This document shows positions 1-64,000 of a stretch of 64,000 bases of DNA, piece after piece; within the stretch, counting starts at the first letter, position 1, and every line of letters begins with the position of its first letter. Position numbers and translations under genes: made by a program. The DNA comes from Planctomycetota bacterium. Its GTDB lineage: Bacteria > Planctomycetota > MHYJ01 > WSZJ01. Below the pieces are notes generated by a model, which was given only the letters and a program-made list of their open reading frames with translations, was not told the origin of the DNA and made no database searches. Where the stretch lies: assembly GCA_038060895.1 (NCBI GenBank), contig JBBTCT010000009.1, positions 368,082 through 432,081 on the forward strand, read 5' to 3'.

Positions 1-582
1 CACCTCGATCAGTTCCTTCGCGAGCTTGCCGAAAATTTCCCGCGCCACGGTCAGCCCGGTCTCATCGAAGCCGCTGACGATCTGCGGCAGGTCCCGGATT
101 TCCCGAAGCGAGTGCCCTTGCGCGACGCGTTCGGGGCAGAACGCGACGTGCACGTCCGGCCCGCTCTCCCGGAACATCCGGTGAATCCGCTCCGAGAGGC
201 CCGGATACACGGTCGATCGGAGGATCAGGGTCTGGCCGGCGCGGAAGTGGGGCCGGAGTTCGTCGATGACGCGGTAGAAGCCGACCACCTGCGGACTCAG
301 GTGCTCATCGACAGGCGTCCCGATCACGCAGATGACGGCCTGTGACTCCCGCACGATCGCCGGATCCGTCGTCATCCCGAGGCGACCCGTCGGGAGCACA
401 CGCCGCAGCATCTCTTCACCGCCCTCCTCGAGGAACGGCATCCGTCCGCCGCGAAGGGCCATGAGCGCCGCTTCGTCCCGGTCGAGGATGTCCACGGCCA
501 TGCCGCAGTCGGCGAGCATCAGCGCCAGCGGCAGCCCGACGTGTCCGGCGCCGCCGACAATGCAGATCCGCTTCACGTCCAT
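1..582 (-). CDS. UDP-glucose/GDP-mannose dehydrogenase family nucleotide-sugar dehydrogenase (partial, runs off window start)
   Basis: Not in the ORF track. Manual translation gives MDVKRICIVGGAGHVGLPLAL (Rossmann motif), VICVIGTP, LILRSTVYPG and FCPERVAQG; GAGGAGG RBS upstream of ATG at 582. Confidence 0.9.
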   Translation of the reverse strand, partial: MDVKRICIVGGAGHVGLPLALMLADCGMAVDILDRDEAALMALRGGRMPFLEEGGEEMLRRVLPTGRLGMTTDPAIVRESQAVICVIGTPVDEHLSPQVVGFYRVIDELRPHFRAGQTLILRSTVYPGLSERIHRMFRESGPDVHVAFCPERVAQGHSLREIRDLPQIVSGFDETGLTVAREIFGKLAKELIEV

Positions 583-618
583 GAGGCCTCCTCGTGACCG
601 AGCATAATCGAGGGGCGA

Positions 619-1410
619 TCAGAACGTAATGAACCGACGGGCGAGAATCGCCGCGGTGAGCAGGGCTGCCAGGACCATGCTCCAGAGGATCAGCGGGACG
701 GCCATGGCCAGCAGGTACCAGTAAAGGTAGCGCGGCAGCCATTTCCAGAGGCGGAAGCGGCTGCTTCCGGCGGACCGGTCCTGCCAGGAGCTTGGGACTT
801 CATCGACTTTGAACCCCTGCCTGTGGGCGCGGGTGGTGAGCTCCAGTGCAACTTCGAAGCCGTGGCGGCTGCGGATGCGCGTGACACGGAGGAATGCGGC
901 ACTGTACGCCCGGAAATTAGTCGTGGCGTCGTGGGTCGGCAGGCGGGCAATCCAGTACAGCGACAACCCGGCGAGTCGGGAAAGCGTCCGCTTCAGGAAA
1001 GGCCCGCCCGTCTGCGAGCCGCCCTTCATGTAGCGGGAGCCCGAGACGACGCCGGCGCCGGCGCGGATCTTCGCGGCCATGGCGGGAATCACTTCGGGCG
1101 GATCGGAAAGATCGGCCATGGAAGTCACGACGACGTCCGCGCCGGCGGCGATCGCTGCGTCGAATCCTGCCTGGATTGCGTGAGCTACGCCGGTGCCGAG
1201 GGTGTTGCGGACGAGGCGGACCGTGGGCGGAGCGTCGGGCATGGAGCGGATGGCGGGAAGCGTCGAGTCGGCGTCGAAGTCGTAGCAGACGAGAAGCAGG
1301 TGAGGGGTGGCGTGCAGGGCTGCGTGGAGGTTCCGCAGGCACGCGGCAATGTTCTCCGCTTCGTTGTAGACGGGCAGCACAACAGCCAGGAGTTGCGCCG
1401 GGTTGCTCAC
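619..1410 (-). CDS. Glycosyltransferase family 2 (DPM1/polyprenol-phosphate sugar synthase-like)
   Basis: C-terminal part of ORF 619..2151 with motifs VVLPVYNE, MADLSDPP, VSGSRY and HDATTNFRAY plus a C-terminal TM helix. GTG at 1410 overlaps the upstream stop (GTGA). Confidence 0.88.
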   Translation of the reverse strand: MSNPAQLLAVVLPVYNEAENIAACLRNLHAALHATPHLLLVCYDFDADSTLPAIRSMPDAPPTVRLVRNTLGTGVAHAIQAGFDAAIAAGADVVVTSMADLSDPPEVIPAMAAKIRAGAGVVSGSRYMKGGSQTGGPFLKRTLSRLAGLSLYWIARLPTHDATTNFRAYSAAFLRVTRIRSRHGFEVALELTTRAHRQGFKVDEVPSSWQDRSAGSSRFRLWKWLPRYLYWYLLAMAVPLILWSMVLAALLTAAILARRFITF

Positions 1411-3257
1411 GGCCAGGTGGTCCGTGCCGTGAACCCGAGGGAGGCGAGCTTGAGGTCGTACCCGAGCGCAACATCCTCGCGCGCGAGCCAGAGGATGAGG
1501 CGATCGCCGTTCACGCGGGTGGCGCGTGGCTTGTAGTGGCGGCGCAGGTAGTCGTTCTCGAAGTACGGCTGCGTCCAGTCGAAGTGTCGGCTCCACCAGA
1601 GCATCGACTCCACGGGCGCGAAGGGATCGAGCTTCATGTACTCGAGGACTTCGGTCGTGGTGTCCAGCCAGATGATCTCCGGGCGCTCGCGTTCCCAGAA
1701 GGCGGGGTCGAGCCGCTTGTCCCATTTGCGCCGCGGCTTGGGATGCCTGGGACCGGTCGCTACGTTGCGGTCCACGAATCCCTGCACGTCGAGCGCTGTG
1801 CCGTCGAAGAAGTAGAACGCGGAAGCAACCTCCAGGCTCGCCATCCGGGTGCCGGGCCTGTCCTGCGTGAGGCGCGAAAAGAACCGGCCCGTCAACGCGT
1901 GGTTGTTCAGCCGCGAAACCGTCATCGCTTCCAGCCCCTGCGACACCAGCCAGGTTGATCGGTCGGGTTTGCGGTGGGTCGCGAGGAGGCCGTCCCATGT
2001 TTCCTGCGTGCCGTATGGCCGGAAACCCGCCCCGATTCCGGCGAGGAGGACGATCGAGGACCCGGCGATCCACCAGCTCTTCCGGATTCCTGCCGGGAAT
2101 TCCTCCCGGCCTGCGATGGCCCGAAGCGCGGATCGAAGGCCGGGGATGCACTGGATAGCCGCGAACAGAACGGCGACGGTGAGGACAATCTGGTAACGGT
2201 TGCCGGGGAAATAGTCGCCGCCTCCCCAGAGAACCAGCGCGAAGTGCACCGTCCCCGGGGCGAGCCAGGGCAGCAGCCCGGTGAAGGCAGATTTCGCCGT
2301 GAACCAGACGCCGCCGAGAATGAGGAGCAGGAATGGCCAGAGCTCGCGCGCGTAATGGAAGACGCTGTCTCCGATCGCCGCCGCGTCAGGATACGAGCCG
2401 GCTTTCATCAGGATGCAGGTCGGCACGAAGTGGCCGTAGGTCATGCGCCAGAGGAGGAGCAGGGCCGCAACGCCGGCGAGGCTGGTCGCGTAAAACGTCG
2501 CGACCCGGCGCCACGGCCGGTCGCCGCTACGGGCCGCCTGGAACACGAGAAGCGCGCCGACGGTGACGGTATAGAAGGAGAAGTCGTATCGGCAGAAGGG
2601 AAGCAGGCCAGTAAGGAGAAACGTCCAGGGCCATCGCGAGGATCGCCAGAGGAGAATCGATGCGATGGTGATGAGCCCGAGCATCGACGCCGACCAGCCG
2701 CTTCCGGCCAGTCGCCCGAAGCACTCGAGGACGGAGGCGAGCAGAGTGGCGAGCCATGCCCAGGCGTGGCTTTGCGTGACGTCGAAAGCGTGGCGATAGA
2801 GAAGGCCGATCGCGGCGGCTCCGCAGGCGGCGCCGAGAAGAAGGGCGCCGAGAGGTGCAGGAATTCCAGCTGCGTGGAGTCCTCCGACCGCGACGTAAAA
2901 CAGCCCGTCGCCGGTGCCGTCCACGTTTCGGTCCGGGTAGAACGAGTAGCGGCCGTGCTCGGCGAGGTTCCGCGACTGTGTCAGGCTCACGAAAACCTCG
3001 TCGGGGACCTGGTGGAATGGGATCGCCATGAAAAACATCGCGAGCGCCTGGAGCATCGCACACGGCAGGACGAGAGACCGAGGAGTTCGGCGCAGCAGTC
3101 GCGGCAGGACGAGGACGGCGAGCGGGAGCAGCACGACGAGCGCGAGCACGACGTACCGAAGCGCGAGCAACAGCGCGACAAAGCCCGGGGGCAGGTAGTC
3201 GGCGCTCAGCCCGTTCATCGAGCCTGCGTGATAGAGGAACTCGCCCTGGGGCTGCAC
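1407..3257 (-). CDS. Polytopic membrane protein, probable GT-C-fold glycosyltransferase
   Basis: About 10 or more hydrophobic helices, acidic PDE motif after the first TM segments, GGDYFPGNRY loop; sits in an operon with GT2. TAAGAT lies 7 nt before the GTG start. Confidence 0.65.
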   Translation of the reverse strand: MQPQGEFLYHAGSMNGLSADYLPPGFVALLLALRYVVLALVVLLPLAVLVLPRLLRRTPRSLVLPCAMLQALAMFFMAIPFHQVPDEVFVSLTQSRNLAEHGRYSFYPDRNVDGTGDGLFYVAVGGLHAAGIPAPLGALLLGAACGAAAIGLLYRHAFDVTQSHAWAWLATLLASVLECFGRLAGSGWSASMLGLITIASILLWRSSRWPWTFLLTGLLPFCRYDFSFYTVTVGALLVFQAARSGDRPWRRVATFYATSLAGVAALLLLWRMTYGHFVPTCILMKAGSYPDAAAIGDSVFHYARELWPFLLLILGGVWFTAKSAFTGLLPWLAPGTVHFALVLWGGGDYFPGNRYQIVLTVAVLFAAIQCIPGLRSALRAIAGREEFPAGIRKSWWIAGSSIVLLAGIGAGFRPYGTQETWDGLLATHRKPDRSTWLVSQGLEAMTVSRLNNHALTGRFFSRLTQDRPGTRMASLEVASAFYFFDGTALDVQGFVDRNVATGPRHPKPRRKWDKRLDPAFWERERPEIIWLDTTTEVLEYMKLDPFAPVESMLWWSRHFDWTQPYFENDYLRRHYKPRATRVNGDRLILWLAREDVALGYDLKLASLGFTARTTWP

Positions 3258-3353
3258 GTCCCGGATCTTAAGCTGCGCTTCCGTGTTTCCCTGACAAATC
3301 TCCGGAAGCGGCCGGACCTTCTCAATCGCGCGGAATGCGATAGCGTAGCGTCC

Positions 3354-5057
3354 ATGCCGACTCTCGGTCCCGGCGTCTTCCAGACCTGGTTCGACACGCT
3401 GAAGCAGATCGAGGTCGGCGCGATTCTCTCCTTCGCTGCTGCCGGCGCTGCCGTGCCCGCCCGGCTGGCGCTTCGCCTGGCGCGCGCGTTCGCCTGTGCG
3501 CTGGGCGCCATCGCCGACCGGCCGGTGCTGGCGATCGGCCTGCCCGGGCTGCTGTCATTCGCCGGCGCAGCGCTCGCCGGGCTGCTGCTGCGCTACCCGG
3601 AGCCTGAAATCCACGACGAGTGGAGCTACCTGCTGCAGGCGGACACATTCGCGCAGGGGCGCCTCACGAACCCCCCGCACCCGATGTGGAAACACTTCGA
3701 GTCCTTCCACATCAACCAGCAGCCCACCTACCAGTCCAAGTATCCGCCTGCGCAGGGAATGTTCCTCGCGCTCGGCCAGCGCGCGACCGGCGACCCGATC
3801 GTCGGCGTCTGGCTCGCAACGGCGCTCGCCATGTCTGCGTTCGCGTGGATGTTCCGGGGCTGGCTGCCGCCGAAATGGGCCGCCTGGGGCTCCCTCATCG
3901 TGCTGCTGCGAGTGGGGATGACGAGTTACTGGGCACAGGCCTACTGGGGCGGCGCGGTCGCCGCCCTCGGAGGGGCGCTCGTCTACGGCGCGTATCCCCG
4001 GTTGCGAAGCGGCCCCCGGGTCCGCGACGCGCTCTGGCTCGCGGCCGGTCTCGTCATCCTGTCGAACTCGCGGCCCTTCGAGGGAGTCGTCGTTTCGCTT
4101 CCGGTCGCGATCGGTCTTGCCTGGCACTTTGTCCGCGGCCGCTCACTTCCCAAATCCGCGTGGCTCATCCGCGTCGCGGCGCCCGTGGCGCTCGTCCTTG
4201 CGGCCGACGCCGCCTGGATCATGACGTACAACAAGGCGGTGACCGGAAGCGCCACGACGATGCCGTACTTCGTCCACGCGAAGACATATGCGCGGATTTC
4301 GCAGTGGATTTTCGGGAAGCGGAACGAACCGCAGCCGTACCGCCATGAAGTCATGCGGCAGTACTACGAAGAGGAAGAGCTGCCGTACTACGAGCGGCAG
4401 CAGCATGCTTCGGTCCTGCTTGTCGAGATTCCGTGGAAGATCGTCCGGGCCGCTGACATTCCGTACTCGGGCCTGATGATTCTGCCGCTGGCCTTCGCCG
4501 TCGGCGTCTGGCGGCGTCGACGGACCCGGATCGCGATCGCGGGATTCAGCGCCGCACTTGCCGCGGGCTCCACGCTCACCGTGTTCCTGTCCCACTACGG
4601 AGCGCCCGCAACGGCGTGCGGTTTTCTCCTGGTCATGCAGGGCCTGCGCCACCTCAATGCCCTCAGGCTGCGAGGCCGGCCCTCCGGGCGCTTCGCGGCC
4701 CTCGGCGTCACGGTCATGGTCGCCGGCATGTGCGTCTACCTGCTCTGGCTTCACTCCGTCATCGGGATCTGGGGCCAGGCCCGCGCCCACGTGCAGCAGC
4801 AGTTCGAGCAACTCCCCGGCGACCACCTCGTCGTCGTGCGCTACGCACCGCCGCCGCTTCACCTCTGCCACATGGAGTGGGTCTACAACCGCGCCGACAT
4901 CGACGGCGCCCGCGTCGTATGGGCGCGGGACATGGGAGTTGAAGCGAACCGCGAGCTGATCGGGTATTTTCTTGCCCGGGGCCGGATAATCTGGCTCATG
5001 GAGGTCCGGGACGACGCAGAACTACCCGAGCCGAGGCCCTATCCCGGACTGAAGTAA
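3354..5057 (+). CDS. Polytopic membrane protein, probable GT-C-fold glycosyltransferase
   Basis: C-terminal 567 aa of ORF 1974..5057. [18 protein letters not shown] (DE motif), SKYPP and SRPFEG, many TM helices, [10 protein letters not shown] tail. Confidence 0.7.
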
Positions 5058-5083
5058 TCCGATCCATTCCAAAGGAGAAGCGC

Positions 5084-5827
5084 ATGCCTGTCCTTTCAGG
5101 AAAGACGGCCATCGTCACGGGAGCCTCGCGCGGAATCGGGCGCGACATCGCCCTCAAGCTCGCTGAGGAGGGAGCTGCCGTGCTCTGCGTCGCAACGAAC
5201 GAAGCGCTTCTCCGCGACACGGTCACTGCGATCGAGTCCAAAGGCGGCAAGGGGGCCCATGCGATCGCCGATGTATCCAAAGTGGCCGAGGCGGAATCGG
5301 TCATCGAGAAGATCATGAAGGACTGGGGGAAGCTCGACATCCTCGTCAACAATGCCGGCATCACGCGAGACAACCTTCTGATGCGGATGAAGGACGAAGA
5401 GTGGGACCGCGTGATCGAGGTGAATCTCAAGGGGGCGTTCAACCTGATCCGCGCCGCGACGCGCCCGATGATGAAGGCTCGCGCGGGGAAGATCGTGAAC
5501 ATCTCCAGCGTGGTCGGACTCATCGGGAACCCGGGGCAGGTGAACTACGCCGCCTCGAAGGGCGGCATGATTGCGATGACGAAGTCGGTCGCGCGCGAAC
5601 TGGGCAGCCGTGGCATCACAGCAAACACAGTCTGTCCCGGATTCATCGAGACGGAGATGACCGGAAAACTCACCGAAGACCAGAAGAAGGCGCTCTTCGC
5701 AAACATTGCGCTCGGCCGGTTCGGCAAGACATCCGACGTCGCTGGTGTCGTCGCCTTCCTCGCGAGCGCGGCGGCCGACTACATCACCGGACAGGACATC
5801 GTCGTGGATGGCGGAATGACCATGTAG
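5084..5827 (+). CDS. fabG: 3-oxoacyl-ACP reductase
   Basis: TGASRGIG, NNAGITRDNLLMRM, YAASK, PGFIETEMT; AAGGAG RBS. Confidence 0.95.
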   Translation: MPVLSGKTAIVTGASRGIGRDIALKLAEEGAAVLCVATNEALLRDTVTAIESKGGKGAHAIADVSKVAEAESVIEKIMKDWGKLDILVNNAGITRDNLLMRMKDEEWDRVIEVNLKGAFNLIRAATRPMMKARAGKIVNISSVVGLIGNPGQVNYAASKGGMIAMTKSVARELGSRGITANTVCPGFIETEMTGKLTEDQKKALFANIALGRFGKTSDVAGVVAFLASAAADYITGQDIVVDGGMTM

Positions 5828-5861
5828 TTTCGACCGGTCTTCAAATCCTGGAGATTGCCGC

Positions 5862-7376
5862 ATGCGCCCCCTGCTGCCCGTCGCCCTGCTTTCCCTTTTC
5901 GCCGTCTCCGCTTCAGCCGGATTCAAGGACGGCGTGTACACCTCGGCCGAGCACGGGACGCGCTTCAAACTCCCCAAGGACTGGAAACTCGAGGAGACGA
6001 AGTCGGAGGACGGCAAGGTCGCGAAGCTCCAGAGCGCTGACAGGAAAACGGACGGAGTTTTCCGGCATGTGAAGGAGGGGATGGGGGCTTCGAAGCATGC
6101 AAAGTGGCGGTCGAAGGAGTGGGAGAAAAAGGGCGCTGCGGTGACGTGGGACAGCGAGGAGAAACCGGAGGGGCGGGAAGGGGACTGGCTGAAGGTCGTT
6201 CTGGACATGGAGGCGGGGCCGGACGAGTACAAGTCGGTTCATCTCTTCTTTTCGAAGGGAACGGACGACTTCGAATTTGCGCTGATGACCCGGGTCGAGG
6301 GGTGGGGCGACGCAGAGAAGGTGATCAACGAAATCCTCGCTTCGCTGGAATTCGGGGAATTCAAGGAGGATGCCGGAGAAGCGCCGGCAGGAGGAGCGGC
6401 ACAGGCGGGAATGGGGCTGATGTGGGCGGACGCGGCGCGCGGCATCGCGGTGCGCGGGGCGGCAGGGTGGAAGTACCGCACGGAGGACTTCCGCATCCAC
6501 GATCCCAACGAAATCGTGGAGTGGGAGACCGGCGACGAGGAAGTTCTGGTCTGCCTGTCGGAAATCGCGAACGACGGGGCGCTGGACGCGAAGACGTGGG
6601 CGGATCTGACGGTGAAAGCGCTTGGAAATTCCTTCAAGAACCAGAAGCTCGTCGAGGCCGTTTCTCCGGCCGGAACCGAACGCCGCGACTTCACCGCGGA
6701 GAGCGAAGGCCGCCCGGTTCGATTCGCTTACCTTTTCTTCACCCGCCACGACAAGTCCTACTACCTGCAGGTCATGGCGATGGGGGAGACCTGGGACAAG
6801 TCGAAGGACCTCGTGGAGGGAATGTTCGCGAGCCTCGCTCTGGGCGACGTGGCGGCCCAGGTGGAAGAGATGAAGTCGCAGCCGGCCGCGGGAGCCGGAA
6901 CGACGGACGGGAAAGGAAACGGCGCGGAAACGGCGGAGGGCGGCAAGGAAGTCCTGCTGCCGAATCCGTGGGAAGGATGTGGTAAGGGCTCATGGTCGAA
7001 ATACAACCTGGTCTCCGAAGCGTCGGGGACGAAGACGGAGATGGAGATGACCACGACGCTCGTGGACTTCGACGCCGAGACCTACACCGTCAAGACGGAC
7101 ATGGTCATGGGCGGCAATGCCATTCCCGGACAGGAGCAGAAAGTCAACCGGCGCCAGAAAGTGGCCGGCGATGAAGCGACGAAGCCGGAAGAGGGCGACG
7201 AGAAGATCACGGTGCCGAAAGGAGAGTTTTCCTGCCACTGGACCCGGACAAAATCGGCCCAGGGATGGTCGCAGGCGTGGACCTGCAGCGATGTTCCCGG
7301 GCAGACCGTCAAGGCGGTCTCTGAGTACGGAGGTTCCAGGAGCGTCATGGAGCTGGTCGAATTCCAAAAGAAGTGA
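5862..7376 (+). CDS. Exported protein with two PsbP/Mog1-like domains and a C-terminal beta-rich domain
   Basis: Signal peptide. Two repeats of an F.LP..W ... F..ILASL-type module, an Ala/Gly linker, then an NPW..C.KGSW.KY domain. Confidence 0.5.
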   Translation: MRPLLPVALLSLFAVSASAGFKDGVYTSAEHGTRFKLPKDWKLEETKSEDGKVAKLQSADRKTDGVFRHVKEGMGASKHAKWRSKEWEKKGAAVTWDSEEKPEGREGDWLKVVLDMEAGPDEYKSVHLFFSKGTDDFEFALMTRVEGWGDAEKVINEILASLEFGEFKEDAGEAPAGGAAQAGMGLMWADAARGIAVRGAAGWKYRTEDFRIHDPNEIVEWETGDEEVLVCLSEIANDGALDAKTWADLTVKALGNSFKNQKLVEAVSPAGTERRDFTAESEGRPVRFAYLFFTRHDKSYYLQVMAMGETWDKSKDLVEGMFASLALGDVAAQVEEMKSQPAAGAGTTDGKGNGAETAEGGKEVLLPNPWEGCGKGSWSKYNLVSEASGTKTEMEMTTTLVDFDAETYTVKTDMVMGGNAIPGQEQKVNRRQKVAGDEATKPEEGDEKITVPKGEFSCHWTRTKSAQGWSQAWTCSDVPGQTVKAVSEYGGSRSVMELVEFQKK

Positions 7377-7444
7377 GGGCGCCGGTGGGGCAGTCCTGCC
7401 TTTTTCTGTCCGGCCCTCGTGGGCGCCGCTAGACTTCTTTCCCC

Positions 7445-9058
7445 ATGTCACGCGGCAAGAGCAAGTCGAATGCGGCTGCGAAAGCGGCCTCCGCGCCCCC
7501 GCCGCCCGCTTCCGCGGCCAGTCCGCTCCAGCGCCTTGAGGAAATGAAGAAGCGTGCGCTTCTGGGCGGAGGCGTCGAGCGGATCGAAAAGCAGCATGCA
7601 GCGGGGAAGCTGACCGCCCGGGAGCGCGTGGACCTGCTGCTGGACGAAGGGACGTTCGACGAGTTCGGGATGTTCGTCACGCACAACTGCGACGCGTTCG
7701 GGATGGGAAAGCAGAGAGTGCCGGGGGATGGCGTGGTGACGGGAGTCGGGAAAGTGGACGGGCGGCCCGTGGCCGTGTTCTCGCAAGACTTCACGGTGTT
7801 CGGCGGTTCGCTCGGGCTCGCCCATGCGGGCAAGATTTGCCGTCTGATGGATCTGGCGCTGAAGGTCGGGATGCCGGTCATCGGACTGAACGACTCGGGA
7901 GGGGCGCGCATCCAGGAAGGCGTCGAGTCGCTCGGGGGATATGCCGACATTTTCCTGCGCAACACGCTGGCGTCCGGCGTGGTCCCTCAGATCAGCGCCA
8001 TCATGGGTCCCTGCGCCGGCGGAGCCGTGTATTCCCCCGCGATCACGGATTTCACGTTCATGGTCGAGGGTACGAGCTACATGTTCGTCACCGGGCCGAA
8101 CGTGATCCGGACCGTGACGCATGAGGAAGTCACCAGCGAAACGCTGGGCGGCGCCGCAGTGCACAACGAGACTTCCGGAGTCGCACACTTCCAGTCACGC
8201 AACGAAGCGGAGTGCCTCCAGTCGATCCGGAAGCTGCTCTCGTACCTGCCCGGGAACAATCTAGACGAAGCCCCGTCCGTCGTTTGCGACGTTCCTCCGG
8301 ACCGGCGTGATCCGAAACTGAACTCAGTCATTCCCGCCGATCCGAAGAAACCCTACGACATGAAAGACGTCATCGGCGCCGTTGTCGATCCCGGCACGTT
8401 TTTCGAGGTCGCCGCGAGATTCGCCCAGAACATCATCGTCGGCTTCGCCCGATTCCACGGCCGCGTCGCCGGGATCGTCGCCCAGCAACCCGCAGTTCTC
8501 GCGGGGTGCCTCGACATCAACTCCTCGATCAAGGGCGCACGCTTCGTCCGCTTCTGCGACGCATTCAACATTCCCCTCGTCACCTTCGAGGACGTGCCCG
8601 GATTCCTGCCGGGCGTGACGCAGGAGCACGGTGGGATCATCCGTAACGGCGCCAAGCTCCTGTACGCCTACTGCGAAGCGACGGTGCCGAAGATCACGGT
8701 CATCACGCGCAAGGCCTACGGTGGGGCGTACGACGTGATGTCATCGAAACACGTCCGAGGCGACGTCAACATCGCCTGGCCGGGCGCCGAGATCGCCGTC
8801 ATGGGCGCGGAGGGCGCCGTGAATATCCTCTTCAAGAGGGAGATCGAGGCAGCTTCCAACCCGGCGGCGGAGCGGGCGAAGCTGGTTGCGGAGTACCGGG
8901 AACGGTTTGCGAATCCCTACATTGCCGCAGGAAAAGGGTACGTAGACAAGGTGATCGAGCCCGCCGATACGCGGCGGGAGATCTGCCGCGCGATGGAGAT
9001 GCTGCGCGGGAAGCGGGAGAGCGTGCCGGCGAAGAAGCACGGGAACATTCCCCTGTGA
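7445..9058 (+). CDS. pccB: Acyl-CoA (propionyl-CoA) carboxylase carboxyltransferase beta subunit
   Basis: [54 protein letters not shown]. Confidence 0.93.
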
Positions 9059-10572
9059 AGTCGCGCGGGATCCGGAAGCTGCTGGTGGCGAACCGCGGGG
9101 AAATCGCGGTGAGGGTGATGCGCAGCGCGCGGGAGATGGGGATCCGGACGGTGGCGGTCTACTCCGACGCCGACGAATCCGCGCCGCACGTACAGGCGGC
9201 GGACGAGGCGTACCGGCTCGGGGCCGCGCCGGCGAAGGAGAGCTACCTTCGCGGCGACCGGATCCTGGAAGTAGCGAGAAAATCCGGGGCTGACGCGATC
9301 CACCCGGGCTACGGTTTCCTCTCGGAAAACGCCATTTTCGCAAAGCAATGTGCGGACGCCGCCGTGATTTTTGTCGGCCCCTCGCCTCAGTCCATCGACG
9401 CGATCGGCAACAAAGTCCATGCGCGGCAGGCCGCGAAGAAGGCGGGTGTGCCGACCGTGCCAGGGCTGGACCGCGCGGTGAAGGAGGGAGAGGACATCTC
9501 CGGTCTTGCGACGAAAATAGGGTTTCCAGTCCTGATCAAGGCGGCGGCCGGCGGCGGAGGGCGGGGGATGCGCGTTGTCCGTGAACCCGGCGAACTCTCG
9601 CGGAACATTCGCGAAGCGAGGGGCGAAGCGGCCGCTTCATTCGGCGACGGAAGCGTTTTCATCGAGCGCTACGTCGAGAAGCCGAGGCACATCGAGATTC
9701 AGGTGTTCGGGGACACGCGCGGCAACATGGTGCACCTGAACGAGCGTGAATGTTCGATCCAGCGGAGGCACCAGAAACTCGTCGAGGAAGCCCCGAGTCC
9801 GGCGGTCGACGCGAAACTGCGCGCGAAGATGGGGGAGACGGCGGTCCGCCTGGCGAAGGCCGTCAAATATCACGGGGCGGGAACGATGGAATTCCTGCTC
9901 GACCGCAGCGGGAGTTTCTATTTCCTTGAGATGAACACCCGGCTCCAGGTCGAGCACACCGTGACCGAAATGACCACCGGCACCGACCTCGTGAAAGCCC
10001 AGCTCGCGGTGGCCGAGGGCGCTGCCCTCCCCTGGAAACAGGAGGAACTTGCGCCACGCGGACACGCCATCGAGGCCCGCATCACCGCCGAGGATCCCTT
10101 TTCAAATTTCTCCCCGCAGGCGGGACCGATACTCGGCCTCGCCGTCCCGGGCGGGCCGCATACCCGTTGGGACTCCGGGATCCGCGAGGGCGGCGCAATT
10201 TCGATGTTTTACGATTCCATGATCGCCAAACTCGTCTGCTGGGGCAGCGACCGCCACGAAGCGATCGAAAGGCTTCGGCGCGCCCTGGCCGAACTGGTCA
10301 TCGCAGGGGTCCCGACCCTCGTCCCTTTCCACCTCCACCTTCTCGCGGACAAGCGCTTCCGCAAGGGCGACTTCCACACGGGGTTCGTCGAGCAGGAATT
10401 CTCGATGGAAGGACTCGACCGGCCGCACCTTTCGGAAGCGGCCGCGATTGCCGCGGCGCTGGAGTATCGGCGGAGACGCCAGGAATCTCCCGAGGGCAAC
10501 GGGAGTTCCGGATGCGGGTCCGAGACGCGGGCCTGGAAGCAGAGCGCCTTGCGCGAGGGACTCCGCCGATGA
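9055..10572 (+). CDS. accC: Biotin carboxylase subunit of acyl-CoA carboxylase
   Basis: [56 protein letters not shown]. Confidence 0.93.
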
Positions 10573-11075
10573 GATTTGCCCTCCGGCATGGCGAAGACCG
10601 GTTCGAGATCTCCGTTGAGGAAGAAGCGGGCGGCTATTGCGTGTCTGACGGAAAGTCGACCTGGCACATCCGCTTCGACGACCGTCGCGGAGCCGTGCGC
10701 GGCGTCGTAGTCGACGACGCAAGGCACACGGTCGGGGTGGCCCGGAAGGGAGAGACGTGGGACGTCGTGCTTGAAGGAATCAACTACGAGTTCCTGACGC
10801 GAGACGCGCGATTTGAAAAACTCCTCGAACTCCAGCAGGCGCGCAGCGGGGTCGCTTCCGGCCGCGCCGAGATAAGAGCGCCGATTCCGGGGCTGGTGAC
10901 GAATCTGCTGAAGGCCGAGGGCGACGAAGTCCAGGAAGGCGAGCCTGTGCTGGTGCTCGCGGCCATGAAGCTGGAGAACGAGATCCGCGCGCCGCGAGGG
11001 GGAAAGATCGTGGAGATCCGCACGAAAGCCGGCGCGGCGGTGGAAAAGGGCGAGCTTCTGGCGGTGATCGAGTGA
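10569..11075 (+). CDS. Biotin carboxyl carrier protein (biotin/lipoyl attachment domain)
   Basis: ATG overlaps the accC stop (ATGA). IRAPIPGLV, AMKLENEI (biotinylated Lys), VEKGELL. Confidence 0.9.
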   Translation: MRFALRHGEDRFEISVEEEAGGYCVSDGKSTWHIRFDDRRGAVRGVVVDDARHTVGVARKGETWDVVLEGINYEFLTRDARFEKLLELQQARSGVASGRAEIRAPIPGLVTNLLKAEGDEVQEGEPVLVLAAMKLENEIRAPRGGKIVEIRTKAGAAVEKGELLAVIE

Positions 11076-11383
11076 AACGAAGCGAGGAGCGAGGGAAGCG
11101 GCCGCCCGGCGCGGCGCGGAAGGCGGCGGACTTCGTTCCCGGGACAAGCCGGCCGAAGCGGAACGTGGCGGAGACGGAAATTGAGAAGGCGCTATTCGGC
11201 GGCGGCAGAACCATCGAACTGTACGCGGTGCTCCCGTCGGGGCTCGCGTTGCGACGGACGGCAGAAGGTCTGTGGGTCGCCGCGGTCGCGAGCGACAAGG
11301 ACTTGTCGCGCGCCGTGTCGAGGTACCTGCGGCAACGCGGGGTGCGCGTGTTGACCCCGGCGGAAGCGCTCGCCGGGCGCTGA
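11072..11383 (+). CDS. Hypothetical protein
   Basis: GTGA overlap with the preceding stop; fills the gap in the operon. No recognised motif. Confidence 0.5.
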   Translation: MKRSEERGKRPPGAARKAADFVPGTSRPKRNVAETEIEKALFGGGRTIELYAVLPSGLALRRTAEGLWVAAVASDKDLSRAVSRYLRQRGVRVLTPAEALAGR

Positions 11384-11448
11384 CACGGTGCGCGGACGAG
11401 CCGGGAGCAGCGTGATATGATGCGCGCCCTTCGTCGGAGAAGCCGCGA

Positions 11449-13869
11449 ATGATGCGCCGGGTTGCCCTGCTTTCCCTCCTGGTTCTTGCCGGGTGCGGGA
11501 AGGAACCGCCGGCGCCCGTGATTGGCAAACAGGCGGGTAGTGGAACCGGCGCGAACTTCCCGGTCGAGCCCGCCCCGGTGCCGGTCCCTGCGGGACCGAT
11601 TGATGAGGCTGCACGGCTGCAGTCGCTCGCCAGGGATTGCGAAAAGCAGTTCGAATCCGCGGACCCTCTGGTGCGCGCGAATGCCGTCCGTGTCATCGAG
11701 GCCTGTGGCGAGGACGGCGTCGCACTGCTTCGCACGGGACTCATGGACCGCGACCCGCTCGTCAGGGTTGAGGCGGCTTCGGTTTGGACCCGGGTTGCCA
11801 GGGACGCGACGGAGGCGATTTCCGTCCTCATCGAGGAAATCTCGTCGCCGGGCGGGGGACTCGATCTCCGGATTACTGCCATCCGTGCGATCGCCGACCT
11901 TGGCCCGCGCGCTCACGCCGCAGTTCCCGCGCTCGTTGGTGCGCTCTGCCTCGCTTCCGGCGAGAACACCGAGGCGATGGATGCGCTCGCTGCCATCGGG
12001 GACCCCGCCCTCCTTCCCGTGATCGAGGCTGCCCGTCGTTCACCGGATTCTTCCGCTCGGGCCCGCGCCCTGCGGCTTCTTTCGAGGATGGCCCCTTTCA
12101 ACGGGGACGCCGTCGAAGTCATGCGCGAAGCGCTGATGAGCCCGGACCCCGTCTTGCGCGCCGGCGGCGCGGCCGCCCTCGGCCCGGCGGCCGCGGACCA
12201 CGACAGCATCGTCGATGCGCTCGCGCCCTTCCTCTCCGACCCCGACGGGATCGTCCGGGCCGCGGCCGGAGGCGCAATGCGACAGGCCGGTCGCCGTTCA
12301 CTTCGCGCAGGCGAAGCGCTCGTCCGGGCTCTTCGCGACGACCTCGCCGGCCAGCCGGTCGCCACCTTGCTCTGCGAACTCGGGCCCGAGGCCGCGCCGC
12401 TTCTCGACCCCATCCGTGCTCTGCTGACGGACCGCGATCCGTCCGTCGCTGCCCGCGCGGCGCTGGCGCTGAGTGCGATGGGCGCCGCGGCCACCGCGGC
12501 GATTCCAGACCTGATGTGCGCCTGGGAGGCGTCGATGAAGTCCGGAAGCGGGTCAGCGTCGCGCGCTTCCCTGACGGGCGCGATCGCCCGGATGGGGGAC
12601 CTGGCCGTCGTGCCGGTCCTTGACCTGCTGAAGGGTAGTCCCTCGCGCGAGACAAAGAGCGGCTGCCTGGAATTGCTGGCGGAGCTTTCCATGCGAAGCG
12701 CGGATGCGGTCGGGGCCCTGGCGGACTGCCTGCACGATGACCTGCTTCGCGACGAAGTCGTCCTGCTGCTCGCTCGCCTGGGTCCGTTCGCGTGGCGCTC
12801 GGCCGCGGACCTGATTCAGGCGGAGCGCCTGGCGAAGTCTGACTCGAGCCGCGAACAGATCTTCAGGGCGATCGGCGCCATCGGCGTCCGGGACGTCGCG
12901 AATGTCCACGCGGTAAGGGAAATGATGCCACGGGCCGGCAACCGCGCGACGGACCTGATCGAGAGCCTTGTGACCGCCGGGCCGGACGGCGTCCTCAGCC
13001 TTCGCCGACTGCTGCTATTCGAGCCAGGCGCGCCGGACCGGCGCCGCCTGGCTGTCGAAGTGCTCAGTGCGATGCCCGGGGGTGTTGACGGGGAGGTGTC
13101 GGTCCTGACCGATCTGCTCTCGCACGCGGATTCCGAAACCCGCCGCGCCGCGGCACGGGCCTTGTTCACGGTTCGCCATCTTCCGCCGGCGACGATACAG
13201 GCGCTGGGGAATCTGCTGACCGACGCGAGCCCCCGGGTTCGCAGGGCCGCGGTCGTCGCGCTCGCCCGCAGCGGGCAATCGGCCGCGCCCGTCGCCGCCC
13301 GCCTGCGCGCCTGCGAAAGCGACACGGAGTCCGAAGTTCGTTGCCTCTCCCTCCTCGCCCTCGCCACATCCGGCTCCGAGCCCGGGGCGAAGGACATGAT
13401 TCTGGACACGCTTCTCAACGACACGCGAGCCTCCTCGCGCGCTTCCGCGGCCCGGGCCCTCGCACGCCTGGCTTCACCCGGGAAGGACGTTGTCGCTGCG
13501 CTCGCCACGGCGCTCAAGGACAGGGAAAGCGAAGTTGTCACGGAAGCCCTGCTCGCCCTCGCGATCCTGCGCGCGGACGAGAAAATCTCCGATCGCGAAC
13601 TCAAGAGGCGCGATGCGAATACCACGGCGGATTTTGGCGCCGCGGTGGTCTGGGCCTGCCGCAACAGGAACGCCGGCCGCGCCGTGAGGATCCTCATTGA
13701 CTCCCTCCGCGCCGGGCTTCCAGACAGCCAGGAGGAAATCGCCACGTCTCTCCTTGTCCAGCTCGGTCCCGGCGATCCGGAGGCCCGCCGGGAACTGCTC
13801 GCGCTCTGTGCGGGCGACTGGCCCGGGCGACACTCCTTCAGGCTGGCGCTCGCTTCGAGGACAAGGTGA
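11449..13869 (+). CDS. HEAT-repeat lipoprotein
   Basis: Lipobox LAGC and many L.D.D..VR..AA.AL repeats. Confidence 0.85.
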
Positions 13870-13873
13870 CCCG

Positions 13874-15460
13874 ATGAGCTCTTCACGAAAAAAGGACCGC
13901 GAGCGCGTCGTGACGACGAGCGGCATTCCCGTCGAGCTCGTCGCCGGTCCTCCTGCCGCGCCGCTTTCCCTGCCCCGGCCCGGCGAGTTCCCCTTTACGC
14001 GCGGCATTCATCCGGAAATGTTCCGTTCGCGGCTCTGGACGATGCGGCAGTACAGCGGGTTCGGCACCGCCGCGCAGACCAACCGGCGCTTCCGCTATCT
14101 CCTCGATCGCGGGCAGACGGGGTTGTCGTGTGCGTTCGACCTGCCGACGCAGATGGGCCTGGATCCGGACGACGCGATGGCGGAAGGAGAAGTAGGAAAG
14201 GTTGGAGTTTCGATTGGATCGATCGAGGACATGAGGGATCTGCTGGAAGGAATTCCGCTCGAGCAGGTGACCCTGTCCATGACGATCAACGCCACGGCGG
14301 CGGTGCTCCTGGCGCTGGTCGTCGCGGTCGCGGAAGAGAAGGGAGTGCCCGCGGAGAAGCTGGGCGGGACGGTGCAGAACGACGTCCTCAAGGAATACAT
14401 CGCGCGCGGGACGTACATCTACCCTCCCGCGGCGAGCCTGCGGCTCACGACGGACATCATCGAGCACTGCGTGAAGGCGATGCCGAAATGGAACCCCATT
14501 TCGATCTCGGGGTACCACATCCGGGAAGCGGGATCGACGGCGGCGCAGGAAATCGGATTCACGCTGGCGAACGGCGCTGCGTACTTGACACACTGCGTCA
14601 AACGCGGGCTCGACCCCGACGCCGTCGGCCGCCAGGTTTCATTTTTCTTCAACGCGCACAACAACTTCCTGGAGGAAATCGCCAAGTACCGCGCCGCGAG
14701 ACGGATCTGGGCCGGGATGATGAAGGACCGTTTCCATTCGACGGACCCCCGCGCGCAGACGCTCCGGTTTCACGCCCAGACCGCGGGGTCAACCCTCGCC
14801 GCACGGGAACCCGAGAACAACGTCACGCGAGTCGCCCTCCAGGCCATGGCTGCAGTCCTCGGGGGATGCCAGTCGCTTCATACGAATTCCCGCGATGAGG
14901 CCCTCTCCCTGCCGACCGAGGACTCGGTCCGGATCGCGCTTCGAACTCAGCAGATCCTCGCGCTTGAGACCGGAGTTCCCGCAGTGGCCGACCCGCTCGG
15001 GGGATCGTGGTTCCTGGAGCGGATGACGGATGATCTCGAGAAGCTGGCGCGGGAGTACATCGACCGGATTGACGGGATGGGGGGGGCCGTGGCGGCGATC
15101 CAGGCCGGGTACGTGCAGAGGGAAATCGAGAGGGCGGCCTACGACGCCCAGAAGGCGCAGGATTCCGGTGAAGCGATCGTGGTGGGGGTCAATGCCTACG
15201 CGGACGAGGGGGCACCCGACATTCCGACGCTCAGGATCGACGGGAAGGATCGGGCGCGGGCGGCGAAGAAACTGGCCGCCCTCAGGAAGAATCGAGGGGC
15301 TGGCCGGGTGAAGGAATCGCTGGAGCGGCTGCGCGACGCGGCGCGTTCCGAGACGAACCTTTTTCACCTGATTCTCGATGCGGTGAAGGCGAGGGCGACG
15401 CTCGGTGAAATCTGCGGCGCGATGAAACAGGAATTCGGAAAGTACTCCCCGCCGAAGTAG
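13874..15460 (+). CDS. Methylmalonyl-CoA mutase, substrate-binding (large) subunit lacking the B12-binding domain
   Basis: [52 protein letters not shown]. No DxHxxG cobalamin motif. Confidence 0.92.
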
Positions 15461-15464
15461 TGCT

Positions 15465-16742
15465 TTACGCCGCCAGCACGAGGAACAGGGCGCCGACGGT
15501 TGCGGCGCAGGTGATGCCGAGGCCGACCGCCACGATCCGCCGGGCCTCCGTGCTCGCAAGGACGAGCGCGATGCCCAGCTTGACGAGGGTGTTCGCGCAC
15601 CCGGCGAGGACCACGGCGGCGGCGCCCTGCTGATAGGGGATGGAGCCGGATTTTGTCATGTCGGCCATGGCGAGAGTGATGGCATCCATGTCATTCAGGC
15701 CGGAGAGGAACGCGGACACGTAGGTCCATTGCGAGCCCCAGTCTTTCGCAAGGCGAAAGACGATCGTCACCACGGCGTACGCCAGTGCAAACGTAATCGC
15801 CGGCCTGAGTTCCACGGGATTCCGGTAGTGCACGACCCCCGTGTTCCCGGTGTGGGGAGCGGCATCCGCGCGACGGTAGGCGAAAGCCGCCATGAGAGCC
15901 GAGACTCCCAGGATGCCAACTCCGGCGGGAGCCAGGGTCCCGGCAAATCTCGGGTTCACGAACAGGGCCTCCGCCATGACGCGGATCCAGAGAACCGCGC
16001 AGGCCGCCAGGATCGCGAGCGCGCAGGACGCCGACAGTTCCGGTGTCTCGCGGCTCTTGCGGCTGAATGTCAAGGCGACCGCGGTGCTCGAGACGAGCCC
16101 GCCGACCAGCCCGGCAAGGCCCGTACCGGCTCGCGGGCCGACAAGGCGCGTCAGGATGTACCCGGCGAACCCGATTCCGGAAATCAACACCACCATCAGC
16201 CACGTCTTGTGGAAATTTACCGCCCACCAGCCGTTGCCGACAAGGCGGTCCGGAATCAACGGAAGCACCACGATCGAGATCACCCCGAACTTCAGCGCCG
16301 CCGCAAGATCCCTCTCCGGGAGGCGCTGGGCGAACTGGCGAAGCTGTTCGCGGCCGGCGAGAAGCGTCGTCATCAGCAGGGCGATGCTCGCGCACTCGAG
16401 CACCATGCCGCGCGCACACCCCGCGCCCAGCAGGTACGTCAGAACGAACGCCGCTTCCGTCGTCACTCCCGGGTGGCCCTCCCTCCCGGACCGCATATGG
16501 GCCGCGACGGCAAGCGCCGCCACGGAGAGGAGCCCCGCGACAAGGACGGCGTCGCCCTGGAGCAAAGCGCAGAGAAACCCGGCCAGGCTCGCAAGGGGGA
16601 AGGTGCGAATGCCCGCGAAAGGCACATGTCGTTCCTCGTGCGCCGACCGCTCCCGCTCCAGGCCGACCGACAGCCCGAGGAGCAGCGCCGCACCGCCGTC
16701 GATGAAAAACTTCGCTGAAGGAGTGTCGATCACCGGGTTCAT
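15465..16742 (-). CDS. MgtC/SapB family membrane protein with DUF4010
   Basis: GLSVGLERE, AGIRTFPL, GVTTE, GGLVSSTAV, NPVELRPAITF, SGLNDMDAI. Confidence 0.88.
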   Translation of the reverse strand: MNPVIDTPSAKFFIDGGAALLLGLSVGLERERSAHEERHVPFAGIRTFPLASLAGFLCALLQGDAVLVAGLLSVAALAVAAHMRSGREGHPGVTTEAAFVLTYLLGAGCARGMVLECASIALLMTTLLAGREQLRQFAQRLPERDLAAALKFGVISIVVLPLIPDRLVGNGWWAVNFHKTWLMVVLISGIGFAGYILTRLVGPRAGTGLAGLVGGLVSSTAVALTFSRKSRETPELSASCALAILAACAVLWIRVMAEALFVNPRFAGTLAPAGVGILGVSALMAAFAYRRADAAPHTGNTGVVHYRNPVELRPAITFALAYAVVTIVFRLAKDWGSQWTYVSAFLSGLNDMDAITLAMADMTKSGSIPYQQGAAAVVLAGCANTLVKLGIALVLASTEARRIVAVGLGITCAATVGALFLVLAA

Positions 16743-16784
16743 CCTCACCCAAACTCGCGGCGTGCGCAAGGCGGAGCGGACGCC

Positions 16785-16790
16785 TATACT
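16785..16790 (+). promoter_or_regulatory. Putative -10 element (TATACT) of a leaderless mce transcript
   Basis: TATACT lies 6 nt upstream of ATG 16797, with no Shine-Dalgarno in between. Confidence 0.55.
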
Positions 16791-16796
16791 TGACCC

Positions 16797-17204
16797 ATGG
16801 CGCGAACCTCTCTCAATCACGTCGGAATTGCCGTCCGCAAGATCGAGGACGCTCTTCCCCTGTACCGCCTCCTTGCGCCCGACTCCGAAGTGGAATACGA
16901 AGACGTCCCGGAAATGAAGGTTCGCGTGGCGAAGATCCACCTCGCCAACACCTGCCTCGAGCTGATCGAGCCGCTGCCTGGCGAGACGTCCATCACGAGG
17001 TTTCTCGAGAAGCGCGGCGAGGGGATACACCACGTCTGCCTCCAGGTCCAGGACGTTGAGGAGTCGACCAGGGTCTTGCAGTCCAACGGCTGCGACCCGG
17101 TCTACCCGGCTTCCCGTCCCGGCTCCGGCGGAATGAGAGTCAATTTCCTCAATCCGAAAAGTACGCGAGGGGTGCTCTTCGAGCTGAACAGCCCTGTCGA
17201 ATGA
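16797..17204 (+). CDS. mce: Methylmalonyl-CoA epimerase (VOC family)
   Basis: NHVGIAV, LELIEP, FLEKRGEGIHHVC, NFLNPKSTRGVLFEL; adjacent to the mutase. Confidence 0.92.
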   Translation: MARTSLNHVGIAVRKIEDALPLYRLLAPDSEVEYEDVPEMKVRVAKIHLANTCLELIEPLPGETSITRFLEKRGEGIHHVCLQVQDVEESTRVLQSNGCDPVYPASRPGSGGMRVNFLNPKSTRGVLFELNSPVE

Positions 17205-17299
17205 TGCCTGCTGCGGGTTAGGTTTTCGTTGCCGTTGATTCGCTCCTACGTATAATTCGCGCCTTCAACCCTGACCCCAATTGTCGACGGAGGGAAAGC

Positions 17300-17545
17300 A
17301 TGCCGTCCCCGCAGGAAATACAGGACAAGGTCATCGAGATCGTCTGCAAGCAGCTCGGCGTCGGCAAAGAGAAAGTCAACCCCCAGACCTCGTTCGTCAA
17401 CGACCTGGGCGCCGACTCGCTCGACACCGTCGAACTCGTCATGGAAATCGAGGATGCCTTTGACCTCTCGATCCCGGACGAGGAGGCCGAGAAGATCCAG
17501 ACCGTCGGCGATGCGATCAATTACATTCAGAAGAACGTGAAGTAA
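17300..17545 (+). CDS. acpP: Acyl carrier protein
   Basis: [14 protein letters not shown] phosphopantetheine site; TATAAT at about 17251 and GGAGG RBS upstream. Confidence 0.97.
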
Positions 17546-18790
17546 ATGTCCCGTCACCGCGTCGCGATTACCGGCATCGGCCTCATTACTCCGCTCGGTT
17601 GCGACCGGGAGGAAGTCTGGAAGGCCCTGCTTGCCGGGAAGAGCGGCGTTCGGCCGATCAAGTCGTTCGACACGGCCGGGTTCGATACGAAGATCGGCGC
17701 CGAGTGCATCGACTTCGAACCCTCGCGCTGGATCGACGAGCGAGAGTCGAAGCGTGTGGACAGATTCTCGCAGTTCGGGATCGCTGCCGGCTCGCTGGCG
17801 ATCCAGGATTCGGAACTGAACCTCGAGAAAATCGACCGTACGCGCGCCGGCAGCATCGTCGGCTCCGGCATCGGCGGCCTGCGCGAACTCGAGGAGCAGC
17901 ACAGAAGGCTCTTCGACAAAGGCCCAGGGCGGGTGAGCGCATTCTTCATCCCGAAGCTCATGACCAATGCCGTCCCGGGACAGCTCGCCATTCGCTTCGG
18001 CCTCCGCGGCCCGAATTGGGCCGTCGCGAGCGCCTGCTCGAGCGCGAACCACGCAATGGGCAGCGCGTTCAGGGCGATCCAGTATGGGGAAGCGGACCTC
18101 ATGCTGACGGGCGGGTGCGAGGCGGCCCTGACGCCGAGCGGCCTGGCGGGATTCATGGCGCTCAAGGCGCTCTCAACCAGGAACGAGGCACCCGAGAAGG
18201 CGAGCCGTCCGTTTGACAAGGACCGCGATGGTTTTGTGCTGGGCGAAGGGGCGGGAATCCTGGTGTTCGAGCGGCTTGACCATGCCGTGAAGCGTGGAGG
18301 GAAGATCTACGCGGAGGTGCTCGGCTTCGGTGCAAGCGACGATGCGTATCACATCACGGCCCCGGAACCCGACGGCCAGGGTGCGAGCGCCTGCATGCAG
18401 CTCGCGTTGAAAGATGCGAATGTCCGGCCGGAAGAAATCACCTACATCAACGCGCACGGAACTTCGACCCAGCTGAACGACGCAATCGAGACCAAGGGGA
18501 TCAAGCTGGCGTTCGGGGCCCACGCTTCGAAGCTTCCGATCTCGAGCACGAAATCGATGGTCGGGCATCTGCTCGGTGCGGCAGGCGGCGTGGAACTCGC
18601 CGTGACGGCGATGAGCATCCAGCGCGACATGGCGCATCCGACCATCAACCAGGAATCGAAGGACCCGGAATGCGACCTGGATTACATCCCGAACGTTTCC
18701 CGCAGGTTCGAACAGAAGTACGCTCTTTCGAACTCGTTCGGGTTCGGCGGGCATAATTCCGCGATGCTGGTAGGTAAGTTCAAGAACTAG
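17546..18790 (+). CDS. fabF: Beta-ketoacyl-ACP synthase II
   Basis: SACSS (Cys), NAHGTST, KSMVGHLLGAAG, NSFGFGGHN. Confidence 0.96.
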   Translation: MSRHRVAITGIGLITPLGCDREEVWKALLAGKSGVRPIKSFDTAGFDTKIGAECIDFEPSRWIDERESKRVDRFSQFGIAAGSLAIQDSELNLEKIDRTRAGSIVGSGIGGLRELEEQHRRLFDKGPGRVSAFFIPKLMTNAVPGQLAIRFGLRGPNWAVASACSSANHAMGSAFRAIQYGEADLMLTGGCEAALTPSGLAGFMALKALSTRNEAPEKASRPFDKDRDGFVLGEGAGILVFERLDHAVKRGGKIYAEVLGFGASDDAYHITAPEPDGQGASACMQLALKDANVRPEEITYINAHGTSTQLNDAIETKGIKLAFGAHASKLPISSTKSMVGHLLGAAGGVELAVTAMSIQRDMAHPTINQESKDPECDLDYIPNVSRRFEQKYALSNSFGFGGHNSAMLVGKFKN

Positions 18791-18808
18791 CCACGCGCGG
18801 AGGGGCCC

Positions 18809-19531
18809 ATGAAGCGGCGGCCCGGGCCATTCAGGTTTGTCATCGCGATCGTCGCTTTCTACGCCTTCGTCTACGGGCTGGCTCTTTCGCCGCCGGCCCC
18901 GGGCACGCGGCCGCGCCTCCGGAACGCTCCCGTAGTGAACGGCGCGACGGATTCCCTGCCTGACCCGGATCCGGAATCGCTGCCGGCGGAGCCTCCGCCA
19001 GGGATTGCCTGGTCGCTGATCCCGCCGCTTCCCGCTTCCCTTGTTCCGGTCGCCGGCCAGGTCCTGCGGCCGGAGACTCGCGAATGGCAGTTCATCGTCG
19101 TGCATCACAGCGGCGGGACCAGCGGCAATGCGGCTGAATTCGACAAGATGCACCGTGAGGTCAACGGATGGGAGCACGGGCTCGGGTATCACTTCGTCGT
19201 CGGAAACGGGACGGGTTCCGTTGCCGGCGGGATTGAAGTCGGCGGGCGATGGATCTCGCAGTTGCACGGCGCGCACGCAGGGGCAAAGGCGACCGGATAC
19301 AACCAGCACGGGATCGGGATCTGCGTGGTCGGAAACTACGAGGAGGGGGAATTCCCCGAGGCGATCTACGCCGGCCTGCGGGATCTCTCGGTGTGGCTTG
19401 CGAGACGCTACGCCATTTCTCCCGACCGGATCCTTCCTCACCGCGAGGTGCGCGGGGAACCGACGGACTGCCCGGGAAAGAACTTCCCGCTCGATCGTTT
19501 GCGCGCCGATGTCGGCGAGGCGCTGAAGTAG
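18809..19531 (+). CDS. Membrane-anchored N-acetylmuramoyl-L-alanine amidase (Amidase_2/PGRP-like)
   Basis: N-terminal TM helix, Pro-rich linker, IVVHHS, GYHFVV, GAHAG, GIGICVVGN, PHREV, TDCPG (Zn ligands). Confidence 0.88.
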   Translation: MKRRPGPFRFVIAIVAFYAFVYGLALSPPAPGTRPRLRNAPVVNGATDSLPDPDPESLPAEPPPGIAWSLIPPLPASLVPVAGQVLRPETREWQFIVVHHSGGTSGNAAEFDKMHREVNGWEHGLGYHFVVGNGTGSVAGGIEVGGRWISQLHGAHAGAKATGYNQHGIGICVVGNYEEGEFPEAIYAGLRDLSVWLARRYAISPDRILPHREVRGEPTDCPGKNFPLDRLRADVGEALK

Positions 19532-19578
19532 GGTCCCGGGCGTCTTTTTTTCGCAGAAATAAAAATGAAGTGGCGCGA

Positions 19579-19608
19579 TTGCAGCCGTCGCACGCACTTC
19601 CGTAAGAT
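19579..19608 (+). promoter_or_regulatory. Putative sigma70 promoter upstream of the dnaA-like gene
   Basis: TTGCAG-N18-TAAGAT preceded by an AT-rich tract (about 19545-19567). Confidence 0.4.
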
Positions 19609-19707
19609 CTTCGCGGGAACGAGAGAGGCGAATCCGAGGGCGCGCGACGGGCCGGCACTCATCATCCATCCCCGCGCCCTGCCTTCGCAATTGGACGAGA
19701 GGGAGAG

Positions 19708-20772
19708 ATGACACCTGTGACGGCCCTCGGTGAGCCGAGGGCAAGGGGAGGCCCGCCGTTCGCGAAGCCTGCGGCGGCGGTCGGGTCGGCAGGCGCGAAG
19801 CTCTCCACGACCGTCACGGGGGCGTGGAACCGCCTGGCGCACGAGGCCTCGAGGCGATTCGTGGAGTCCCGGGGTGCGTGGTCACGAGTCCTTCTCATTT
19901 CCGGTGGCGAGGGAAACGGGAAGTCTCACCTTCTGGCGGCGATCGAGGCCGGGCTGCGTGATGGTCCCGGCCGTCGGCCGGCCGTCGTGCGAGTCACTTG
20001 CGACGATTTCATGCGCCAATTCACCTACGCCTCAACCCAGGGGAGAATGGCCGCCTTCCGGCAGAAGTACCGCTCGACGGAAGTGCTTCTGCTCGACGAC
20101 GTGGACCGGTTGACGGGCCGCCCCGCGACGCAGGAGGAATTTCTTCACGTCTTCGACCACCTCGATTCCGCAGGCCGGAGCATCGTCGTTTCGACGCGCG
20201 TAAAGCCGCGAGACATCGCGGGGCTGCGTGGCCCACTTCTCTCTCGCCTCTCTGCGGCGATGCAGGTCCGGCTGGAACCTCCCGACGAGCCAGGCCGGCG
20301 CTCGCTCCTCCAGCTTGCCGCGCTGAGAGATCGCCGCACGCTGCCGTCCGATGTGCTGGCAGCGGCCGCTTCCATGCCAGGAAACGTGCGCGACGTTCTC
20401 GGCCGCTGGGCCCGGCTTTGCGACCTCGCGACCATTTCCGTCTCGGCGGCCTACGCCGCCGGCGGGCCGGCGAAGTCCGCCGGGCCCACGCTGGACGGCA
20501 TTCTCGAAGCGGTGGCCCGGCAATTCGGGCTGCGCACCGCAGAGATCACGGGGAGCGGCCGGGCAAGGCGGCTCACGGCGCCGAGACACGTCTGCTTCTT
20601 CCTTGCGAAGCAACTGACCTCTCACTCGCTGCAGGAAATCGCGAAGCATTTTGGCGGCAAGAACCACGCGACGGTTCTGTATGCGTGCAAGAAGCTGGCC
20701 CAGGGCTTGCCGGGCGATCCTGAGCTGCGGAAGCGTGTCGACGCCTGCAGGGACCGCGTCCAGGTGATCTGA
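19708..20772 (+). CDS. dnaA: DnaA-like protein (AAA+ domain III and DNA-binding domain IV only)
   Basis: Walker A GGEGNGKSHLL, Walker B LLLDDVD, QEEFLHVFD, LSRL, GNVRD, and SLQEIAKHFGGKNHATVLYAC HTH. No domain I/II. Confidence 0.85.
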   Translation: MTPVTALGEPRARGGPPFAKPAAAVGSAGAKLSTTVTGAWNRLAHEASRRFVESRGAWSRVLLISGGEGNGKSHLLAAIEAGLRDGPGRRPAVVRVTCDDFMRQFTYASTQGRMAAFRQKYRSTEVLLLDDVDRLTGRPATQEEFLHVFDHLDSAGRSIVVSTRVKPRDIAGLRGPLLSRLSAAMQVRLEPPDEPGRRSLLQLAALRDRRTLPSDVLAAAASMPGNVRDVLGRWARLCDLATISVSAAYAAGGPAKSAGPTLDGILEAVARQFGLRTAEITGSGRARRLTAPRHVCFFLAKQLTSHSLQEIAKHFGGKNHATVLYACKKLAQGLPGDPELRKRVDACRDRVQVI

Positions 20773-20844
20773 CGCCGGAGAGTCACAGCAGGCCGCGAGA
20801 GCGCGGAGTGCCAGGCATCAGCGTTTGATCGAGGAGAAGCGCGC

Positions 20845-22713
20845 ATGCGGGTCGTCCTGCTGTACTTCCTGGCCGCCGCGAGCGCTTCCGCACTCGACGC
20901 GATCACGACGGAATCGCTCCTTGCGGAGATGACGGACCTTGAGCGGCTCGCCCGCCCGGCGACGTACACCTGCCGGCAATTCTCGAGCTACGACCGGCTG
21001 TGCACGAAAGGGGACCCCTTCGCGAACGCGGACCGGGGGAACTACCTTCGGAAGGACGGCGACGCCTACGTGCTCGCCGAGGCGACCGGGCCGGGAGCGA
21101 TCGTGCGGATCTGGAGCGCGAACCCGGAGGGAACGCTGAGGATCAGGCTGGACGATCGCGAAGTGCTGAAAGCGGACTTCAAGTCGCTCCTCTCGGGCGG
21201 TGTGTCACCGTTCCTGGAACCGCTGAGCGGGATGCGGGCGCTGGGAGGCAACCTGTACTTCCCCTTCCCTTACAAGAAGTCCATGCAGGTCACCTGTTCC
21301 GTCGGCAACCAGTACTACCACGTCGGGGCGCGCGCCTGGCCCGAAGGCACCAAGGTTGTAGCGTACTCGCCGTACCGGATGCCGGACGCGGCGATCGAAA
21401 GGGCCCGCGCGGATCTCAAAGAAGGGGCGCCGGCGCCGAAAGACTGCGTACGGCGTGCTCTGGGGCAGGAGTTCGGCGGGCCGGGAACAATTTCGGAAAT
21501 CTCGCTGAAGGCTTCGGGTTCCCGGCTGCGCGAAGCGGCGCTGAAGATCACCATCGACGGGGAAGTCTGCGCCTGGGCGCCTCTTCCGGATTTCTTCGCG
21601 GTCGGGCCGGCACCTGTGTTTCTGTCGACGTTCGCGATGTCAGCCGCGCAGGACGGCACGCTGGTCTGCCGGTTCCCGATGCCTTTCGAAAAGTCGGCCC
21701 TGGTCGAGGTCGAACTTCCCGCCGACGGGGCCAGGGTCGAGGGATCGCTTCTCGTGAAGCCGGGAACCTGCGGACCCTTTCGCTTTCACGCCTGGTGGAA
21801 CGGGACGCTGAAGTTGAAGACGCGGCCGATGTCGGACTGGCCCGTGCTGAGAGGCGAGGGGCGCGGTCGGCTGGTTGGGACGGCGCTGGTGGTGCGAAAT
21901 CCCGTGAAGCAATGGTGGGGCGAAGGAGATGAGAAGATTTCGATCGATGGCGAGGCGTTCCCATCGACGTTCGGCACCGGGACGGAGGACTACTTCGGCT
22001 ATGCGTGGTGCGACACCGGGAAATTCAGCGCTCCCTATCACGCGCAGTCGCGCTGCGACGGCCCCGGCAACCGCGGGTGGACATCGGTCAATCGCTTCCA
22101 CATCCTCGACGACATTCCGTTCGAGAAGTCGATCCGTTTTGACATGGAGGTCTGGCACTGGGACGACTGCGTGATGGGGTATGCGACGACGGCCTACTGG
22201 TACGCCGAGCCGGGGTTCAGGCACGACGCGAAGGTGGCGCCGGTCGAAGCTCGTCTGGCGCCGCCGATGGAGCCTGCGTTTGCGGTGACGGGTGCGATCG
22301 AGGGCGAGGGGATGAAGGTCGAGAAGTGCACGGCGGGTGAAGCTGTGAAGCAGGACATGTCGGCATATGGCGAAGGGTGGAGCGGCGAGGCCCAGTTGTG
22401 GTGGAAGGGTGGGCGCGCCGGGGACGCGCTGACGCTCGCGTTCGAAAGTGCAATGGAAGGGAAGCGGATCCTGGCGATTGCGATGACGCAAGCGCCTGAT
22501 TACGGGAAGGTCCGAGTGAGCATCAATGGAGTCGTGGTGCTCGAGGAGGTTGATCTGCACGCGGGGACTGTGAAGAGGCTTCCGGAGGAATGTGTGACGG
22601 CGGAATTGAAGAAGGGGAAGAACGAGATTCGCATTCAGATCACGGGAACGAATCCGGATGCCGAGCCGGCGAATCATCTGGTGGGGCTGGATTACGTTCG
22701 TGTCGTGGAGTAG
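20845..22713 (+). CDS. Exported DUF2961/GH172-family glycoside hydrolase with C-terminal CBM-like domain
   Basis: Signal peptide, FSSYDR, GPGAIVRIW, WWGEGDEKI, FGTGTEDYFGYAW, TAYWY. Confidence 0.85.
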   Translation: MRVVLLYFLAAASASALDAITTESLLAEMTDLERLARPATYTCRQFSSYDRLCTKGDPFANADRGNYLRKDGDAYVLAEATGPGAIVRIWSANPEGTLRIRLDDREVLKADFKSLLSGGVSPFLEPLSGMRALGGNLYFPFPYKKSMQVTCSVGNQYYHVGARAWPEGTKVVAYSPYRMPDAAIERARADLKEGAPAPKDCVRRALGQEFGGPGTISEISLKASGSRLREAALKITIDGEVCAWAPLPDFFAVGPAPVFLSTFAMSAAQDGTLVCRFPMPFEKSALVEVELPADGARVEGSLLVKPGTCGPFRFHAWWNGTLKLKTRPMSDWPVLRGEGRGRLVGTALVVRNPVKQWWGEGDEKISIDGEAFPSTFGTGTEDYFGYAWCDTGKFSAPYHAQSRCDGPGNRGWTSVNRFHILDDIPFEKSIRFDMEVWHWDDCVMGYATTAYWYAEPGFRHDAKVAPVEARLAPPMEPAFAVTGAIEGEGMKVEKCTAGEAVKQDMSAYGEGWSGEAQLWWKGGRAGDALTLAFESAMEGKRILAIAMTQAPDYGKVRVSINGVVVLEEVDLHAGTVKRLPEECVTAELKKGKNEIRIQITGTNPDAEPANHLVGLDYVRVVE

Positions 22714-22946
22714 ATCCGTGGATCAGGGGGTGAAACGCCGGGCGAGTGTCAATTCTCCTGACGGACTTCGTGGCCTGCCGGCAAGAGTCCTGACAATTTT
22801 TCCAGGGGCCGGAACGGTTCGCCTTGATTGCGTCGCCATAAAGTCAATAGTTCCAATGGGTTGCGGGGTTAACAGGTCCCGCTCCGGCCATTCGAATCTC
22901 CGCGCGAACCGGCGAAACTTCCCCAAGTCCTGCGGGTTCAATTCCC

Positions 22947-23459
22947 GTGAGCTGCAAAGACCACGAAAAAAACCTCCTTCCGTTTCTCGACGGCCGGCTC
23001 GACCCCGGGGCCGCCGCCAACGTCGAGGCCCACCTCAAGGGCTGCCTCGCCTGCTCCAGCGAAGTCGCACGGATCCGCCAGACGTGGAATCTCCTGGGCT
23101 ACTTCCCGGGACGCAACGTCAGCCGACAGTTTCCCGCCCGCCTGCTCGAGGCCGCACGGATCCAGCTCGAGGTCGAACGCCGCTGGACCCATAAGCTCCG
23201 CCGCCACCTCCCGATCATCGCTTCCGCAGCTGTCGTCCTCCTCGTCTTCGGCGTGACAATGCTCCTGGGACCGTCGCACATCACCTCCGCTTACGACCGC
23301 GAACTCGCCAGTCTTTCCAGCGATGAGGAACGCGCGGTTGTCCAGAATCTCGACCTGTACGAGAACCTCGACACCGTCCAGAACATCGACGTCCTGGAAG
23401 ACGACCAGGTCGTCGAATACCTCGACCTCGTCACGAGCCTCAGCGATGAAGATTTCTAG
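22947..23459 (+). CDS. Zinc-finger (zf-HC2) membrane-anchored anti-sigma factor
   Basis: N-terminal Cys, LDGRL, HLKGCLAC (HxxxCxxC), a single TM helix, and an acidic NLDLYENLD tail. Confidence 0.85.
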   Translation: MSCKDHEKNLLPFLDGRLDPGAAANVEAHLKGCLACSSEVARIRQTWNLLGYFPGRNVSRQFPARLLEAARIQLEVERRWTHKLRRHLPIIASAAVVLLVFGVTMLLGPSHITSAYDRELASLSSDEERAVVQNLDLYENLDTVQNIDVLEDDQVVEYLDLVTSLSDEDF

Positions 23460-24060
23460 CGCCATCCTTACGACCATCTTCATGCTCGCCGCGCCTTTCG
23501 TCGGCGCTACTCAGGGGGATTCCACACCCGCAAAGCCCTCGGTCGAGGTCCTCCGCCGCAACATCGAACACTGGAAGTCGCTTCCGCAGACCGAGCGCGA
23601 GCGCATCAGGAATGCCTACCGCCAGTACCAGGCCCTCAAGCCCGAACAGGTCTCCGTCGTTCAGGACAACTTCCGAAAATTCCGGAATATGCCTGCAGAG
23701 CGCCGCCGTGAGCTGTCGAAGAAGCTGCAGGGCCTGCCTGCCCAGGATCGCGAGCGTGTGGCGCAGAAGCTTCGCGAGCTGCAGAACATGGGACAGGACA
23801 GGCGGAAAATGGCGATCGAGTTCGCGCGACTGGCGCATAGCCTGACGCCCGAGCAGAAACGCCAGCTGAAGGAGCTTTCCAGCCCGGAGGAGAAGAAGCA
23901 GTTCGGCCAGCGCCTGATGAGGGAGCAGGTCTTGAAGCGATACCTGCAAGACCTGTCCCCCGACGAGCGCGCCGCATTTCATTCGCTTCAACGCCCCGAG
24001 CAGAAACGCCGCCTCCAGAAGGACTTCAGGGATCGGGCGATGCGCGGCCCGCCCAAGTGA
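23446..24060 (+). CDS. Exported DUF3106-like helical repeat protein
   Basis: Signal peptide; repeats W/F..L.PE.R..L. Confidence 0.7.
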   Translation: MKISSAILTTIFMLAAPFVGATQGDSTPAKPSVEVLRRNIEHWKSLPQTERERIRNAYRQYQALKPEQVSVVQDNFRKFRNMPAERRRELSKKLQGLPAQDRERVAQKLRELQNMGQDRRKMAIEFARLAHSLTPEQKRQLKELSSPEEKKQFGQRLMREQVLKRYLQDLSPDERAAFHSLQRPEQKRRLQKDFRDRAMRGPPK

Positions 24061-24075
24061 GCGAGGAGGACCGAC

Positions 24076-24492
24076 ATGAAGCGGCTCTTTCTGGCCGGAA
24101 CAGCCCTCGCGATGACCCTCGCGGGGGCTTTTCCTTTGTACGCAGGGGATCGCGGTGAGGCGTGGGGGAATCTGCTGAGACGGTGCGACAGCCGGATGTC
24201 GCGGGCCGACGAACAGAAGCTCGGCCGGGCGCTCGAAAATCTGCCCGATCGCGACAAGGCGAGGTTGCGGGCAAGGCTGAAGCGGATTGAGCTGTTGACC
24301 CGGGCCTGGGTGCGCGCGGAACGCCAGGCGAAGACGGCGGCGGCAGCTCGGGCCGTGCTCGGGCTGTTCGGCGCTGCGCCGGGTGTGCCCATGAACCTCC
24401 GGCCGACCCTCGACTTCATCATGGAACTCAACGGGTTCGGAACCAGGAAGGAGCCGGGAATTCTCGGGAAGCGAGGGAAGAAGATGTTCTAG
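24076..24492 (+). CDS. Hypothetical exported protein
   Basis: GAGGAGG RBS and signal peptide; followed by a terminator. Confidence 0.6.
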   Translation: MKRLFLAGTALAMTLAGAFPLYAGDRGEAWGNLLRRCDSRMSRADEQKLGRALENLPDRDKARLRARLKRIELLTRAWVRAERQAKTAAAARAVLGLFGAAPGVPMNLRPTLDFIMELNGFGTRKEPGILGKRGKKMF

Positions 24493-24516
24493 CGTCGGGA
24501 CCGGGATACGACCCTG

Positions 24517-24551
24517 AAGCGACCCGCCGGATCCTGCGGGTCGCTTTTTTT
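24517..24551 (+). terminator. Rho-independent terminator
   Basis: AAGCGACCCGC-loop-GCGGGTCGCTT followed by a T run. Confidence 0.85.
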
Positions 24552-24687
24552 GTTGCTCCGGCACAGAGAGTGTCCGGGAATCAAATGTTGAGCGCGGGCC
24601 GTCCGTATTACAGTGGGCCGCAGAAGGTCGCCGGTGGCCTCTTGACGCGAGAAACCCGCGTCGCCTCGGATTTCAAAGGAGTCTTCC

Positions 24688-25995
24688 GTGATCTCCATAC
24701 TGCGCCGAGTTCTCTGTCAAGCCCTCGTCCTCTGCGCGGCATCAAGCGCTCTCGCGCTGGATCCTCCGGCCTACGTCCTCGCGCTGGATGAAACTTACAA
24801 ATGGTCCGCCAAGACCACTTCGCCGCTGGAAGGCGCCGAAGTAACGGTCCTCAGGCTGACCTCCCAGACCTGGCAGGGGATGAAGTGGCGCCACTGGATG
24901 CACGTCATCAAGCCCGCGAAGATCTCGCATCCCGACCAGGCGCTGCTTGTGATAGCCGGCGGGCGCAGCCGGAAAGAGGAGCCCGGCCCGAACTCCATGG
25001 AAGTCGGGCTGCTCCGGGACATCGCGATCCGCACGGGCTCGATCATCGCGGTTGTCGGCCAGATCCCCAACCAGCCGATTTTCGACGGAAAATCCGAGGA
25101 CGAGATCATTGCTTACACATTTCAGCAGTTCCTCGAGACAAAGGATGAGTCCTGGCCTGCACTTTTGCCCATGACCAAGGCGGCGATGCGCGCGATGGAC
25201 GCAACGCAGGCCTTCGCGAAGGAGCGTTACGACATCAAACTCGAGAAATTCGTCGTAACCGGTGCCTCCAAGAGGGGCTGGACGACCTGGCTGACAGCCG
25301 CCTTCGACAACCGCGTCGAGGCAATCGCGCCGATGGTGATCGATACGCTCAATTTCGAGCGACAGATGCCGCTTCAACTCGAGTCCTTCGGCAAGTTCTC
25401 CGAGCAGATCAAGGACTACACGGAGCTGGACCTTCCGAAGAGGATGCAGACGGAGGAAGGGAAGCGGCTGGTGCAGTTGATCGACCCTTACGCCTACCTG
25501 GACAAGCTGACGATGCCAAAGCTGATCGTGCTGGGGACGAACGATCGGTACTGGCCGGTGGACGCGGCGAAGATGTACTTCGGCGACCTGAAGGGCGAGA
25601 AGCACATTCACGAGGTGCCGAACGCGGGGCACGGGTTGGGAGCGGGCGTGATTGAGGCGGTTACGGCGTTTTACCTCGACGTGCTCGACCGCAAGGCCCG
25701 GCCAAACTATGCATGGAAGACGGCGGTGACCGGCGAGGAGTCGGTCACGACCCTGACGGCGACGGACCTGCCGGTGAAGGTTGAGCTGTGGACAGCTACA
25801 AGCGCTTCGCGGGATTTCCGGGATGCGAAATGGAGCGGCGAAGTAATCCCCGGGGATGACGGCCGGTGGGAGGCACGGGTCAAGCTGCCTGAGAAAGGAT
25901 TTGCGGCCTACCACCTGCGAATGACCTTTGAGGGCTCCGCCGGGCAGGAGTATGCGCTGTCCACCAATGTTGAAGTGATTGGAGCGAAACCTTAA
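24688..25995 (+). CDS. PhoPQ-activated pathogenicity-related (PqaA-like) alpha/beta hydrolase
   Basis: LTSQTWQG, PNQP, EDEIIAYT, PMTKAA, GASKRGWTTW, IDPY, GTNDRYW, PNAGH. Confidence 0.88.
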   Translation: MISILRRVLCQALVLCAASSALALDPPAYVLALDETYKWSAKTTSPLEGAEVTVLRLTSQTWQGMKWRHWMHVIKPAKISHPDQALLVIAGGRSRKEEPGPNSMEVGLLRDIAIRTGSIIAVVGQIPNQPIFDGKSEDEIIAYTFQQFLETKDESWPALLPMTKAAMRAMDATQAFAKERYDIKLEKFVVTGASKRGWTTWLTAAFDNRVEAIAPMVIDTLNFERQMPLQLESFGKFSEQIKDYTELDLPKRMQTEEGKRLVQLIDPYAYLDKLTMPKLIVLGTNDRYWPVDAAKMYFGDLKGEKHIHEVPNAGHGLGAGVIEAVTAFYLDVLDRKARPNYAWKTAVTGEESVTTLTATDLPVKVELWTATSASRDFRDAKWSGEVIPGDDGRWEARVKLPEKGFAAYHLRMTFEGSAGQEYALSTNVEVIGAKP

Positions 25996-25997
25996 GG

Positions 25998-26432
25998 ATG
26001 CCGACGCGGGAGGGCAATCCCAACTCGACGGCCTGCCTGTGTTTCGTTGATCTGGCCGAGCGGGGTTGTTCCCCCGTCAATGTGATCCCTCTTGCCGGAT
26101 ACCGTTGGGCAATATTCGAAATGGCTACACGAACAATCTGGATCGGAGGCCCTGGCGATACTTCGCACCTGACAGTGGCGGAAAGGGCCGGGGTTCTGAA
26201 AAAGCCCGTGGCGTACTACAGGCCCGGACCGGACGCCCAGATTTGTGGCGGCTACGTGGTCCGATCGGTAGAAGGCCAATTCATGTTCGATCCGTTCTCG
26301 GGCACATTCCCAGGAACTGTTGGGATGTGCCCGGAGGCAGACCATGTCCTTGCAATCTGCTGCGCGCGCGACGGAATGAAGTGGGCGCAATTTGAGATCT
26401 CGAAATCGCCTGGCCGCAATGTGCGCCCATGA
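25998..26432 (+). CDS. Hypothetical protein resembling a stand-alone polymorphic-toxin (type 43-like) domain
   Basis: Lower GC than the flanks. Pattern AIFE..TRTIWIG..SH..VA..AGV..CGGYV.R...G.F....SG recalled by eye only. Confidence 0.4.
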   Translation: MPTREGNPNSTACLCFVDLAERGCSPVNVIPLAGYRWAIFEMATRTIWIGGPGDTSHLTVAERAGVLKKPVAYYRPGPDAQICGGYVVRSVEGQFMFDPFSGTFPGTVGMCPEADHVLAICCARDGMKWAQFEISKSPGRNVRP

Positions 26433-26477
26433 ATTTCGCCGGGCGTTCGTCATCGAGCTGAAATCCGGCCAGCCTCG

Positions 26478-27158
26478 CTAAAACACAAACACGTTTCCCT
26501 TGTCCCGCAGGCTTTCCCACTTTTCCGGCTCAAACCGGAATAGCTTGGCCGGCCGGTGCGGCCCTTCCCGAGCCGTCTTTGTGAGCGGCTTCAGGATCTT
26601 GAGCGAGAGCAGCTTCCTCCGGAAGTTTCGCTTGTCGAGTGGCCTGCCGAGAATCGTCTCGTAGGCGTCCTGGACGCTCTTCAGGGTGAATTCTTCCGGT
26701 AGCAGACGGAAACCGACCGGCGAATACTCGAGTTTGTAGCGGAGACGCTGGAGGGCGAACTCGAGGATTTTCGCGTGGTCGAAGGCGAGAGGCGGGAGCA
26801 TTTCCATCTCAAACCAGTGGCCGCCGCCCGGTTGCGGGGCAGGAGGGCGAGTCAGGGCGATGTAGGCCACGCTCACGACATGGCCGCGCGGATCGCGGTA
26901 GGGTTCGCCGAACGTGTAGAGCTGCTCGAGGTAGACGTCGCGGAGGCCGGTTTCGGATTCGAGGATCCGCGCTGCGGCGTCGTCGAGTGATTCGTCCTTC
27001 CCGACGAATCCGCCGGGAATCGCGTCGCGGCCGGCGAACGGCTCGATGCGGCGATCCACGAGGAGGACTCGCAGGGACGGTGCGTCGAGCGCGAAGACGA
27101 TGATCTCGGCAGAGAGCCGGATTTCCTGGCGAGGGAGGGCTGCGGCGAAGCGAGGCAT
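26478..27158 (-). CDS. nrtR: Nudix-related transcriptional regulator NrtR
   Basis: Degenerate Nudix box GGFVGKDESLDDAAARILESETGL, EQLYTFG..RDPRG, LAFDH, C-terminal wHTH LPEEFTL..DKRNFRRK..HRPAKLF; downstream of nadE. Confidence 0.9.
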   Translation of the reverse strand: MPRFAAALPRQEIRLSAEIIVFALDAPSLRVLLVDRRIEPFAGRDAIPGGFVGKDESLDDAAARILESETGLRDVYLEQLYTFGEPYRDPRGHVVSVAYIALTRPPAPQPGGGHWFEMEMLPPLAFDHAKILEFALQRLRYKLEYSPVGFRLLPEEFTLKSVQDAYETILGRPLDKRNFRRKLLSLKILKPLTKTAREGPHRPAKLFRFEPEKWESLRDKGNVFVF

Positions 27159-27163
27159 TCCGG

Positions 27164-28852
27164 TCAGTCCTTTTTCCTGCGCCGGGGTGTCCGGGCGGGC
27201 TTCGTCTCGACGCGCAGTTCAGGCCGGTATTTCTGGGCGATTGGAAGCCGCCGGCCTGCGCCGAACGCGCGGGGAGTGACTTTGAGACCGGGCGGCATCT
27301 GCCGACGCTTGTACTCGTTGCGATCGACCAGCTTCACGACCTTTGCGACCGTCTCCGGGTCAAATCCGCGCTTCACGATCTTCGCCGGGTCTTCGTCGCG
27401 CTCGACGTACCGGGCAAGGATGGCGTCGAGAACCGGGTACGGCGGGAGCGAATCCTGGTCGGTCTGGTTCGCGCGGAGCTCGGCGGTCGGGGCCTTGGTG
27501 AAGACGCGCTCGGGAATCAGCACTTTCGCGCGGTTGGCGTGCCGGGACAGCTCGTAGACGAGCATCTTTGGCACGTCGCTGATTACCGCAAGGCCGCCGC
27601 ACATGTCGCCGTAAAGCGTGCAGTACCCGGTTGCGAGCTCGCTCTTGTTCCCCGTGGTCAGCACCAGCCAGCCGAATTTGTTCGAGAGCGCCATGAGCGT
27701 CGCTCCACGGATGCGCGCCTGCAGATTCTCCTCCGTCACGTCCGGCGCACGTCCCGCGAAAGCCGGCGACAGCGCGTCCAGGTAGGCGTTGAAGGGCCCT
27801 TCGATCGGAATCGTTCGGGCATCGACCCGCATCGCTTTCGCCATGAGGGCGGCGTCCTCGTTGGAGGCGTCGCTGGTGAAGCGGCTCGGCATGAGGACAC
27901 CGTGGACGCGGTCGGCGCCGAGGGCCTCGACGGCGATGGCGGCGACGAGGGATGAATCGATCCCGCCGGAGAGGCCCAGGACGACCTCCGTGAAGCCGCA
28001 TTTGCGGACGTAGTCCCGCAGCCCCAGGACGAGCGCGTCCCAGACGGCGGCTGTTTCTTTCGCGGGTTGCGGGCGGATCAGGCCAGGCCCTTCCTCGAGA
28101 TCGACGACGATGAAGTCCTCCGCAAAGGCCGACGCGCGAGCCAGCAGGCGACCCTTCGCGTCAAAAGCACACGATCTCCCGTCGAAGATCAGGTCATCGT
28201 GGCCGCCCACCTGGTTCACGAACACGAGAGGCGCTTTGCGCCGTTTCGCGATCGACGCGAGCATGTCCTGCCGGAGAGCGCCCTTGTTCATCCAGTAGGG
28301 AGAAGCGCTGATGTTGACGAGGGTTCGGGCTCCCTTCCTGGAGAGTTCGGCCATGGGGTCCAGGGCGTAGCTGCGCTTCGACCAGTACTCCTTGTCGTTC
28401 CAGGCGTCCTCGCAGATGGAAAGCCCCACTTTCTTGCCATCGATGGAAGCGACGCCGTCGGGGCGACCGCGTTCGAAGTAGCGCTCTTCGTCGAAAACGT
28501 CGTAGAAGGGCAAGAGGGACTTGTGGGCTACTCGGACGAGGCGGCCGTTGTCGAGGAGGGCGGCGGAGTTGAACAAGGGGCGACCGGTCCCGGTGTTGGG
28601 CTGAGCGAACCCGACGACGGCCGCAATGTTGCGGGAGGCGCGGCGGACTCGGTCCAGGGCGCGCAACTGTGCCCTGATGAAGTCCTGCTTGAGGAGGAGG
28701 TCGCGGGGCGGATAGCCGGTGAGGGAAAGCTCGGAGAAGACCACGCAGCGGGCGCCGCGTTCGCGGCCGTGCGCCAGGGCGCCGACGATGCGGTCGGCGT
28801 TGCCGGGGATGTCGCCGACCGTGAAGTTGATCTGGGCGAGGGCGATCTTCAT
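27164..28852 (-). CDS. nadE: Glutamine-dependent NAD+ synthetase
   Basis: Nitrilase-like domain (FSEL, K, ICEDAW) plus synthetase domain (LSGGIDS, ENLQARIRG, TGNKSE, TLYGDMCGG, EYKRRQ). Confidence 0.95.
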   Translation of the reverse strand: MKIALAQINFTVGDIPGNADRIVGALAHGRERGARCVVFSELSLTGYPPRDLLLKQDFIRAQLRALDRVRRASRNIAAVVGFAQPNTGTGRPLFNSAALLDNGRLVRVAHKSLLPFYDVFDEERYFERGRPDGVASIDGKKVGLSICEDAWNDKEYWSKRSYALDPMAELSRKGARTLVNISASPYWMNKGALRQDMLASIAKRRKAPLVFVNQVGGHDDLIFDGRSCAFDAKGRLLARASAFAEDFIVVDLEEGPGLIRPQPAKETAAVWDALVLGLRDYVRKCGFTEVVLGLSGGIDSSLVAAIAVEALGADRVHGVLMPSRFTSDASNEDAALMAKAMRVDARTIPIEGPFNAYLDALSPAFAGRAPDVTEENLQARIRGATLMALSNKFGWLVLTTGNKSELATGYCTLYGDMCGGLAVISDVPKMLVYELSRHANRAKVLIPERVFTKAPTAELRANQTDQDSLPPYPVLDAILARYVERDEDPAKIVKRGFDPETVAKVVKLVDRNEYKRRQMPPGLKVTPRAFGAGRRLPIAQKYRPELRVETKPARTPRRRKKD

Positions 28853-28871
28853 AGTGTCGATATTACACTAA
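28851..28871. promoter_or_regulatory. NrtR operator overlapping the nadE -10 element and start codon
   Basis: Palindrome ATAGTGT-CGATATT-ACACTAA (GT-N7-AC core, 21 bp). On the minus strand it contains TAATAT 7 nt before the ATG. Confidence 0.85.
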
Positions 28872-28893
28872 CTCGTGCGCGCGGACCGTTCCT

Positions 28894-31800
28894 TCATTTC
28901 AGGTCGATGGCGTACAGCGAGAAGTCGTCGCACCCCATGAGCGCCTCTGGCGTCCCATCGCCGTCGAGATCCTGGAGCGTCAGACCAAACTCGCAGCGTG
29001 CGCCGAGGTCGAAGCGCCAGCGCTCGGCGCCGGTTTCGAGGTCGAGCCGGAAGACCCGGCCCGCGTAATCGACGCCCACGACGGCGGCCGTCGGCGTGCC
29101 GGGCAGGTTGACCACTCCCAGGGCTCCTCCCGTGCAGTTTCCGGCCTTTGTCCAGAGAGTGGTGCCGTCCCGATGGAGGCGGGCAACGCCCGTCCGCGTG
29201 CCGATGACGAATCCGCCGTCCGGAAGGGGGATTCCGGGATCTGAAGAGCCTCCCACGCCCGGCCGGCGCGCGCGGATGGCGCCGTCTTTCCCCAGGAAGA
29301 CGATTGACTCGGTGCAGGGGACCGCGATCTCGGGCTTGCCGTCGGCGTCGAGGTCATGAGCAAAGGGAGAGCCCCAGGTCCTGTCGCCGGTGGGGGCAAC
29401 CCAGAGCGCGCGGCCATCGAGCGACCAGGCCCCGACCCGGGCATCACTGGCCTCCGCCGAGGCGAAGGCCGCAACAAGCTCCGGCGTTTCGTCCCCCTCG
29501 AGGTCCACGAGCAGCGGGGCCTGAAAGACGGGCTGGGGAATTTCCACGGACCAGAGCGGCTTGTCTTCCCCCATCCTCCGCGCGCACAGCGTCAGCGGAT
29601 AATTGAAGAGAATCGCTTCCGGGCGAGGATCGCCGCCCAGGTCCCGGAGAAGCGCGGTCGGGTAGGGTGTGGACGGAATCGGCGTTGAGGCCAGCTCATG
29701 GCCATCGACTCCGCTGAGGCAGACGAGACGCATGAACTGGTTTCCGGTCTGGGTGAACACGTCGGCCGTGCCGTCCCCGTCCCAGTCGGCAAGCGCCGGC
29801 GGATGCATCACGTCGAACTCCGTCCCGTAGCGCCACAGGACTTCGCCCGTTGCTCCGCGCAGGCAGAGCATCTCTGTCTGGTTGTCTCCGCTTCGCATCG
29901 CCTGCGCAATCGCCGGTTCGCCAAGACGACGGAAGGTGACGGGCCTCGCGCGAACGGCGTTGTCGGAGCGGCGCTTCCAGAGGACTCGTGTGGACCGGAC
30001 GATCTGGATGCCGTAGCCGACGAGGACCCAATCCGGGCGGCCGTCGGCGTCAAGTGTGGTGGCGTGGACCTGTTGAGGGGTGAAGTCGAGCAGGACCTCT
30101 TTCCGAAGGCGTCCATCTTCGCCGATCACGACAAAACGATGGTCCCTGGTTGAGAAGGCGAACTCAGGACCGGCCGGGCCGTCCGCGACTGCGGCGCTCG
30201 TTGCGATGCCGGCGCCGGCGTCGTATTCCCAGAGGCGAAGGCCGGTCGTTGACGAAGTGCAGACCATTCGCGTGCCGGCCGGCGAGCACCAGGACGACGG
30301 AGCGCAGGCCGCGTAGATGCTGCCTTCCCCGGGGCGAGGGATGGGGCCGGAAAACAGGCGACGGCCGGTAGCGACGTCCCACGCCGCGAGGCCAGAAGGG
30401 AGGAAGGAGTAAACGGTGGTCGCTCTTCCCGCCGGCGTTTCCGAGAGCCAGAACTCCGCAGGCTGAACGCCGGCGTGTTTCCACGCGATGGATCCGTCGA
30501 GCGGGTTGATTCCGAAGACGTCGTCGGCGGTCGCGCACGGGATCGGGAGGTCGGCCGGGAGCGATTTGAAGCCGAGTTCGTCGCCCGGAAGTCGCAGGTT
30601 GGGTGGGACGTCGATGCGCCATCGTTCGCGGCCGTCGCGTTCGATGCAGACGAGAATGTCGCCGCCGGAGGCGAGAAAGGCGTCATGTCCCAGTGGGGCG
30701 AGTTGAGGCGAAGGGGCGCCCGGGACCGGAATGGCGGGAGCGGGCTCGGAGTCGCCGGCGCGGGCGCGCCGGACTCCCCCGGGTACGGAGATCCAGAGAT
30801 CGGCGCCGAGGGCGACCGGGCGCGGCCACATCGGCACTTCCGAATCCGTCGGAAATTTCCAGGTCCAGAGCTGCTTCTGGCTCAGCTTGCCGCGGAAAGT
30901 GGCGGTGTCCCCCAGAGATTTGCCCGACCAGAGCGTGACCCTCACTTCGTTTCCGTACCGCCCGACTGTTGCGTCGTCCTCAACGCCGTCGCCGTCCCAG
31001 TCCAGGGATCGCCAGCCTGCCCAGCCGACTTCTTTGTACATCCACGTGGAGCGGAGAAGCTCTCCGGTCGCGCCGTTGACCGTGATCAGGTACTGGCTGA
31101 AATTGCCCGCGACGTCGGCAACGCCGTCGCCGTCCGGATCTCGAAGGGCAATGGGGCCGCGGAAGACGTTGCCCGCGCGCCTCGAGGAGTAGCCGCTTGA
31201 AGGGAGAGAAACCCAGGCGGTCGCGGCGGCGTTCCGTTCGACCTTGAGGAAAAGGGTGCGTGACTCGCATCCGCGCCGGCGGAAAGTGACGCGGCAGTCG
31301 CCTGTCGGAAAGGAGTGGTGCCTGAGCGGGAGGCCGTGGACTTCACCTGCGATCTCGGCGGTCGTGCCAGGTTCGTCGGCGTCGAGGTCGAGGTAACCGA
31401 CGGAGCGCGAAAGACGGATGGGAAGGGTGCGGCGCTCGCCGCGTTCGAGGGAGACTTCGGTCGCGAGATCGTCGAATCCGGGCGCGCGGGCCGTGATCGC
31501 GTGACGGCCGGAAGGAATGCGGACTTCGCCTGATGCAGCGCGCCCGTCGATCTCGACGACGGCTGCCGACGGCTCGAGGTCGATCACGAGGGTGCCCGGA
31601 CGCGAGAATTCCCACGCCATGCCCGCGACAAACGCCGCGAGCGTTGCCAGCACGGCTCCGCTCGCCGCCGGGTGGTGCCTCGCCCATCGGCGCGCGCGAC
31701 GGCCGATTCCCGGCGGCCGCACCGAGACGGGATCGCCCGCGATGAATCTCTCGATGTCCTCCGCAAGCGCCTCCGCGGTCGCATAGCGCCGGGAGCGGTC

Positions 31801-32829
31801 CTTCTCGAGCGCTTTTCCGACAATGAGCCGAAGCTCCACCGGGCCTTGCAGCGGATTCGGCTCGTCGTGCTCGATGCGCCCCAGCACCTCGAGAAGTTCC
31901 GTCCCGGCGAACGGCCGCTGGCCGTCGACCATTTCATGCAGCAAAACTCCCAGCGCCCAGACGTCCGTCCTGATGTCGATGTCGTGCACGCGCCCCGCCG
32001 CCTGCTCCGGCGCCATGTAAAAGGGCGTTCCGAGCGTCTGCCCCGTCACCGTCTTCAGCGTCGAAACACCGGCCAGCGACGCCTTCGCAAGGCCGAAGTC
32101 GAGAATCTTCGGCTCGTCCTGCGGCGTTACGAGCACATTGCCGGGCTTCAGGTCCCGGTGGATGATCCCGTTCATGTGCGCGTGGTGCGCGGCCCGGCAG
32201 ACCTTCACCATCACCCGAAGCCTCTGCTCCAGCGGAAGCCCCTTCGCCCACCTGTCCAGCGGCTTTCCCTCGACGATTTCCATCGTGTAATACCGCCGAC
32301 CGTCCTGCCGGCCGATGTCGTGCACCGCCACGATGTTGGGATGCGTGAGCTGCGCGGCCAGCTCGGCTTCGCGAATGAAGCGCCGCTCGTCGTCCTCCGA
32401 GGCGAAATCCCCGGCGAGCAATACCTTCAGCGCGACTTCGCGCTGGGCGTCGGTCTGCCGCGCGCGGAACACAACCCCCATGCCGCCGCGGGCAATCTCC
32501 TCGAGGATCTCGTATCGGCCGAAAAATCTCGCCGGTGCACTCCTGGAGGTGGCAGGCCTGTCCGGGAACGTCGCGCGTAGCGAAGAGTCCTCGACAGGCC
32601 CCTCGCGAGGCGGGGCAAGCACGGTCTTTTCCAGCGCGCCCGGCTGCGGGGAGATCCTCGTCTGCTCCAACGCGCCACCCCTCGTCGCTTCGAGCCAGCG
32701 TTCCGCGAGAAGCCCCGCGACGTCGCGGCCCGAAGCCGCCGCTTCGACCTGCAGCGCTTCCGCTCTCTCCGCGCTCACAACGCCGCGCGCAAGCGCTTCT
32801 GCGAGAACCGGGTGAAGTGCGTCCTTCAT
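28894..32829 (-). CDS. Membrane Ser/Thr protein kinase with PEGA and PQQ/FG-GAP beta-propeller repeats
   Basis: ARGGMGVV, VALK, HRDLKPGN, DFGLAK, GTPFYMAPE, a TM helix and DxDGDG repeats. ATG 32829 overlaps the upstream stop. Confidence 0.92.
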   Translation of the reverse strand: MKDALHPVLAEALARGVVSAERAEALQVEAAASGRDVAGLLAERWLEATRGGALEQTRISPQPGALEKTVLAPPREGPVEDSSLRATFPDRPATSRSAPARFFGRYEILEEIARGGMGVVFRARQTDAQREVALKVLLAGDFASEDDERRFIREAELAAQLTHPNIVAVHDIGRQDGRRYYTMEIVEGKPLDRWAKGLPLEQRLRVMVKVCRAAHHAHMNGIIHRDLKPGNVLVTPQDEPKILDFGLAKASLAGVSTLKTVTGQTLGTPFYMAPEQAAGRVHDIDIRTDVWALGVLLHEMVDGQRPFAGTELLEVLGRIEHDEPNPLQGPVELRLIVGKALEKDRSRRYATAEALAEDIERFIAGDPVSVRPPGIGRRARRWARHHPAASGAVLATLAAFVAGMAWEFSRPGTLVIDLEPSAAVVEIDGRAASGEVRIPSGRHAITARAPGFDDLATEVSLERGERRTLPIRLSRSVGYLDLDADEPGTTAEIAGEVHGLPLRHHSFPTGDCRVTFRRRGCESRTLFLKVERNAAATAWVSLPSSGYSSRRAGNVFRGPIALRDPDGDGVADVAGNFSQYLITVNGATGELLRSTWMYKEVGWAGWRSLDWDGDGVEDDATVGRYGNEVRVTLWSGKSLGDTATFRGKLSQKQLWTWKFPTDSEVPMWPRPVALGADLWISVPGGVRRARAGDSEPAPAIPVPGAPSPQLAPLGHDAFLASGGDILVCIERDGRERWRIDVPPNLRLPGDELGFKSLPADLPIPCATADDVFGINPLDGSIAWKHAGVQPAEFWLSETPAGRATTVYSFLPSGLAAWDVATGRRLFSGPIPRPGEGSIYAACAPSSWCSPAGTRMVCTSSTTGLRLWEYDAGAGIATSAAVADGPAGPEFAFSTRDHRFVVIGEDGRLRKEVLLDFTPQQVHATTLDADGRPDWVLVGYGIQIVRSTRVLWKRRSDNAVRARPVTFRRLGEPAIAQAMRSGDNQTEMLCLRGATGEVLWRYGTEFDVMHPPALADWDGDGTADVFTQTGNQFMRLVCLSGVDGHELASTPIPSTPYPTALLRDLGGDPRPEAILFNYPLTLCARRMGEDKPLWSVEIPQPVFQAPLLVDLEGDETPELVAAFASAEASDARVGAWSLDGRALWVAPTGDRTWGSPFAHDLDADGKPEIAVPCTESIVFLGKDGAIRARRPGVGGSSDPGIPLPDGGFVIGTRTGVARLHRDGTTLWTKAGNCTGGALGVVNLPGTPTAAVVGVDYAGRVFRLDLETGAERWRFDLGARCEFGLTLQDLDGDGTPEALMGCDDFSLYAIDLK

Positions 32830-35800
32830 CGCAAGTCCACCGAAGTGAGCCACCCGTCGTTCGTCCCGAAAAATGCTTCCGGCACGCCGTCGCCATCAGC
32901 GTCGGCGAGCAGGACGCCGCCTTCGGAAAAGTCGCCGGCGGAGAGGCGAAAGCGTTCGCGGCCGGTCGCGAGGTCGACGACGAACAGACGGCCTGCACGG
33001 TCGATTCCGGCGATGGCCGGGGCGCCGCCGGGGAAGCGGACCAGGCCGAGCGCGCCGACGACGGCTGCGCTGGGGTAAGTCCAGCGGAGCGTTCCGTCGA
33101 GCGCCGTGAGGGCCACGCCGGTCTTCGTGCCCACGACGAGGGACCGGTTCGCCGGGCCGGGGCCTTCGCACTCCCACGGTGCGCAGAAGGAGCCGCCCTG
33201 CCCTTCGCGCCGGGCGACTCGTTTTCCACTCGCATCGAACACGTGCAGGTCCGCGGCTCCCGCCGCCAGCACTTCCAGCTTCCCGTCGCCGTCCACGTCG
33301 ATCGCCGCGGGCGTGGTCCGCATGAACTCGCCCGTCTCAGCGGTCCACAGCGTTTTCCCATCCTGCCGGATCGCCGCGACCCAGCCGCGCTTCATGTCCA
33401 CGCTGCCATACGCGAAGAGGATTTCGTCGCGCGCGTCGCCGTCGAGATCCGCGAGAGCGCTTCCGGCCATGACGAGGCTCGCCTCGACGGACCAGTCGAG
33501 GTCTGTCGCGCCGGAGGTTGTCTTCGCGGCGCCGAGGTTCATAGGGAAGATGGCGTAAGAGGGATTGCCGCGGGAGTCTTCGCCCAGGAATGAAGCGCGT
33601 CCGTAGGAGATCTGGTCGCGGGTGGGGCAGGTAAAGAGCGGGCGGCCGTCGCGGCCGGAAAGGACGCGGAAGGCGGTTTTTCCGGTGTCGTCGTAGCAGG
33701 TGAGCGCGATGTCGGAGACGCCGTCGTGGTCGGCGTCGTGGACGAGAGGCTCAAAAATGGTGTCGAAGCCGCTTCCGGCGCGCCAGAGAAGTTCCCCCGT
33801 GCGGGCGTCGAGGCAGCGCATCTCGGAAGCGCCGTCGTTGCCGCGGCCGGCGACGGCGATGCCGAGGCGGCCGCCTGACGGGATGGCGACAGGCCGAGGC
33901 CGGACAGAGTTCCCGAAGGAGCGCCTCCAGAGGACGCGATTTCCGCGGGCGAGCGAATAGCCGAAGCCGGTGATGATGTAATCCGTCTCGCCGTAGCCGT
34001 CGGCGTCGACGGGCTGGATTCCGTGCGAAGGCGTCAGCAGGGAGAATTCCGAGACCTCCGATCCTGATCGGTCGAACACGCGCAGCCGCAGGTCGTTTGT
34101 GGCGATCGCAACGCGGGCGCCGCCGCGGCTGTCGTGGCACACGGGTGCTGCGAGAAGCGGAGCGCCGAGCGGCAACCGCCACGACTCGCGGCCGGTGTCA
34201 AATTCGTGGCAGCGCAGGGTTGCTTCGTCGACGGTGAAGAGGCACCCTGGACCCGCGGCGGATGTGTCGCCAGCCTCTTTCGACCAGGGGAGCGGTATTT
34301 CCAGTGGCTTGCCGCCCCGGAATGCGTCCCAGCCGCGCAGCGACTCCTGTCCCCAGGCGGCCATGAGCCTTGGCGAGCGCGGGCCTGCGGGAACTTCGAA
34401 GCACGCGATGGCCGGACCGGTGTCCGCGCTCCACAACTCGCGGCCGTCCACGAGGGAGCGGGCCGACAGGAGGCGGTCTCCGGCGAGGCACAGCGGATCC
34501 GTGAAGCGATGCGCTCCGGCGGCGCGAATCGGCTTGACGGCCTGGACGCCGGGGGCGACGTCAATTCTCCACGCGATCTCGCCCGCGGAGTTCAGCCGCA
34601 GGATTTCACGGTCGCGAAATGCAAGCACGTCGCCCTCTACGGTGACCGCCAGGGCCGTCGGCGCCGGGAATTCCAGGCTCTTCAAGGTTTCTCCGTCCCT
34701 CCAGGCCAGCAGCTCCAATCCGCCTGGAATCCCGACCCACACTCCTTCCCGGCACGCCACCATGGGCGGAACGGGCGCGCTCAGCACGTTGACCGCGACA
34801 TCCTTCCTCCAGATCTCGTGCTGGGGAACGCCCTTCGGTCCCGTCGCGGGGTCCGCCTTTGCAAGGCTTCCCGCGCAGACCTGGATTCGGCCTCGCGGCA
34901 TCGCGATTCCCTGGGGAATAAATGTGGAGGCCAGCACGTCGTCCTCGACGCCGTCGCCGTCGGCATCCCACCAGGCCAGGTTCCACGCAGAAGTCCCGTC
35001 CGTCACGCGGGTCACAAAAATCGCTTCTCCGTTTCTGCCGTCAAAGGACAGCAGGACGTTGTACTGGCGGCCGCTGACGTCGGGCACGCCGTCGGCATTC
35101 ACGTCGCGCAGATGGCATTCGGTGGCCCCGGCGTCCGGGAACTTCACGCCCCATGACCCGCTCGAGGGCACGGACCTCCAGAAGCGGGTGGTTTCATCGC
35201 GGCGGACGTCGATGTCGATGAAGCGCGACCACTCGCAGGAGCGGCGGATCACGGCGCGATGCCGGCCGACGGGGAAGGGGTGGTTGGTGAGGGGGGTGCC
35301 GTGGTTTTCGCCGAGGATGGTGACGAACGTTCCCGGCTCTCCCGTTTCGAGCGTCAGTCGACCTGTCGAGACGTCGAGGCGAAACACGTGCGTCCTCCGC
35401 TCTCCGCGCCCGACGACGACCTCCCGCCGCTCGGGCTCGTGGCCCCCGGCGCCTGCGACGAGGACGTGCGCCCCCGGGCGAACGCGGACCGGGCCGCCCC
35501 GTGGAACCCGCGCCCCGTCCACTTCGACCCACGCTCCCGGCGCATCGACCTCGAAAGCGACTTCGCCGTCGCGCGACCACCACCAGCCGCCCACTACGGC
35601 GAGGGTCGTGACGACGGCGACCAGGCCCGCCAACGCCGCCGGATGCCGGCGCGCCCAGCGTTTCGCGGTCACCGACAGTCCCGGCGCGCGCGCCGAGACG
35701 GGCTCCCCGGCAATGAAGTGGTCGAGATCCTCGGCCAGCGCTTCCGCCGTCGCATAGCGTAGATGTTTTTCTTTCGCCATCGCTTTCCCGATGACCGTCG

Positions 35801-36692
35801 CGAGATCGGGCGGGGCGTCGAGGGCGCGCGCTTCTTCCTGCAGGATCTTCCTCGCGACCTCGATCATCGTTTCCGCGCGGAAGGGGACGTCACCCGAGAC
35901 GAGCTGGTACAGGACGACGCCGAGCGCGTAGACGTCGGTGCGGATATCGATGTCCTTGACCCGCCCGTCCGCCTGTTCCGGCGCCATGTAGAAGGGCGTG
36001 CCGATCGTCGCGCCGGAAGCAGTGCTCATCGTGGGCGACGCGGCCGTCACGCCTTTCGCAAGCCCGAAGTCGAGCAGTTTTGGCTCTCCGTCCGCGGCGA
36101 CCAGGATGTTCCCGGGTTTCAGGTCGCGGTGAATCACGCCGCGCATGTGGGCGTGGTGCACGGCGCGGCAGGCTTTCGCAGCGGCGCGAAGCCGTTCGGA
36201 AAGAGGCCGCGACTTCGCCCACCGGTCGAGGGGCTCTCCTTCGACGTACTCCATCGTGAAGAAGAGCCTTCCTCCTTCGCGGCCGAAGTCGTGTACCGCG
36301 ACGATGTTCGGGTGCGACAGCCGCGCGGAGAGTTCCGCTTCGTGCGCAAATCGCCGCTCATCGTCTTCCGACGCCAGGCCGCCGTGCAGCAGGACTTTCA
36401 GCGCGACGGTGCGGTTGACGTCCGTCTGGCGTGCCCGGAAGACGATCCCCATGCCTCCGCGCGCGATCTCAGCCAGGATCTCGTAGCGGCCGAAGCGGCG
36501 GGGAGGCTCGGCACCCCGCGAGGAATAGACGCGCGTGGGGCCGGGGTCCGAGGGAGGCTGCCGGGATTCGCGCACGGACGACTCCGGGACCGACGGGGGA
36601 ACCGGCGACGGCACGTCCGCCACCGGTTTCGACGGTGGCGTCGTGCGCGTCGCTGAAAAGTCGCCAGGTTCCTGGCTGCCAGCCTGCGTCAA
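32826..36692 (-). CDS. Membrane Ser/Thr protein kinase with PEGA and PQQ/FG-GAP repeats (tandem paralogue)
   Basis: Same kinase motifs and architecture as the adjacent gene; TTG start with GAGGAG RBS. Confidence 0.92.
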   Translation of the reverse strand: MTQAGSQEPGDFSATRTTPPSKPVADVPSPVPPSVPESSVRESRQPPSDPGPTRVYSSRGAEPPRRFGRYEILAEIARGGMGIVFRARQTDVNRTVALKVLLHGGLASEDDERRFAHEAELSARLSHPNIVAVHDFGREGGRLFFTMEYVEGEPLDRWAKSRPLSERLRAAAKACRAVHHAHMRGVIHRDLKPGNILVAADGEPKLLDFGLAKGVTAASPTMSTASGATIGTPFYMAPEQADGRVKDIDIRTDVYALGVVLYQLVSGDVPFRAETMIEVARKILQEEARALDAPPDLATVIGKAMAKEKHLRYATAEALAEDLDHFIAGEPVSARAPGLSVTAKRWARRHPAALAGLVAVVTTLAVVGGWWWSRDGEVAFEVDAPGAWVEVDGARVPRGGPVRVRPGAHVLVAGAGGHEPERREVVVGRGERRTHVFRLDVSTGRLTLETGEPGTFVTILGENHGTPLTNHPFPVGRHRAVIRRSCEWSRFIDIDVRRDETTRFWRSVPSSGSWGVKFPDAGATECHLRDVNADGVPDVSGRQYNVLLSFDGRNGEAIFVTRVTDGTSAWNLAWWDADGDGVEDDVLASTFIPQGIAMPRGRIQVCAGSLAKADPATGPKGVPQHEIWRKDVAVNVLSAPVPPMVACREGVWVGIPGGLELLAWRDGETLKSLEFPAPTALAVTVEGDVLAFRDREILRLNSAGEIAWRIDVAPGVQAVKPIRAAGAHRFTDPLCLAGDRLLSARSLVDGRELWSADTGPAIACFEVPAGPRSPRLMAAWGQESLRGWDAFRGGKPLEIPLPWSKEAGDTSAAGPGCLFTVDEATLRCHEFDTGRESWRLPLGAPLLAAPVCHDSRGGARVAIATNDLRLRVFDRSGSEVSEFSLLTPSHGIQPVDADGYGETDYIITGFGYSLARGNRVLWRRSFGNSVRPRPVAIPSGGRLGIAVAGRGNDGASEMRCLDARTGELLWRAGSGFDTIFEPLVHDADHDGVSDIALTCYDDTGKTAFRVLSGRDGRPLFTCPTRDQISYGRASFLGEDSRGNPSYAIFPMNLGAAKTTSGATDLDWSVEASLVMAGSALADLDGDARDEILFAYGSVDMKRGWVAAIRQDGKTLWTAETGEFMRTTPAAIDVDGDGKLEVLAAGAADLHVFDASGKRVARREGQGGSFCAPWECEGPGPANRSLVVGTKTGVALTALDGTLRWTYPSAAVVGALGLVRFPGGAPAIAGIDRAGRLFVVDLATGRERFRLSAGDFSEGGVLLADADGDGVPEAFFGTNDGWLTSVDLR

Positions 36693-36732
36693 GCCGTTCT
36701 CCTCAGCCGAGACGGGCGCGGTCCTGGCAATC

Positions 36733-37695
36733 CTACTTCACCCACTCCGCCTCGATCACTACGGCAAGGAGCTTTCTCCGGTAGTCCTCCGACGGAGGTT
36801 CCGCGGCGACGGCGAGGATGGACTGACCGGGCCGAAGCGTTACCGTCGCGGCGATGCGGGATTCGGAGACTCGCGGCAGTTCGGTCATCGGGGATGCAGA
36901 ATCACTCCCGTGTCGGATTGCGATGAAGGGCCCTTTGACGTCGAACAACCGGCTCATCCGGAGTTCGAATCTGAGAAGCAAGTCGTCAGATCCCGGGCCG
37001 TTCGGAATCGCGGCGATGTCAAGGGCAGAGCCGACCTGGAGCGTCCCGATGACGGGGTTCCAGGCGACCGCCGATCCGGAATCCGCTTTCTCGTATCCCT
37101 TGATGTACGCCAGTTGGCTGGCGATCGAGATCGACCCGGCCTGGCCCGCAAACAGGGTCAACCGTGGTGCGGTCAGCAGGCTCACCCCTTCCTGTTTCAT
37201 CCAACCCGAGATGACGCCGCGAAGCAGCTCACCGTCATAAACGTCGGCGACGCCACCTTCGGCCGCGGCAGCGGACTCCAGTTCGACGAGCAGATCCGCG
37301 TCGAGGTCCAGGTGCCGCGTGGTCACCCGGATAAGTCGGCTCGCGGAGCCGGACATCGCCCGAAGCACCGTCCGTACTCCATCGCGAGCCGCTGGCGAGT
37401 GACGGACGACGATCGCATCCCCGTCCCCATAGAGCGCAGTTCCGAACTCCGGCCCCCAGGTTCCGGGCGCCACAAATCGGCCCAGTGCGCTCACGAGCCC
37501 TTCAACGCCGCCCTCACCCAGGGTCGCCGCTTCCACGACGATCCTCTCGGTAGCGAGCTCCGAAGCGACGGGACTAGCCACCTCCGCCAGTGCCGGCGCC
37601 GGACGGTCGGCAGGAGTCAGCACGGCGTGCGGAGCCGGCGCGGAGGAGCAGCCCGCGATCACTACGGCCCCCAACACAACTGTCCACTTCAGCAT
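36733..37695 (-). CDS. Small secretin-like lipoprotein
   Basis: Lipobox IAGC, N3-like segment (IVVRHSPAARDGVRTVL), LLTAPRLTLFAGQAGSI, PVIGTLQVG, ELPRV...TVTLRPGQS. Confidence 0.65.
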   Translation of the reverse strand: MLKWTVVLGAVVIAGCSSAPAPHAVLTPADRPAPALAEVASPVASELATERIVVEAATLGEGGVEGLVSALGRFVAPGTWGPEFGTALYGDGDAIVVRHSPAARDGVRTVLRAMSGSASRLIRVTTRHLDLDADLLVELESAAAAEGGVADVYDGELLRGVISGWMKQEGVSLLTAPRLTLFAGQAGSISIASQLAYIKGYEKADSGSAVAWNPVIGTLQVGSALDIAAIPNGPGSDDLLLRFELRMSRLFDVKGPFIAIRHGSDSASPMTELPRVSESRIAATVTLRPGQSILAVAAEPPSEDYRRKLLAVVIEAEWVK

Positions 37696-37728
37696 GACCC
37701 GTCTCCTTCAATGGCCCCCCGGCCCCCG

Positions 37729-39051
37729 CTACGCCTTTACGATCTTCTCCCGATGCCGCGTGATCGCCTTCGTCGCGTTGCGCGTATCCACGACCAGCGC
37801 CGCGTTCTCCACGACCATCGCGTAATCGACATCCGAATGGTCCGTCACGATCACCACGGCGTCTTGTTCCTTCACCGACTTCGCCGTCAGCGCGATCGAT
37901 GTCTGCTTCACGTCGTGCTTCCGTCCCTTGCGGATCTTCGGGATGTGCGGGTCGTGGTACGACACCTTCGCTCCGCGTTCCTCCAGCAGCTCAAACAGCT
38001 TCAGCGCTGGCGACTCCCGCACGTCGTCGCTGTTCTTCTTGTAGGCGACGCCCAGCAGGAGGACTTTCCCGTTATGAAGCGTCTTCCCGCGCCGGTCCAG
38101 CGCTTCGGCCAGCCGCGTGACGACATAGTAGGGCATCTGGGTGTTGATCTCGCCCGCGAGTTCGATGAACCGTGTCGTGACGTCAAACTGCCGCGCTTTC
38201 CACGAGAGGTAGAAAGGGTCGATCGGGATGCAGTGCCCCCCGAGGCCGGGGCCCGGAGTGAAAGGCTGGAAGCCGAAGGGCTTGGTCGAAGCGGCCTCTA
38301 TGACTTCCCAGACATCGATGCCCATGCGGTCGAAGACGACTTTAAGCTCGTTGACGAGCGCGATGTTGACGCATCGGTAGATGTTCTCGAGCAACTTGGT
38401 GGCTTCCGCTGCCGCGGCACTCGACACCGGGACCACCTTCGTGACGGCCTTTCCGTACAGCGCGGCGGCGACGCGCCCGGACGCCGCGTCGAGTCCGCCG
38501 ACCACTTTCGGGATCCGCTCCGTGGACCAGTTCGGATTCCCGGGGTCCTCGCGCTCGGGGCTGAAGGCGAGGAGAAAATCCTTCCCGCACTTCAGTCCGC
38601 TCTTCTCGAGAATCGGCTTGCAGACCTCCTCCGTCGTCCCCGGGTAAGTGGTGCTCTCCAGCACCACCAGCTGCCCTTTGCGAAGCCTCTTCGAAATCGC
38701 CTCGCTCGTCTTCTCGATGTACGTCATGTCCGGGTCGCGCGTCTCCGTCAACGGCGTCGGGACGCAGATGAGGATCGCGTCGGGCTCGTTGAGACGGTCG
38801 AAGTCGTCGGTCGCCTCGAATCCTTTGTCGCGCATCGCGCGGATGGTCTCGCCGCTGATGCTCTTGATGTAGCTGCGCTTCTCCGCGAGCGCCCTGATCT
38901 TCTCCGGGTCGATGTCGAATCCCAGCACCCGCAGGCCCGCCTGCGTGAAAACGCGCGCCAGGGGGAGCCCGACGTAACCCAGACCGACGATTCCAACCTG
39001 GGCCTTGCGGGTCTCGATCTTTCCCAGAAGATCCTTCTCGATGTCGCTCAT
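37729..39051 (-). CDS. Nucleotide-sugar dehydrogenase (UDP-N-acetylhexosamine 6-dehydrogenase, WbpA/TviB-like)
   Basis: GLGYVGLPLA, CVPTP, ESTTYPGTT, SPEREDPGN, KLLEN, GGHCIPIDP, DVRESP. Confidence 0.93.
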   Translation of the reverse strand: MSDIEKDLLGKIETRKAQVGIVGLGYVGLPLARVFTQAGLRVLGFDIDPEKIRALAEKRSYIKSISGETIRAMRDKGFEATDDFDRLNEPDAILICVPTPLTETRDPDMTYIEKTSEAISKRLRKGQLVVLESTTYPGTTEEVCKPILEKSGLKCGKDFLLAFSPEREDPGNPNWSTERIPKVVGGLDAASGRVAAALYGKAVTKVVPVSSAAAAEATKLLENIYRCVNIALVNELKVVFDRMGIDVWEVIEAASTKPFGFQPFTPGPGLGGHCIPIDPFYLSWKARQFDVTTRFIELAGEINTQMPYYVVTRLAEALDRRGKTLHNGKVLLLGVAYKKNSDDVRESPALKLFELLEERGAKVSYHDPHIPKIRKGRKHDVKQTSIALTAKSVKEQDAVVIVTDHSDVDYAMVVENAALVVDTRNATKAITRHREKIVKA

Positions 39052-39470
39052 TTAGCGAAAGTCTCCACGATCTTGTAGACCCACGCGCCGAAGAGGCCGG
39101 CCCAGAAGCCGATGGTCGCGTGTTTTCCGTAGCGATTGAAGCGGCGCTCGACGGTGCCGCCAGTGAAAAGAAAGACGAGGGAGGCGAGTCCGGCGGCCAC
39201 GGTGGCGGTGAAGAGGGCGACGCCCATGGGTTGGGCCTTGACTGCCTGCCAGGGGTGCCCGTGCGCCATGTGGGCCCACGAGGTCGTCATGCCGCAGGAG
39301 AAACAGGGGATGTGGGTCCATTTGAGGAACATGCAAGGAGGGAGGCCGAGGCGTTCGTGGGTGCCCATGCCGGTGGGGGAGGGGGTGACGAGGGCGGAGA
39401 CGATGACGAGCCCCGCCGCGATTGCTACGAGCACCGAGTTTACGAGGCGATCCTGGTGGGTCGGCGACAT
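39048..39470 (-). CDS. DUF2752 family membrane protein
   Basis: GTHERLGLPPC...PCFSCGMTTSW; its stop overlaps the next ATG. Confidence 0.85.
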   Translation of the reverse strand: MSPTHQDRLVNSVLVAIAAGLVIVSALVTPSPTGMGTHERLGLPPCMFLKWTHIPCFSCGMTTSWAHMAHGHPWQAVKAQPMGVALFTATVAAGLASLVFLFTGGTVERRFNRYGKHATIGFWAGLFGAWVYKIVETFAK

Positions 39471-39483
39471 CCGGGAGGATTTT

Positions 39484-39512
39484 GCCACAGAGGACACAGA
39501 GAGCACAGAGGA
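39484..39512. repeat. Left 29-bp inverted repeat (three CACAGAG-core 9-mers) flanking the GxxExxY gene
   Basis: GCCACAGAGGACACAGAGAGCACAGAGGA; 28/29 identical to the reverse complement of 39891-39919. Confidence 0.9.
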
Positions 39513-39515
39513 AGG

Positions 39516-39881
39516 CTACAGCGCGACTCGCTGGACCCCTTTCACGAGAGTCGGAAGGCCGAAGTTCAGGATGAGGGCCCGCTTCATTCCCGTACACCGC
39601 AGGTAGGAGATTGCCTGCGCCAGGAATAGATCGTCATTGGGACGCTGGGACTTCACTTCAACGATGACAGCGCCATACCCAATCAGGTCTATCCTCTGGC
39701 CCTTGATCATCCGTCCCTTGTATATGACGTCGACTTTGCGCTGCCGCTCGAACGGAACACCTTGAATCTCGAATTCGACGCAGAGCGCTTCTTCATAAAT
39801 GGACTCAAGCAGCCCAGGTCCGAGCACTCGATGAACCTCAATGGCCGCTGCCAGAATCTTCTCCGTCATCGCATCTCCCAT
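39516..39881 (-). CDS. GxxExxY protein (PD-(D/E)XK nuclease-like)
   Basis: VHRVLGPGLLESIYEEAL, RIDLI, VIVEVKS, QAISYL, LILNFG. Confidence 0.93.
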   Translation of the reverse strand: MGDAMTEKILAAAIEVHRVLGPGLLESIYEEALCVEFEIQGVPFERQRKVDVIYKGRMIKGQRIDLIGYGAVIVEVKSQRPNDDLFLAQAISYLRCTGMKRALILNFGLPTLVKGVQRVAL

Positions 39882-39882
39882 A

Positions 39883-41253
39883 CTATGCCCTCCTCTGTGA
39901 TCTCTGTGTCCTCTGTGGCTCCAGTCTTTCAAGCGCATCCTCCACCGACGCCACCGGGTCCACCTGAATGCCATTCCCGTGCTTGATCCCCGGCGCGGGC
40001 ACCAGAATTCTTCTGAACCCCAGCCGCTCCGCCTCTTCCACCCTTGCCTCCACCGGCCCGCATGGCCGGATCTCGCCACCCAGCCCGACTTCGCCCACGA
40101 CCGCCGTATCGTGCGGGAACGGCCGATCGAGAAAGGCCGACGCCACCGCCAGCGCAACCGCCAGGTCGCACGACGGATCTTCCAGCTTCGCGCCTCCCGC
40201 GGTCGCGACGAACACGTCCTCCCCGCTGAGCTGGATCCCGGCGCGCTTCTCCAGCACCGCCAGCAGGACCGCCAGTCGCGTCGCGTCGACCCCATTCGCC
40301 CTTCGCGCCGGCGTTCCGTAGCCGGACTTCGTGGTGAGTGCCTGCACGTCGACGAGAAGCGTCCTCGTTCCCACCAGCGCCGGCGTCACGACCACTCCCG
40401 GCAGGACGTGCGCCGTGCGGCTCAGGAAGTAGCGCGAGGGATTCGCGACATCCTGCAGGCCGCTTCCCGACATCTCGAAAATCCCTACTTCACCGGTGGA
40501 GCCGAAGCGGTTCTTGACGCCGCGGAGGAGGCGGTAGTCCTGGAGGCGGTCACCCTCGAGGTAGAGCACCGCATCGACGAGGTGCTCGAGCGTCCGCGGG
40601 CCGGCGACCGAGCCTTCCTTTGTCACGTGGCCGATCAGGACGAGCGCGTGCCCGGCGGACTTTGCGGCGCCGGTGAGCCTCGCGGCGCATTCACGGACCT
40701 GCGTGAGGGAGCCGGGGACGGAAGGCAGGTCCGGGTGTGCGACCGTCTGGATGGAATCGATGACGACCAGGTCGGGATTTCGCGCCGCGATCTCCGCGGC
40801 GAATTCCACCAGGTTCGTGCCGCTCCCCACGAGCAGCCCCGGCGCGTTGGCGCCGACGCGGCGGCCGCGCATGGCGACCTGGGAAGCGGATTCTTCGCCA
40901 GAGAGATAGAGGACGGTGCGTCCGGCGCGCGCGGCGCGATCGGCGGCCTGCAGCATCAGGGTCGATTTGCCGACGCCCGGGTCGCCCCCGACCAGGACGG
41001 CGGAACCGCGAACGAAACCGCCCCCGAGAACGCGGTCCATCTCGCGGGAACCGGACGAAAAGCGCTCCTCGGCGCTTTCCGGGACGTCGGCCAGGGGCCG
41101 GGCCCGGTCGCGGCCGACCGCCCACCCGGTCGCGTCGTCAGGGGCGGAGAGGTCGGGCTCGAAGCAGTTCCATTCGCCACAGGACGGACAGCGGCCGAGC
41201 CTTTTGGGGGAAGCGTGGCCGCAGTGGAGGCAATTGAAGGTGGACCGGGGCAC
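39883..41253 (-). CDS. radA: DNA repair protein RadA/Sms
   Basis: C4 zinc finger, GDPGVGKSTL, IDSIQT, GHVTKEG, KNRFG, Lon-like C-terminal domain GEVGLGGEIR. Confidence 0.96.
   Translation of the reverse strand: MPRSTFNCLHCGHASPKRLGRCPSCGEWNCFEPDLSAPDDATGWAVGRDRARPLADVPESAEERFSSGSREMDRVLGGGFVRGSAVLVGGDPGVGKSTLMLQAADRAARAGRTVLYLSGEESASQVAMRGRRVGANAPGLLVGSGTNLVEFAAEIAARNPDLVVIDSIQTVAHPDLPSVPGSLTQVRECAARLTGAAKSAGHALVLIGHVTKEGSVAGPRTLEHLVDAVLYLEGDRLQDYRLLRGVKNRFGSTGEVGIFEMSGSGLQDVANPSRYFLSRTAHVLPGVVVTPALVGTRTLLVDVQALTTKSGYGTPARRANGVDATRLAVLLAVLEKRAGIQLSGEDVFVATAGGAKLEDPSCDLAVALAVASAFLDRPFPHDTAVVGEVGLGGEIRPCGPVEARVEEAERLGFRRILVPAPGIKHGNGIQVDPVASVEDALERLEPQRTQRSQRRA
39891..39919. repeat. Right 29-bp inverted repeat flanking the GxxExxY gene
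   Basis: TCCTCTGTGATCTCTGTGTCCTCTGTGGC; lies within the last codons of radA. Confidence 0.9.
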
Positions 41254-41309
41254 GGGCGAGCTCCTGAAGTGGGTGTGCAGTCTCCGTAGCCATCATCACA
41301 TCAACAGCG

Positions 41310-41338
41310 ATTATTGAGTATAGATGGATGGTTGTCAA
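41310..41338 (-). promoter_or_regulatory. Putative sigma70 promoter for the radA operon
   Basis: Minus strand TTGACA-N17-AATAAT in an AT-rich divergent intergenic region. Confidence 0.5.
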
Positions 41339-41376
41339 GTGCATTTCCGGATTGCGCTTCCGAATATGGATCTCCC

Positions 41377-42084
41377 ATGACCGAAACCCGCACCGGCGGC
41401 GATCACTCCGATTTCGGCGCGACCCTCTGGAGCGTCGTCCTCCGCGCCCGGGATCCCGGCGCGCCGGACCGCCGCGCCGCCCTGGACCAGCTCGTCCGCG
41501 CCTACTGGAAGCCCGTCTACTTCTTCGTCCGTCGCCGCGGCCATGACGTCGAATCGGCGAAAGACTACACCCAGGGCTTTTTCGCGGCCTTCCTCGAAAA
41601 GGACTTCCTTGCCGCCGTGGACCGCTCCCGCGGCCGCTTCAAGTCATTCGTCCTCGCGGCCCTGCAGCACTTTCTGTCGAAGGAGTACGACCGGGAACGA
41701 ACGCTGAAGCGAGGAGGGGGAGTAAAGACCTTCGCGCTGGAATTCGACGGGGGCGAAATCGAACCCGGGCATTCCGAGACGCCCGAAAAGGCGTTCGCCC
41801 GCAGCTGGGCGACCATCCTTGTCGGACGCGTCATGGAGCGCTATCGGGCCGAATGCCGGGAACGCGGCGCAGAAAAGGCTGCGGAAGCGTTGAAGCTGCA
41901 TCTCGAGGGCAAGGCCTACGCCGAGGTGTCCGCCGCATTGCGCGTCTCGGTCAAGGACGTCACCAACTGGCTCCACCGCGGGCGGCAGCGCCTGAAAGAG
42001 CTGACCGAAGACGAGGTGCGGCCGACGGTTGCATCGGAAGATGATCTGCGGCAGGAAATGCGCGATATTCTCGAAATGCTGTGA
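41377..42084 (+). CDS. ECF sigma factor (kinase-associated type)
   Basis: FGATLWSVV, YWKPVYFFVRRRG, RGRFKSF, region 4 YAEVSAAL..VTNWLHRGRQRL; immediately upstream of a Ser/Thr kinase. Confidence 0.9.
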   Translation: MTETRTGGDHSDFGATLWSVVLRARDPGAPDRRAALDQLVRAYWKPVYFFVRRRGHDVESAKDYTQGFFAAFLEKDFLAAVDRSRGRFKSFVLAALQHFLSKEYDRERTLKRGGGVKTFALEFDGGEIEPGHSETPEKAFARSWATILVGRVMERYRAECRERGAEKAAEALKLHLEGKAYAEVSAALRVSVKDVTNWLHRGRQRLKELTEDEVRPTVASEDDLRQEMRDILEML

Positions 42085-42116
42085 GAGTAACCCTCGCGTT
42101 TCCGTCTTGGTAGGTC

Positions 42117-43826
42117 ATGAGCGACACCACCTGCCCCAAGTGCCAGACGACGTTCGCTTCCCGCCCCGGCGACGGAGGCGAGGAAGTCTGTCCGCGCTGC
42201 CTCATGAAGTTCGTCCTCGGCTCAGCCGGGTCGACCGCCACGGTCCTGTCCTCGGACCCCCGCGTGGGAACCTTGTTCCGTGGAATGGAAGTGCTCGCCG
42301 TGCTTGGCCGCGGCGGAATGGGCGTGGTGTACCGCGCCCGCCAGAAAGACCTCGGGCGTGAGGTCGCCCTCAAGCTCGTCTCCGACGCGCTGGCCGGCGA
42401 CGCGGAATTCGTCGAGCGCTTCCGTCGCGAGGCGAAAGTCCTGTCCTCGCTCTCGCACCCGAACATCGTCGCCGTTCACGAATTTGGATTCGAAGGGGGC
42501 GTCCCTTTCCTGGTCATGGAACTGGTGGAGGGCAGCAACCTTCGGAAGTTGCTCGGCCCGAAGAAGCTCGCGGCGGAAAGCGCGCTTCGCATCATCCCGC
42601 AAGTCTGCGAGGCGCTGGAGTACGCGCATCGTGCGGGGGTGGTGCATCGGGATATCAAGCCGGAGAACATCCTGGTCACTCCGGACGGCCGGGTGAAGAT
42701 TGCGGACTTCGGGCTTGCGCGACTGTCCGAGAGCGGAGTTTCCCTGACGCGCACTGACGCGACGATGGGGACGCCGCAGTACATGGCGCCGGAGCAGGTC
42801 GAGAATTCGAAGGGCGTGGATCATCGTGCGGACATCTACTCGATGGGCGTCGTGTTCTACGAGATGCTGACCGGTGAACTGCCACTGGGCCGCTTCGAGC
42901 CCCCTTCCTGTCGCGCTTCCGTAAACGCGGCCTTCGACCCGATCGTCCTGAAGGCGCTCGAGCGTCGTCCCGAGCAGCGCTACCAGCAGGCGAGCGAAGT
43001 CCGCGCGGACGTGGCCCGAGTGCCGGCCGGAGGGGCCGGGCGGGTGAAGCCGTCGCCGGCGAGGCTGGCAATCGTGTGGTGCGCCTTGATGGTACTGATC
43101 CTCATCATGGCGCTGGCAAAGAGCGCGGATTACCTCTTCTGGGGCCCGTGGCTCTGGGTGCTCCTCGCTCTTTCCCTCGGCGGGGCATGGTTCGAAAACC
43201 GCTCCCGGGCCCGCAACCCGGGTGGCCTGAGTCCCAAGGCGACCTGGGCCGGCATCGGCGTCCTGCTCGCCGTCGGCATCCTCTCCATCAGCATCGCCGT
43301 GACGATGACAACGCCGGACCGCATGATCGCGATTCTCCTGGGTTCCGGAAGCGCGCTCCTGGGCCTCTCGCACGTCGTCTCCCGTCTGGGCTCGGATTCC
43401 CGGAGAATGATGGCTTCGCTCGCAATTTCATCGCCCTTCGCCGTCACGGTTCTCCTGGCGGCGGGCTGGGTCATCGCGGACGAAATCCGCTACGCCGACA
43501 AGCCCAGGGCCTTCAAGGGACTTGACGCCGGGCTCGACAGAACCGAAGTCCTGCGTCGCATCGGCGAGCCCCATGGAATCTGGCACACCGGCCCGGTGGC
43601 CGAAGTGCCGGTCGGCGGCGACCCGCTTGTCAGGACGCTGGCGCAGAATGAAGTCTGGTCTTATGGCCGCCAGCGCCTCTTCAAATGGCAGGCGAGTCCG
43701 GCGTTTTTCGTCCTCGCGAATGACCGCAGCGGGACCGGCCCCGCCCCCTGGGAATTCCAGGTCGAGTTCGGACTGAATGGCCGCGTGCTGAAGCTGCACA
43801 CGCCGGAGATCTCCCATTCCCGCTGA
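42117..43826 (+). CDS. Membrane Ser/Thr protein kinase with N-terminal Zn-ribbon, several TM helices and a BamE/SmpA-like C-terminal domain
   Basis: CPKC..CPRC, GRGGMGVV, HRDIKPEN, DFGLAR, GTPQYMAPE. Confidence 0.92.
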   Translation: MSDTTCPKCQTTFASRPGDGGEEVCPRCLMKFVLGSAGSTATVLSSDPRVGTLFRGMEVLAVLGRGGMGVVYRARQKDLGREVALKLVSDALAGDAEFVERFRREAKVLSSLSHPNIVAVHEFGFEGGVPFLVMELVEGSNLRKLLGPKKLAAESALRIIPQVCEALEYAHRAGVVHRDIKPENILVTPDGRVKIADFGLARLSESGVSLTRTDATMGTPQYMAPEQVENSKGVDHRADIYSMGVVFYEMLTGELPLGRFEPPSCRASVNAAFDPIVLKALERRPEQRYQQASEVRADVARVPAGGAGRVKPSPARLAIVWCALMVLILIMALAKSADYLFWGPWLWVLLALSLGGAWFENRSRARNPGGLSPKATWAGIGVLLAVGILSISIAVTMTTPDRMIAILLGSGSALLGLSHVVSRLGSDSRRMMASLAISSPFAVTVLLAAGWVIADEIRYADKPRAFKGLDAGLDRTEVLRRIGEPHGIWHTGPVAEVPVGGDPLVRTLAQNEVWSYGRQRLFKWQASPAFFVLANDRSGTGPAPWEFQVEFGLNGRVLKLHTPEISHSR

Positions 43827-43849
43827 AGCGCGCTTAAGATGGCGGTCGA

Positions 43850-44377
43850 ATGAAAAACGTCGATCCCCAGCAGATCTACGACATCACACGTCCGCACAAA
43901 AACCTCTTCTGGCTCTATTTCATCCAGTCCTGCTTCGGCACCGTGCTCCATCCGGTCATTTTCCTGCCGCTCTATTTCCGATTCCACACGCTCAAGTACC
44001 ACTTCGACCAGGAAGGCGTTTCGGCCTCGTGGGGCATCCTCTTCCGCCGCGAAGTCGTTCTCACCTACGCGCGCATCCAGGACATTCACCTTTCGCGGAA
44101 CATCTTCGAGCGGTGGCTCGGCATCGGGACAGTGCAGATCCAGACCGCCGCGGGGAGCTCTTCCGCGGAAATGTCCATCGAGGGCACCGACCGTTTCGAA
44201 GAGATCCGCGATTTCCTCTACTCCCGGATGCGCGGTCACGAGAAGGCGAAGCCTGCGGCCTCGGCGGGAGGTCCGGCGCCCGCGTCCGGCGGGGAGGCCG
44301 TCGCGATCCTCAGGGAAATCCGCGAGGACCTGCGCGCGGTGCGGGAAGCGGTCGAGAGGAGGAAGGGCGATGTATGA
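43850..44377 (+). CDS. Bacterial PH-domain (bPH_2/YdbS-like) membrane protein
   Basis: TM hairpin, WGILFRRE, RIQDI, ERWLGIGTV.IQTAAG. Confidence 0.85.
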   Translation: MKNVDPQQIYDITRPHKNLFWLYFIQSCFGTVLHPVIFLPLYFRFHTLKYHFDQEGVSASWGILFRREVVLTYARIQDIHLSRNIFERWLGIGTVQIQTAAGSSSAEMSIEGTDRFEEIRDFLYSRMRGHEKAKPAASAGGPAPASGGEAVAILREIREDLRAVREAVERRKGDV

Positions 44378-45116
44378 ATCCCTGAAGCGGGTTGCCCTGC
44401 ACCTGTTGAAGATTCCAGAGGCTCCGCCGGAAGAGCCGTCCGGCACCCACGAGAGCGTCGTGGTGTTCCGCGCTTCGCCGCACTACCTGACATACCTGCT
44501 GATCCCTATGTGGCTGACGGTTGCCATGGCGGGGGTCGGGCTGCTCGTCGCCGATACTGCCGTCGCGCTCGCGCTGCTGCAGAAGGGGCTTGCGTGGCTG
44601 AGCGTGGTGGTCTGGCTGGTTGCCGCCGTCCTGATCGTCGTCAAGGCGACGGTGTTCTACGTGACGACGCGGTTGAATTACGAAATGCGGTGGTACATCG
44701 TGACCGACAGGTCGCTTCGGATCCGCGAGGGTGTCTGGATGGTGCGTGAGGTCACGCTGACCTTCGCCAACGTCCAGAACATCAACATCATTCAGGGACC
44801 CTTGCAGCGGTACTTCGGCATCAGCGACCTGATTGTGGAGACGGCGGGCGGCGGCGTGGGCGGCGGGCACGGCGCGCAGGGCCTCGCGCTCGCCCATCAC
44901 GGCGTGCTGCGCGGGATTGAGAACGCCCACGAGGTGCGAGACCGGATCCAGAATCTTCTGCGCGCCTACCGCGCGTCGGGACTTGGCGACCCGGATGACA
45001 AGAAGGCCGCCGCGGCGCCGGAAGCCGGACCGGCGGCTTTCGACGGGGAATTCGTCGAAGTGTTGCGCGGGATGCGGGACGAGGCGAAGCGGCTGAGATC
45101 GGCGATCGGGGCCTGA
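44370..45116 (+). CDS. Bacterial PH-domain (bPH_2) membrane protein
   Basis: YIVTDRSLRIREG, NVQNI, QGPLQRYFGI, VETAGG. Confidence 0.85.
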   Translation: MYESLKRVALHLLKIPEAPPEEPSGTHESVVVFRASPHYLTYLLIPMWLTVAMAGVGLLVADTAVALALLQKGLAWLSVVVWLVAAVLIVVKATVFYVTTRLNYEMRWYIVTDRSLRIREGVWMVREVTLTFANVQNINIIQGPLQRYFGISDLIVETAGGGVGGGHGAQGLALAHHGVLRGIENAHEVRDRIQNLLRAYRASGLGDPDDKKAAAAPEAGPAAFDGEFVEVLRGMRDEAKRLRSAIGA

Positions 45117-45197
45117 CCGGGTGCACCAGTCGTACTTGCGGACCGCATTGACTATAATCTCCTCCTCGCGCCAGGGGGGACTTTCGGAGGTGGACCG

Positions 45198-46526
45198 ATG
45201 CGCGTTCTTGCCGCGCTCGCCGCTCTTTTCGCCGCTTCGTCATCCGCGTTCGCCGACGGGGACTGGGATCCCGCAGGCGGTCCTGGGATCAATTCCTCAT
45301 CGAACATCGGACTGACGGCGCTTCGAGCTTTCAATACCTTCCTCTACATCGGGACGGAGAATCCGTCGCTCGGCGCGCGGATCTACAGGACCAACGACGG
45401 CGTCGCGTTTACCACGGTCGCGACCGGCGGGTTCGGCGACGGCGTGACAAAGATCACCGAATTCGAAGAGTTCAGCGGGGTGCTGTACTGCGGCACGGCT
45501 TCACCTGCGGGCGGCTCGGTGTACCGTTCTTCCGACGGCCTGGTGTGGACGCTGGTGAGCCCGGTGGGGCTTGGAAGCGCGACGAATGCGGAAGTGACGG
45601 CGCTCGCGATTTATTCGGGAGCGATCTACGCGGCGACGCGGAAAACAGGCGGCGGCGGCGCGGAATTGTGGAAGTCGACCGACGGCACGACGTGGACGAC
45701 GTCGATCACGACCACGGGATTTGGCGACGCGGACAACACGGCCATCAACGATCTCGAGGTCTCGTCATCGTTCCTGTATGCCGCAACGACGAACACCGTG
45801 GACGGCGGAAACTACGTGCAGATCACGTCCGGCGGGACGTTCACCATCCTCGTCAATGACGGATTCTCGAGCAGCGCCAACACGGCGTTCACCGCGCTGG
45901 AGCTGTACCGCGGCGAGATGTACATCGGAACCCGCAACTCGTCCAACGGTTATGAAGTCTGGGCGACGCCCGACAATTTTGGGTTCTTTCGCCGCCTCAA
46001 GGACGGCGGCAGCGACCCGCAGAACGTGCTCGTCACCGACCTCGAACGCTTCGGTGACTTCCTGTACGTCGGCGTCGAATCGGTCGGCGAACCCTTCGAG
46101 GTTCTACGCACCTTCGACGGATTCAACTACGACCAGGAGGACGCCGACGGATTCGACAACCCTGCAAACTTCCGTGCGAACGATTTCGCGGATTACGCCA
46201 ACAACATCTGGTGCGGCACCAGCAACCCCGCGGGCGGCGACCTGTACGAAACGGAGCTTCCCTCCAGCGGGAGTTTCTCGGCGTCCTCAGACGACGACGA
46301 TTCTCACAGCTGGAGGTCCCGCTGCTTCGTGGCAACGGCAGCGTACGGATCCCCGGCCGTCCCTCGCGTCGCCGAACTTCGCCGCATCAGGGACCAGCGC
46401 GTCGAAGCTTGCGTGGCAGGGCGACGCTTCACCGATCTGTACCGCGCTTCCGCCCCTCCGGTGGCCGAAGTGGTCCATGGATCGGAAGTGCTGCGGGCCC
46501 TGCTCCGGCGGACGTTGCTGAAGTAG
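45198..46526 (+). CDS. Exported beta-propeller protein with C-terminal CFI-box-CTERM domain
   Basis: Signal peptide, repeats LY.GT....GG..YRS.DG..W, GFG repeats, Ser/Asp linker, RCFVATAAYGS..LRRIRD. Confidence 0.8.
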   Translation: MRVLAALAALFAASSSAFADGDWDPAGGPGINSSSNIGLTALRAFNTFLYIGTENPSLGARIYRTNDGVAFTTVATGGFGDGVTKITEFEEFSGVLYCGTASPAGGSVYRSSDGLVWTLVSPVGLGSATNAEVTALAIYSGAIYAATRKTGGGGAELWKSTDGTTWTTSITTTGFGDADNTAINDLEVSSSFLYAATTNTVDGGNYVQITSGGTFTILVNDGFSSSANTAFTALELYRGEMYIGTRNSSNGYEVWATPDNFGFFRRLKDGGSDPQNVLVTDLERFGDFLYVGVESVGEPFEVLRTFDGFNYDQEDADGFDNPANFRANDFADYANNIWCGTSNPAGGDLYETELPSSGSFSASSDDDDSHSWRSRCFVATAAYGSPAVPRVAELRRIRDQRVEACVAGRRFTDLYRASAPPVAEVVHGSEVLRALLRRTLLK

Positions 46527-46660
46527 GCGCGTGGCGCTCGCCCGCTCCGCAAGTCCACGCTTCCGGCGCGTGCGAAGCGCGGCGTTCGCGGTTATTCTCC
46601 CACCCAACCGCTTTGCCGGACGGTCGTTAAAGAAGCGGACCACGGTACCCGGAGAAGCCC

Positions 46661-47524
46661 ATGCGCCGAGTTTTACCCGCCCTGATTGCGTTCGCCGCTC
46701 TCGCCGGATGCAAAGCGACGCAGCTTGCGCCTGACCAGCTTTCGATCGAAGAAGAAGAGTGGATCCTGCAGGTGAGCGACGAGGTCTGGAAATACGAAGT
46801 TGCCCGGACCTCGGGGCTGGACGGTGATCAGAGCGACGCCAAGCACCGCATGATGCGCATCGCCGAGGATCAGCGCGAGTTGCTCACCAAGGCTCTCCAT
46901 TGCAACGACTGGCGCGCCAGAAAAATCGCCGCCGGCGCGTTGGGATTTGCCGAGCGGGATGACGTCATCGGGATGCTGGTCGACGTGGTCCAGAACGACC
47001 CTGACCTCGAAGCTCGAAAAGGGGCGTTGTGGGGGCTGGCGGTGAAAGGAAGCGAACGGACCCCTGTGGAGTCCATCGTGGCGCTTCTGAACGATCCGGA
47101 CTCGGAAACCCGCCTGATGGGGCTCGGCGCGCTCGCGAAAATCCTCCGGCGGAACGTGGACCAGGGAGCTCTTCCCCGGGTGCTCGAGATGCTCGGCGAC
47201 CCTGACTGGAAAGTTCGCGGCCAGGCGGTGCTGGTCCTAGCACGGGTCGGCAGAAGGGACACGATCAAGCCGATCATGGAGAAGCCGCTCAAGGACGAGA
47301 ATGCCATGGTCAGGCTGCACGCCGTCGGGGCGCTCCAGGTGATCTCTCACGAAGAGAGCGTCGAACCGCTGATCGGTGCGCTGACTGATCCCGACCCGAG
47401 GGTGGCGGACACTGCAAGCAGATCGCTGGAGATCCTGACCGGACAGAAGTTCGGGAAGGAGCCGGAGAAATGGATGTTCTGGTGGAAGAAGCGGTTGGAA
47501 CTGGGGATGGGCCTGGATCATTAA
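46661..47524 (+). CDS. HEAT-repeat lipoprotein
   Basis: Lipobox LAGC; L.DPD..VR..A repeats. Confidence 0.85.
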   Translation: MRRVLPALIAFAALAGCKATQLAPDQLSIEEEEWILQVSDEVWKYEVARTSGLDGDQSDAKHRMMRIAEDQRELLTKALHCNDWRARKIAAGALGFAERDDVIGMLVDVVQNDPDLEARKGALWGLAVKGSERTPVESIVALLNDPDSETRLMGLGALAKILRRNVDQGALPRVLEMLGDPDWKVRGQAVLVLARVGRRDTIKPIMEKPLKDENAMVRLHAVGALQVISHEESVEPLIGALTDPDPRVADTASRSLEILTGQKFGKEPEKWMFWWKKRLELGMGLDH

Positions 47525-48222
47525 GGGTAGCGCCCGGCAAGCGCCGCGACTCCCAGCACCGCTGCGGTCTCAATCCGGAGGATGTGCGGCCCGAGCTTCA
47601 CCGATGGAAGCGACGACAGCGAGATTCGCTCTTCCGCGTCCCATCCTCCCTCGGGCCCGACGAACACCAGCGCGTCCCCTGCCGTCGCCGGAACGCCGCT
47701 TCCTGCGATGTCGGCAAGGAGTCGAAGCGACCACCCGGTGGTGAGGGCAAGCACTTCCGCGAGCGGCCTCGGTTCCAGCAACTCGGGGACGGTCGCGCGC
47801 CCGCATTGCTTGGCGGCTTCCGTGGCAATCCGATCCCAGCGTGCGCGTTTCGAAGCGCCTTCCGCGGTGGCGACGCCACGTGCCGTAAGAACAGGGAAGA
47901 AAACATCGAGCCCCGCTTCGACGCACTTTTCGATCATCCAGTCCGCTCGCGCCCCCTTGGGGATCGCCGCTGCCAGGCCGACGCGGTGGCCCGCCGGCCC
48001 CGAGCCCCCGGTTGCACTTTCGGTCGCCAGAATCTCAACCCGCGCGGAAGTCCCTTCCAGTCCTACGAACCTCGCCATGGCGCGCCGCCCCCGGCCGTCT
48101 ACCAGCCGGATTTCGTCACCCGGTTTCGCCCTCAGGACGGTCTTCAGGTGGCGAGACTCCCCCGGCGGCAGCAGCGCCGCGCCGCGCTCGGGAATGTCGG
48201 GACACAGGAAGGTACGCTTCAT
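47521..48222 (-). CDS. rsmE: 16S rRNA m3U1498 methyltransferase
   Basis: HLKTVLR, EKCVEAG, EAAKQCGR, VGPEGG, LGPHILRIETA. Confidence 0.93.
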   Translation of the reverse strand: MKRTFLCPDIPERGAALLPPGESRHLKTVLRAKPGDEIRLVDGRGRRAMARFVGLEGTSARVEILATESATGGSGPAGHRVGLAAAIPKGARADWMIEKCVEAGLDVFFPVLTARGVATAEGASKRARWDRIATEAAKQCGRATVPELLEPRPLAEVLALTTGWSLRLLADIAGSGVPATAGDALVFVGPEGGWDAEERISLSSLPSVKLGPHILRIETAAVLGVAALAGRYP

Positions 48223-48263
48223 CGCAATCGAGGTCCGGGACGATAACATGGAGTCACCTCCCC

Positions 48264-49256
48264 ATGACCGAACCCACCCCCCGACCGGAAGACCCTGCCG
48301 GAAAGAAGCCGACGCCCATGGCGGACTGGATGGCGGTTTGGGCTGAGGAAGATGCCCGGGAAGCGGCGCGGGAGGAGCCGGAAACGGACAAGAGTGAGGC
48401 GGACACGCATGTGCTGACCCCGGCGCAGATCTGGGGGGAGTCGCCGGCAGGGACGTCCGTGGATGTCGTGCCGATCGTTCTGGGGGACGGCGAACCTGCC
48501 GCACCGGTCGTCGAGGAGAAGGCCCCGTCCCGGGACGAACTGGACCCCGCCCTGGACGGAGAGATCCGGCGGCTGCTGGAACGGACGGCGCGCTACGTCA
48601 AAAAGCCCGAGGTGGACCCTCCCGAGGGGGTGAGGACGACTCCCGGCGCTTCGAAGCCATTCCTGGATTTCGAGACCCCGCCTGGAGCCTGGTCGGCCAT
48701 GACGCCGCCGCCGCTGGCGTTCGATGAAGCAGCCAACTACCGGGATGAGACCGGCGGGCGCCTGGGTCTTCTGGATCCCGTTGAGCGCCCCTGGCACAAC
48801 CCGCCGACCCCGCATGGGGCGCCGAAAAAGCGTCTGTCGAATCCGCCTCTCGCCCCGTTTGACCCGCCCTCCATGACGTCGCCACTTCCGGATCCTCCGG
48901 CCGCGCGCAAGAAGCCGTCGGGCCCGCCGAGGACGGAAGGCCAGGCTGTGGTCGCGCCGATCCCCTGGACAGACCCGCCTCCGCCGAGCCAGGCGGCCAG
49001 GGAACGTTCGACCACCCGGAGGATGCGCGATACGGCCCGTCGCGTGAAGGCAGCGATCGCACCCATCGCCGCGGCCGCGACCGCCGAGCCGGCAGCCCCC
49101 TGGCTCACCCTGGGCACGGTCGCCGTCTCTGCCGCCTGGCTTGCGGTCGCATACGCCGCTTCGAACATGGTCTTCGCCGCCGTCGGAGCCGCCTTCCTTG
49201 CGCCCTTCGCCATCTCCGCGCTCGGTGCAGCCGCGCGGCGCGGGCAGCGTCCGTGA
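48264..49256 (+). CDS. Hypothetical Pro-rich protein with C-terminal TM hairpin
   Basis: Low-complexity acidic/Pro-rich body with two C-terminal hydrophobic helices; divergent from rsmE. Confidence 0.6.
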   Translation: MTEPTPRPEDPAGKKPTPMADWMAVWAEEDAREAAREEPETDKSEADTHVLTPAQIWGESPAGTSVDVVPIVLGDGEPAAPVVEEKAPSRDELDPALDGEIRRLLERTARYVKKPEVDPPEGVRTTPGASKPFLDFETPPGAWSAMTPPPLAFDEAANYRDETGGRLGLLDPVERPWHNPPTPHGAPKKRLSNPPLAPFDPPSMTSPLPDPPAARKKPSGPPRTEGQAVVAPIPWTDPPPPSQAARERSTTRRMRDTARRVKAAIAPIAAAATAEPAAPWLTLGTVAVSAAWLAVAYAASNMVFAAVGAAFLAPFAISALGAAARRGQRP

Positions 49257-49627
49257 GTCCGAAGCCCTCCGGGACCTCGCTTCCCAGGCGACAACGCGGC
49301 TGCCTGAACCCCGGAAGTGCCATCGGGCGCCTGGCCTGGCTTTCCCTCCTGAGCGGAGCGGGACTCGCGGCAACCGTCTGGCCCGGCGATCTGGGCGGCT
49401 GGTGGTTTCATGCCGCCGTCTTCGTCTGGATTCTCACCGCCATCGTCTGGAGCTTCTGGCTCGCCCTCGCCATTCAGATGGTTCTGGCCTTCCGTAGAAT
49501 GAAAAATCAGATGGGCGCCACCATGGGAATGATGATGAAGCGCTCAGGTGACGACGACGAGGACGAGCCGAAGGAAGCCGAGATCATCCAGAAGCCCAAA
49601 CTTCCGAACGACGGATGGCCCTCGTAG
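49253..49627 (+). CDS. Hypothetical membrane protein
   Basis: GTGA overlap, two TM helices, acidic tail. Confidence 0.6.
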   Translation: MSPKPSGTSLPRRQRGCLNPGSAIGRLAWLSLLSGAGLAATVWPGDLGGWWFHAAVFVWILTAIVWSFWLALAIQMVLAFRRMKNQMGATMGMMMKRSGDDDEDEPKEAEIIQKPKLPNDGWPS

Positions 49628-49666
49628 CCTGCCCCGCCGGATTCTCTTCCGCGCCCTGAAATCTTG

Positions 49667-49694
49667 TTGACCGGCTCTTCGCGCCGGATAGAAT
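49667..49694 (+). promoter_or_regulatory. Putative sigma70 promoter of rplM-rpsI
   Basis: TTGACC-N16-TAGAAT. Confidence 0.6.
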
Positions 49695-49737
49695 CCTCCC
49701 CCCTAACTTCCGGAACCGAACTCGAAGGAAACTGGCC

Positions 49738-50199
49738 ATGGGCAAGGACTTTACGCGCGTTCCCGGCGTCGACGAGATCAAGTCGAAGTGGTTCATCGTC
49801 GATGCGAACGGGAAAGTGCTCGGACGGATGGCGACCCGCATCGCGACAATTCTGATGGGGAAGAACAAGCCGTCGTATTCCCCTGAGCGAAACCACGGTG
49901 ATTTCGTCGTGGTGGTCAATGCGGAGAAGGTCAAGCTCACGGGCAAGAAGCCCGTGCAGAAGATGTACGACTCGATGAGCCGCGGCGGCAAGCACAATGG
50001 AACCGCCTGGCCCCACGGACTTCACCACACGCCCTTCGAAAAAATGTTGCGTCTGCACCCGGACCGGATCGTGCGCCTGGCGGTGAAGCGCATGCTGCGC
50101 AACACGAGGCGGAACCGCGTGGCGTTCACGAAGCTGAAGGTGTACGCGGGGGACAAGCACCCGCACGCGTCGCAGAAGCCCGAAGCCCTGACCTTTTAG
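49738..50199 (+). CDS. rplM: 50S ribosomal protein L13
   Basis: WFIVDANGKVLGRMAT, GKNKP, GDFVVVVNAEKV, AVKRML, KLKVYAG..HPH. Confidence 0.97.
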   Translation: MGKDFTRVPGVDEIKSKWFIVDANGKVLGRMATRIATILMGKNKPSYSPERNHGDFVVVVNAEKVKLTGKKPVQKMYDSMSRGGKHNGTAWPHGLHHTPFEKMLRLHPDRIVRLAVKRMLRNTRRNRVAFTKLKVYAGDKHPHASQKPEALTF

Positions 50200-50217
50200 A
50201 GAAGAGGACGAAGCCTG

Positions 50218-50655
50218 ATGAGCACTCCGACGACGACGACTCCCGCCACAGTTTCCTCCGTGTCGGACAAGCAGGTCTGGTGGGGGACCGGCCGGCGCAA
50301 GACCGCGATCGCGCGGGTGCGGCTGAAGAAGGGCACCGGGCGCGTTGTGGTGAACGGGCTCGACTACGACAAGTACTTCGACGCGGTACAGGACCGGCTG
50401 ATGATTCTCAGTCCTCTGCAGACCGCGAAGGCCGTGAATCGGTTCGACGTGTTTTCGAACTGCTGCGGTGGCGGGAAGACCGGGCAGGCCGGCGCGATGA
50501 TTCTCGGGATCGCGCGCGCGCTGCTCAAGGCCGACTCGACGTCGGAAATGCCCCTGCGGGATGCCGGGTTCCTGACGCGCGACGGGCGCATGAAGGAGCG
50601 AAAGAAATACGGGCGTCGCGGGGCACGGAGAGGGTTCCAGTTCAGCAAGCGATAG
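50218..50655 (+). CDS. rpsI: 30S ribosomal protein S9
   Basis: GTGRRKTAIARV, GGGKTGQAGA, LTRDGRMKERKKYG, QFSKR. Confidence 0.97.
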   Translation: MSTPTTTTPATVSSVSDKQVWWGTGRRKTAIARVRLKKGTGRVVVNGLDYDKYFDAVQDRLMILSPLQTAKAVNRFDVFSNCCGGGKTGQAGAMILGIARALLKADSTSEMPLRDAGFLTRDGRMKERKKYGRRGARRGFQFSKR

Positions 50656-50671
50656 ACGAAGAGAACAAACC

Positions 50672-50705
50672 AACCCCTCTCGATGTTCGAGAGGGGTTTT
50701 TTATT
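50672..50705 (+). terminator. Rho-independent terminator of rplM-rpsI
   Basis: AACCCCTCTCGA-TGT-TCGAGAGGGGTT followed by TTTTATT. Confidence 0.9.
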
Positions 50706-50713
50706 GCTCCCTC

Positions 50714-50800
50714 GCCCTTGCCCTTGCCCTTTCCCTTGCCCACCGAGGTACGACCCCTGGTTCTACCTCGGTGGGAAAGGGAAAGGGCAGGGGCAAGGGC
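50714..50800. repeat. 87-bp palindromic element with hexamer-repeat arms (REP/MITE-like)
   Basis: 37-nt arms, (GCCCTT)n..CACCGAGGTA and TACCTCGGTG..(AAGGGC)n, 35/37 complementary, 13-nt loop. Confidence 0.85.
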
Positions 50801-50825
50801 CGGGGCGAAACGCTAGGAGCAACGC

Positions 50826-51986
50826 ATGGACTGGGAAAAGTCAACGCGCCTGAAATCGCTCCCGCCGTACCTCTTCTCCGAGATCGACAAGAAGAAGAAA
50901 GCCCTCTTCGCCGCTGGCAAGGACGTCATCAATCTCGGCGTCGGCGACCCGGACCAGCCCACGCCGAAATTCATCCGCGATGCCATGCGCGACGCGATCG
51001 ACAACCCCACGTTCCACCGCTACCCGCTCGATGAAGGCCTGCTCGAGTACCGCGAAGCCATCGCGCGCTACTACAAGCGGCGCTGGAACGTCACGCTCGA
51101 CCCGGCAACCGAGATCTACCCCGTGATCGGCTCGAAAGAAGCAGTGTTCCACTTCCCGCTCAGCGTCATCAATGCCGGCGACGCGGTGCTGATCCCCGAG
51201 CCCGGCTACCCGCCGTATCGCAGCGGTACCGTCTTCGCCGACGGCACGCCCGTGCTCATGCCGCTTCGCAAGGAGAACAACTTCCTCCCCGACCTCGCGG
51301 GCCTCGACAAGAAGGTGCTCGCGAAGGCGAAGCTGCTCTGGATCAACTACCCGAACAACCCGACCGGCGCCGTCGCGTCGCGCCAGTGGATGCAGGACAC
51401 CGTCAACTTCGCGCACAAGCACGGCCTGATCCTCGCGAGCGACTCCGCGTACTGCGAGACCTACTACGAGGACCCCCCGACCTGCCTCTTCCAGCTCGAA
51501 GGCGGCAAGGAGTGCGGCATCGAGTTCCACTCGCTGTCGAAGACCTTCAACATGACCGGCTGGCGCATCGGCTGGGCCGCCGGCAACAAGGACCTCATCG
51601 CCGCCCTCGCCGCCATCAAGTCAAACGCCGACAGCGGCCAGTTCATGGCGCTTCAGAAGGCGTCGGCCGTCGCGCTTGACCAGGGCGACGAGGAGTCAAA
51701 GAAGATCCGCGAGATGTACAAGAAGCGCCGCGACACGTTCGTGGCCGCGATGCAGAAGGCCGGCCTCGCCGCCGAGAAGATGCCCGCGACCTTCTACCAG
51801 TGGACGCCGGTGCCTGGGAAACGGACGAGCGTGGAGTTCATCACGCTGCTGCTCGAAAAGGCGAACGTGGTGACGACGCCCGGGAACGGCTTCGGTCCGA
51901 GCGGGGAAGGGTACTTCAGGGTGGCGCTGACGCAGACGGAGGAGCGGATCAGGGAGGCTTGTGAGAGGATCGCGAAGGCGATCTGA
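50826..51986 (+). CDS. dapL: LL-diaminopimelate aminotransferase (class I/II PLP enzyme)
   Basis: RLKSLPPYLFSEID, LGVGDPD, NYPNNPTGA, EFHSLSKTFNMTGWRIG, TPGNGFG. Confidence 0.88.
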   Translation: MDWEKSTRLKSLPPYLFSEIDKKKKALFAAGKDVINLGVGDPDQPTPKFIRDAMRDAIDNPTFHRYPLDEGLLEYREAIARYYKRRWNVTLDPATEIYPVIGSKEAVFHFPLSVINAGDAVLIPEPGYPPYRSGTVFADGTPVLMPLRKENNFLPDLAGLDKKVLAKAKLLWINYPNNPTGAVASRQWMQDTVNFAHKHGLILASDSAYCETYYEDPPTCLFQLEGGKECGIEFHSLSKTFNMTGWRIGWAAGNKDLIAALAAIKSNADSGQFMALQKASAVALDQGDEESKKIREMYKKRRDTFVAAMQKAGLAAEKMPATFYQWTPVPGKRTSVEFITLLLEKANVVTTPGNGFGPSGEGYFRVALTQTEERIREACERIAKAI

Positions 51987-52636
51987 TGCACGGCAAGAGT
52001 ATCTCGGCAAAGCGCATGCGCACAATTCGCAGCGATTACCTGGAATTGTTTCCTGGATGGAAGGCGATCGGCTCGTCAGGCATGGCTCGTCTCGAACGGC
52101 CGAGCTTGCGCCTCATCACTTTTGAAACTCTTTCTTTTGGCGCGTACCGGCCAACTTGCTGCATCCAAGTCCTGATTGCTCCTCAGGAGGTACTGGGCCA
52201 GGCGGAGCTTCTCCAGACTCTCAAGACGTCGAAGGGTGCACCCGGACTGAGTGTGCCGGATCGCCGGCATGAAGCGGAGTTGCCCTTGATCGCGGCCCGA
52301 ATCAAGGCGGAATTCGTGCCGAGCCCGCTCCAAGCAGCAGATGCCACGGCGATCACTCGCATCTATGAATCATCCGCAACTCCAACGGCGGCCGAAGCTC
52401 TCAGCCTCGCCGCACTCAATGCCTACATGGGCAATTCACTGAAGGCCAATTCTTGGCTTGCAAAGTTCGAGCGGGTGGCGGGGGAACGAGCCGCCGACGG
52501 GCTGCCGGAAGTCCCCGGCCGCATTCTGTTTTCGCGTGCTCTCCGCGAAGCGATCAAAGCAGGTTCATCGTCATCGTTTCTCGAGAGCGTCTGGCGTGAC
52601 AATCATTCTCGACTCAAGCTGCAGTGCTTGGAGTAG
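51986..52636 (+). CDS. Hypothetical protein
   Basis: TGATG overlap with the dapL stop; codon usage less GC-rich than neighbours. Confidence 0.6.
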   Translation: MHGKSISAKRMRTIRSDYLELFPGWKAIGSSGMARLERPSLRLITFETLSFGAYRPTCCIQVLIAPQEVLGQAELLQTLKTSKGAPGLSVPDRRHEAELPLIAARIKAEFVPSPLQAADATAITRIYESSATPTAAEALSLAALNAYMGNSLKANSWLAKFERVAGERAADGLPEVPGRILFSRALREAIKAGSSSSFLESVWRDNHSRLKLQCLE

Positions 52637-52769
52637 GCGTCGCTCATTCAATTGTGTGCCTGCGCACGATTTGCGGCGGGCATCTCGACAGCGACTCATC
52701 TCATTCGCACGACTCGACCTCCGCTCGACTGCGCGCAGCGAGCGAGAGATTTCGAGTAGACTACAGGGC

Positions 52770-53021
52770 ATGGTGACGATCGAACTGACGCTTCCCGACT
52801 CGGCCTTTTCGGCCCTTCGCCGGGCTCCGCACGAGTTTGCAGCGGAACTGCGGCTTGCCGGTGCGATTCACTGGTACCAGCAGGCCCAGATCAGCATGGA
52901 GCGAGCCGCCGAAATCGCCGGGCTGGATCGGGCGGCTTTTCTCGCGGAGCTCGCCCGCCGGAAGGTCGATGTGTTTCAGGTGGACATGGACGACCTGAAG
53001 CGCGAGCTGGGTCGTGGGTGA
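52770..53021 (+). CDS. UPF0175 family protein (putative antitoxin)
   Basis: LAGAIHWYQQAQISMERAAEIAGLDRAAFL; TAGACT 7 nt before the ATG. Confidence 0.88.
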   Translation: MVTIELTLPDSAFSALRRAPHEFAAELRLAGAIHWYQQAQISMERAAEIAGLDRAAFLAELARRKVDVFQVDMDDLKRELGRG

Positions 53022-53502
53022 GATCTGCGTCGTCAATGCGTCGCCGCTGATTTTTCTCGGAGCCGCGCGCAAGCTGCACCTGCTGAAGCTGGCGGGGGAG
53101 AGGTTTCTGGTTCCGGAGAAAGTGCTCGATGAGTTGATGGCTCACGGACCGAGCGACCCTGCCTGCGTAGCCGTTCGGGAGGCTGCATGGATCGAGAGAA
53201 CCCCGACCGGCGCACAGCATGCCAGCGTGGTGCCTTGGGATCTGGGGCCGGGCGAAACGGCAGTCCTGAGCCTCGCTCTCGCGACCCCCGGGAGCCGCGT
53301 CGTCCTCGACGACCTTCAGGCCCGCAAGTGCGCCGAATCGCTCGGGGTGGCGGCATTCGGAACGCTTGGGCTCGTCCTTCTCGCAAAGCGACGCGGAGAG
53401 ATTCCGTCCGCACGGGCGCTGCTTACCGAACTGCGCGAACACGGCATGTGGCTGTCGGACCGAGTTCTCGATCGCGCCTTGGAGGAGGTCGGCGAGGCGT
53501 AG
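53014..53502 (+). CDS. DUF3368 PIN-domain protein (putative toxin)
   Basis: VVNASPLI, VPEKVLDE, DLGPGETAVL, LDDLQAR, GTLGLVLLAK. Confidence 0.88.
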   Translation: MGEICVVNASPLIFLGAARKLHLLKLAGERFLVPEKVLDELMAHGPSDPACVAVREAAWIERTPTGAQHASVVPWDLGPGETAVLSLALATPGSRVVLDDLQARKCAESLGVAAFGTLGLVLLAKRRGEIPSARALLTELREHGMWLSDRVLDRALEEVGEA

Positions 53503-53587
53503 CTACACGCCTTCGCCAGGGTGCTCGCGGAGTTCCACGAACTGGCGACAATCTGTCGGAAGCAGACGACTGCCGTTGCCGGCGCGA

Positions 53588-55009
53588 TCACAGCGCTCCT
53601 ACCCCCGCCAGCGCGCACTCCTCCCGCATCGCGCGGTCCTGGACCTCCAGCTCCGCGGTGTCGCCGAGTTCGCGGAGCACGGCCGTGCCTTCGCCCCAGC
53701 GCAGTCGGGCCTCCTCGGACCGGCCTTGCACGGCCAGCACACGGGCGTAATCGCAGAGGTGCGTGCCTTCGTAGGCGCGGTTGCCGACGTCTCGATGAAG
53801 CGCCAGCGCGCGCTGGAATGCTTCCTCGGCGGGACGGAAGCGGCGGATGCGGAAATGCAGCATGGCGAGGTTTCCCAGGGCGATTCCCTCGGACCGGAGA
53901 TTGCCGACGTCCCGGTGGATGGCGAGGGCCCGTTCGAAGGCTTGCTCGGCCTTCGGAATCATGCCGGTGTCCGTATAGAGGACCGCCAGGTTTCCCAAGG
54001 CGATTCCTTCGAAGCGCCGGCTGCCGGCCTCCTGGTGAATCATCAGCGCTCTTTCGAACGCGCGCGCGGCCGCCTCGTTCCTGCCCATGGCGGCGTAGGA
54101 GGCGCCCAGGTTGCCCAGCGCGATACCGGTTGAGCGCAGGTCTCCGACCTCCTCGTGAATAGCCATGGCCTGCTCGATCGTTCGCTCGGCCGACTCGTGC
54201 CGTCCCGTATCGTGATACAGGGTGGCCAGGTTCGTCAGTTCAACGCCTTCGGAGCGCCGGTTGCCGACCTGGCGGTGAAGCGACAGAGCCTGTTCGTGCA
54301 TCCGCAGCGCTTCTTCAAATCGCCCAGCATCCTTGCACATCATCGCCAACTGACCGAGCGCCATTCCCGTCAAACGCCGGTCGTCCCGTTCCTGGCTCAA
54401 GCGGAGAACCTCACGGAAGGTGGCTTCCGCGTCGCCCACGCGCCCGGTTTCCGCCCACAGGAGGGCCAGGGCGGCCAGGGTGAGCGCTTCCGCACGGACG
54501 TCGCGGGCGTCGCGGTGGGAAGCGAGCGCCCCCTGGAGCAGCGTCTCCGCTTCCCGCGTCCGTCCCGCTCGCTGGGAGGCCTGCCCCGCCCGACGAAGCG
54601 CAACGCCCTTTTCCGCTCCGGATTCGAGGCCGGAGAGTTGTTCCCAGCAGTGCCGGGCATGGTCCGGTTGGGACCTGCGTTCGAGGTGCTCGGCGGCGCG
54701 GCGCAGGTAATGCAGTCGTCCCGCAAGAAAGGAAGTCGTTTCCCGGCCGACCGTGTCGGGCCGAGCTGATTCCATGGCGAATCGCGCATGTTCAGCGAGG
54801 TCGAGCGCGAACGGGTCCGAAGCCTGCGGCCTGAAGATGAACTCACCGTTTTCGGTTCTCTCTGACACCTCGATTCGACCGCCGCACGAGGTCTCGATGG
54901 CCGTGAATGCCAGCCCGTGCAGCCGCGCGCGGTCGCCGGGGAGCTGAAGCTGATACGCCGCATCACGCAGAAGCGCGTGTCTGAACACGTAGACGAACTC
55001 GGCGTGCAC
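53588..55009 (-). CDS. Tetratricopeptide-repeat protein
   Basis: N-terminal FRHALLRDAAYQ; about 40-aa repeats G.RR.EGIALGNLA.LY; AGGAG RBS. Confidence 0.88.
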   Translation of the reverse strand: MHAEFVYVFRHALLRDAAYQLQLPGDRARLHGLAFTAIETSCGGRIEVSERTENGEFIFRPQASDPFALDLAEHARFAMESARPDTVGRETTSFLAGRLHYLRRAAEHLERRSQPDHARHCWEQLSGLESGAEKGVALRRAGQASQRAGRTREAETLLQGALASHRDARDVRAEALTLAALALLWAETGRVGDAEATFREVLRLSQERDDRRLTGMALGQLAMMCKDAGRFEEALRMHEQALSLHRQVGNRRSEGVELTNLATLYHDTGRHESAERTIEQAMAIHEEVGDLRSTGIALGNLGASYAAMGRNEAAARAFERALMIHQEAGSRRFEGIALGNLAVLYTDTGMIPKAEQAFERALAIHRDVGNLRSEGIALGNLAMLHFRIRRFRPAEEAFQRALALHRDVGNRAYEGTHLCDYARVLAVQGRSEEARLRWGEGTAVLRELGDTAELEVQDRAMREECALAGVGAL

Positions 55010-55050
55010 AGGGTCATCTCCTATCGTGAACCCGGGGGCGCGCGAATCCG

Positions 55051-55680
55051 CTAAGGCGAGGCAAGAAGACGCACCACGTCATCGAGCGAGTAGTGCTCGA
55101 ACATCCCGATTCCCAGAGCCGCACGCATGACACCGTGTCCATGGTCGATCCGCAATTTCACTTCCTTGACCGTGTGGCTCGGGTGCGCGGCCGTCGGGCC
55201 GGTGTTCTTCATCGCCGCGAGTGACATCGCCTCAGCCTCTTCCCAGAACGCGGCGACCGGGTACAGAAAGCGTCCGTCTCCCTGGGCTGACTCATACAGA
55301 TCCTCCTCAAGCACGACCCAGGCCGGTTTCGCCCCTGACGCCGCTTCGACGCGCCATCGGATCGGGCGGGGGACTTCCTTGAGCGGAAGCGAAGACCGGA
55401 AATTGTCGGACCAGTTCTTGAGTGGAGGAAGTCCGTCGCCTTCGGGGATGGCGGGAAGAGGAATGCCCCTGGAGCGGACGTCATCGGGACTCAGGCGTTC
55501 GCCGCGGAAGTTGCGATATGCCTGCTGGTGGAAGGCGTCCCAGGCGAGCGACCCGGCGGCGTGGAGGAGCCAACCCTGGGCCTCGCGGAACTGAAGGACG
55601 CCCTCAAAACCCTCCGCGCCGAGGAATGCGACGACGCCTCCGTCGAGTTCGCGGAAGTCGAAGGCCTCGGGATCGGGCAT
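55051..55680 (-). CDS. Hypothetical protein
   Basis: Plausible globular ORF filling the gap; TAGGAT 6 nt before the ATG. Confidence 0.65.
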   Translation of the reverse strand: MPDPEAFDFRELDGGVVAFLGAEGFEGVLQFREAQGWLLHAAGSLAWDAFHQQAYRNFRGERLSPDDVRSRGIPLPAIPEGDGLPPLKNWSDNFRSSLPLKEVPRPIRWRVEAASGAKPAWVVLEEDLYESAQGDGRFLYPVAAFWEEAEAMSLAAMKNTGPTAAHPSHTVKEVKLRIDHGHGVMRAALGIGMFEHYSLDDVVRLLASP

Positions 55681-55742
55681 GGCGGCATCCTAACGCTCTT
55701 GCCGCCGGAGACAAGCCTGCGCATCCTGGCTTTACCGGGCGT

Positions 55743-57059
55743 CTAGGGGATCTTGTACCGGAACCAGGTCCCGACGTGGGACGGCATGCGCGGCTGCCCT
55801 GACGGCCTGCTTGCGGAGCCAAACACCCAGGCTTTGCCGCTTTTCTCGTCACCGTGCGCGGCGAGGCCGAGCACTCCGACCTTGACGGAGGTTTTCAGTT
55901 CGAAGTTCCCCGCGTCATGGATCTTGAGGAACCCGTCTACCGTGAACAGCAGGTACTTTTCCGACAGGGCGATGCCGCTGAGGCTGGCGCTGACCCGGCC
56001 GCACTCCTGCAGGTCGGCGAGGTAGCTTTTCGCCAGACGCACCACGGCGCCCGTCGGGGTGATGGCGAATCTCGCGTCGCGGCTGACGAGAATCCCCGCT
56101 GCCGAAGCGGCGTAACTGGCGGGCTGTGACAACTGGAGATCGAGTCCGCCCGGCTTCGAAGCGTCGGCTTTCCAGGACATCCATCCCTGGTACTGGTAGA
56201 CCCGGTCGCTTCCAGGGACGAGCGTAAAAGGTCCGCCGGCCATGCGACCCGCCGGGACGATGGCAGCCTGTTTTTCGGAGTCCAGAATGATGACCGAGGA
56301 ATCGAGCGCGCCGAGCGCGATGGCATCGTCGATCGCGTGGACGTCGACCAGCTTGTGCTCGATCTGGAACGCCTTCCGGGCGGTCATCGCCGGAAGGTCG
56401 AACAGGCAGATCGTGCTCGGCGCCACCACCCACAGCGTGCGCTCGCCTGGAGCGATGCTGAGCGAAAGCGCTCCCTTCGGCGCTTCGACGCTCGCAGCGA
56501 CCTTCATGGTGGCCGTGTCCAGCGCGACCGCCTTCCCGGCGCCGTAGTCGAGAAAGTAAATGCGGGAAGCGTCGGCCGAAAGCACGGTACGCCCGATGAA
56601 GTTGCACGGCCCGTCCATCCTTGCTTCGGGCTTCAGCTCGGAATCTGCGGCGAGCCGGATCGCGTCGTCTGCATTCGGCGGCGGCTTCCCGGGCGGCACC
56701 GGAACCGGATTCGCCCCTCCACTCCCCATGAAAGTGATCGACTTGATCTTCTCAAGCGGTACGTCCAGCTCTCCGAGCGATGTCGTGATTTTGAAGGAGG
56801 TGATACTCAGCTTTCCGACGATCGTGTTGGTGTCGAACAGCTGGATCGTGGCCTGGTCGCCCTTCATGGCGAGTCGCGAGACTTTCGAAATCTCCAGCTC
56901 GACCTTTCCGACGTCGCTCTGCACCGTCAGCTTTTCGAGATCCACGGTGCCGGTGAGTTGGCTTCCTTCCGTCGTCTGGATGGAGGCCTTCGTTCCTCCC
57001 GCAGCAGCCGGCAGGGAGAGAATCGCGGCAAGGAGAATGATCAGGCCGCGGTTCTTCAT
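55743..57059 (-). CDS. Exported protein with duplicated small beta domain and YncE/YVTN-like beta-propeller
   Basis: Signal peptide MKNRGLIILL; two G.L..E.L.V.S..G.V.L...KI repeats, Pro linker, propeller blades. Confidence 0.75.
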   Translation of the reverse strand: MKNRGLIILLAAILSLPAAAGGTKASIQTTEGSQLTGTVDLEKLTVQSDVGKVELEISKVSRLAMKGDQATIQLFDTNTIVGKLSITSFKITTSLGELDVPLEKIKSITFMGSGGANPVPVPPGKPPPNADDAIRLAADSELKPEARMDGPCNFIGRTVLSADASRIYFLDYGAGKAVALDTATMKVAASVEAPKGALSLSIAPGERTLWVVAPSTICLFDLPAMTARKAFQIEHKLVDVHAIDDAIALGALDSSVIILDSEKQAAIVPAGRMAGGPFTLVPGSDRVYQYQGWMSWKADASKPGGLDLQLSQPASYAASAAGILVSRDARFAITPTGAVVRLAKSYLADLQECGRVSASLSGIALSEKYLLFTVDGFLKIHDAGNFELKTSVKVGVLGLAAHGDEKSGKAWVFGSASRPSGQPRMPSHVGTWFRYKIP

Positions 57060-57114
57060 GGCGACCCAGTATAATTCGCGACGACGCTGGTCCGCGGTTT
57101 TGTTGAGGAGACGG

Positions 57115-59244
57115 ATGAGAGCTGCTTTCGCACTCCTGATTCTCGGCTCTGCGATTCCCGCTTCTGCCCAGGAGCTGGGTGGCGGCAATCTCACGAAGCT
57201 GAAGGACGCCACTGCGTATGTGCGATGGGAAGCGAATGGCACGGTGCACATGGGCTCGGCGTACCTGTTCAGGAAGTCGGGCAGCACCGGTTATCTCCTG
57301 ACCTGCGCGCACGTGGTCGGGAATGCCGAAAAAGTGACGGTTGTCTTCCAGGCGGGACTTCCAGGGGAAAAGTCGCTGGAAGCGAAAGTCACCGGAAAGG
57401 ACTCCTCCCGCGACACCGCGTGTCTTCGCGTCAGTGACCCCAACCTGCCCGTGCCGCTGGAGCTTTCGGCAAAGACCGAGGTCCGCGAGACGGAGAACGT
57501 GTTCGTGGCGGGGTTTCCCTTCGGCGAACTGATTTCAACCTCTGACAAGAACCCGAATATTTCCGTGTCGAGGGCTTCCGTTTCGAGCATCCGCAAGGGC
57601 AATCGCAACGAGGTGGTTGTCGTGCAGCTCGACGGAAACATCAACCCGGGCAACAGCGGCGGGCCAGTGGTGGACTCGAAGGGGCGCGTGGTCGGGATGG
57701 CTGCCGCGAAGGTGGCCGGAACGAACACGGCGTTCGCGGTGCCGCCGGAAGAGCTTCGGAAATTTCTGACCGGACGCCTCGAGCATGTCCGGCTGAACCC
57801 CATCTCCTGCGACGGCACGCGGTTGAGGCTCGAGGTCGTCGCGCAAGTTGTCGACCCGGCCGGCACCTTCAAATCGGCCGGATGGTCCTGGATGCGTTCG
57901 GACGAGTTGAAAACGATGAAAGAAGAAGACGCTTCGGGAGTGGTGCCGAAGGCCAGCCCTCTCTTCAAGGACGTGCCGCTCAAGTTCGATGAAGCGACGG
58001 GGCTCGCCAGGGTGACGATTGAAGTGGTGCGTGCCGCGGGTGAAGGCGAGGCCATCATGGTCACGTGGCAGGGATGCTTCGTGCCACTTGATGGGCCGGC
58101 GCTCTGGATGGTCCCCGAGACGGAGTCGGTCCGGTTCAAAGTCATGGCGTTCGAGCCGCCCGTCAAGCCCGGGGACAAGCCCGGGGACAAGCCGCCCGTC
58201 AAACCGGGTGACGAGCCCCCCGCGCCCGGTACCGGGCTCAAACCCGCGGATGCGCTGATCGAGAAGGGGCGCCTGCAGCTTCTGGCCACGGTCGGGGACA
58301 TGGTGCTCTCGCGCGACGGGGCGTGGCTCTACGTGCTCGATCTCTCCGACGGAAAGGTCCTCAAGGTCGATGCCGAGACCATGGCGCTCGACTCGTCCGT
58401 CGCCATTCCCGACAGCCCAGTCTGCATGGCTCTCCAACCCAAGTCCGAGACACTGATGGTCGCTTCCCGAGTGGCTGCGTCCACCGGTGCGCATGACGAT
58501 TCCGGGAAGGGACGCCTGTTTTCAGTGAACGCGACGACGATGAAGATCACTTCCACGATGGACCTCGCAGGCGATCCCTTCGATGTCGACGTCTCCGCTT
58601 CAGGAATTGCGTACGTCTCGATAACGATGGCCCGGGACCTCCTGGTCGTAGACCCGGCCAGGAAGAGTTCGGATAAGGCGCAGATCTCGACTGAAATGTC
58701 ACGCGTTCACGTCCACCCTGACGGGACCCGCATCTACATCGGCACCGGATTCTCTTCCGGGGATTTTGTCTGCATGAGCACGACGCGTGAGCCCCAGGGG
58801 AAGTACCCGAACTACTCGTGCTACAGCTATCGCGCGGACAACCGTGACCAGAGCGGTGGCGAACATGTGCTTTCTCCTGATGGAAAGTTCCTCATCGGTT
58901 CCCGGGGCACAGCCCTGCGGCTTGCCAAGGGGGGGAAAGAAGCGGACATGAAGCCGCTCGCGAAGCTCGACCCCTGGATCAGTGCGGCGGCCGCGCCCGG
59001 CTGTGCGACCCTGGTGACGGCGACGCGGGAGGGGTTTCTGAAATTCATCACCCTCGGGTCGTTCGACCTGACGAAGTCCGTGCCCGCGGGCGGGATCTGT
59101 ACCCATCTCGCCATGGATCCGGCAAAGAACCGGCTGTACGCGCACCTCGCCCCTTTGCGGGACAACGCGCTCCAGAGGGAGGACACGAGGCCGGGGCTGA
59201 AGTGCCGGATTCCCGGCGACCTGGTGGTGTGGTCTCTGAAGTGA
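57115..59244 (+). CDS. Exported trypsin-like (S1) serine protease with C-terminal beta-propeller
   Basis: GAGGAG RBS, signal peptide, intact triad TCAHVV / RDTA / PGNSGGP, Pro-rich linker, YVTN-like blades. Confidence 0.88.
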   Translation: MRAAFALLILGSAIPASAQELGGGNLTKLKDATAYVRWEANGTVHMGSAYLFRKSGSTGYLLTCAHVVGNAEKVTVVFQAGLPGEKSLEAKVTGKDSSRDTACLRVSDPNLPVPLELSAKTEVRETENVFVAGFPFGELISTSDKNPNISVSRASVSSIRKGNRNEVVVVQLDGNINPGNSGGPVVDSKGRVVGMAAAKVAGTNTAFAVPPEELRKFLTGRLEHVRLNPISCDGTRLRLEVVAQVVDPAGTFKSAGWSWMRSDELKTMKEEDASGVVPKASPLFKDVPLKFDEATGLARVTIEVVRAAGEGEAIMVTWQGCFVPLDGPALWMVPETESVRFKVMAFEPPVKPGDKPGDKPPVKPGDEPPAPGTGLKPADALIEKGRLQLLATVGDMVLSRDGAWLYVLDLSDGKVLKVDAETMALDSSVAIPDSPVCMALQPKSETLMVASRVAASTGAHDDSGKGRLFSVNATTMKITSTMDLAGDPFDVDVSASGIAYVSITMARDLLVVDPARKSSDKAQISTEMSRVHVHPDGTRIYIGTGFSSGDFVCMSTTREPQGKYPNYSCYSYRADNRDQSGGEHVLSPDGKFLIGSRGTALRLAKGGKEADMKPLAKLDPWISAAAAPGCATLVTATREGFLKFITLGSFDLTKSVPAGGICTHLAMDPAKNRLYAHLAPLRDNALQREDTRPGLKCRIPGDLVVWSLK

Positions 59245-61331
59245 AGGCTCTTCCGCTTCTGTTCACGGTGCTCGCCGCCGTTACCACGGCGGCCGAGGAA
59301 CCTGCAACCGCAAAGGACCGCGCCATTGCTGCGACGGCGCTGTTGAAGCCGATCGAGCGCGGAAGCACAAAGGTGGGACTGGCCTTCCTCGTCAGGAAGG
59401 ACGGCGAGACCGGCTGGCTGCTGACGCGCGACGAAATCGTGGGAACCGCATCTCGGGTGGAAGTGGTGCTCTGGCCGGGGACTCCTGCGGAGAAGATCGT
59501 GAAAGGGGACGTGGTGTGCGCGGGGGTTGGGTACGGCACGGTGAAAGTGACGGGAGTCGCGGGGCTTCCCGATCCGATGAACGTGCTGGCCGAAGTGAAA
59601 CCGCGGGACAAGGGCGAAGTGCTGGTCGCCGGATTCCCGGAGATCGGCCCGGCGAACGCCCCTGCGGGGGCGGCCCGCGCGCTGAAAGCGACCGTAACCG
59701 TCATGAACAAAAAGGACGCCTTCTGGGGGCCGGTTACGGAGTACAAGCTCGCAGGTGAATTTGCCCTCGGAGACCGGGGCGGCGCCATCATCGACAGCTC
59801 GGGAAAGGCCATCGGCCTGCTTTCCCTGGACAGCTCATCCCCTCCCGCCGGAAGAATCGTCCCCAACGACACGCTGCAGGCCTGGGCGGGCGGTTCCTGG
59901 GCCGAATTCACGGTTTCCACGAAATCCGTCACGGATTCCAAGGCACGAGTGGACATTGCCGTCACCATTTTCTCGCCGCTGGGCCCTCCAAAGTCGGCGT
60001 CCATCTCCTGGGCGCGCGCCGAACGGCTCAAAAAAGTCCCAAACGTGCTGAAGCGCGACGGCGAATGGGAGAAGGTCCATCCCGACGCCCGGGACAGCGC
60101 CCTTGCCATCTCCGGAACGAGGGGCACCGTCAGCATTGATTTTGAGCGATTCAAGAAGGACGAGGCGAAAGGGACGCTGAGTTTCCAATTCAAGATCGTC
60201 GGCCCGGACGGGAAGGCAAAGTGGTGCCAACCCGCCGGCATCGACGTGCTGTTCGAGGCCGACCAGGTGGTCAAGTCCAGGAACTCGAACAGCATGCTGG
60301 TCCACGTCCGCGAAGAGCCGCTTCCCCCGGCGCCCGGAATGACGCCGCTGGTGACTTCGGAGACATTTGAAGTCAAAGAGCGGCTTCGGCGCGGGTCGTG
60401 CCTGGAGGACCTTCACCTGTCGCCGGACGGGGCAGAGCTGGCGGTCCTCGACCTGTCTGAGGGAAAGATCCTGCGCATCCACGCGGCGGACCTCACGGTA
60501 CTGGCGGAGGCCAAGCCGGAAGGGCGCGTCGCGGGCATTTCAGTCACCCCGGACTGGAAGTCGGTCTGGGTCGTGTCCCAGGTCGCGCTTTTCAACAAGG
60601 AAGGAAGGGTCGAGTGGGCAGGGCAGGTTGTGCGGTACAGCTGGCCGGACCTGGCGGCCGGCCCGGCCGTCGGGATCATCGGAACGCCTCGCGAGGTCGC
60701 CGCCACCGATGCGGGCTTCCTGGCCGTGGCGACCATTAATGGCCACGTCGTGATGTTCGACGGGGCAAAGGGCACCGACGTCGGGCGGACATCCTCTGGC
60801 GGCCAGGGATTGCTCCTGCATCCGAACCAGCGCGTTGTCTACTGCGCCCAGGTTGAATACGTCACGACCCGTGGCCTTCCCATGAAACCAATTCCCTCCG
60901 GTAACGATCCGCGATGGGAGGTTCGCGGCCCTTCCGGCTTCGCCGGCAACGTCGCTGCCGAGGCGGCACTGTCGTCAGACGGGCGCTGGATTCTCCAACC
61001 GTGGGGAGAGGTGTTTTCCATCGAAGAAGCGGATTCGCGGACGGATTTTCTGAAAAAGTACAGCATCGACCCGTGCCTGTCGTTTGCGGTCGGAAACGGC
61101 TGCAACACGTTTTACTCTTCCACGACTGAAGGCACTTTGCGCGAGTACGAGTTCGGCCGGTTCGTGCTGAAACGGGAGATTCCGATCGGGCTTGTCCTGA
61201 GGCAGATGGCGATCGACCCGGCGAAGAAGCGTCTCTACGGCGTCGCGGTCAAATGGGGGAACGACAACCCGACCGTCCGGCGAGGCGGTTTCGTGAGCGA
61301 GCTGGTCGCGATCGACCTGGAGAAGAAATGA
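59241..61331 (+). CDS. Exported trypsin-like pseudoprotease with beta-propeller (paralogue)
   Basis: GTGA overlap. Same architecture as 57115, but LLTRDEIV and GDRGGA replace the His and Ser motifs. Confidence 0.8.
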   Translation: MKALPLLFTVLAAVTTAAEEPATAKDRAIAATALLKPIERGSTKVGLAFLVRKDGETGWLLTRDEIVGTASRVEVVLWPGTPAEKIVKGDVVCAGVGYGTVKVTGVAGLPDPMNVLAEVKPRDKGEVLVAGFPEIGPANAPAGAARALKATVTVMNKKDAFWGPVTEYKLAGEFALGDRGGAIIDSSGKAIGLLSLDSSSPPAGRIVPNDTLQAWAGGSWAEFTVSTKSVTDSKARVDIAVTIFSPLGPPKSASISWARAERLKKVPNVLKRDGEWEKVHPDARDSALAISGTRGTVSIDFERFKKDEAKGTLSFQFKIVGPDGKAKWCQPAGIDVLFEADQVVKSRNSNSMLVHVREEPLPPAPGMTPLVTSETFEVKERLRRGSCLEDLHLSPDGAELAVLDLSEGKILRIHAADLTVLAEAKPEGRVAGISVTPDWKSVWVVSQVALFNKEGRVEWAGQVVRYSWPDLAAGPAVGIIGTPREVAATDAGFLAVATINGHVVMFDGAKGTDVGRTSSGGQGLLLHPNQRVVYCAQVEYVTTRGLPMKPIPSGNDPRWEVRGPSGFAGNVAAEAALSSDGRWILQPWGEVFSIEEADSRTDFLKKYSIDPCLSFAVGNGCNTFYSSTTEGTLREYEFGRFVLKREIPIGLVLRQMAIDPAKKRLYGVAVKWGNDNPTVRRGGFVSELVAIDLEKK

Positions 61332-62617
61332 ACCGTCCCGCGAACCTCTGGGTGATGGCGCTCGTTCTGTCTCCGGCGCTGGCGTGCGCCGAGTCGGCGG
61401 AAGCGAAGCCGGAGCTCAAGATCGGTTTCAAGGTCGACGTGACCCAGGTCGGTTGGGCGGTGGACGAAGGGTTCACGTTCGAAAGCAGCCTCGGCAAGCA
61501 CGAGGTGAAGTGGGCCCTGATGAGCGGCGTCGTGCCGGGGAAGGACGGGATGTGGTCCCTCACCATGAAGGACCAGACCAGGGTCGCGGGCAAGGTGCTC
61601 GGGGAGACATTCAAAATCCGGAAGGCCGGCGGGACGGAGAAGACGTTCGCGTGGTCCGACCTCACCGGCCTGATCGTGCGGATGGTGAAGGAGCCCTCAC
61701 CGGACGACACGGCGCCTGTTCTCGCGAGCTACCCGGGCGCCGTGACGTGCGGCGGATTTGCCCTGTGCGGAGGAGGAATCCTCGCCGTAGCGGACCGTGC
61801 GGGTCTTGTCGTCCTTTTCATCGACTCCGCGACGATGAAGGAAGTCTCGAGTCTCAAACTCGACGGTGAGCCGCGAGCACTGGCAACGACGCCTGGCGGA
61901 AAGGTGGTTATTTCGGCCAACAATTCGGTCACCTGGGCGGATCCCGCCACCGGCGCGCTGATCAAGACCGTAGCCGCAGGAGTTCAGGGTCCCTGGCTTG
62001 TGGCGCCGACCGAGGAGGATGCGATTCTCACGGACGGCCAGCAGACCGTCGTTGTCTCCTCAGGGCGGGAGAAGGTGATCTTCCAGGACCGTGTCGCGTC
62101 TCACCGCGTGCTTCTTGCTCCTTCCTGCGACCGGATTCTCTCGGGGGCGGGACTTCTGCGCTTCGACCCGCTCGCGGACGGCGTCAAGCGCCCGATTCTC
62201 CACGGCATGCCGTTCGAGAGCGGGGCAGTCTCGACCTCGAGCGCTTTTCTCATCGGCGACAAGTACGTCGTTTTCGCCGCGGGCGGCGTTTATCGCCTCG
62301 GCTGTGGCGCCGGCGCAGCCTTGTCGCTGGTCACGCGAATTCCACCCCACCTGACAGGCACATCCGTCCGTGGAGGCAACACCTTCGCCGTATTCGACGG
62401 CAGCCTGACGGTGACGGTGATCGAGGTCGAGACCTGGAAGGTGCTCCGCAGGGCCCAGTCCGGCGTAAGTGTCTTCGCGGCGCAGCCGTCCATCGATGGC
62501 AAGAGTGCCTGCCTGCTCGGGATCCGGGATAAGTTGAACCCGCCGTTGGATCCTGCGGGCTACTTCACGGGCAAGGGCAGGGCAGCGGCGATCGTCAAAC
62601 TGTCTCTCGAGGAATGA
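61328..62617 (+). CDS. Exported protein with duplicated small beta domain and beta-propeller (paralogue of 55743..57059)
   Basis: ATGA overlap, signal peptide, FTFESSLGKHEV and DQTRVAGKV repeats, propeller. Confidence 0.75.
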   Translation: MNRPANLWVMALVLSPALACAESAEAKPELKIGFKVDVTQVGWAVDEGFTFESSLGKHEVKWALMSGVVPGKDGMWSLTMKDQTRVAGKVLGETFKIRKAGGTEKTFAWSDLTGLIVRMVKEPSPDDTAPVLASYPGAVTCGGFALCGGGILAVADRAGLVVLFIDSATMKEVSSLKLDGEPRALATTPGGKVVISANNSVTWADPATGALIKTVAAGVQGPWLVAPTEEDAILTDGQQTVVVSSGREKVIFQDRVASHRVLLAPSCDRILSGAGLLRFDPLADGVKRPILHGMPFESGAVSTSSAFLIGDKYVVFAAGGVYRLGCGAGAALSLVTRIPPHLTGTSVRGGNTFAVFDGSLTVTVIEVETWKVLRRAQSGVSVFAAQPSIDGKSACLLGIRDKLNPPLDPAGYFTGKGRAAAIVKLSLEE

Positions 62618-62658
62618 GCGGGCCGTCGTCGCAGGGGCGCAGCAGGTAAGATGCCGCC

Positions 62659-64000
62659 ATGCCCAGCCTTCGTGTTGCCTTGGCGACTCTGTTGCCAGCC
62701 GCGCTCGCGTGTGGCGGGTGCGTGTCCGGCACGGGAGATGCCGGTCGAGGACTGTCAGCGGACGCGATTGAGCGCTTGAAGTCGGCGACAGCGCTCGTTC
62801 GCGCTGACGCCGGGCCGTGGCAGGGATCGGCCACACTCTTCCGGGTGGACGGCGAAACCGGCTACCTGCTCGCGTGGTCACAGCCGTTTCAGCGCTCCGG
62901 CCCCATCCGCGTGTTCTTCGACGCAGGGACGTCTCTTCAGCGCTCCTATGAAGGCACGGTCCTCTCCGTGGACCCCGGGCGGGAGCTGGCATGCCTTCGA
63001 GTGAATGGGAAGGGACTTCCGCAGCCGCTGGAGCTTGGCGAGGACCTGGGCGTCTCGGAGACGGCCGAAGTCTTTGCCGCGGTCTACTCGCCATGGGGCT
63101 CTTCCTTGCCCCCGACAGGGCCGGCGATCTGGATTCCCCGGCTATCCGTGACGTCGCTGACCCGCGGAGCCGGAGGCGAGGTGACGCGGTTGCGGCTGAG
63201 CGGCGACGTTCCCCAGGGCGCTTCGGGCGGACCTGTTGTGGGTTCCGACCTGAAAGTTCGAGGGATTCTGGGGCAACAGCTGCCCGGTGCGGCCGGAGCT
63301 GTTGCCTGCGGGGAATTTTCCGGCTTTTTGCGCGGCCATTTGCGTGACCTGAAGGTCGAGGTATCACCCGCCACGGACGAAAAGGTGAAGCTCGAAATCG
63401 AGGCGAGGGTGTCGGATCCGATGAGCGAGTTTCACGCCGCCGGAATCGCCTGGACGCGGAAGGATCACACCGGCGGCGCGACGGCCGAAACAGGGCTGGA
63501 AGTCGCTCGTGCGACGGGCGTGGCGCGCGCGACGGTCGAACTCTCCGCAGGACCCGGCGACGGCATCGTGATCTATGCGTTTCAACCATGGTGGACGCTC
63601 AAGGACGGAACCCGCGTCCAGGGCGCGCCGCTCGACGTCGCCGTGGACTTCGGAAATGAAGAAGCTCCGGAAGCGGAGAAACTTCCCGAGCTGCAGACGG
63701 GCGACACGATTCGTCCGATCTCCCGGCTGTCCAAACAGACGTCGCTTCAGGGGTTATGGCTCATGCGAGACCGTGCCAGCCTCTGTGTCCTGAACCTCTC
63801 CGACGGTCGCGTTCTTCGCGTGCGCGCTTCGGATCTCGCCGTCACGGGAGGCGTGGATGTTTCCGGCGGAGTGGTGGCCATGACGCTCGACCCGGCCGAA
63901 TCGATGCTTTTCGTAGCCGCCCGCGACCTCGAAATGCGCGACGTGGACGGGCACTTCGGCGGCCTTGTGCATGTCATCCGGCTATCCGACCTCCAGCTGC
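62659..64000 (+). CDS. Exported (possibly lipoprotein) trypsin-like pseudoprotease with beta-propeller (partial, runs off window end)
   Basis: Not in the ORF track. Manual translation: MPSLRVALATLL..CGGC, LKSATALVR, GETGYLLAWSQPF, RELACLRV, QGASGGP, LNLSDGRVLRV. Confidence 0.8.
   Translation, partial: MPSLRVALATLLPAALACGGCVSGTGDAGRGLSADAIERLKSATALVRADAGPWQGSATLFRVDGETGYLLAWSQPFQRSGPIRVFFDAGTSLQRSYEGTVLSVDPGRELACLRVNGKGLPQPLELGEDLGVSETAEVFAAVYSPWGSSLPPTGPAIWIPRLSVTSLTRGAGGEVTRLRLSGDVPQGASGGPVVGSDLKVRGILGQQLPGAAGAVACGEFSGFLRGHLRDLKVEVSPATDEKVKLEIEARVSDPMSEFHAAGIAWTRKDHTGGATAETGLEVARATGVARATVELSAGPGDGIVIYAFQPWWTLKDGTRVQGAPLDVAVDFGNEEAPEAEKLPELQTGDTIRPISRLSKQTSLQGLWLMRDRASLCVLNLSDGRVLRVRASDLAVTGGVDVSGGVVAMTLDPAESMLFVAARDLEMRDVDGHFGGLVHVIRLSDLQL

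Follow-up and report, generated by a model that had tools for sequence, protein, structure and literature searches.

Introduction

REP sequences and their RAYT partners, as characterized in the sections of PMC3337134 that deal with them, combine a small single-copy gene flanked by its own short inverted repeats with further copies of these repeats, which are scattered over intergenic gaps as hairpin-forming inverted doublets (REPINs). Several distinct protein-repeat pairs may coexist per genome, and RAYTs persist vertically over long periods. Another element of related layout is the intervening sequence (IVS) of the Coxiella 23S rRNA. According to the pertinent part of PMC4990558, its 28-bp terminal stem is cut by RNase III, which removes the Shine-Dalgarno (SD) sequence, and three tandem heptamers precede a small ORF. 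In Geobacter metallireducens, Aklujkar et al. 2009 (PMC2700814) described a set of "class 2 putative global regulator binding sites". The relevant passages and supplements give these as three tandem repeats with consensus TCTCCGTS[Y], which form 21 inverted pairs of varying separation between genes (supplement S8) and whose neighbouring genes are given in supplement S5; the authors read them as sites for an IHF/HU-type regulator.

With 13,904 cluster representatives at E ≤0.001, the GxxExxY/PDDEXK_3 proteins make up a very large family. The superfamily survey of Steczkiewicz 2012 lists their function as unknown, and the paper on GxxExxY that was examined names them only as an RT neighbour. Judged by title and abstract, none of the papers retrieved on both subjects links REP sequences with restriction-endonuclease-like proteins. 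Here we describe a GxxExxY gene enclosed by inverted repeat arrays, and its relatives in other bacteria.

Results

The nuclease gene is enclosed by inverted arrays of a 7-nt word

The window, i.e. the whole 64-kb stretch of DNA that was analysed, carries a unit of 436 bp composed of two arms and the nuclease gene between them. In gene orientation, the upstream (5′) arm (positions 39887 to 39919, minus strand) contains a GC leader followed by three CACAGAG cores at 9-nt spacing. The downstream (3′) arm (39484 to 39516, minus strand) is an inverted copy of this array, again with three CACAGAG words at 9-nt spacing, and adjoins the stop codon of the nuclease gene. An inverted-repeat search of the window returned arms of 33 nt that are 94% complementary (31/33) and 370 nt apart. 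This agrees with the earlier note on this DNA, which described a gene bracketed by inverted repeats built from 9-mers with a CACAGAG core; the arm identity of 28/29 given there holds for the first 29 nt, the full arms being 33 nt long with 31 matches. The claim that the upstream arm supplies the SD was also correct: a GGAGG sequence (39889-39893) is present at the inner end of this arm, 7 nt before the nuclease ATG at 39881.

When up to two mismatches were allowed, CACAGAGNNCACAGAG matched four times in the 64-kb window and all four matches were located at the cassette locus, compared with 0.33 matches expected by chance; none of 100 shuffled sequences reached four. A general scan of the window detected no other arrays of period 8-10 like those of the cassette, and the search for solo copies of the repeat that had been proposed earlier gave none in the other 63.5 kb. 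Neither a transposase nor a target duplication had been noticed before, and this stands: the sequence outside the arms shows no direct duplication of a target site, and no transposase family matches the ORF (see below). An insertion sequence or MITE was rejected for these reasons, even though inverted ends are present. Rfam gave nothing above noise for the element, and region 39300-40100 contains no rRNA match; the element is flanked by radA and a DUF2752 gene and is not inserted in a 23S rRNA helix.

The cassette encodes a predicted PD-(D/E)XK nuclease

The enclosed gene (39516 to 39881, minus strand; ATG at 39881, stop codon at 39516-39518) encodes a protein of 121 aa. A second in-frame ATG, at 39869, is used as the start by some gene calls. 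The only Pfam and NCBIfam matches of the ORF are PF13366 PDDEXK_3 (2.3e-32; 112.2 bits, cut-off 22), covering residues 4-119 of 121, and TIGR04256 GxxExxY (8.6e-33; 113.2 bits, cut-off 35); transposase families, including HUH/Y1 (IS200-like), were not matched in either collection. The GC content of the gene is 0.525-0.575 versus 0.62-0.73 in the flanks, in line with its earlier description as a gene of lower GC. An alignment of 36 homologues shows no variation at the catalytic residues E15, D65 and K77, and a conservation of at least 90% at E75. The GxxExxY signature is similar in this respect, with G21, P22, G23, L25 and E26 invariant and L24 and Y29 at least 90% conserved. The E..D..ExK motif is intact in the window protein.

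The predicted structure (pLDDT 92.5) contains the elements H-H-E-E-E-H-E, corresponding to an alpha-alpha-beta-beta-beta-alpha-beta core. The best PDB fold matches all belong to the PD-(D/E)XK nucleases (LHK-Exo, Cas4, lambda exonuclease and Hjc), these matches being weak (best E 7e-3, TM 0.51) and equally compatible with a DNA and an RNA substrate. A PDB sequence search with the window protein gave no match at E ≤1, and no family of the PADLOC and PHROGs models was matched. Taking motif and modelled fold together, the window protein appears to be a minimal PD-(D/E)XK nuclease. A predicted complex of two protein copies scored 0.01, which gives no verdict either way. Tandem two-domain forms account for about 20 of the 150 best representatives, a hint that the working unit may be a dimer.

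The cassette is embedded in a radA operon

Both neighbouring genes are on the same strand as the nuclease gene, confirming the operon between radA and DUF2752 that had been proposed. Gene radA (39883 to 41253, minus strand) ends with a TAG (39883-39885), which is separated by 1 nt from the start codon of the nuclease gene. The DUF2752 gene (39048 to about 39470, minus strand) lies 3′ of the cassette; its likely ATG is at 39470, 14 nt beyond the outer end of the downstream arm, and a longer DUF2752 ORF starts from a GTG (39506) within that arm. The sole sigma-70-like promoter match in region 38900-41500 is located upstream of radA (41310 to 41338, minus strand). No promoter match belongs to the cassette itself, and no terminator-like site was found between the radA, nuclease and DUF2752 genes.

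The radA frame runs through the entire upstream arm, so that this arm, over its whole length, also forms the last 11 codons of radA and encodes the tail PQRTQRSQRRA. This read-through had not been remarked upon in the earlier note. An arm-encoded tail (LEPQR..) is present in 5/5 RadA relatives (80-92% identity), and because all of these carry it, the element at radA is old and has been retained vertically. The idea of a self-propagating cassette consequently gains no support as far as recent spread at this locus is concerned. Expression of the nuclease gene is probably coupled to that of radA, since radA translation would cross the upstream array and end 1 nt before the nuclease start, and the cassette lacks a promoter match of its own. 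The predicted RNA stem between the arms would have to compete with ribosomes translating radA. Their passage through the upstream arm argues against simple sequestration of the ribosome binding site by the arms, as suggested earlier. A gene radA upstream of a GxxExxY gene was encountered in just one other of 87 loci (L083); radA was therefore not retained as a preferred target, and the single recurrence may be due to chance.

Inverted arrays flank GxxExxY genes in many phyla

The flanks of 81 testable GxxExxY genes, namely those of 80 loci from more than 10 phyla and that of the window, were compared with 264 shifted controls. Flanking inverted arrays were found for 67/81 genes versus 5/264 of the shifted pseudo-genes, and 63 of the 67 could be assigned to a named periodic unit type. 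The expectation that periodic inverted repeats would flank other GxxExxY genes is thereby borne out, and the contrary possibility, that other members of the family lack such flanks, is contradicted. The 14 genes that failed the test include two-gene composites (L003, L012 and L023), and others that show nothing.

In most arrays a 7-nt word is repeated three times, with a spacing of 8-9 nt. In the family loci the arrays adjoin start and stop codons, the start being within a few nt of an array. At the 3′ side, 14/82 genes end in TCTCTGTGA, and hence their last codons constitute the first unit of the downstream array. Repeat-coded read-through peptides occur in 11/20 homologues with terminal extensions. 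In cultured strains, insertions were found in the housekeeping operons fabD-fabG, radA-FAD protein and ade-manC. The gene is co-oriented with both neighbours in 50/76 cases and opposed to both in 2/76, a bias that, on these raw counts, is modest. Three loci (L031, L032 and L055) have a hairpin-gene-hairpin layout. The five other ORFs scanned within arrays comprise one DUF5677, several without a Pfam match and a 67-aa zinc-ribbon-like ORF; a further ten scanned ORFs comprise a Dam-like ORF after a single array and otherwise ordinary neighbouring genes. None of these 5 + 10 ORFs is a four-helix-bundle ORF.

Array type follows the nuclease tree

When array period was mapped on the protein tree it required 3 changes, whereas 200 shuffles gave a mean of 11.0 and a minimum of 7. 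Unit type required 17 changes versus 24.4 after shuffling (0/200 as low), and host phylum 37, the least possible number being 16. Moreover, paralogues present in one locus with different arrays each belong to a different clade (L060 and L071). According to these sequence comparisons, it is the tree of the nuclease, and not the host phylum, with which array type and period agree. The clustering could partly reflect shared ancestry of gene and flanks, without protein-DNA specificity. Among 28 protein pairs with at least 75% identity, 23 are located in unrelated flanks, some of them across phyla, and the remaining five are syntenic. GxxExxY cassettes have, on this evidence, spread both vertically and horizontally.

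The word is conserved, and not the pairing of the arms

Folding of the RNA of 39470-39935 (minus strand) predicts that the arms pair, in the MFE as well as in the centroid structure, and enclose the SD; the fold has a z of -3.67 and 0/100 shuffles were as stable. The pairing of the arms in mRNA that the earlier note had envisaged is thus supported as a prediction. Selection for such pairing was considered and rejected on the following observations. The inner (second) spacers match in 21/70 cases, which is about the random rate, whereas 153/162 match at the free core position 2. Among three syntenic Gallionellaceae loci, 20/21 upstream core positions are invariant and 4/4 upstream spacer positions vary. 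Transitions compatible with G.U pairs in the sense RNA number 58 versus 68 incompatible ones, i.e. there is no G.U bias, and mirror units match no better (123/162) than non-mirror units (204/290). This pattern indicates that it is the 7-mer word that is conserved, and not base pairing between the arms.

These data bear on the possibility that the cassette is an RNA-level, IVS-like element. In that case the arms would pair, RNase III would cut the stem, and the ORF RNA would be excised, separating the radA and DUF2752 messages; the arrays would serve processing and occlusion of the ribosome binding site, and the nuclease would be cargo or act on RNA. The stable predicted fold around the SD fits this, as do the lack of a promoter match in the cassette, the co-orientation of many genes with both neighbours, the arrays adjoining start and stop codons, and the Coxiella precedent in the part of PMC4990558 that describes it. 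However, inner spacers that match at about the random rate, the absence of a G.U bias and mirror units that match no better all speak against it, as does radA translation across the upstream arm, and it leaves the invariant catalytic residues and the match between array type and clade unexplained. We therefore consider an IVS-like element rather unlikely.

Gene-less array pairs occur in intergenic regions

Sixteen inverted array pairs without a gene were found in 10/80 loci, where they form paired, hairpin-forming intergenic repeats. Locus L042 contains five such pairs in 11.7 kb, with conserved arms and unrelated interiors. The solo and gene-bearing copies of L070 have identical arms, spacers included; the solo copy was rejected as a deletion derivative of the gene-bearing one, as only the arms align and the interiors do not. 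In plasmid and chromid records, arrays are present at 86 places in 28 records, nearly all outside annotated genes. By tblastn, a Pseudoalteromonas megaplasmid and a B. ovatus plasmid carry arrays and no GxxExxY gene, a result that applies to those replicons only; we assume that the nuclease acts on such arrays in trans. Rfam detected only one tRNA in ten array-rich loci. Among cultured bacteria, arrays of this kind are frequent between the genes of Bacteroides, Geobacter, Pseudoalteromonas, Gemmatirosa and cyanobacteria, and the Geobacter consensus TCTCCGTS[Y] is the reverse complement of the CACGGAG unit found among the arrays.

Gene-less copies might mean that the arrays belong to the host, as REP-like mRNA-stabilising hairpins or as sites for IHF/HU-type nucleoid proteins, and that the GxxExxY gene is a parasite of the homing type, which would cut empty hairpins and insert a copy of itself into the loop, the arms being target halves. 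Conserved arms around unrelated interiors, the identical arms in L070, the replicons without a detected GxxExxY gene and the hairpin-gene-hairpin loci are all in keeping with this, and a host regulator site is how the Geobacter authors interpreted their repeats in the sections concerned (PMC2700814). Against it, the ORF is fitted to the arrays, with its start within a few nt and, in 14/82 genes, its last codons made of an array unit. In addition, array type and period track nuclease clade across phyla, which is not expected of a host-owned site, and the same 7-mer is kept in more than 10 phyla, whose nucleoid proteins differ greatly. Host ownership of the arrays is for these reasons unlikely.

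If instead the arrays were operators, the main role of the protein would be to bind DNA or RNA sequence-specifically and thereby regulate its own cassette, and there would be no present mobility. Tandem words on both sides of the gene that overlap SD, start and stop would suit such a role, and so would the stability of the element at one locus in the window's lineage; the invariant nuclease residues, the many gene-less copies elsewhere and the near-identical proteins in unrelated loci and phyla make it very improbable. That an ordinary small gene happens to lie within a terminator-like inverted repeat, in favour of which there is nothing but the missing transposase gene and target duplication, is refuted by the shuffles (0/100 reach the count) and by the flanks of 67/81 genes versus 5/264 controls.

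Discussion

The 436-bp unit belongs to a class of compact cassettes that is very large and extends over many phyla, and in which the gene for a nuclease of about 120 aa is located between inverted arrays. We consider that it may well represent a partnership of the REP/RAYT kind, with a PD-(D/E)XK nuclease in place of the HUH tyrosine transposase. The analogy with REP/RAYT drawn in the earlier note is strengthened by the flanks of 67/81 genes, by the gene-less copies elsewhere and by the co-inheritance of nuclease and array type. In such a partnership the arrays would be the putative cognate recognition sites of the GxxExxY nuclease; we take them as such because the word and not the pairing is conserved, and because gene-less inverted pairs also occur. 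Several protomers would occupy the tandem words of the two arms, and the enzyme would cut its own repeats at or beside the words, the DNA being a duplex, a hairpin or a cruciform. With another copy that carries arrays as template, host repair could then maintain and spread the arrays and, occasionally, the gene. The 14/81 genes that failed the flank test, the arrays on gene-less replicons, the window without solo copies, the stable locus, the lack of a target duplication, the weak fold matches and the possible shared ancestry of gene and flanks count against such a partnership. So does the copying step, which would have to rest on host repair, since a lone PD-(D/E)XK nuclease is not known to transpose DNA.

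More generally, and with greater reserve, we put forward as a tentative proposal that GxxExxY nucleases drive a hitherto unrecognised class of REPIN-like systems, present throughout bacteria and occasionally in archaea, which arose independently of HUH transposases. Each clade would read its own 7-nt word in tandem arrays on two inverted arms and cut, after which host repair would copy the arrays, and sometimes the gene, across phyla. Further small ORFs enclosed by short inverted repeats may have followed a parallel course, among them the S23p ORF of rRNA intervening sequences and small GIY-YIG genes. If true, this proposal would account for the Geobacter "regulator sites" and would add a second, mechanistically different long-lived genomic replicator of the REP/RAYT kind. 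The link between nuclease and arrays gives both a large protein family and a set of intergenic repeats a testable function. It also has practical consequences: cassettes within housekeeping operons lengthen neighbouring ORFs, as in the radA tail, produce spurious N- and C-terminal extensions in gene calls and probably break metagenome assemblies.

The cassette resembles free-standing homing endonuclease genes and MITE-like elements in that a small, selfish-looking nuclease gene is inserted among housekeeping genes, has inverted repeats at its ends and is accompanied by short gene-less derivatives. It differs from them, however, by having no intron or intein, no target-site duplication and no known transposase; in L070, the only pair for which the comparison was made, the gene-less interior is no deletion derivative of its gene-bearing counterpart. 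The Geobacter class 2 sites are, in the passages describing them (PMC2700814), very like the gene-less array pairs: three tandem units, in inverted pairs, in intergenic positions. They were described for one genome and read as regulator sites, and the passages and supplements examined draw no link to GxxExxY.

The analogy with intervening sequences drawn previously is borne out as to layout. The 23S rRNA IVS of Coxiella and Leptospira, with its S23p ORF, shares with the cassette a length of about 430 nt, a terminal inverted-repeat stem around a small ORF, tandem heptamers just before the start and carriage inside a host transcript, as far as the portion of PMC4990558 devoted to it describes. 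By contrast, the IVS is inserted in rRNA helix 45 and the cassette in a protein-coding operon, and S23p is a four-helix bundle unrelated to GxxExxY. Moreover, excision by RNase III has been shown for the IVS, whereas the cassette is known from its sequence, and its arms bear no sign of selection for pairing.

With REP/RAYT systems, as the relevant sections of PMC3337134 present them, the GxxExxY cassettes share inverted flanks, intergenic inverted doublets, coexisting protein-repeat pairs and vertical persistence. The proteins differ, RAYTs having an HUH/Y1 IS200-like fold and GxxExxY proteins a PD-(D/E)XK fold, and so do the repeats: a REP is a single imperfect palindrome, whereas a GxxExxY array has three 7-mers at 8-9-nt spacing with free spacers. 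The window itself also departs from the REP pattern in having no solo copies in its 64 kb, gene-less copies being found around its relatives (10/80 loci). Finally, the GxxExxY cassettes are set apart from REP/RAYT systems by their clear transfer across phyla.

A GxxExxY nuclease gene between inverted arrays in the radA region

The GxxExxY ORF of the window (39516-39881, minus strand) encodes a 121-aa protein that matches PF13366 PDDEXK_3 (2.3e-32) and TIGR04256 GxxExxY (8.6e-33), both over the full length. Reading of positions 39300-40100 and a repeat finder placed one 33-nt arm on the DUF2752 side (39484-39516) and another on the radA side (39887-39919). The two arms, separated by 370 nt, are complementary at 31/33 positions, and each comprises a GC leader and then three CACAGAG cores, one every 9 nt. 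A two-unit pattern matched four times in the 64 kb, always at the cassette, against 0.33 expected, and four or more matches occurred in 0/100 shuffles; a general scan of the 64 kb (periods 8-10) detected no further array of the CACAGAG kind. These results confirm the inverted-repeat cassette that the earlier note had described. GC content is 0.525-0.575 within the ORF versus 0.62-0.73 outside.

Gene radA (39883-41253) is located upstream of the cassette on the same strand, and downstream come genes for a DUF2752 protein and a UDP-glucose-dehydrogenase-type protein. The sole promoter-like match in the radA-cassette region precedes radA, and no terminator-like site was detected between the radA, nuclease and DUF2752 genes. 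The upstream arm contains a GGAGG sequence 7 nt 5' of the nuclease ATG. It is also read through entirely by the radA frame, a feature overlooked in the earlier note: the resulting tail is PQRTQRSQRRA, and the TAG codon (39883-39885) lies 1 nt from the nuclease ATG. Beyond radA, the plus strand encodes a sigma-70 region-4 protein (41314-42084) and then a Ser/Thr protein kinase (42117-43826), and on the other side a 1288-aa kinase with beta-propeller/FG-GAP repeats is encoded (32826-36692, minus strand). Such neighbours are unremarkable and fit a planctomycete-like genome.

The GxxExxY protein

A word-indexed protein search yielded 3228 relatives out of 3266 candidates, and an exhaustive search of cluster representatives gave 13,904 at E <=0.001 and 3003 at <=1e-10. 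Among 36 aligned relatives (58-83% identity) residues E15, D65 and K77 never vary and E75 is kept in at least 90%; together the four form the E..D..ExK set of PD-(D/E)XK nucleases. AlphaFold predicts the structure with confidence (pLDDT 92.5), and the closest solved folds to the model, LHK-Exo, Cas4, lambda exonuclease, Hjc and MGME1, are all PD-(D/E)XK nucleases, the matches being weak (best E 7e-3, TM <=0.51). The nuclease had no sequence match in the PDB and none among PADLOC or PHROGs models. Tandem forms with two domains make up about 20 of the 150 best representatives (P0241-P0249, for instance, have 240-295 aa). In five such sequences the catalytic motif of the second domain is degenerate, having lost D..ExK, so that the tandem forms look like fused pseudo-dimers of an active and an inactive copy. 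Their existence points, tentatively, to a working unit of at least two protomers. In a table of a PD-(D/E)XK superfamily survey (PMC3424549), PDDEXK_3 is entered under 'Unknown', and 'multiple transfers' are noted.

Inverted arrays flank most GxxExxY genes

A genome-contig scan matched 604 stretches, 598 of them relatives, and the best 80 loci, holding 82 GxxExxY genes, were kept. Besides a single archaeon, Methanoperedens, the hosts include Planctomycetota, Acidobacteriota, Chloroflexota, Nitrospirota, Pseudomonadota, Bacteroidota and Verrucomicrobiota. For each gene we determined the best ungapped inverted match between the 150 nt upstream and the 150 nt downstream; a gene passed when its score was at least 14 and exceeded the maximum of 30 shuffles. 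With two genes left out for short flanks and that of the window added, 81 were testable. In agreement with the periodic inverted flanks anticipated in the earlier note, 67/81 genes passed, versus 5/264 pseudo-genes placed 1800 or 3000 nt away. A periodic unit could be named in 63 of the 67: CACNGAG (42 genes), CGCCAAG and CGCAGAG (7 each), CGCAAAG and CGCGAAG (2 each), and CACGACG, CACCAAG and CAGGAAA (1 each). The arrays adjoin the ORF tightly, often ending 0-6 nt from the start, and in 14/82 genes the last codons and stop are TCTCTGTGA, the first unit of the downstream array. Repeat-coded peptides (PQRTQR.., TEDTE.., HRDHR.., LC..LCGK; in any one frame) were present in 11/20 homologues with terminal extensions.

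Among cultured bacteria, arrays flank both sides of the gene in Bacteroides finegoldii (between radA and a FAD protein gene) and Bernardetia (between ade and manC); Sphingomonas parapaucimobilis (between fabD and fabG) has units upstream only, and Treponema saccharophilum just a plain 12-nt inverted repeat. As in the window, the B. finegoldii cassette (NZ_OY725952.1) lies directly 3' of radA, which is upstream in none of the other fetched loci (87 in all); this coincidence may reflect chance or a shared target. Several loci are elaborated. Directly 3' of the GxxExxY gene of L075, seven head-to-tail ~39-nt units (987-1265), each with a reverse array (CTCTGTG/CTCCGTG), are one arm amplified in tandem. 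Composite cassettes (L003:1209-2495, L012:5964-7053, L023:5026-6387) hold an extra ORF within the array frame, encoding a 184-aa DUF5677 protein or, without Pfam match, 210 and 275 aa; L003 and L012 have an additional forward array between the two ORFs. In L002, a few kb from the GxxExxY cassette, a 127-aa ORF (3504-3887, minus strand) of a second small nuclease family, GIY-YIG (PF01541, 3.4e-11), is framed (3480-3930) by a different ~23-nt inverted repeat of the GTCATTCCG.. / ..CGGAATGAC type.

Arrays without the gene

A strict three-unit scan detected 16 forward-reverse array pairs less than 300 nt apart and without a gene, in 10/80 loci. Five such pairs occupy consecutive gaps between same-strand genes within 11.7 kb of a Geobacteraceae locus (L042), with conserved arms and unrelated interiors. 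In L070, one solo pair and the gene-bearing pair have identical arms, spacers included, and interiors that do not align. As single-stranded DNA, gene-less pairs are predicted to form strong hairpins (z -5 to -10).

The 33-nt arm of the window, searched by blastn in plasmids and chromids, matched 86 places in 28 records, nearly all outside annotated genes: in Bacteroides (14 records, including a tight array hairpin between fcl and gmd of B. ovatus), Gemmatirosa (23 and 14 places), Nostocales, and Pseudoalteromonas shioyasakiensis (7 places, 100% identity over 30 nt), where array pairs are repeated. On replicon CP076682.1 of the latter (L085), the element recurs ~450 nt apart (2000-2028 and 2452-2480 of the fetched locus), its forward array equals the window's arm over 30 nt, both spacers included, despite the phylum distance, and no GxxExxY gene was detected on that replicon. 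Since just 8 plasmid records contain a GxxExxY gene, arrays occur on replicons lacking it, at the plasmid/chromid level. Solo copies, which the earlier note had suggested looking for, are thus present in these loci and records, and none in the 64-kb window. On a Calothrix sp. PCC 7716 plasmid a single forward array (2001-2029 of L087), without a reverse partner in the 4-kb stretch, lies directly 5' of a 393-aa Dam-type methyltransferase-domain ORF beside a DnaB helicase gene.

Gene-less paired arrays were already described in Geobacter metallireducens in 2009, in passages of PMC2700814, whose authors guessed that IHF/HU-type proteins bind them; its text passages, legends and supplements S5 and S8 make no mention of GxxExxY with these arrays. 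Our literature searches found no paper connecting arrays with GxxExxY genes, and Rfam no family matching the arrays.

Cores, not pairing, are conserved in the arms

Across 67 arm pairs, 1828/2103 aligned columns match between arms. By position, the matches locate this conservation in the cores: free core positions 2 and 4 match in 153/162 and 123/162 cases, the outermost spacer in 53/86, and the second spacer, about randomly, in 21/70. In three syntenic Gallionellaceae loci, 20/21 core positions of the upstream arm are invariant and 4/4 spacer positions vary, the downstream arm being more uniform; likewise, RadA tails of the window's relatives keep core-coded Q-R residues and change spacer-coded ones. 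With conserved cores and free spacers, the arms look like candidate tandem recognition words in inverted orientation, and their complementarity like an incidental result of this arrangement, not a stem under selection.

The cassette might instead be an RNA-level element similar to a 23S rRNA intervening sequence (IVS), the arms forming a stem from which the ORF RNA is excised. Coxiella offers a striking precedent, with a terminal stem, tandem heptamers 5' of a small ORF and excision by RNase III (passages of PMC4990558), and in the window the arms are predicted to pair, closing the ORF and its SD, in MFE and centroid structures alike (z -3.67). The conservation pattern nevertheless argues that selection does not maintain pairing: besides the second spacer, core position 4 agrees in 123/162 mirror units, no better than in non-mirror units (204/290), and transitions that preserve G.U pairing in the sense RNA are not in excess over those that break it (58 versus 68). 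We consider this reading improbable. On the folding model the arms will physically pair even as a by-product, and the IVS analogy may capture how operons tolerate such cassettes.

Inheritance and mobility

In a quick maximum-likelihood tree built from 83 proteins, whose alignment is short and most of whose forks are unresolved, unit type changes 17 times (shuffled mean 24.4; 0/200 as low). Array period, classifiable in 38 (period 9 in 25, period 8 in 13), changes 3 times (shuffled mean 11.0, minimum 7), and host phylum 37 times, the least possible being 16. Clustering of array type can also be produced by shared ancestry of gene and flanks, without specificity. Paralogues of one locus (L060, L071) carry different arrays and fall in different clades. 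Among the 28 pairs of proteins with at least 75% identity, 23 are flanked by unrelated sequence, including Planctomycetota versus Nitrospirota (79%) and Planctomycetota versus Acidobacteriota (75%), and 5 by homologous sequence (same locus, different species), indicating that the family persists vertically and moves horizontally.

An arm-coded LEPQR.. tail ends 5/5 RadA relatives at 80-92% identity and is absent from the next complete one (69%). To judge from these sequences, the element persists at the radA locus, which speaks against recent self-propagation there. Two of those relatives may still have the nuclease gene, as GxxExxY homologues of 71% and 62% identity suggest. The interpretation in the earlier note gains partial support: the analogy with REP/RAYT is strengthened, and neither a recent self-propagation at the radA locus nor selection for RNA pairing is upheld.

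Comparison with REP/RAYT systems

Of the readings considered, the data best support a REP/RAYT-like partnership centred on another kind of enzyme. The nuclease would bind and cut its arrays, and a copying route would follow. No lone PD-(D/E)XK nuclease is known to transpose DNA, so we assume that host repair copies the elements. Slightly less probable even than the IVS-like alternative is a homing model, which takes the arrays for hairpins of the host and the GxxExxY gene for a parasite of them.

The REP/RAYT-like partnership shares with its namesake, as portrayed in passages of PMC3337134, one small nuclease gene nested within its own inverted repeats, gene-less inverted doublets scattered between genes, several distinct protein-repeat pairs that can coexist in a genome, and long vertical persistence. 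It differs in that the GxxExxY enzyme has a PD-(D/E)XK fold, its repeat consists of several words in an array, and transfer across phyla is evident.
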